NCBI GenBank assembly: GCA_040398005.1
Contig: JBBAUX010000005.1
Location: 108,246-135,686 of the forward strand
Source: Opitutales bacterium
GTDB lineage: Bacteria > Verrucomicrobiota > Verrucomicrobiia > Opitutales > UBA953
Length of the DNA: 27,441 nt
Direction of reading: 5' to 3'
Below are positions 1 to 27,441 of this stretch, one piece after another; the first letter of the stretch is position 1, and each line of letters begins with the position of its first letter. A model generated the notes under the pieces. It saw only the letters and a program-made list of their open reading frames with translations. It did no database searches and had not been told where the DNA came from. A program made the position numbers and the translations under genes.

Positions 1-1007
1 GCAACCGTTTTTTCAACGGCGAGTTCGATAGCCTTAGCTTCTGTTTCTAAGCCGAAAGAGTGACGAAGCATCAGCGCTGCGGAAAGAACTTGAGCACAAG
101 GATTCGCTTTGTCTTGCCCGGCAATGTCAGGCGCTGTGCCGCCCGAAGGCTCATAGAGTCCATAACCTTTGCCGTGACGATTGATATCCATGCCGAGTGA
201 GGCCGAAGCCATCATACCAAGGGATCCACAAACGACGGCCATTTCGTCAGATAAAATATCGCCAAACATGTTTTCAGTCAGGACGACATCAAACTGTCCA
301 GGGCGAAGCACTAACTGCATTGCCGCATTATCAATGTAGATGAAGGCTAAAGTGATATCGGGTGCCTTTTCTTTAACGCGGTCAGCCACTACTTTTCTCC
401 AGAGCACCGAGGTTTCAAGCACATTGGCTTTGTCTACTAAGGTGATGTGTTTGCGGCGCGCACGGGCCGTCGCAATCGCTACATCGGTGATGCGTTCAAT
501 TTCCGATTTACGATAAACCATCGTATCAATCGCTTCAATATCACCATCAGGTAAGGTGGTGGTTGATTTCGCACCGAAATAAAGTCCGCCCGTGAGCTCA
601 CGAATGCACACCATGTCGACGCCGCTAGGAATACGATCCGGACGAATGGGCGATGTCTCGATTAAATTCTTAAGCAATAAACCGGGACGAACATTCGCGA
701 AGAGTCGGAAATGTTTTCTTAAAGGTAAAAGAGAAGCGCGCTCGGGTTGTTCTTTGGGGGGGAGTTTTTCCCACTTAGGTCCACCGACTGATCCAAATAA
801 AATCGCATCCGCTTTGCGGCAGGCTTCCAACGTGGAGTCGGGCAAGGCCTTACCGTGATTATCAATTCCTGCACCACCGACGTCATGCGTCGAGTGCTCA
901 AGCGTGTGACCCGATTTCTTGAGCACAGCTTCGAGTACAGGCAAAGCCACGGCCATGACTTCAGGGCCGATGTAGTCGCCAGGCAGAATTGCAATTTTTA
1001 GGTGCAT
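1..1007 (-). CDS. leuB: 3-isopropylmalate dehydrogenase (3' end runs off the window edge)
   Basis: Manual translation from ATG at 1007: MHLKIAILPGDYIGPEV...LFGSVGGP...RELTGGLYFG...DKANVL...YIDNAAMQLV...TENMFGDILSDE...YEPSGGTAPDIAGQDKANP. No stop before position 1, so it is absent from the ORF track. Confidence 0.97.
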   Translation of the reverse strand, partial: MHLKIAILPGDYIGPEVMAVALPVLEAVLKKSGHTLEHSTHDVGGAGIDNHGKALPDSTLEACRKADAILFGSVGGPKWEKLPPKEQPERASLLPLRKHFRLFANVRPGLLLKNLIETSPIRPDRIPSGVDMVCIRELTGGLYFGAKSTTTLPDGDIEAIDTMVYRKSEIERITDVAIATARARRKHITLVDKANVLETSVLWRKVVADRVKEKAPDITLAFIYIDNAAMQLVLRPGQFDVVLTENMFGDILSDEMAVVCGSLGMMASASLGMDINRHGKGYGLYEPSGGTAPDIAGQDKANPCAQVLSAALMLRHSFGLETEAKAIELAVEKTV

Positions 1008-1072
1008 AGAGGAAAGAAAATAAGGCAAAGCTCGGTCCCAAGTGCAAGGACAAGCGATAAGCTGTGAATAAT

Positions 1073-1330
1073 TTAATTCTTCGGCATCGGACCCGATCCG
1101 AACCCACCACGTACATCGACTACATACCAGGCTTCTACTTTCTCACGTGCCCAAGGCGTGCGACGCAGAAAAGTAAGGCTGGATTTAATAGAAGGATCAT
1201 AGGTGAAACAACGAATGGGGATACGATTACCCATTTCCTGCCAGCCATATTTATTCTGTAAATATTCGAGAACTTTTTGCAGGGTGACCCCATGAAGTGG
1301 GTCGCGCGGGTGTTGCGAAGGCGAAGTCAT
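1073..1330 (-). CDS. VF530/DUF2132-family small putative DNA-binding protein
   Basis: DPLHGVTL...YGW.EMG.RIPIRCF..DPSIKSSL.FLRRTPWAREKVE matches the family signature. It lies co-directionally between hemB and leuB. Confidence 0.88.
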   Translation of the reverse strand: MTSPSQHPRDPLHGVTLQKVLEYLQNKYGWQEMGNRIPIRCFTYDPSIKSSLTFLRRTPWAREKVEAWYVVDVRGGFGSGPMPKN

Positions 1331-1337
1331 ACTAACC

Positions 1338-2336
1338 TTATTGTCTGTCCTTGGCGAAGGCCTCTGCGAAATAAGTTAAAATCAAATCGGCACCGGCGCG
1401 ACGAATGGCGAGAAGGGATTCATCGCGGGTAGCTTTAAGATTGAGCCAGCCCTTTTCGGCGGCCGCATGAATTTGTGCATACTCACCAGAAACTTGATAG
1501 GCTGCAATCGGGAGTGCGGATGATTCACGAACATCGCGAATGATGTCTAAATAAATTCCTGCTGGCTTAACCATTAAGATATCTGCGCCTTCGAAGTCAT
1601 CTAAATGCGCCTCGCGGATCGATTCGCGACGATTGGCTGGGTTGATTTGATAAGTAGCTTTAGAGAGAGATTCACCCGATTTTCTAGTGCTACCGACGGC
1701 ATCGCGGAATGGTCCGTAATAGGCCGAAGCGAATTTTGCAGAGTAGGCGAGGATGCCTGTTTGAGTCAGGCCATTCTGATCAAGTGCCTTGCGGATAGCA
1801 TTAACGCGCCCGTCCATCATATCCGACGGCGCAACAAAGTCCGCTCCAGCTTGAGCCGTGAGCACCGACATCTTAACCAATGCATCAACGGTTTTATCAT
1901 TATCTACATCGGTCTTTGCACTATTTAAAATTCCATCGTGTCCGTGTGTGGTATAAGGATCCAAAGCGATATCCGCGAAGACAACCATCTCTGGACATTT
2001 CTGTTTTACTTCACGAATGGCACGCAGCGCGAGGTTGTTTGAATTATGTGCCTCTGCTCCGTCGGCCGATTTTTTACTTTCATCAACTTTTGGGAATGGT
2101 GCGATACCATGAATTCCTAATTTAAGTAACTCATGACATTTCGCAGCGAGTTGTGAAAGTGGAATGCGATTAATTCCTGGGAGGGAAGGAATCGGTTCTA
2201 AGCTTTCACCCTCCGTGACAAAAATAGGCTGAATGAGATGGCGAGGCTCGACAGAAATTTCTGTGAGCATGGTACGAATGCCAGCGGTAGCACGTAGACG
2301 ACGTAAGCGAGTAGATGGGTCGAGTGATTCCGACAT
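1338..2336 (-). CDS. hemB: Porphobilinogen synthase (delta-aminolevulinate dehydratase), Asp-type (non-Zn) active site
   Basis: RLRRLR N-terminus, DIALDPYTTHGHDG, APSDMMDGR, YSAKFASAYYGPFRDA, ADILMVKP, AYQVSGEY. Confidence 0.97.
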   Translation of the reverse strand: MSESLDPSTRLRRLRATAGIRTMLTEISVEPRHLIQPIFVTEGESLEPIPSLPGINRIPLSQLAAKCHELLKLGIHGIAPFPKVDESKKSADGAEAHNSNNLALRAIREVKQKCPEMVVFADIALDPYTTHGHDGILNSAKTDVDNDKTVDALVKMSVLTAQAGADFVAPSDMMDGRVNAIRKALDQNGLTQTGILAYSAKFASAYYGPFRDAVGSTRKSGESLSKATYQINPANRRESIREAHLDDFEGADILMVKPAGIYLDIIRDVRESSALPIAAYQVSGEYAQIHAAAEKGWLNLKATRDESLLAIRRAGADLILTYFAEAFAKDRQ

Positions 2337-2399
2337 CGGAGGGTTGAGTTAGTCGAGTCGCTGTCGAAGGGCAAGGCGAAGGGCAGAGTTCGACCTTCG

Positions 2400-2449
2400 A
2401 GACACAGATTGACTGTGACACTTTGTCAAAATGCCCAGTCACCGTGTCT
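2400..2449. promoter_or_regulatory. Nested palindromes; candidate activator (bEBP) binding site upstream of dnaK
   Basis: TGACA-CTT-TGTCA at 2416-2428 sits inside a larger imperfect inverted repeat (AGACAC..TGACTG / CAGTCA..GTGTCT), about 50-100 bp upstream of the sigma54-like element. Confidence 0.45.
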
Positions 2450-2499
2450 TAAACCCATGCTGTATTCGATAAAAACCTCAATTTTATGGGTATTTATCG

Positions 2500-2515
2500 T
2501 TGGCACATGCCCTGC
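2500..2515 (+). promoter_or_regulatory. sigma54 (RpoN) -24/-12 promoter for dnaK
   Basis: TTGGCAC-ATGCC-CTGC has exact GG-N10-GC spacing and one mismatch to TGGCAC-N5-TTGC. It ends 30 bp before the dnaK ATG. Confidence 0.6.
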
Positions 2516-2545
2516 CATAGTATGACAAACCCAAAACAATAAACT

Positions 2546-4474
2546 ATGAGTAAAATAATCGGAATCGATCTCGGAACTACCAACTCCTGTATGGCCATCC
2601 TGGAAGCAGGTGAAGCTGTCGTCATCGCCAATTCAGAAGGCGCACGTACGACGCCTTCAGTCGTCGCCTTCACTAAGACAGGTGAAGTCCTCGTCGGCCA
2701 AGCGGCGAAGCGCCAAGCGGTCACCAACCCGAAGAACACCGTTTTCTCGGCGAAGCGCCTCATCGGTCGCAAATTCTCCGAAGTTAAAAATATCGCCTCC
2801 AAACTTCCTTATAAGGTTGTTGAAGGAAAAAATGGCGACGCTGCTATCGAATGCGATGTCGAAGGAAAACCTCGCGTCTTTGCCCCTGAAGAAATCGCGG
2901 CAAAAGTTTTAGCCAAACTCAAGGCCGATGCCGAAGCTTACCTCGGTGAAAAAGTTACCCAGGCCGTGATCACAGTGCCCGCATACTTTAACGACTCCCA
3001 ACGTCAGGCTACCAAAGACGCCGGTACCATCGCCGGTTTAGAAGTGCTTCGTATTGTGAACGAGCCAACCGCTGCATCCTTGGCTTATGGTTTAGACAAG
3101 AAGGGTGATGAGAAAATCGCGGTTTACGATTTAGGTGGTGGAACGTTCGACGTCTCGATTCTCGAAATCGGTGGTGGTGTTTTCGAAGTTAAAGCAACCA
3201 ACGGCGACACCGAACTCGGTGGCGACAATTGGGACGAACGCATTATCCAATGGCTTATTGATGGATTCCGTGCTGAACAAGGAATCGATCTTTCGAAAGA
3301 TCCGATGGCTCGTCAGCGACTGAAAGAAGAAGCAGAAAAAGCGAAGATTGCTTTATCCTCTTCGAACTCAGTCGATATCAACTTACCGTTTATCACGGCC
3401 GATGCGACTGGTCCAAAGCACCTTAACGTCACTCTCACCCGCGCCCAAATGGAAAAGGTCTGTGATGATCTTTCCGAGCGCACCAGAAAGCCTTTCGAAA
3501 GCTGCTTAAAGGATGCAGGCCTTTCGATTAGTGAAGTCGATGAACTCGTCTTGGTCGGTGGGATGACTCGTATGCCTAAGATTAACGACATCGCTCGTTC
3601 ACTCGCTGGCAAAGATCCACACAAAGGTGTGAACCCTGACGAAGTCGTTGCGATTGGCGCTGCTATTCAGGCCGGTGTTTTGAAGGGCGACGTCAAAGAC
3701 GTTCTCTTGCTCGACGTTACACCGTTAACCTTGTCGATTGAAACCATGGGCGGTGTATCGACCGCGATGATTGATCGTAACACCACGATTCCTACCAAGA
3801 AATCACAAGTGTACTCCACGGCCGCCGATAATCAGCCCGCTGTAGATATTGTTATTCTCCAAGGTGAACGTCCGATGGCTAAAGATAATAAACACCTCGG
3901 TACATTTAAGCTCGATGGCATTATGCCTGCAGCACGTGGTACTCCACAAATTGAAGTGACCTTTGATATCGATGCGAACGGTATCTTGCACGTCAGCGCG
4001 ACGGATAAAGGAACTGGCAAAGCTCAAAAGATTTCCATCACGGGATCTTCGGGTCTCTCGAAAGAAGAAGTTGAGAAGCTCCGTAAGGAAGCCGAACTCC
4101 ATGCCGATGAAGATAAGAAAGCTCGTGAGGGTGCCGAAGCTCGCAATCAACTCGACGCCATTATCTTCCAAGGTGAAAAACAAATCAAAGAAAACGGCGA
4201 CAAGTTCCCTGGCGAAACCAAGGCCCAAGCCGAAGCTGCGATTAAGGAAGGTCAAGAGCTCCTCAAGAAACCTGAAGCCACCGCTGAAGAGTTCCAAAAG
4301 GCGCACGAAGCCATCATCAAGCCACTCAGCGAAGCCGCTCAGGCAATTTACGCTGACGCCGCGAAACAAGCCGAAGCTAACCCTCAAGGTGGCGCCGAAG
4401 CTAAAGACGGAAAAGCGAAAGATGGCAAAGTGGTCGACGGTGACTTCGAGGTTGTCGACGACGGTAAGAAATAA
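2546..4474 (+). CDS. dnaK: Molecular chaperone DnaK (Hsp70)
   Basis: [55 protein letters not shown]-terminal VVDGDFEVV. Confidence 0.99.
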
Positions 4475-4491
4475 TCTCTCATAATGTTCTT

Positions 4492-4528
4492 AAAAGGGCC
4501 AGCCAACCAGCTGGCCCTTTTTGTTTTT
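4492..4528 (+). terminator. Rho-independent terminator after dnaK
   Basis: AAAAGGGCCAGC-CAACCA-GCTGGCCCTTTT followed by TGTTTTT. Confidence 0.88.
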
Positions 4529-4577
4529 ATATCGCTCAGCCGTTGACCAAATGCCGTAGCTGTGTTGGTTTTGAAGT

Positions 4578-5855
4578 GTGAAATCTTCCGAGCAGTTATT
4601 CCAAGAAGCCCTAGCGATGATTCCGGGTGGGGTTAATTCTCCCGTGCGAGCCTTTCGCTCGGTCGGTGGAATACCTTTTTTCACGAAGTCGGCCAACGGT
4701 GCGCGCTTAACGACCGTAGATAATAAGCAACTGATTGATTTCGTTTTAACCTGGGGGCCAGCGATTCACGGACACAACGATCCGGAAATTAGAAAGGCGA
4801 TCCAAGAGGCCTTGGAGGCTGGAACGAGTTTTGGTACACCTAATCCTCTCGAAGTTGAAATGGCTAAACTGATTTTAGAATGCGTGCCAGCAGTTAAAAA
4901 AGTACGGATGACTAATAGTGGGACCGAAGCAACGATGTCGGCTATTCGCTTGGCTCGCGGTTACACGGGCCGCGAAAAAATTATTAAATTTTCCGGATGT
5001 TATCATGGTCATGTTGATTCTCTTTTGGTAAAAGCTGGCTCGGGCGCGCTCACCCAGGGAAATCCCGATTCAGCAGGCGTGACGAAGGGTACAGCGGCTG
5101 ATACGTTGGTGGCTGAATATAATAATTTACCCGATGTAGAAAAAATCTTTGAAGCCAATCCCGGTGCTATCGCGGGTGTGATAATCGAGCCTTATCCTGC
5201 GAACGTTGGATTAATTTTACCGCAAAAAGGCTTTCTCGAAGGCCTGCGAAATCTTTGTACCAAACACGGTGCCGTATTAATTTTTGATGAAGTGATGACC
5301 GGCTTCCGACTTTCACTAGCGGGCACTCAGGGATTACATAACGTCGTGCCTGACTTAGTTTGTTTAGGAAAGATTATTGGTGGTGGGCTTCCGGTTGGAG
5401 CTTTCGGTGGTAAGGCGGAGATCATGGATAAACTCGCGCCGCTGGGTCCGGTTTATCAAGCTGGCACACTCAGTGGAAATCCGCTCGCTATGGCGGCTGG
5501 TTTAGCAGCAGTCAGAAAATTAAAACGTGAAAATCCTTATCAGAGACTAGACCAACTTGGTATAAAAGTTCGCGATACCTTATTGTCTGCGGCGAAGGCC
5601 AAAGGAATTCCACTGCACGTACCTCAAGTGGGTTCAATGTTCTCATTATTTTTCAATCCCGAGGTAGTTAACAATTACGATCAAGCGATTGCGTCGAACG
5701 GTGACCTTTATCGTAAAGTATTTCGTTATGCTTTAGATCATGGGGTGTATTTAGCACCTTCGCCTTATGAGACGGCCTTTTTATCGACCGCTCACGAAGG
5801 GGTCGACATTGACCAAGCCTGTGCTACATTGGATTCAGCAATTCGTTCACTTTAA
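4578..5855 (+). CDS. hemL: Glutamate-1-semialdehyde 2,1-aminomutase
   Basis: [60 protein letters not shown] (PLP lysine), [13 protein letters not shown] start. Confidence 0.98.
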
Positions 5856-5860
5856 TCACC

Positions 5861-6661
5861 ATGGCTAAACTTTCATTCATCGGAGCAGGGCGTATGGCTG
5901 GGGCTATCGTGCGCGGTCTCATTCGCTCTGGTGCCTGTTTGCCTGGCGATATCAAGATCATCGGCGGTGCCAATCATTCAGCAAAAGATTTAGCCAAGGA
6001 AACGGGCGTAATCATCGCCACCAGCGCGGAAGATTTATTTGCGGGTGCGGATGCGGTTGTGGTCGCCTGTAAGCCACAACAGTTTCCGATGCTCAATGAG
6101 TCCTATGGGAAATTAGCAAAAGATAAATTAGTCTTATCGGTTTTAGCGGGAACGCGTTTGGCGACACTCACACAATTTTTTAGTTCATCCCGGAATGTTG
6201 TACGGACAATGCCAAATACACCTGGAGCGATTGGTAAGGGTGTGACCGCGCTTTGCTCTGCGAAAACTCTTACCACCAGTGATAGGGCGATTGTGTCAGC
6301 CATTTGTGATGGCTTAGGGATGACTTTAGAAATCCCTGAAAACATGTTCGATGCGGTGACTGCTGTCTCCGGCAGTGGCCCTGGATTTTTCTTTGAAACC
6401 ATTTCAGCCTATGAAGAAGCTGCTGTGGAACTTGGATTTACGCCGGTGCAAGCACAGTTGCTCGTCAGACAAACATTCATCGGTTCACTCGCCTTATTGC
6501 AGTCGACCCAAGAGACGCCTGAAAATTTACGCAATCAAGTCACCTCGCCTGGTGGAACGACTAAAGCAGGTTTAGAGGCTCTCTCTAAGAATCAATTCCG
6601 CGAGACGATTAAGGCTGCCTTATTAGCCGCTAAGAATCGCTCCGAAGAACTTGGGAGGTAG
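5861..6661 (+). CDS. proC: Pyrroline-5-carboxylate reductase
   Basis: FIGAGRMA nucleotide-binding motif, ACKPQ, RTMPNTP, AVTAVSGSGP, VTSPGGTT. Confidence 0.97.
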   Translation: MAKLSFIGAGRMAGAIVRGLIRSGACLPGDIKIIGGANHSAKDLAKETGVIIATSAEDLFAGADAVVVACKPQQFPMLNESYGKLAKDKLVLSVLAGTRLATLTQFFSSSRNVVRTMPNTPGAIGKGVTALCSAKTLTTSDRAIVSAICDGLGMTLEIPENMFDAVTAVSGSGPGFFFETISAYEEAAVELGFTPVQAQLLVRQTFIGSLALLQSTQETPENLRNQVTSPGGTTKAGLEALSKNQFRETIKAALLAAKNRSEELGR

Positions 6662-6670
6662 ATGGGGCAG

Positions 6671-6745
6671 GGTAGAGACGCGACTGCGTCGCGTCCTCGC
6701 ATCTCCCCTCGTCACCGTGTCACCTTGCCCACGTGTCCCCTCAAT
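6671..6745 (-). repeat. Composite repeat copy 1 (GTAG-hairpin REP plus 5 degenerate octamers)
   Basis: Reverse complement of 6671-6742 matches 12327-12398 at 64/72 nt by manual alignment. Contains GTAG followed by GACGCGAC-TGC-GTCGCGTC. Fills the gap between convergent proC and rhodanese genes. Confidence 0.9.
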
Positions 6746-6747
6746 AA

Positions 6748-7275
6748 TTATTTATTCCAAGGGGCGCGGGCCATGAGGAGTCCCATGCCGCACCAATCAG
6801 TAATTCCCGCAAAAATAAGTCCGGCGCCGATAAAAGCACTGAGGAAATAAAAATTGGGATTAACGAAATATCCGAGTGCTACACCTAGACAAATTATACT
6901 TCCAGCACCGATGCGCACTTGTCGCTCAATAGAAATCACTGCCTCTCCGCCTTTTTCAATGGGAAGATTCGCTTCAACGCAGGCATTAGTTCCACCTTCG
7001 ACCACGAGAAGATTGAATGATCCCGCTTGAAGAATTTCCGCAGCTTTGCGTGCACGCCCACCTTTTCCACAAAGTAAAATAATGGCCGGATTTTGTTTAT
7101 CACCAATGAGTTTTTGGACGTCAGCGCAACTGATGGTATTTAAAGGTAGATTGACGGCGCCTTGAACACGCAGGCTGCGGTATTCCGCAGGCGATCTGAC
7201 ATCGACTAAAATTTTATCATGTCCCTCGAGCTTCTGTAATTGCTCAACAGAGATGACTTTAAATTTTTCACTCAT
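6748..7275 (-). CDS. Rhodanese-like domain protein with C-terminal DUF2892 membrane domain (YgaP-like)
   Basis: LVDVRSPAEY...GAVNLPL, active-site loop LLCGKGGRA, VVEGG, then SIERQVRIGAG...GAGLIFAGITDWCGMGLLMARAPWN. Confidence 0.9.
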   Translation of the reverse strand: MSEKFKVISVEQLQKLEGHDKILVDVRSPAEYRSLRVQGAVNLPLNTISCADVQKLIGDKQNPAIILLCGKGGRARKAAEILQAGSFNLLVVEGGTNACVEANLPIEKGGEAVISIERQVRIGAGSIICLGVALGYFVNPNFYFLSAFIGAGLIFAGITDWCGMGLLMARAPWNK

Positions 7276-7276
7276 T

Positions 7277-8938
7277 TTAGGAGAGGCGATTGACGGCGCT
7301 GACTAGTGCTTTGAGGCCAGCGATTTCAATGTTCGGATCGACGCCACAGCCCCAAACGGTCTTGCCGCTATCGGACTGTAATGAAACATAAGCAGCAGCC
7401 GAGGATTCTTCGCCGGAGGATAAAGCGTGTGAGCGGTAATCGCGCAAGGTGAACTTAGCCCAACCTTTATTCGCAATGGCATGAACCAAGGCGCTGATCG
7501 GACCATTACCTTGGCCTTCAATATTCATTTTTTCTCCGCGGTATTTTACTTCAGCGGTGCACTTCACTGATTCCTTGCTGGTGGACTGGGTGTTGAAATC
7601 AATTAACTCAAGGGGCTTAGAAATATTCACGAAATCTAAACGAAATTTTTCGTGAATTTCTTTAGGCGATAATTCGCGTCCTAAGCTATCGGCGTATTGT
7701 CCGATGGTATTGCCCACTTCAGGGTGCATCAACTTAGGTAAATCAAAACCGAACTCGCGGTCTAAAATATAGGCGACTCCACCTTTACCGCTTTGGGAAT
7801 TAATACGAATGATGGCTTCGTAGGAACGACCAATATCCATGGGGTCGATTGTGAGGTAGGGGACCTGCCAAGCGCTGTGTTCGCCGTCTTTATTGCGACG
7901 ATCCATCCCTTTTTTAATCGCATCTTGGTGTGAGCCAGAAAATGCCGTGAAAACTAAATCGCCAGCGTAGGGGTGACGTTCATGAACGCTCATGCGTGTG
8001 CAGCGTTCGTAGATTTCCCGAATCTGTGGTAGGTTTTTAAAGTTCAACTGAGGATTAATGCCGTGCGAGAACATGTTTAGCCCGACTGTAACGATATCTA
8101 GGTTGCCCGTGCGTTCACCGTTACCAAATAAAGTGCCTTCAACACGATCAGCGCCTGCCATTAAACCTAATTCAGTAGCAGCTACGCCCGTTCCGCGGTC
8201 GTTGTGGGTGTGTAAAGAAACCACGGCACTCGCTCTATTTTGTAAATGAGTGCAGAACCATTCAATCTGATCGGCGTGTGTATTCGGTGTGCCGGCTTCA
8301 ATAGTGAGTGGTAAATTTAAGATAATTTTTCTTTCCGCGGTCGCACCCCAAGCTTTCGAAACCGCTTCACAGACTTCTAAAGCGTATTCTGCTTCAGTTA
8401 AGACGAAGGTTTCTGGGCTAAACTCAAATTGCCAATCCGTATCAGGTAAGGCGTCGGTTAACTCGCGAACCAATTGAGTGCCGGCTACAGCCATTTCCAG
8501 GACTTTTTCTTTCGATAAGCCAAAAACGATTTCGCGTTGGGCCGGATTGGTCGGGGTATAAAGGTGGACGATGGCACGACGGGCACCTTTTAATGACTCG
8601 ATGGTTCGACGGATCAAGTGTTCACGGGCCTGAACTAATACCTGCACGGAAACATCGTTCGGAATTAATTTCTTTTCGATGAGTTCACGCGTGAAGGCAA
8701 ATTCCGTGTCGGAGGCAGAAGGGAATCCAATTTCAATTTCCTTAAAGCCGATATCGCACAACATTTTAAACATCTCTAATTTTTCAGAGACGTTCATCGG
8801 AATCGCTAAGGCCTGATTACCGTCGCGCAAATCGACAGAGCACCAGCGAGGCGCGTGCGTGATTGAGGCGTCGGGCCATTGGCGTTTTTCTAAACGCACC
8901 GTTTGGAAGGGACGGTATTTGGAGCCAGAGTTTTGCAT
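7277..8938 (-). CDS. leuA: 2-isopropylmalate synthase (yeast/actinobacterial-type LeuA)
   Basis: PRWCSVDLRDGNQAL, GFKEIEIGFPSAS, SLHTHNDRGTG, EGTLFGNGERTGN, FSGSHQDAIKKG, IRINSQSGKGG, regulatory-domain GNGPI. Confidence 0.97.
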   Translation of the reverse strand: MQNSGSKYRPFQTVRLEKRQWPDASITHAPRWCSVDLRDGNQALAIPMNVSEKLEMFKMLCDIGFKEIEIGFPSASDTEFAFTRELIEKKLIPNDVSVQVLVQAREHLIRRTIESLKGARRAIVHLYTPTNPAQREIVFGLSKEKVLEMAVAGTQLVRELTDALPDTDWQFEFSPETFVLTEAEYALEVCEAVSKAWGATAERKIILNLPLTIEAGTPNTHADQIEWFCTHLQNRASAVVSLHTHNDRGTGVAATELGLMAGADRVEGTLFGNGERTGNLDIVTVGLNMFSHGINPQLNFKNLPQIREIYERCTRMSVHERHPYAGDLVFTAFSGSHQDAIKKGMDRRNKDGEHSAWQVPYLTIDPMDIGRSYEAIIRINSQSGKGGVAYILDREFGFDLPKLMHPEVGNTIGQYADSLGRELSPKEIHEKFRLDFVNISKPLELIDFNTQSTSKESVKCTAEVKYRGEKMNIEGQGNGPISALVHAIANKGWAKFTLRDYRSHALSSGEESSAAAYVSLQSDSGKTVWGCGVDPNIEIAGLKALVSAVNRLS

Positions 8939-9004
8939 ACGCCGAAGGTATTAGATGAAGGATGAGAAAAAGAGGAGGGCTAGGCGAGCGTGGGTTTTGG
9001 TCTT

Positions 9005-9044
9005 AAAACAAAAAAGCCCGCTTGGAATGTCCAGGCGGGCTTTT
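9005..9044 (-). terminator. Rho-independent terminator after the small basic protein gene
   Basis: Minus strand AAAAGCCCGCCTGGA-CAT-TCCAAGCGGGCTTTTTTGTTTT (one stem mismatch). Confidence 0.82.
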
Positions 9045-9066
9045 CGCAAAAGGGTGCGACCCGGAC

Positions 9067-9225
9067 TTAAGCTTCTGGTTTAGTCTTAGGAAGTTTGGTC
9101 ACGCGCTTGATATCCTTGATGGTACCGCGTTTCTTGAGTAACTCAACGCGCTCGAAGCGTTTGAGAACATTGCGTTTGGCACCAGCTGAACTGGCGCTTG
9201 ATTTGAAACTGTTGTGCTGGGTCAT
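9067..9225 (-). CDS. PVC-superphylum signature small basic protein (52 aa; start reassigned to ATG 9225)
   Basis: MTQHNSFKSSASSAGAKRNVLKRFERVELLKKRG...KLPKTK. The MS/T.H.S...RNVL.R.ER...L...G.....LPK pattern fits the Chlamydiae/Verrucomicrobia/Planctomycetes small basic protein. It has its own terminator. Confidence 0.88.
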   Translation of the reverse strand: MTQHNSFKSSASSAGAKRNVLKRFERVELLKKRGTIKDIKRVTKLPKTKPEA

Positions 9226-9417
9226 GTCCGTAAGAAGTGGAAAGGTGGAGAAAAGGGTTGGAGTGTTCGGGGGCAAGGGGAAAACACTCAAAAATGATAT
9301 TAATTGAATAATTAGACAGTTTGTTGGCCTGGAGTTATGGTTTTACAGCCCCACAGCCCGTTCAATCGATAACCTTTGGGATTGCTGGCTGGGGCGACTC
9401 TGCTGACATCGGTGACG

Positions 9418-10539
9418 GTGCGTTTACTCGATCGTTATATTCTCTCAGAATGGGCCAAGGTTTTTAGCCTCTGCTTTGCGAGTTTTTGCGGAATTCTCAT
9501 TATATCCGAAGCCTATAATTGGATTCCTGAATTCATTAATCTAAAAACCTCTGTTTTAAACGTCCTTATTTATTTCTTTTATAGCATCGTAATCCGAATT
9601 TCAACGATTGTGCCGATTTCGTTGATGGTCTCCACAGTGTTTGTTTTGACCACCATGAATCGCAATCAAGAGCTCGCTGCATTGCGTGCCGCGGGAGTGG
9701 GCATCGCGAGAATCACCGCTCCGCTCTGGTGGGTCGGCGGAATTTTCACCGCGCTACTTATTTTACTCAATGCGGTGTTCGTACCTGATGTGATTGAAGC
9801 ACAGAACAGTCTGCTCGAACGTGAACAGTTTAACGCCCTACGTGCTAAGAATGTAACTGTATTGCCTTCGGGCCAGTCGGACTTCGTCTCATTCGAAAAT
9901 ACCAAGAAGCACCGCTTTTGGCTGATTACCCGCTTGGGTTTAACGACCGGTCAGGCCTTCGAGGTATCCGTAGATTCGTTCGACGAAAAGGGTCGTCGTA
10001 TTCGGAGTATTAAGGCCGACTTTGCAGAATTTAAAAAAATAAATAATCAATGGGTCTGGATTTTTAAAGAGGGCCGCGACCTAAAATTTAACGCTGAGAC
10101 GGGTTCTCTTTTATCGCAGCCACGTTTTAAGGAATTAAATATTCCTGATTATGATGAGGATCCTGAGGTAATGCTTTTTGCGAAACGTGATCCCGATACG
10201 CTATCCTTTCGTGAAGTGAATCGATTTGTGGATCAAACAGGTAGCAATGCGGGTGGACGTAATGCTGCTTATGCGATGCGCTATCACTCGATTCTGGCTG
10301 CACCCGCCATCTGTTTGGTGGTGATTGCTGTGGCTATTCCCTTCTCGGTGGTCGGAGGTCGCGTGAGTCCGATGGTGGGCGTGGCGAAAGTCTTTGGTCT
10401 GTTTCTATTATTCTATTTTATATCGGCACTCTGTAACGCCTTTGGTAACAGCGGAGCGATTCCGCCTATGATTGCTGCATGGTTGCCGGTTATACTCACT
10501 ATTCTTTGGATCACGCCCAAACTTAGGGCTGTAAATTAA
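9418..10539 (+). CDS. LptF/LptG-family LPS export permease (GTG 9418 preferred over TTG 9376)
   Basis: RLLDRYIL N-terminus, three TM segments, MNRNQELAALRAAGVG signature, periplasmic beta-rich region, three further TMs, IPPMIAAWLP. Confidence 0.9.
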   Translation: MRLLDRYILSEWAKVFSLCFASFCGILIISEAYNWIPEFINLKTSVLNVLIYFFYSIVIRISTIVPISLMVSTVFVLTTMNRNQELAALRAAGVGIARITAPLWWVGGIFTALLILLNAVFVPDVIEAQNSLLEREQFNALRAKNVTVLPSGQSDFVSFENTKKHRFWLITRLGLTTGQAFEVSVDSFDEKGRRIRSIKADFAEFKKINNQWVWIFKEGRDLKFNAETGSLLSQPRFKELNIPDYDEDPEVMLFAKRDPDTLSFREVNRFVDQTGSNAGGRNAAYAMRYHSILAAPAICLVVIAVAIPFSVVGGRVSPMVGVAKVFGLFLLFYFISALCNAFGNSGAIPPMIAAWLPVILTILWITPKLRAVN

Positions 10540-10540
10540 A

Positions 10541-11695
10541 ATGCTGCAAACTCTACGTCTCAAAGCGGGCCCTCCGGCTCGCGTTCTTTTTGGTCACCCC
10601 TGGGCATTTCTCGGGGAAATAATTACCAATGGTCCATTGCCTAAATCGGGTGAGTGTGTGGAGCTCCTTGATCTCAAAGGCAAAAGTATCGGTTCTGGTC
10701 TTTGGAGTAGTAAGTCTCAAATCGCGTGGCGCCGTTATTCCCACCGATTGGTTTCGTTGGATGGCCCGTTACTCGATGAACTGATTGTGACAGCGATTCG
10801 CCGTCGTGCTAACAAACCTTTCTGTCGCCTCATTTGGTCGGAGGCGGATAATTTACCAGGCTTGGTTGTGGATCGTTACAACGATTTGCTTTCGGTGCAG
10901 GCTCTGACTTTTGGCATCGATCAACGCTTGCCCCAAATTATCGACTGTTTGAAACGCGAGTTGCAACCCCGTGAAATCGTGATTCGCAATGACGCTTCAG
11001 TTCGAGAACTTGAAGGCTTAGAGAGTAGCATCACAACCGCCTCGGGCAACCCACTCGAACCGTGCTGGATGAAGATAGGGGATATCGAAGCCCGCGTTGA
11101 TTTAGTGGGCGGTCAGAAAACGGGAATGTATCTCGACCAAATCGAACAGCATGTGCGCATCGCTCAATTCGCGAAAGGCCGTCGCGTGCTTGATGCTTTT
11201 TGTAATCAAGGTGGATTTGGCTTAGCCTGCGCGAAGGCCGAAGCTCTTTCCGTGCTGGGCTTGGATTCGTCGGAAGATGCTATTAAAGCCGCTCAGTTGG
11301 CCGCTGAACGAAATAGCCTCAATGCAAAATTTGAAGTCGCCAATGTGTTTGATTGGTTTGGTGCGAACCGCGAGGTGACCTTCGATTTGATTATCTTAGA
11401 CCCTCCACCATTCGCCCGCAGTAAGGAGTCGATCGACGGAGCGATGCGCGGATATAAAGAACTTAATTTGAGAGCTCTTCGCCTGTTATCACCGAAGGGT
11501 ATTCTTGCGACCTACTCCTGCTCGCATCGCATCTCCGATGAAATGTATTTTGACGTAATAGAATCCGCCGCTCGCGATGCTCGTCGCCAGGCCATACTGA
11601 TCGATCGCGTCTCTCAACCCTCCGATCACCCGATTCTCCTAAATTTCCCGGAAAGTCGTTATTTAAAAGGTTTTATTCTCGAAGTTCGGTCCTAA
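10541..11695 (+). CDS. Class I SAM-dependent methyltransferase, RlmI (23S m5C1962)-like with PUA domain
   Basis: GHPW, SEADNLPGLVVDRY, GQKTGMYLDQ, VLDAFCNQGGF, FDLIILDPPPF, TYSCS, DHP...PESRYLK. Confidence 0.9.
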   Translation: MLQTLRLKAGPPARVLFGHPWAFLGEIITNGPLPKSGECVELLDLKGKSIGSGLWSSKSQIAWRRYSHRLVSLDGPLLDELIVTAIRRRANKPFCRLIWSEADNLPGLVVDRYNDLLSVQALTFGIDQRLPQIIDCLKRELQPREIVIRNDASVRELEGLESSITTASGNPLEPCWMKIGDIEARVDLVGGQKTGMYLDQIEQHVRIAQFAKGRRVLDAFCNQGGFGLACAKAEALSVLGLDSSEDAIKAAQLAAERNSLNAKFEVANVFDWFGANREVTFDLIILDPPPFARSKESIDGAMRGYKELNLRALRLLSPKGILATYSCSHRISDEMYFDVIESAARDARRQAILIDRVSQPSDHPILLNFPESRYLKGFILEVRS

Positions 11696-11718
11696 TCATT
11701 ATTACTTAATCTGTACTC

Positions 11719-12318
11719 ATGATAGTTTCCCTCCGCGGCAAATTAATTGAAGCCTCTGTGCTTCGCGTTGTTATTGAATCTGCCGGCGTGGGCTATGAAG
11801 TAAATATTCCCGTAACGACGGCGGAACGCTTACCTAAAGTAGGTTCAGAAATATTTTTATTAATCCATCATGCCTTTCGTGAAGACGGCCAAGCGCTGTA
11901 TGGATTCGCCGTTCCGGAAGAGCGTGATTTTTTCCGTCTACTCGTCGAAAAAGTTTCGGGTGTCGGTCCGAAATTAGCGCTCACGATTTTAAGTCGCCTT
12001 TCCTTGCCTGTATTGTGCGATGCGATTTCACGGGGTGACGTGGCACTTTTATCTCAGTGTCCTGGTATTGGTAAAAAAACTGCCGAGCGTTTAGTCATCG
12101 AACTGCGCGATAAAGTAGGCGCCGGTTCTGGTACATCTTCAGTGGGTGCAAGTCTGCCCTCGGGTGTCCAACCTTCTGCGGTGTCCGATGCGGTCGCTGC
12201 CCTTATTGCTTTAGGTAATAAGGCCGTTGATGCAGATAAAGCTGTCCGTGCTGCTGTGTTAAAACTCGGTTCAGGCGCTACCGCAGATCAATTGGTGAAG
12301 GCTGCGTTGGGGAGGTAG
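11719..12318 (+). CDS. ruvA: Holliday junction branch migration protein RuvA
   Basis: MIVSLRGKL, GVGYEV, REDGQALYGF, VSGVGPKLA, PGIGKKTAERL, AVAALIALG. Confidence 0.97.
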   Translation: MIVSLRGKLIEASVLRVVIESAGVGYEVNIPVTTAERLPKVGSEIFLLIHHAFREDGQALYGFAVPEERDFFRLLVEKVSGVGPKLALTILSRLSLPVLCDAISRGDVALLSQCPGIGKKTAERLVIELRDKVGAGSGTSSVGASLPSGVQPSAVSDAVAALIALGNKAVDADKAVRAAVLKLGSGATADQLVKAALGR

Positions 12319-12322
12319 TAAT

Positions 12323-12398
12323 AATTGAGGGGACACGTGGGCAAGGTGACACGGGGACATGGGGAGATGAAAGGACGCGACGCAGTCGCGCCCTTACC
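12323..12398 (+). repeat. Composite repeat copy 2
   Basis: AATT-GAG-GGGACACG-TGGGCAAG-GTGACACG-GGGACATG-GGGAGATG, then hairpin GGACGCGAC-GCA-GTCGCGCCC-TTACC (GTAA variant of GTAG on the minus strand). Confidence 0.9.
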
Positions 12399-12471
12399 TA
12401 TAAATTAAATATATTATGGTAAATTTATTATAGGAGATTAAAACTTTAGATATTAACCCCGACACATCCTC

Positions 12472-12903
12472 ATGCTCGCCAAGAAATTAGCTCTCGGTTT
12501 CGGTCTCGCCATCATTTTTCCGATGATGATTCATTACGGCGTCAGTACTTTTTCTCCCGCGCCTAAATGGGAGAACCATGAACAGAGAGAGGAATTTAAA
12601 CAACGATCTACTCCCGAGGAAAAGAAACAAAAAGAAGAGGCTAGGGAGCTTGCTCAAAAACAGTTTGAAAAACATCTCTACATGGTTGCTGTTCCACTCG
12701 GTCTGGTTGCCATTCTCATCGGAGCTTTTTCACGAGTTCAATCCATCGGCTCGGGATTAATGATCGGTGGAATTTTTTCGATTACCGACGGCTATATAAA
12801 CTACTGGAATCATTTAGCTGACTGGATGAGGTTTTTATCCCTCTTGGCTGCATTCGTCATCCTTCTCGTTGTTGGCTATAAGAAGATTGAGAAGGCTTCA
12901 TAA
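12472..12903 (+). CDS. Hypothetical membrane protein (about 4 hydrophobic segments, charged loop after the first)
   Basis: 143-aa ATG ORF fills the gap between two repeats, with a plausible TM pattern and an AT-rich upstream region (12399-12455). No functional motif recognised. Confidence 0.8.
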   Translation: MLAKKLALGFGLAIIFPMMIHYGVSTFSPAPKWENHEQREEFKQRSTPEEKKQKEEARELAQKQFEKHLYMVAVPLGLVAILIGAFSRVQSIGSGLMIGGIFSITDGYINYWNHLADWMRFLSLLAAFVILLVVGYKKIEKAS

Positions 12904-12904
12904 C

Positions 12905-13033
12905 GAGGGGACAAGCTGGCAAGGTGACACGGGGACACGGGGAGATGCATTTACATTCTTAGGAAGGTAGGGGCGCGACTGCGTCGCGTCCATGCACTAC
13001 CCCTTGCCAACTTGCCCACGTGTCCCCTCAATT
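12905..13033. repeat. Composite repeat copy 3 (two-armed form with inverted ends and internal GTAG hairpin)
   Basis: 12905-12947 matches 12327-12369 at 39/43 nt. GGTAG-GGGCGCGAC-TGC-GTCGCGTCC lies at 12966-12991. 13011-13033 is a perfect 23-bp reverse complement of 12323-12345. Confidence 0.9.
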
Positions 13034-13036
13034 CGA

Positions 13037-13780
13037 TTACTTCAACCCCAGGACGTCTTCCATCGAGTAGAGGCCGGCTGACTTGCCTTTAACCCAATGG
13101 GCGGCTCTGACAGCTCCACGTGCAAAGATTTCACGGTTCGCAGCTTTGTGCGTTAACTCAATGCGCTCACCTTCCGCAGCGAACATAACGGTGTGATCGC
13201 CTACAACATCGCCACCACGAATCGCATGAACTCCAATTTCACCCAGAGGGCGTTCACCGACTTGGCCTTCACGTCCGTGCTTCAGAGCATCAGCCGCGAG
13301 CTTACGTTCTTCGAGTAAAATTTTGAGTAAGGTTTCAGCCGTTCCACTCGGTGCATCTTTTTTAAGACGATGATGCATTTCGGTGACTTCAATATCCCAG
13401 CGACCTGCTTGGTTTAACGCACGAGCGGCTTGACGAACTAAAGCGTTAAGAAGGGTAACACCGACGGAATAATTTCCAGCCCAAACCACCGGAATACCTT
13501 TGATGGCTTCGGTGATTTGTTTTTTTTCTTCCGCGGTGTGTCCGGTGGTTCCGATGATTAAAGGCTTTTTGTGTTCTGCACAAATTTTAGCTACAGCGAG
13601 AGTGACGGAGTGAAGTGAAAAATCGATAACCACGTCGGCACCGCTGATGGATTTTTTCAAATCGTCACCTTGATCGAGTCCGGCAAACACGTGTGCGTTC
13701 TCGCTGCTAGCAATCGCGGTGATGGCTTGGCCCATGCGACCCTTGGCACCATTCAATAAGATTTGGAGGGAGTGGCTCAT
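13037..13780 (-). CDS. dapB: 4-hydroxy-tetrahydrodipicolinate reductase
   Basis: GAKGRMG, DVVIDFS, IGTTG, EMHHRLKKDAPSGTA, IRGGDVVGDH, FARGA. Overlaps the dapA stop (ATGA). Confidence 0.98.
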   Translation of the reverse strand: MSHSLQILLNGAKGRMGQAITAIASSENAHVFAGLDQGDDLKKSISGADVVIDFSLHSVTLAVAKICAEHKKPLIIGTTGHTAEEKKQITEAIKGIPVVWAGNYSVGVTLLNALVRQAARALNQAGRWDIEVTEMHHRLKKDAPSGTAETLLKILLEERKLAADALKHGREGQVGERPLGEIGVHAIRGGDVVGDHTVMFAAEGERIELTHKAANREIFARGAVRAAHWVKGKSAGLYSMEDVLGLK

Positions 13781-14703
13781 CGGATGGAAGACTTATAAGC
13801 GTCGGCGGTGGCTTCGACAAGTTTACGATTCGCCTCGGACATCTCACAGAGGGGGAGACGTACTTCGGCGGACTGGATTAACCGATCGCGATGCATCAAA
13901 TGTTTAACGGGCACTGGATTAGGCTCAACAAAGAGCACTTTGAAGATTTCGGCTAATTGATTATGCAGGACCTTGGCCTCGGCGAATTTCTTAGCTTGGA
14001 CCAGGTGGGCGAGTTTCGCCACCGGGGCGGGTAGCCAGTTTGAGGCCACCGAGATAATTCCTTGAGCGCCTACTTCACCAAAGGCTACCGTTAAGGAGTC
14101 GTCACCGCTGAGAACTAAAAATTCAGGGTCGAGCTCTTTGACTAAGCGTGCGGCTTTTTCCACCTGTCCGCCGGCTTCTTTGATACCGATGATATTACGA
14201 TGGGCTTTGCGCAGACGCACGACCGTTTCGGCGGCGATTTCGACTCCGCAACGACCAGGGATCGAATAAAGCATAATCGGCTTAGCAGTGGATTCGGCGA
14301 TCACTGCGAAGTGACGATAGAGACCCTCTTGGCTCGGCTTGTTGTAGTAAGGAGCAACAAGTAAAAATGCATCAGCTCCGACTTCTTCAGCACGCTTGGT
14401 TAAATCTAAAGCTTCGGTGGTGGCATTGGATCCCGTTCCAGCCATGACAGGTACGCGACCAGCGGAATACTCAACCATACGTTGAATCACTTCGATGTGC
14501 TCATCGTAACCAAGCGTGGGTGATTCGCCCGTGGTGCCCACGGAAATCAAACCATGGATTCCAGCGGCGATTTGGAAATCGACCAATTTCTTTAAATCAT
14601 CCCAAGCTACTTTGCCGTTCAGGAAAGGAGTAATCAGCGCTGTGTGTGCCCCTGCGTAAACTTTAGGGTCGTTGAAGCGAGTGGACTGGCTGGTGGATGA
14701 CAT
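13777..14703 (-). CDS. dapA: 4-hydroxy-tetrahydrodipicolinate synthase
   Basis: TALITPF, GTTGESPTL, GTGSNAT, PYYNKPSQEG, LYSIPGR, GIKEA, LSGDD, EPNPVPVK, RLPL. Confidence 0.98.
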   Translation of the reverse strand: MSSTSQSTRFNDPKVYAGAHTALITPFLNGKVAWDDLKKLVDFQIAAGIHGLISVGTTGESPTLGYDEHIEVIQRMVEYSAGRVPVMAGTGSNATTEALDLTKRAEEVGADAFLLVAPYYNKPSQEGLYRHFAVIAESTAKPIMLYSIPGRCGVEIAAETVVRLRKAHRNIIGIKEAGGQVEKAARLVKELDPEFLVLSGDDSLTVAFGEVGAQGIISVASNWLPAPVAKLAHLVQAKKFAEAKVLHNQLAEIFKVLFVEPNPVPVKHLMHRDRLIQSAEVRLPLCEMSEANRKLVEATADAYKSSIR

Positions 14704-14885
14704 CGTGCGTTGGGTCGACTAAAACAAACTCTTCAAAGCTTCGGCTGACAAACCAAAAGCCAGACTTTCACCTTAAATCTGAAATATTCTCAATCGAATC
14801 GGCTAGTTTGGCATGCTTTGCTGTTGGGTGAGCGATTTGAAAATAACCATTGAGCAAAGACTTAAATCGGATTGGTCTGATGTTC

Positions 14886-15665
14886 ATGGCCAAAGTTTTA
14901 CCATTAGCGGCACGTGAACTCGGCGGTAGTGGTTCACCGATTGTTATTTTACATGGTCTCTTAGGCTCATCGCGTAATTGGCAATCTGCGGGTGTGGCTC
15001 TCGCGGCGAGTGGACATCGCGTCATCGGATTAGACTTACGTAATCATGGAATCTCTCCCTGGGATGATGATTGTAGTTACACCGCTATGGCTGAAGACGT
15101 TTACACTTTCTTGCAGTCCGAAAAATTAGATTCTGTTCATCTGGTGGGACACAGTATGGGCGGAAAAGTCGCGATGCGTTTGGCGTTCAGTTATCCTAAA
15201 CTCGTGAGTCGTCTCACCATCGTTGATATCGCACCTCGTACTTACTCGGATCGCATACGGGTAGAATTTACGGCGATGAACTCGATTGATTTAACCAAGA
15301 TTAAATCTCGTCGTGACGCGGAGAATCAACTGATGGATACGGTCACTGACTGGGGGATGCGTCAGTTCATTTTAACCAATCTTAATAGTGATGAAAATGG
15401 CGTGTGGAAGTGGACGGTTAATCGCGAAGCCCTCACGCAATCCCTTCAATCCATTCTCGATTTTTCGATTAATGATAACGAGACTTTCAACGGCCCCACG
15501 CGCTTTATTCGCGGAGGTAAGTCGAATTACATCACGGACGCAGATACTATTTTAATTAAGAAACACTTTCCGGCTGCGGATTGGGTGACGTTGCCTGAGA
15601 GCGGACACAATCCGCACTTCGATTCTCGGACTGGGTTTGTGGATGTGGTTCTTGAAACTGACTAA
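14886..15665 (+). CDS. Alpha/beta hydrolase, YbfF/ABHD11-like esterase (start ATG 14880 or 14886)
   Basis: LHGLLGSSRNW, DLRNHG, GHSMGGK nucleophile elbow, VDIAP, RQFILTNL, GGKSNY, SGHNPH. Confidence 0.9.
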   Translation: MAKVLPLAARELGGSGSPIVILHGLLGSSRNWQSAGVALAASGHRVIGLDLRNHGISPWDDDCSYTAMAEDVYTFLQSEKLDSVHLVGHSMGGKVAMRLAFSYPKLVSRLTIVDIAPRTYSDRIRVEFTAMNSIDLTKIKSRRDAENQLMDTVTDWGMRQFILTNLNSDENGVWKWTVNREALTQSLQSILDFSINDNETFNGPTRFIRGGKSNYITDADTILIKKHFPAADWVTLPESGHNPHFDSRTGFVDVVLETD

Positions 15666-15699
15666 ACAAAAAGACCTTCCGGGTGGAAGGTCTTTGTTT
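15664..15699. terminator. Bidirectional intrinsic terminator between convergent esterase and sulfatase
   Basis: AAAGACCTTCC-GGGT-GGAAGGTCTTT with an A-tract on the left and a T-tract on the right. Confidence 0.85.
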
Positions 15700-15718
15700 G
15701 GAAGCACTTTAGTGAGAA

Positions 15719-17536
15719 TTACTTTGTGTTGGCTTTAATCCATTCAGCTTCACTGACATCGCCACTCTTGTCGGCGTCATAACGAACGAAACTCTTCTCG
15801 GTTTTGGCAGGATCTTTTTTGCGGACCGCTAAGAATTCTTCTTTGGTAACTTTGCCGTCTTTGTTTACGTCAGCTTTCTTGTAATCAGCAGAGATTTGTT
15901 CTGGGGTTTTAACTTCAGCAGGTACGGTTGTTGCAGGTGCGGTTGTTGTTCCACTGGCATTGACGCCACCAAACATGGTATCTTCGTCTTTACTCTTGGC
16001 TGTAGCGTCTGCGATTTTTACTTTCTTAGTTTTGCCAAAGACAACCGCATTAGGATTGGGTGCAGTGATGGCTGCAGGTAAGAATTTTGAAAGACGTTCA
16101 ATCACTGCTTTGTTTTCAGGCTTATTAGCTAAATTAACAGGCTCGGTCGGTGCATTTACCTCGTCGTATAATTCAGTATCATAAATCTTATTATCTTCGA
16201 TGCCGCGCCAGAGGATTAAGCGCCAGCGTTCGTCGCGGATACTGTAACCCATGACGTTACATTTGCCACCTTTGATGAAGCCATCTTTAACTGCTGTAGC
16301 TTCTTTGTTTGCTTTAGGATATTGGCTAATGGCTACTTCTTTAACCTTCACAGTCTGATTTTCTAAGACTGGGCGGAGTGATATGCCGTCCACATCAGGT
16401 TTAGGTAATCCGCAGAGATCAGCGAGGGTTGGATACACGTCCACAAATTCGACCAGGGAGTCGGACTTACCGTTCGCATTCTTCATATTGGGATAGCTAA
16501 CGATAAGGGGTACGCGAGTATCGGCTTCGAAGTTAGTATGTTTGCCCCACTCTTGGTGGTCGCCGAGTTTCCAGCCGTGATCGCCCCAGAGAACGATGAC
16601 AGTGCTATCAGCGAGGCCTTCTTTTTCTAAGGCATCAAGAACGATACCCAGATTAGCATCGGTGTAGCTGACGGCTGCGTAGTAACCATGACGCATGTCT
16701 TTGGTTAATTTTTCAGGCAGAGCAGTGAAGCTTTGTTTTTTCTCTTTAGGAGGAATGTTGGTGTAGGAGTGTAACTCACCGCTATCGCTATCGTTCGCAT
16801 AGAGCGGGGATCCTTCAGGGTATTTACTGCTGGTATCAGGTAGTTTATCGGCATCATACATATCCCAATATTTCTTAGGGGAAACGAAGGGGAGGTGAGG
16901 TTTGGAGAAACCAACTGCCAGGAAGAACGGGGAATCCTTTTTCTTTAATTCACCCAGAGTTTTTGCAGCGAGACGTGCAGTTTTTCCGTCAGTGTAAAAA
17001 TCATCGGGTACATCGCCGGCTTCGAATGCGGGACCTTTAATTTTTTCTGCACCGCTCTTTCGGGAGTTTTCAAGAGCTTGGCGATTTTCTGGCTTCGCAT
17101 AGATTTCAGCTTCAGGAGTTCCCCAGGGTACTGACCAACCCACAGCATCATCCTGACCACCGTGAAAAATTTTACCCATACCTTGAGAGAAGTATCCGTT
17201 CTTGATGAAGAACTGTCCGAGGGAGACCGCGTTGGGGAGGGCAGTACGGAAGTGTGTTTCTAAATCCCAAACGCGAGTGGCGTCCGGACGTTTACCCGTC
17301 ATGATGGATGCTCGTGATGGAGCACAAACGGCTTGTTGGCAGTAGGCGCGATTAAAAACCATGCCGCGTTTAGCGAGACGATCAAAGTTAGGGGTCTTGA
17401 TGGCAGTATTACCGTAACAACTTAATTCAGGACGAAGGTCATCAATGGCAATAAACAGCACATTCATTTTTTTCTCCTGAGCACAAAGCTGGGCGCTGAG
17501 TAGTCCGAGGGTTATTAAGGTAAGTAACTTTTTCAT
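15719..17536 (-). CDS. Secreted Cys-type sulfatase (iduronate-2-sulfatase-like) with C-terminal EF-hand pair
   Basis: Signal peptide MKKLLTLITLGLLSAQLCA (ATG 17536), NVLFIAIDDLRP, CAPSRASIMTG (CxPxR), GKIFH, KPHLPF, GDHGWKLG..WGKH. The tail carries DVNKDGKVTKEE and DADKSGDVSEAE. Confidence 0.93.
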   Translation of the reverse strand: MKKLLTLITLGLLSAQLCAQEKKMNVLFIAIDDLRPELSCYGNTAIKTPNFDRLAKRGMVFNRAYCQQAVCAPSRASIMTGKRPDATRVWDLETHFRTALPNAVSLGQFFIKNGYFSQGMGKIFHGGQDDAVGWSVPWGTPEAEIYAKPENRQALENSRKSGAEKIKGPAFEAGDVPDDFYTDGKTARLAAKTLGELKKKDSPFFLAVGFSKPHLPFVSPKKYWDMYDADKLPDTSSKYPEGSPLYANDSDSGELHSYTNIPPKEKKQSFTALPEKLTKDMRHGYYAAVSYTDANLGIVLDALEKEGLADSTVIVLWGDHGWKLGDHQEWGKHTNFEADTRVPLIVSYPNMKNANGKSDSLVEFVDVYPTLADLCGLPKPDVDGISLRPVLENQTVKVKEVAISQYPKANKEATAVKDGFIKGGKCNVMGYSIRDERWRLILWRGIEDNKIYDTELYDEVNAPTEPVNLANKPENKAVIERLSKFLPAAITAPNPNAVVFGKTKKVKIADATAKSKDEDTMFGGVNASGTTTAPATTVPAEVKTPEQISADYKKADVNKDGKVTKEEFLAVRKKDPAKTEKSFVRYDADKSGDVSEAEWIKANTK

Positions 17537-17669
17537 TATTAAGAGTATCGTTAGGTTAGGAAACACCTCCAAGGCTAACAAGTTCCAAAATCGTGAAATT
17601 GGCTTAAATAGAGCAAATTTTCGGAATCTTGCTATTTCGATTTAGGTAACCTACCGATGGAGCAACTGC

Positions 17670-19709
17670 ATGTCGGAATCTCGCTTAAAGTTTAAATTAG
17701 AGGCCAAAGCCTCCGGCTCCAGAGCGCGAGCGGCGACATTCCATACCCTCCATAATGAGGTTAAAACTCCTCTGTTTATGCCCGTGGGCACGCAGGCGAC
17801 GGTTAAAGCACAAACCTTCGAAACATTACACGACTCGGGATCGCAAATTCTCTTAGCGAATACTTATCACTTATTACTGCGACCAGGTCCCGAGGTTTTT
17901 CAAAAGTTTGGTGGTATTCACTCCTTCATGAATTGGAGTAAATCGGTACTCACGGATTCGGGTGGCTACCAAATTTTTTCACTTCCGCATTCTCGTTCAA
18001 TCGGCGAAGACGGCGCGGAATTCAGAAGTTACGTGGATGGTAAAAAAATTCTGCTGAGTCCGGAAGTGAGTATCGCCACGCAAATGGCCATCGGCAGTGA
18101 TATTATGATGGTGCTGGATCAGTGCATTCCGTCGACCGCGGACAAGGCCACCGCAAAACGTGCTTTAGAAATTACCCAACGCTGGGCGGTGCGTAGTTTG
18201 AAAGCTCGCGGAGAATCTCTGCAGTCGATGTTCGGTATCGTACAAGGTGCGCTTTATCCCGAACTGCGAAAGCAAAGTGCGGATGGACTAACCCAATTAC
18301 CCTTCGATGGATTTGCGATTGGCGGTCTCGCCGTCGGCGAAGAAAAACAAGAACGCGAAGATACGTGTGAAATCGCCGCCGCACTTTTACCCGAAGATAA
18401 ACCACGCTATCTCATGGGCGTGGGAACGCCGCTCGATTTACTTGAGGCCGTGCATCGCGGGGTGGATATGTTTGACTGCATTATCCCCAATAAAGTCGCC
18501 CAATTTGGCACTGCTTTCACCTCCAAGGGCTTACTTCAATTACGTCGATCGGTTTACAAATTCTCGGAGGAGAAAATCGATGCCTCTTGTGCCTGTCCGG
18601 TCTGCCAAAAATATTCTCGTGGTTATTTACATCACCTAACCAAGACGCGTGAACCCTTAGGTTGGACGCTGCTCGGTCAGCACAACATCGCTTTTTATCA
18701 TCAGATGATGCGGGAGATTCGTCAGAGTATTTTAGAAGATAGATTTTTAGAGTACTACAATAGTCGTCGAACTATTCTTGCCGTTGAAGATGCGGAGAAT
18801 CCGGCCAGCCCTCCGAAGGTCGGCAAGGAACGTCGCCCACGCATACTCGGCGATTATACGGTGCATATCGCCCCCGCGGGCTTTGCGAGTATTAAGCAAG
18901 TATCATCGGGTGAAATCATGCATTCGCATACGCCTCCGATGGACGAAGCGAAATCACTTTACGTCGATCAAGCGGAGCTACTGAAGCACTTACGCTTACC
19001 TGAAGGAAAATCTGCACAGGATGTTTCTGAACTGATTATTTGGGATGTGGGACTCGGTGCAGCCACGAATGCGATGGCGGCGGTGCAGTGTTATGAGAAA
19101 CTCGCGAGTGAAGGTGAAGTGCGTCGAATGAAAATCATCAGCTTCGAAAATAATCTCGATGCGCTCCGTTTAGCCCTCACCCATAAATCTAAATTTGAGT
19201 ATCTTCGTCACAGTGCTCCCGATGCCATTCTAGCCCGTAAACATTGGGTATCTCGACAGTTCTCAGGCTTAAGCTGGGAATTACACGAAGGCGATTTTTG
19301 GGAAATGGCTCCAAAGGTTTCGGAAAAACCTGACATCATTTTCTACGATTTCTTTTCGCATAAGACCGATACGCATGGGTGGCATCCCGATGCGTTTAAA
19401 AAATTATTTGCGATGGTGAAATCAGATAAGTCGCTCGCTCTCTTTACCTACTCGGCTTCGACCGCAGTGCGGGCAAGTTTACTCGCGGCTGGTTTCAATG
19501 TGGCTGCAGGTGTGGCCACTGGCGTAAAAAGTGAAACCACCATTGCTTTAATCCATCCCGAGAAAGCGTTGAGCCGTTATGCTTTACTTGATCGTGAGTG
19601 GTTGAGTAAGTGGGAGCGGTCCAATGCGAAATTTCCTGCGATGCTTGCCGTGTCTGATCAGCCCAGTTTCGAGCAAGCAATTCGGAGTCATTCGCAGTTT
19701 AAATCGTAA
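17670..19709 (+). CDS. tgt: tRNA-guanine(34) transglycosylase fused to a C-terminal MnmC/MnmD-type SAM methyltransferase
   Basis: aa ~1-370: TPLFMPVGT, LANTYHL, DSGGYQ, LDQC, FGIVQG, GGLAVGE, PRYLMGVG, DMFDC, Zn site CACPVC...H. aa ~395-679: GEIMHS, WDVGLGAATN, IISFE, EGDF, DIIFYDFFS, TYSASTAVR..L..AGF.V, K.ETTIA. One uninterrupted frame. Confidence 0.92.
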   Translation: MSESRLKFKLEAKASGSRARAATFHTLHNEVKTPLFMPVGTQATVKAQTFETLHDSGSQILLANTYHLLLRPGPEVFQKFGGIHSFMNWSKSVLTDSGGYQIFSLPHSRSIGEDGAEFRSYVDGKKILLSPEVSIATQMAIGSDIMMVLDQCIPSTADKATAKRALEITQRWAVRSLKARGESLQSMFGIVQGALYPELRKQSADGLTQLPFDGFAIGGLAVGEEKQEREDTCEIAAALLPEDKPRYLMGVGTPLDLLEAVHRGVDMFDCIIPNKVAQFGTAFTSKGLLQLRRSVYKFSEEKIDASCACPVCQKYSRGYLHHLTKTREPLGWTLLGQHNIAFYHQMMREIRQSILEDRFLEYYNSRRTILAVEDAENPASPPKVGKERRPRILGDYTVHIAPAGFASIKQVSSGEIMHSHTPPMDEAKSLYVDQAELLKHLRLPEGKSAQDVSELIIWDVGLGAATNAMAAVQCYEKLASEGEVRRMKIISFENNLDALRLALTHKSKFEYLRHSAPDAILARKHWVSRQFSGLSWELHEGDFWEMAPKVSEKPDIIFYDFFSHKTDTHGWHPDAFKKLFAMVKSDKSLALFTYSASTAVRASLLAAGFNVAAGVATGVKSETTIALIHPEKALSRYALLDREWLSKWERSNAKFPAMLAVSDQPSFEQAIRSHSQFKS

Positions 19710-19777
19710 GCTCGAGTTGTCCGCACCTATAGTGTTAGGAAACTTGCTCTTAGGTTTAAATGACTTTGTTTAGTCCT

Positions 19778-20485
19778 ATGGCTAACACAGGTATTCGTCG
19801 ATCATCCGAGCGTGGTTTCATGGACTACGGTGCCGTGCAATCAAAACTCAGTTTTAGTTTTGGAGATTATTATGATCTCAAGCACATGGGATTTCGTACG
19901 CTGCGCGTGATTAATCAGGACGTCGTTGCAGCCGGTGCGGGCTTTCCAACGCATGGACACAAGGACATGGAAATTTTTAGTTATGTTTTAGAGGGGACCA
20001 TTGCGCATCGAGATAGTTTGGGGAATAATGCTGAATTAAAACCTGGGCAAATTCAAGTGATGAGTGCCGGTTCGGGGGTGAAGCATAGTGAGTTTAACCC
20101 TTCAAAATCAGAGGTCTTACGTTTCATTCAAGTTTGGATCATGCCTAAGGCGAATGGTTTAGCGCCGAGGTATTCCGAGTGGAAGCCGTCCGCCGAAATG
20201 CAGAGCGCGGCGAAGGTTTTAATTATTTCGGAAGATGGACGTGAGCAGTCTGCCAAAGTTTATCAGGATGTTTCGGTGTATCGATTGAAGTTGAGTGCGA
20301 AAGAAAAAATCGAACATGTATTGAAGCAGGGCAGAGGACTTTGGTTGCAGGTGATTTCTGGTACCGTGAATGTTGGACAAGATTCCTTACAAGCGGGCGA
20401 TGCATGGAGCACTGAGCAAGGTGGCAAATGGCAGTTTGAAGCCCTAGATGATTCGGTCGAAGCGCTACTTTTTGATTTAGCCTAA
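19778..20485 (+). CDS. Pirin-family bicupin (YhhW-like); start ATG 19778 or 19760
   Basis: FSFGDYYD..HMGFRTLRVINQD, GFPTHGHKDMEI, HRDSLGN, MSAGSGVKHSEFN, IQVWI, LLFDL. Confidence 0.94.
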   Translation: MANTGIRRSSERGFMDYGAVQSKLSFSFGDYYDLKHMGFRTLRVINQDVVAAGAGFPTHGHKDMEIFSYVLEGTIAHRDSLGNNAELKPGQIQVMSAGSGVKHSEFNPSKSEVLRFIQVWIMPKANGLAPRYSEWKPSAEMQSAAKVLIISEDGREQSAKVYQDVSVYRLKLSAKEKIEHVLKQGRGLWLQVISGTVNVGQDSLQAGDAWSTEQGGKWQFEALDDSVEALLFDLA

Positions 20486-20535
20486 ATTAATTTTAATCTT
20501 CCTCTCTCGTTTTTAGACACTAACCTTAGCGATGT

Positions 20536-21000
20536 ATGAAAACCCTATCCTCCATTGTCGCTACCCTACTTGGTTTGATGTTCGTGGTCTTTGGCCTGAA
20601 CTTCTTCCTTCAATTCATTGCGATTCCATCGCCGGCAGAGGGCACGCCCGCGGCAGCGTTTCTCGGTGCGATGATTGGCAGTGGCTATTTCAAGTTGGTA
20701 AAAGTTTTAGAAATTCTCGGGGGTGTTCTGCTTTTGTTACCACGTATACGTAATTGGGGCTTGGTGATTATCGGTGCGATTGTGGTGAACATTGCTAGTT
20801 TTCATTTATTCTTCTTCGGTGGCATCAAGGATCCGATTGTGATCTTCGCGATCGCTGCGGTACTCTTTCTTGCCTATGTTGGCCGTCGCGGTTTCTGCTG
20901 TCTGGCCTGTTGTGGTTCCGGTTGCTGCGCTAAGGACGGGGACAGCTGCTGCTCGACCTCGAGTGGTTCCTCTTCCTGCTGCTCCAGCGATAAGAAGTAA
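20536..21000 (+). CDS. DoxX-family membrane protein with Cys-rich C-terminal tail
   Basis: LLGLMFVVFGLNFF...GY..LVKVLEILGGVLLL...VNI..FH DoxX-like pattern. The tail has five CC pairs. Confidence 0.85.
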   Translation: MKTLSSIVATLLGLMFVVFGLNFFLQFIAIPSPAEGTPAAAFLGAMIGSGYFKLVKVLEILGGVLLLLPRIRNWGLVIIGAIVVNIASFHLFFFGGIKDPIVIFAIAAVLFLAYVGRRGFCCLACCGSGCCAKDGDSCCSTSSGSSSCCSSDKK

Positions 21001-21020
21001 TTTCGCTAAACTTTGACCCT

Positions 21021-21060
21021 AAAAAGGCCCGTTAGCCCTCGAAAGCTAACGGGCCTTTTT
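21021..21060 (+). terminator. Rho-independent terminator after pirin-doxX
   Basis: Perfect 16-bp inverted repeat AAAAAGGCCCGTTAGC-CCTCGAAA-GCTAACGGGCCTTTTT. Confidence 0.9.
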
Positions 21061-21402
21061 ATCGAATTACTTGATTTTAAGCTAATTTGAATCTTGGCGG
21101 CTTGCGAGTTGGCTGGCCTGACCCGTCTTCTTTGTCTAAAATTAGGCAATTATTTATTATAATTACGAGTATGAATTATAAAATTTATGTAAAAATAAGG
21201 CTTAAAATCGTTGTGCGGGCAGGGCGTTTTAGTTGATTTTACGAGAAATCCATTTTAGCCATTAAAATAAGGACAAAAATCACCATTTTACACTTTATTT
21301 AATCAGTGTTTTACCCCCCCTAAATTTTACACAAATTTTATCATTTCTCACTTGTGCACAAACATAAGATTGGTACATTTTGAACACCCCAAAAAAAGTT
21401 TT

Positions 21403-24400
21403 ATGAAAAACCCTCCCTCTAAGATTGTATCAAATTCACAACGCGTTCGTGCCAACGCGGTGTGGCTGATGAACGCCGCCTCACTCGCCATTGCGATCGG
21501 CGCCGCTAGTTCAAGCGACAACGTTTCTATTGTGACCAAGGCTAAGGCGGTAGCGTACACGTGGGGTGCTGGAGGCAGTGATTCTGGTATACAGACGACT
21601 GCTAATTGGTCTCCCAATGACGGATCCAACATGAATTGGTCGAGTTCCTCATCTGCTACAAACAACACTTTTCTATTCGGAACTGCGGGCACATCCAAAA
21701 TGACTGTGAGTGTCAAAAACAATGGTAATACGATTTTTGGCCAAGTTACTTTCGACGCAGTTGGCAATACGAATAGTGGTAGTGGTTGGGTCGTTAACGA
21801 TCCGGGAACAGGTGGAAGTTTCCAACTTGCAGGTAACACTCCTACTACCAGTACCGGCTCAACATTACTGAACAATTATACGGCAGGAAATTTAACATTT
21901 AATGTTCAGGTTATTCAATCAACATCTAACAATACATGGACAACAGTTGCTGGCGCCAACACGATTTTTAATAGGGCTGTGTATGCTACGAGTTCTAGTT
22001 CGGTGCGATATCTCACCTTGAATGGTGCTGGTAATTTTACTTTCAACAGTGGTATCAAGAATTCGTATATTACGAATAGTTCTCAAACTCTTACCACTAG
22101 TTCTACATTAACCATCTCTAACACTGGTACTACGACGATAACTGGTGCGATGGATCTTCGTGGTCAGGTCGAATTTAGGACCCTAGGTGGTACTGTGGTT
22201 CTAGACGGTGATAATTCTACTGTTGGTGCAAGTCTTACACGTGTCCCTGGAACGGATACTACTTATGCCTTCCGTTTTACTCAGGGTAATGTAAAACTTA
22301 ATAATGCTCTGGCTCTAGGCAATCAGGATTTAGTCCTCGGTAGAACTTCTGGAACGAGTTCATTCTTTGAACTAGGTGTTTATACAAATGCAGCAATCAC
22401 GGTAGCCAATAATTTCACATTAGGTGCATCTACTGGTTCAGTTTCTGTTCTTAATGGTTACACACTCGGCGGTAGTTCAGCGAACACTTCCATTTACTCG
22501 GGAACTGTTCTCTTAAATAAAGATGCTAGATTTACTCAGGTTACAGGTGGAACATTAACCTTTTCGAATGCGATAACTTCTAGCGGTTCAAGAAACCTTA
22601 CCTTGGATGGTGAAGGTAATATCAATATCACCAATTCAATTGGATCAGGTATTATTCCTATTGTCGGAAGCACTTCAACCTCATCGAACCGCGTCGTTAC
22701 CCTCTCTGGGTCGAATGCATTTACGACTGGTGTGACCATTAACTCAGGTGTCTTAGCCTTGGGTAGTTCTGGTGCCTTGAATTCAACAGTGGGTTCCGAA
22801 AACGCGATCACTTGGGGTGCAAGTACATCAAGCGGTACTTTAAGATTAAACGGAAACTCCGTTGTCGTTAAGTCCTTAACTACCAATGCAACAGCTGGTA
22901 CTCCTATCATTGAGAACGCAAATGCTACAGGTTCTATTTTAACAATCGGTAATTCGACCAATGCAGACAGCACCTTCGCAGGTGTCATGCGCGATGGTAC
23001 TGGTGCTGGCACTCTCGGTGTCAATAAAGTAGGTACAGGTATATTAACGCTTTCCGGTGCTAACACCTACACTGGTGCGACGACCATCAGCGCAGGTACT
23101 TTGGCTTTAACTGGATCTTTAACAGGTTCTGCAGTGACTGTCGGAGCTAGTGGTACTTTAAAAGGTACTGGTAGTACGAATGGTTCACTCAATATCAGCG
23201 GTACTGTTAACCCAGGTTCTGCTGGTGTGGGTACATTAACCACGGGAGCAACCGATTTAAAACAAGGTGGTACATTAAATATTCAATTCTTCAGTGGTTC
23301 AGGCACAGCCGGTTCCACCGGTTGGGACTTACTTTCTACTGGTGCTTTAACCACAACCGCGACCTCTGGAAATAAGTTTAACATTAACTTAGTTTCGATT
23401 ACCACATTGGGAGCAGACACCACGGGTGCTGCATCAGTGTTCAGTAACTCCTCCGACCAAACATTTGAAATTATTCGTGCAAGTTCTTTAGCGACCGCTT
23501 TTGACGCTTCACTCTTCAACTTATCTACCGTCGGATTCACTAATAGTTTAGGCGGCGGATCTTGGTCACTTACCAGTTCTAACAACAGCATCTATGCTAA
23601 TTTTGCTAAATTTGTTGCGGGTACCATTTCGTATTGGAGCGCTGGAACCTGGGGCGTTACAGCTTCCGGAACCGGTGGTGCTGGATCATGGGACAATGCT
23701 TCTGGATCTTGGGATGCAACAGGCGGTAAGACTGCCGTATTCGCTGGTTCTTCTGGCGATGCTGTAACCGTTGGTACAGTAACAGCGAAGAAGGGTATTA
23801 CCTTCTCCACCACTGGATACACTCTATCAAGCGGCTCCATTGCCTTAGCCGATACTTCTGGTCTCAACACTGTGACCGTAGACTCCGGTACAGCTACCAT
23901 TGCCTCGGCCTTAACGGGTTCTGGTGGTTTCACAAAAGCAGGTTTTGGTACCTTAACCTTATCGGGTGATAATAATTCTTTAAGTGGCGGAATGACGATC
24001 GGACTTGGTACTTTGAAAGTCGGTAGCGCTACCGCGTTAGGTGCAAGTGCAAGCAACGTTTCTATTACGAGTGGTGCAGTTCTCGACTTAAATGGAACAA
24101 CTTACACCAACGCTAACGCACTATCCATTGCTGGTACTGGTGCCGTAATCAACTCTAGCAACACTGCTGCAAGTTATAATGGTAACGTTACTCTCACAGC
24201 TACCTCTAGTATCGTTTCGACTGGTGCTATCACCCTGAGTGGTACAACCAATCTTAGTGGTTTCGGACTTACCCTGACAACAGGAGCTGGAGATATCACA
24301 TTATCGAATAACATCTCGGGTTCCGGTGCTTTAACCATTAGCCCAGCGGGTGCAGGTAATGTTACGCTTAGCGGCTCTTCGATCAACAATACGGGTGCCA

Positions 24401-27400
24401 TCTCCGTCAATTCAGTTACTGGTGGAGGTAATACTACTATCTCTGGTAACATCGGTAGTTCGGTCACTAACCTTGCATTAGGTACAGTTAATACCACTGG
24501 TTCTGATCGCACAATTACCTTGAGCGGTACAAATACTTACACCGGTACGACCACCATTAATGCTGGTACTGTTAAACTCGGAAGTCCATCTGCATTTAGT
24601 ACCAGCATCGTTACTGCTAACGGCTATGGTTCGGGTGTCGCAATCGATCTTAACGGACAAACTATTGCTAATACCCTAAAAGTTCGCGGCACTGGTATTA
24701 GTGCTACGTCTGGTGTTATCACTAACACATCTTCTACCGCTGCAAAGGTAACAGGAAACGTTGAATTTAACGGAGATTCTACAATCGTGGCTACCGCTGG
24801 TGATATTACCTTGGGTTTAACTAATCCTGACACAGGTGCTTTGATATCGGGTTCACTTAAAACAGCTAGTGCAACCAATAGAACAATCACTCTTGCTGGT
24901 ACTAGTTCAGGTGGTATTACCAATATTTACGTAAAAACTGGCGTACTTCAAACCAATGCTGTGGGATCGGGATACATTGCCTTAATCGTCGGTACCAGCG
25001 GTTCCGATAAAGTTAAAGTAACTCTAGACGGTACACAGGTACTTCAAACCAACGGAAATATTAAAATCCAGGGTGGTACGCTCGCGTTGGCTACATCCTC
25101 TACACTATCCTCTTCCGGTATGTCTTTGAATGCCGGTGGATCCTCGGCTGATAATAGTACTTTATTGCTTACAGCTGGTAACAATTACACCTTCGCTTCA
25201 CTTGGTAACGGAGGTAACTTAACCTTCGACACCACTGACTCTACAGGTAATGCAAGTATTACCTTCACGGCGGGTGGTAATGCTACTACCAATGTCTCCT
25301 ATGGACAAACTGGCAATGCTGCCTCCAAAATCTTCAGCGTAAATCGTGGCGTATCACTCATTGTGGGTTCCTCAGGATCATCCACATTCTTTGACTTAGC
25401 TGGTTCTAGCGCTGTTGCTGGTACTAACAGAACATTGAAATTGGATGGTGCTGGTACTTACACTTTCAATTCCGTTATTCGTGATACAAACGTCGTCGGC
25501 GTTACAGGCGGTATCAATAAAACCGGCGCAGGTAACGTAGTTTTAAATGCCGCCAATACATATACTGGTGGTACTATTGTTGGTGCTGGTACCCTGAAGG
25601 TTGGCAATGCAACCGCGCTGGGTGCGGATGCTTCCGCTGTTACAGTATCAGCGGGTGCTACCCTGGACTTAAATGGTACCACGATGACTGGCACTAATGC
25701 CCTTACCTTATCTGGTACAGCTACGAACGCTGGAGCATCTGCCGCAACCTATCACGGTTCACTGACCCTCGGTGCAAATACGGCCACATTGACTGCCGAC
25801 GCTAACAATCTCACATTTGATAGCAGTTCTGACGTCACTGGTGCCTTCACGTTAACACTTAATGGTGCTAGTAACGGTTCACTCTCGGGTGCATTAAAAA
25901 ATAGCACTGGTGGATTAAATAAATCCGGAGCCGGTAATTGGACAATAAGTGGAACCAACGCTACCTATACCGGTGTCACCAACATCACTGGTGGTACACT
26001 TACAATGGGTGCCAGCAACGTAATCGGTTCAGGCGATATTACCATCAACGGTGGTACCTTGGCTATCGGTGCGAACTCCGACACAGTGGGAGCCGTCACT
26101 CTAACGGACGGTACAATTTCGGGTTCATCCGGGGTTCTCACATCTTCAGCAGATTTAGCCGCTTCAGCCGGTACAATCAGTGCTAAAATCGGTGGTACTA
26201 AAGGTCTAACCAAGACAGGAAATGGATTACTGACACTTTCAGGTCTAAGTACAAACACGGGTGTTACGACCATCAACGGTGGTACAGTCTCCGTCTCTTC
26301 TATCGGCAATGGTGGTGTTGCTGGTAATCTTGGAGCAGCAAGCACTGGCAGTGCTAATATAATTATTGATGGTGGTACTTTAAAATACACGGGTGCTGGC
26401 GAAACATCCGATCGTAAAATCAAAGCTGGCACTGCATTGACGATTGATGCCTCAGGTACTGGTGCCCTAGTCCTTTCCAACGATCCATACAGCACAGTTA
26501 CTAAGCTCGGTGCATTCGTAAATACTAATACAAATTCTGTCTGGACGCTTACGGGTACTAATACCGATGACAATACTTATCACGCAAGATTGGTTGATAA
26601 CGGCACAGGTGTTACAAGTTTAGTTAAATCTGGCACTGGTACTTGGGTAATTACTGGGGACATCAGTGATTCCGCTACCGTTACCAATCCATTTACGGGT
26701 GGTACCACAATCAGTGGTGGTAAATTGAAAGCAACTACTGCGGATATTAGAGGTAACATTGTTAATAACAGCGTTTTTGAATTCACTAATGGTTCTGCTC
26801 TGCCTGGATCCTACACCAGTGTAATTTCTGGCAGTGGTTTACTGAATAAGAGCGGTGCAGGTGCGGTTACGCTCACCGGTGACAACACTTACACGGGTGT
26901 TACTAATATTAAATCTGGTTCACTCGTTCTCGGTTCTAATACCGGTAAGATTTCTGGATCATCCGCGATTAATGTTTTCAAGGATGCCACCCTGAAGTCG
27001 ACCAACACAACAGACTCAATTCTACAGGCCTCAGCGATCGTCTTAAACAGCGGTGCGATTGTTGATTTAACTGCTGGTAACTTAACTGCCACAAGTCTGA
27101 CGGTCAATGCCCTCAGCGGTGCTGATGTGACCAAGATCAACTTCGGTATTAATAAAGGTCTATCGCTTACTAATCTCACCTTAACGGGTAACCTCGCTGT
27201 TGATTTACTGGGTACTCCTTCTGGTATCGGTACTTACGATGTCTTAACCTGGAGTGGTACTAAATCAGGATCTGGAACGGTCAATCTCCTGACTACAAAT
27301 ACTTCCGATTGGGTTTACTCGCTTATCAGCTCTGAACCTGGCAAATACCAAATCAAAGTTGCTGTTGCATTCGTTAATGGTGGTGATCTCACGGGTGGAA

Positions 27401-27441
27401 CTGTCACAGTTCCAAGCGGCTCAACCGTGGGTGCTGTCTCT
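21403..27441 (+). CDS. Giant Gly/Thr/Ser/Asn-rich secreted beta-helical protein with autotransporter-associated beta-strand (PATR) repeats; >2013 aa, 3' end outside window
   Basis: ATG 21403 (MKNPPSKIVSNSQRV...). The segments I translated are stop-free, and the ORF track lists no closed ORF in this frame, implying it is open to the window end. K.G.G.L.L.G.N.YTG.T.I..GTL repeats occur at ~22700, 23026, 23935, ~24515, 25519, 25921, 26212, 26626 and 26848. Confidence 0.93.
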   Translation, partial: MKNPPSKIVSNSQRVRANAVWLMNAASLAIAIGAASSSDNVSIVTKAKAVAYTWGAGGSDSGIQTTANWSPNDGSNMNWSSSSSATNNTFLFGTAGTSKMTVSVKNNGNTIFGQVTFDAVGNTNSGSGWVVNDPGTGGSFQLAGNTPTTSTGSTLLNNYTAGNLTFNVQVIQSTSNNTWTTVAGANTIFNRAVYATSSSSVRYLTLNGAGNFTFNSGIKNSYITNSSQTLTTSSTLTISNTGTTTITGAMDLRGQVEFRTLGGTVVLDGDNSTVGASLTRVPGTDTTYAFRFTQGNVKLNNALALGNQDLVLGRTSGTSSFFELGVYTNAAITVANNFTLGASTGSVSVLNGYTLGGSSANTSIYSGTVLLNKDARFTQVTGGTLTFSNAITSSGSRNLTLDGEGNINITNSIGSGIIPIVGSTSTSSNRVVTLSGSNAFTTGVTINSGVLALGSSGALNSTVGSENAITWGASTSSGTLRLNGNSVVVKSLTTNATAGTPIIENANATGSILTIGNSTNADSTFAGVMRDGTGAGTLGVNKVGTGILTLSGANTYTGATTISAGTLALTGSLTGSAVTVGASGTLKGTGSTNGSLNISGTVNPGSAGVGTLTTGATDLKQGGTLNIQFFSGSGTAGSTGWDLLSTGALTTTATSGNKFNINLVSITTLGADTTGAASVFSNSSDQTFEIIRASSLATAFDASLFNLSTVGFTNSLGGGSWSLTSSNNSIYANFAKFVAGTISYWSAGTWGVTASGTGGAGSWDNASGSWDATGGKTAVFAGSSGDAVTVGTVTAKKGITFSTTGYTLSSGSIALADTSGLNTVTVDSGTATIASALTGSGGFTKAGFGTLTLSGDNNSLSGGMTIGLGTLKVGSATALGASASNVSITSGAVLDLNGTTYTNANALSIAGTGAVINSSNTAASYNGNVTLTATSSIVSTGAITLSGTTNLSGFGLTLTTGAGDITLSNNISGSGALTISPAGAGNVTLSGSSINNTGAISVNSVTGGGNTTISGNIGSSVTNLALGTVNTTGSDRTITLSGTNTYTGTTTINAGTVKLGSPSAFSTSIVTANGYGSGVAIDLNGQTIANTLKVRGTGISATSGVITNTSSTAAKVTGNVEFNGDSTIVATAGDITLGLTNPDTGALISGSLKTASATNRTITLAGTSSGGITNIYVKTGVLQTNAVGSGYIALIVGTSGSDKVKVTLDGTQVLQTNGNIKIQGGTLALATSSTLSSSGMSLNAGGSSADNSTLLLTAGNNYTFASLGNGGNLTFDTTDSTGNASITFTAGGNATTNVSYGQTGNAASKIFSVNRGVSLIVGSSGSSTFFDLAGSSAVAGTNRTLKLDGAGTYTFNSVIRDTNVVGVTGGINKTGAGNVVLNAANTYTGGTIVGAGTLKVGNATALGADASAVTVSAGATLDLNGTTMTGTNALTLSGTATNAGASAATYHGSLTLGANTATLTADANNLTFDSSSDVTGAFTLTLNGASNGSLSGALKNSTGGLNKSGAGNWTISGTNATYTGVTNITGGTLTMGASNVIGSGDITINGGTLAIGANSDTVGAVTLTDGTISGSSGVLTSSADLAASAGTISAKIGGTKGLTKTGNGLLTLSGLSTNTGVTTINGGTVSVSSIGNGGVAGNLGAASTGSANIIIDGGTLKYTGAGETSDRKIKAGTALTIDASGTGALVLSNDPYSTVTKLGAFVNTNTNSVWTLTGTNTDDNTYHARLVDNGTGVTSLVKSGTGTWVITGDISDSATVTNPFTGGTTISGGKLKATTADIRGNIVNNSVFEFTNGSALPGSYTSVISGSGLLNKSGAGAVTLTGDNTYTGVTNIKSGSLVLGSNTGKISGSSAINVFKDATLKSTNTTDSILQASAIVLNSGAIVDLTAGNLTATSLTVNALSGADVTKINFGINKGLSLTNLTLTGNLAVDLLGTPSGIGTYDVLTWSGTKSGSGTVNLLTTNTSDWVYSLISSEPGKYQIKVAVAFVNGGDLTGGTVTVPSGSTVGAVS

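Follow-up and report, generated by a model that had tools for sequence, protein, structure and literature searches.

What does a protein do when it joins a tRNA-guanine transglycosylase (Tgt) to an MnmC-like methyltransferase in a single polypeptide? A gene of this kind lies in a 27,441-nucleotide stretch of DNA from an Opitutales bacterium, which we analysed as a whole and refer to as the window. The original prediction, made from the sequence alone, proposed that the protein inserts preQ1 into tRNA and N-methylates it, giving a terminal alternative to queuosine. We examined the anatomy of the protein, the spread of the fusion, the genes that accompany it and the other functions that its two domains could have.

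Anatomy and spread of the fusion gene

The frame predicted to combine a complete Tgt with a methyltransferase was present as described (Table 1), and the profile search proposed with it placed both domains above their cut-offs. In the 679-aa protein, Pfam TGT covered residues 18-366 (E 5.7e-141), with PF01702 at 470 bits against a cut-off of 26.3 and the NCBIfam Tgt equivalog TIGR00430 at 443.3 bits against 306.75. This part also aligned with Z. mobilis Tgt along residues 5-365. Methyltransf_30 (PF05430) matched residues 530-626 (E 2.1e-12; 47.5 bits, cut-off 22). The MnmC2 model NF033855 aligned along almost its full length (residues 414-625 with model positions 7-205 of 209), but its 62.4 bits fell below the NCBIfam equivalog-domain cut-off of 136.

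Table 1. Features of the fusion gene, with positions counted from the first nucleotide of the window
Feature	Position	Strand	Basis
Whole fusion gene	17670..19709	+	679 aa plus stop, ATG start, single open frame
F-type Tgt domain, residues 1-370	17670..18779	+	Pfam TGT, TIGR00430, Z. mobilis Tgt alignment
Asp96, equivalent to Z. mobilis Asp102 (TDSGGYQ)	17955..17957	+	Alignment; 76/76 F-type
GGLAVGE, residues 218-224, pocket loop for the preQ1 aminomethyl group	18321..18341	+	Identical to Z. mobilis 229-235
Asp269, equivalent to the Z. mobilis Asp280 nucleophile (DMFDC)	18474..18476	+	Alignment; 76/76 F-type
PNKVAQFG, residues 273-280, in place of PTR..R.G of ordinary Tgt	18486..18509	+	F- versus S-type comparison
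CxCxxC zinc motif, C307, C309, C312	18588..18605	+	Alignment; C307 and C309 76/76, C312 invariant in the 42-row alignment
His338, fourth zinc ligand	18681-18683	+	Alignment; 76/76 F-type
Inter-domain linker, residues 371-393 (~20 residues)	18780..18848	+	Low pLDDT in the full-length model
MnmC2-like SAM-dependent amine N-methyltransferase domain (predicted) with family-specific C-terminal extension	18849..19706	+	PF05430, NF033855, fold
SAM-binding motif I, D459-V-G-L-G463	19044..19058	+	D459, G461 and G463 in 42/42 fusions
Motif IV, D560-F-F562-S563, the D-x-F of MnmC2	19347..19358	+	D560 42/42, F562 41/42
Tyr594, motif VI aromatic (Tyr225 in Aquifex MnmC2, equated by motif order and not by residue-level alignment)	19449..19451	+	42/42

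The structure model of the methyltransferase domain had a pLDDT of 95.8, and its top PDB matches in Foldseek were 3vyw (Aquifex MnmC2), 2qy6, 3ps9 and 3awi, with E. coli MnmC among them. In the full-length model (pTM 0.59) both domains were confident and pLDDT fell below 50 at linker residues 384-387; the linker that tethers the domains is probably flexible, and the model placed the two domains relative to each other with low confidence. Given this pTM and the low-confidence linker, we dropped a rigid two-domain architecture, facing active sites and a composite active site from consideration. The genes adjoining the fusion in the window were housekeeping genes. An Rfam scan of the window gave no match, with no riboswitch or other RNA near the fusion gene, and no PADLOC model matched the fusion protein, which had no defence or DNA-modification context. 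No family of neighbouring genes recurred in more than 6 of 47 loci, so that no conserved operon partner emerged, and the surroundings of three standalone methyltransferase genes gave no clue either.

One way for the original prediction to fail was that the two domains had been joined falsely, by an error of sequencing or assembly, or only recently, by a frameshift between two genes. We found both Pfam domains in 118 of the 120 best database relatives. Among the 80 best related genome loci, 71 carried the full-length fusion (>640 aa), among them loci on complete chromosomes and one in the cultured, non-pathogenic Chthoniobacter flavus Ellin428, and five more carried fusions cut by a contig end. 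Moreover, four other runs, which belong to three studies, yielded contigs that span the domain junction without indels. Against this evidence, the chance of an artefact is negligible. A 646-aa frame with a Tgt hit in another genome (G033) was set aside as a long spurious high-GC frame and not a fusion.

The fusion was found in three phyla, Verrucomicrobiota, Acidobacteriota and Bdellovibrionota, and the gene is an accessory Tgt paralogue that has probably spread horizontally. Public records name its products 'tRNA guanosine(34) transglycosylase Tgt' or 'queuine tRNA-ribosyltransferase', which conceals both the second domain and the presence of another, ordinary tgt in the genome. The fusion as an object is not new, as a 2023 preprint catalogued TGT-MnmC2 fusions in one sentence, within the text available to us, and treated them as MnmC2 fusions (bioRxiv 10.1101/2023.12.21.572861). 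What is new here is the status of the fused Tgts as a clade, the loss of two arginines from them, the occurrence of the fusion in an Acidobacteriota order that lacks mnmG, and the coexisting MnmM.

The fused Tgt beside the ordinary Tgt

The original prediction had taken the protein for the organism's own Tgt, and here it had to be corrected, as the fusion is an extra, distinct paralogue. A separate, ordinary tgt was present in 37 of 39 fusion genomes and in all five of those from the order to which the window belongs; the copy in the window's own genome lies at G000:C2:174476-175552, and the fused Tgt is not a single housekeeping copy. In a tree, the fused (F-type) and ordinary (S-type) Tgts were split by one branch (SH-aLRT 100, length 1.25), and the two Tgts of the window's genome were 43% identical. 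By these results, the F-type is a clade of its own and not the housekeeping enzyme. C. flavus Ellin428 carries the ordinary tgt, the fusion and a standalone methyltransferase copy. Three genomes (G330, G332 and G415) showed the F-type tgt only, and G330 and G332, the two that were checked, keep QueA, which suggests that the F-type can serve GUN tRNAs.

The original prediction described the residues for catalysis, zinc binding and the preQ1 pocket as intact and the methyltransferase motifs as following the order of MnmC; all of these proved to be present and conserved. Besides the motifs listed in Table 1, the protein has LDQC (D150, C152), IVQG, CACPVC...H338, SFE493 and TY594S. Across the 76 F-type sequences, which were drawn from three phyla, D102, D156, C158, Q203, G229, G230, L231, A232, G234, E235, M260, D280, Cys318, Cys320 and His349 (Z. 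mobilis numbering) were invariant and V233 was kept in 74. The preQ1-type pocket (D156, C158, Q203, G229-E235, M260) was identical, residue for residue, to that of Z. mobilis Tgt. On the methyltransferase side, E493 was present in 42 of 42 fusions. Judged from these alignments, both active sites are under strict constraint. The accessible parts of earlier papers describe Asp264 of E. coli as forming a covalent intermediate (PMC13416341), and the motif IV Asp of MnmC2 as the proposed base that deprotonates the aminomethyl amine, which the motif VI aromatic residue would hold (PMC3527978).

The segment that follows the nucleophile differs between the two types. At positions 286 and 289 of Z. mobilis Tgt, arginine was found in Z. 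mobilis itself and in 34 of 34 S-type sequences, which are ordinary Tgts of three phyla. The F-type sequences had Q (65), K (8), A (2) or S (1) at position 286 and Q (70) or K (6) at position 289, and the window protein has K275 and Q278. Other F-type changes were E157 to Q or H and M240 to R. We take Arg286 and Arg289 to have a role in binding the RNA backbone and U35. Within the available text of one structural paper, Arg286 is placed in helix alpha-B near the ribose-34/phosphate-35 pockets (PMC5395182). Because both arginines are lost, the RNA target of the F-type may be other than the canonical U33-G34-U35 loop. The PNKVAQFG change was a point absent from the original prediction.

Accompanying genes and competing explanations

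We found QueA in 47 of 51 genomes. QueF was present in the window's own genome and in 40 of the 51, and was not found in 11, a count which, like the other absence counts given here, rests on metagenome-assembled genomes of unreported completeness; preQ1 is predicted to be available to fusion hosts. Because QueA and the ordinary tgt coexist with it, the fusion would add to queuosine and not replace it. The idea of a terminal alternative, taken as a replacement, was therefore given up. The profiling against queA, queF, mnmE/mnmG and a second tgt that had been suggested with that idea did bring out another point, namely that the fusion is independent of MnmE and MnmG in one order.

This order is an Acidobacteriota order (that of G358) in which, among 50 genomes, mnmG was found in none, the MnmE N-domain in one and the fusion in 13. 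All six Acidobacteriota-labelled fusion genomes lacked mnmG, and the four Acidobacteriota-labelled fusions in our alignment (A2) had intact methyltransferase motifs. MnmC2 works downstream of MnmE and MnmG and should occur together with them, which was not seen for the fusion in this order; elsewhere mnmG was present in 39 of 42 genomes tested, and in all four fusion genomes of the window's order. The usual substrate of MnmC2 is thus predicted to be unavailable in some hosts. In the window's own genome, too, mnmG and mnmE were not found, which we dropped as evidence, since both of its congeners have mnmG, their assemblies measure 2.2-2.3 Mb against 1.44 Mb, and MnmM is present; the two genes are probably unassembled there.

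An MnmM-family gene was found in the window's genome and both congeners, and in only 7 of 51 genomes overall. Because this separate gene is there, the fused domain would be redundant for nm5s2U methylation in the window's genome. Another host, G367, encodes an additional PF05430 protein of more canonical type, which lies outside the methyltransferase subfamily of the fusion. Most hosts yielded neither a further PF05430 gene nor an MnmM gene. Standalone members of the subfamily occur in G369-G371, genomes with the ordinary Tgt only, so the methyltransferase can do without the F-type Tgt. Several genomes had both the fusion and a standalone copy.

The simpler alternative considered in the original prediction was that two independent wobble enzymes have been fused, the C-terminal domain being the host MnmC2/MnmD that converts nm5(s2)U34 to mnm5(s2)U34 on Glu/Lys/Gln-type tRNAs, and the Tgt domain carrying out ordinary preQ1 insertion. 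The PF05430 match, the near full-length alignment to the MnmC2 model, the MnmC2 fold with its catalytic motifs and the treatment of the protein as an MnmC2 fusion in the accessible text of the preprint (bioRxiv 10.1101/2023.12.21.572861) all agree with it. Moreover, because most hosts have mnmG and few have MnmM, the fused domain could still be an nm5U methyltransferase in most of them. What we found in the Acidobacteriota order argues otherwise, as fusions with intact motifs are kept there where MnmE and MnmG are missing. So do the score below the equivalog cut-off, MnmM in the window's genome and genus, and the canonical PF05430 protein of G367. This alternative also leaves unexplained why it is always a divergent second Tgt that is fused, in genomes that retain the ordinary tgt. 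The common occurrence of mnmG thus speaks for this part of the original prediction and the MnmG/MnmE-less order and MnmM against it, and as a general account of the fusion we consider it unlikely.

The same two chemistries could instead be applied to other substrates. The F-type might act on another RNA site, such as a G without U33/U35 flanks, another tRNA position or a non-tRNA RNA; free preQ1 might be methylated before insertion; or the amine might be a different one, for example the secondary amine of oQ/Q. The replacement of both arginines in all 76 F-types, with the changes at E157 and M240, is consistent with this, as are the standalone methyltransferases in genomes without the F-type, the genomes with both fusion and standalone copy, and the promiscuity of E. 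coli TGT for base substrates reported in the part of the paper available (PMC13416341). Yet the pocket has the residues expected of an enzyme for preQ1, the known MnmC2 enzymes methylate tRNA-bound nucleosides and not free bases according to the accessible text (PMC3527978), and the retention of QueA beside a sole F-type tgt in G330 and G332 suggests service to GUN tRNAs. No target can be named from the sequence, and overall we judge such a change of substrate to be rather doubtful. It is much less probable that the Tgt domain is no enzyme at all and either binds the anticodon loop on behalf of the methyltransferase or pairs with the ordinary Tgt as an accessory subunit, like QTRT2 with QTRT1. 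The coexisting ordinary Tgt, the two lost arginines and the eukaryotic heterodimeric Tgt with an accessory subunit, known to us from PDB titles, would fit such a role. However, catalytic, pocket and zinc residues that are invariant in 76 sequences from three phyla are unexpected in a pure binding module, and G330, G332 and G415 show no other tgt.

Proposed activity and comparison with known systems

Our leading hypothesis is preQ1 insertion combined with N-methylation. It leads because the fusion occurs with intact motifs in an order without MnmG and MnmE and coexists with MnmM elsewhere, and we hold it as plausible, though tentative. The F-type Tgt domain would exchange a tRNA guanine, probably G34 in all or some of the tRNAs with a GUN anticodon, for preQ1. 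The tethered methyltransferase would then transfer a methyl group from SAM to the exocyclic aminomethyl nitrogen of the inserted base, and the product would be 7-(methylaminomethyl)-7-deazaguanosine, made by a pathway that runs in parallel with the ordinary Tgt/QueA route to queuosine and leaves it in place. In this scheme we infer which RNA is targeted, which base is inserted, which atom receives the methyl group and which step comes first. What the analysis showed directly is the anatomy of the protein, the conservation of its active sites, its status as a paralogue, its independence of MnmE and MnmG in one order and its coexistence with MnmM, QueA and QueF.

Our literature search found no report of N-methyl-preQ1 in tRNA, the one paper on this base, in the part accessible to us, dealing with phage DNA (PMC10516641); the accessible text of the preprint on the fusions does not report it in tRNA either. 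It is possible, and we advance this with caution, that fusion hosts carry an undescribed tRNA nucleoside, N-methyl-preQ1 or a derivative, at some G34 or neighbouring sites in parallel to queuosine, and that a modification module complete in one gene has moved between Verrucomicrobiota, Acidobacteriota and Bdellovibrionota. If this is true, the 7-deazaguanine pathway would gain a new branch in tRNA, and the MnmC2 methyltransferase fold a new class of substrate, both on one transferable gene.

Compared with bacterial Tgt (Z. mobilis and E. coli; TIGR00430, PF01702), the fused Tgt has the same full-length TIM-barrel, aspartates, zinc site and preQ1 pocket. Unlike it, the F-type forms its own clade, lacks R286 and R289, carries the changes at E157 and M240, and is always fused to a methyltransferase across three phyla. 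The second domain shares its fold with Aquifex aeolicus MnmC2 (DUF752, 3vyw; Foldseek E 1.6e-15, TM 0.64) and the E. coli MnmC domain, and it has their SAM motif I, the D-x-F of motif IV and the aromatic residue of motif VI. It is nevertheless only 16-21% identical to the MnmC and MnmC2 structures, scores below the equivalog cut-off, occurs where MnmG and MnmE are missing, and has an N-terminal SGE.MHS motif and a C-terminal W..RW.RS...HPQF extension of its own. By its sequence, the fused domain belongs to a distinct subfamily of predicted MnmC2-like amine N-methyltransferases. MnmM (YtqB, PF06962) is likewise a SAM-dependent methyltransferase, with nm5s2U34 as its substrate, but it belongs to an unrelated family and is encoded by a separate gene in the window's genome. 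The TGT-MnmC2 fusions of the preprint (bioRxiv 10.1101/2023.12.21.572861) combine PF01702 with an MnmC2 domain and are presumably identical with the F-type clade; the accessible text proposes no function for them.

The closest parallel in chemistry is the phage DpdA/DpdM system, which makes mdPreQ1 in DNA. N-methyl-preQ1 in phage DNA, to which the original prediction had appealed, is indeed reported, and the enzyme responsible, DpdM, is unrelated to the fused domain: the available text describes a DUF3109/YkgJ metal-cluster protein, whereas ours is a Rossmann MnmC2-like PF05430 domain, and DpdA acts on DNA (PMC10516641). The fusion loci did not have the features of a Dpd-type system either, in which DpdA and its partner genes form a cluster, given the PF05430 methyltransferase, the lack of a PADLOC hit and the lack of a widely shared neighbour family. 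What the two systems would have in common is the proposed product, an N-methyl-preQ1 base, and the pairing of a transglycosylase with a methyltransferase.

A real and widespread fusion of Tgt with a methyltransferase

The fusion of Tgt with an MnmC2-like methyltransferase is a real, widespread and already catalogued object. The original prediction had raised the worry that it might be an artefact, and this was dispelled: both Pfam domains occur in 118 of the 120 best matches in a collection of 5.8 billion proteins, and contigs from four additional runs, spread over three studies, bridge the domain junction without indels. A methyltransferase-domain scan of species genomes gave 582 relatives. 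Among the best 80 of these loci, 71 were fusions longer than 640 aa and five were fusions ended by a contig end; the remainder were three standalone methyltransferases and one locus too truncated to classify. Record titles, from which all host taxa and phylum labels are taken, place the hosts in Verrucomicrobiota (with many Chthoniobacterales, among them the cultured Chthoniobacter flavus Ellin428), Acidobacteriota and Bdellovibrionota. The fusion is sparse in the window's order (5/201 sampled genomes, the 3/3 of its genus among them). In their source records, the 118 two-domain matches are named 'Tgt' or 'queuine tRNA-ribosyltransferase' and nothing more. In a 2023 preprint (bioRxiv 10.1101/2023.12.21.572861), a tRNA-modification group catalogues 'MnmC2 fusions with TGT (COG0343, PF01702)'; the single sentence given to them offers no function.

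The N-terminal part scored as a Tgt equivalog (NCBIfam, 443 bits; cut-off 306.75). The NCBIfam MnmC2 model aligned over almost its entire length to fusion residues 414-625, at 62.4 bits, below its cut-off of 136. All motifs listed in the original prediction were found in the ORF. Both domains were confident in a full-length structure model, and because its pTM was 0.59 and the linker was weak at residues 384-387, they look tethered rather than locked together. The fusion's neighbours in the window are housekeeping genes, at most 6 of 47 loci shared any one neighbour family, Rfam gave no match in the window and PADLOC gave none.

Features of the window and of its genome (G000)
Feature	Position	Strand	Description
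Sulfatase	window 15719-17581	-	PF00884 + SGSH_C; C-terminal EF-hand pair, low-complexity linker
Fusion gene	window 17670-19709	+	one 679-aa ORF
TGT domain (Pfam)	fusion residues 18-366		E 5.7e-141
Methyltransf_30/PF05430 (Pfam)	fusion residues 530-626		E 2.1e-12
Membrane protein	window 20536-21000	+	154 aa, no Pfam match; Cys/Ser/Gly-rich end tail (CCLACCGSGCCAKDGDSCCSTSSGSSSCCSS)
Giant repeat protein	window 21352-27441	+	>2030 aa, open at window end; PATR (autotransporter-associated) repeats; G+C falls to 0.41-0.43 at gene start
Ordinary tgt	G000:C2:174476-175552 (locus L001:1468-2610)		
MnmM gene	G000, C9:24703-25119		

An additional Tgt paralogue

The fused Tgt is an additional paralogue beside the ordinary tgt. 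An ordinary tgt is carried by all five fusion genomes of the window's order, the window's own included (there on contig C2), and by 37 of 39 fusion genomes elsewhere; in the other two, G330 and G332, only the fused copy was seen. In a Tgt-domain tree (quick method, midpoint root, incomplete loci L047, L057, L067, L077 and L083 left out), fused domains (F-type, n = 76) and co-resident ordinary Tgts (S-type, n = 34) were parted by a single branch of length 1.25 (SH-aLRT 100). S-types clustered by phylum. The F-types of Acidobacteriota and Bdellovibrionota nested within the verrucomicrobial ones, which points to horizontal spread. The window's F-type shares 64-72% identity with F-types of those two phyla and 43% with the S-type of its own genome.

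In the numbering of Z. mobilis Tgt, our alignment reference, D102, D156, C158, Q203, G229, G230, L231, A232, G234, E235, M260, D280, Cys318, Cys320 and His349 were kept in all 76 F-types and V233 in 74, and the third zinc cysteine was invariant across a 42-row alignment of fusions. Judged by sequence, this is the residue profile of an active preQ1-type enzyme. R286 and R289, which we take to be RNA contacts around positions 34-35, are Arg in 34/34 S-types, whereas F-types have Gln (65), Lys (8), Ala (2) or Ser (1) at the former and Gln (70) or Lys (6) at the latter. N290 is replaced by Arg in 66 of 76 F-types, and E157 by Gln or His and M240 by Arg in every one; the ordinary PTR..R.G reads PNKVAQFG in the window's fusion.

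In the window's genome and three related ones of the same order (L028, L029, L030), the S-type lacks two or all three cysteines of the zinc CxCxxC (LDNYTC in one example), with the catalytic aspartates retained; these cysteines are mostly present in the other 30 of 34 S-types and all present in the F-type. The sole Tgt of one further genome (L032, G033:C111) has the pocket loop GGCLGSD instead of GGLAVGE and adjoins a 246-aa multi-pass membrane ORF, a putative queuosine-precursor transporter.

Candidate reactions and their genomic setting

Both QueF and QueA are encoded in the window's genome, and in 40 and 47 of 51 genomes overall, so that queuosine is probably made alongside and the fusion would be an addition. 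The proposed terminal alternative to queuosine is thus not supported in the sense of a replacement. QueA, QueF, mnmG and MnmM are all present in G330 and G332, and the persistence of QueA with only a fused tgt suggests that the F-type may serve ordinary GUN tRNAs. Besides the main queA, G341, G350 and G369 carry another QueA-like gene that scores lower (about 277-282 bits).

On the present evidence, insertion of preQ1 with subsequent N-methylation has moved beyond speculation and become the leading hypothesis, one that is quite possible though short of probable: the fused Tgt would insert preQ1, and the fused methyltransferase would then methylate the inserted base. That the same chemistries act on a different substrate is somewhat unlikely, and a Tgt domain serving as a non-catalytic module is very improbable given the active-type catalytic, pocket and zinc residues of the 76 F-types. 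A plain MnmC2 role, with two independent enzymes on one chain, is unlikely. MnmC2 acts on nm5U, the product of MnmE-MnmG, and such a role may apply in most hosts, which have mnmG (39 of 42 genomes tested) and in which no other candidate methyltransferase was found.

The three genomes without mnmG include both Acidobacteriota-labelled genomes of the set, and the gene was not found in four further Acidobacteriota-labelled fusion genomes; with all candidates scored, a second, MnmG-specific model confirmed its absence from G351 and G358. None of the 50 genomes sampled from G358's order, which record titles assign to Acidobacteriota, yielded mnmG (in many of them only 20 first-look candidates were scored), and a single one yielded the MnmE N-terminal domain (G415, close to a contig end); with gene absences read from MAGs of unstated completeness, xnm5U34 chemistry is apparently missing from this lineage. 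Yet the fusion occurs in 13 of these 50 genomes, 12 of which also have an S-type tgt, and methyltransferase motifs are intact in the four Acidobacteriota-labelled fusions of the alignment, which argues against a plain MnmC2 role. So do a separate PF05430 protein in G367, which scores poorly against the fused subfamily, and the MnmM-family gene, encoding an alternative nm5s2U methyltransferase, that accompanies the fusion in the window's genome, both congeners and four other hosts (7/51; search controls positive only in B. subtilis and Lactococcus). The window's genome assembly (rated 93.9% complete; 1.44 Mb against 2.2-2.3 Mb in two congeners) lacks mnmG and mnmE, both present in the congeners, and retains MnmM.

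The methyltransferase and its known relatives

The methyltransferase domain has 1061 relatives at E<=1e-3 among 1.84 billion representative proteins. The best 150 comprised 14 full fusions, 20 proteins with a piece of Tgt and 116, of about 250-310 aa, without a Tgt part; because of these last, we regard the domain as belonging to a subfamily of its own that includes standalone members. Five fusion genomes (L148, that is G365, Chthoniobacter flavus Ellin428, and L150-L153) also encode a standalone methyltransferase of this subfamily (220-252 bits against its profile), and therefore fused and free copies coexist.

SAM motif I, the motif IV D-x-F and the motif VI Tyr vary little or not at all across 42 fusions; in one account of MnmC2, residues of the latter two types are proposed to deprotonate and hold the aminomethyl amine (PMC3527978). 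Phage DpdM, the maker of N-methyl-preQ1 in DNA, is described as a DUF3109 protein (PMC10516641), a family unrelated to the fused methyltransferase. The structure model of the domain (pLDDT 95.8) resembles Aquifex MnmC2 (3vyw; E 1.6e-15, TM 0.64), which was among its first structural matches together with the MnmC proteins of E. coli and Yersinia.
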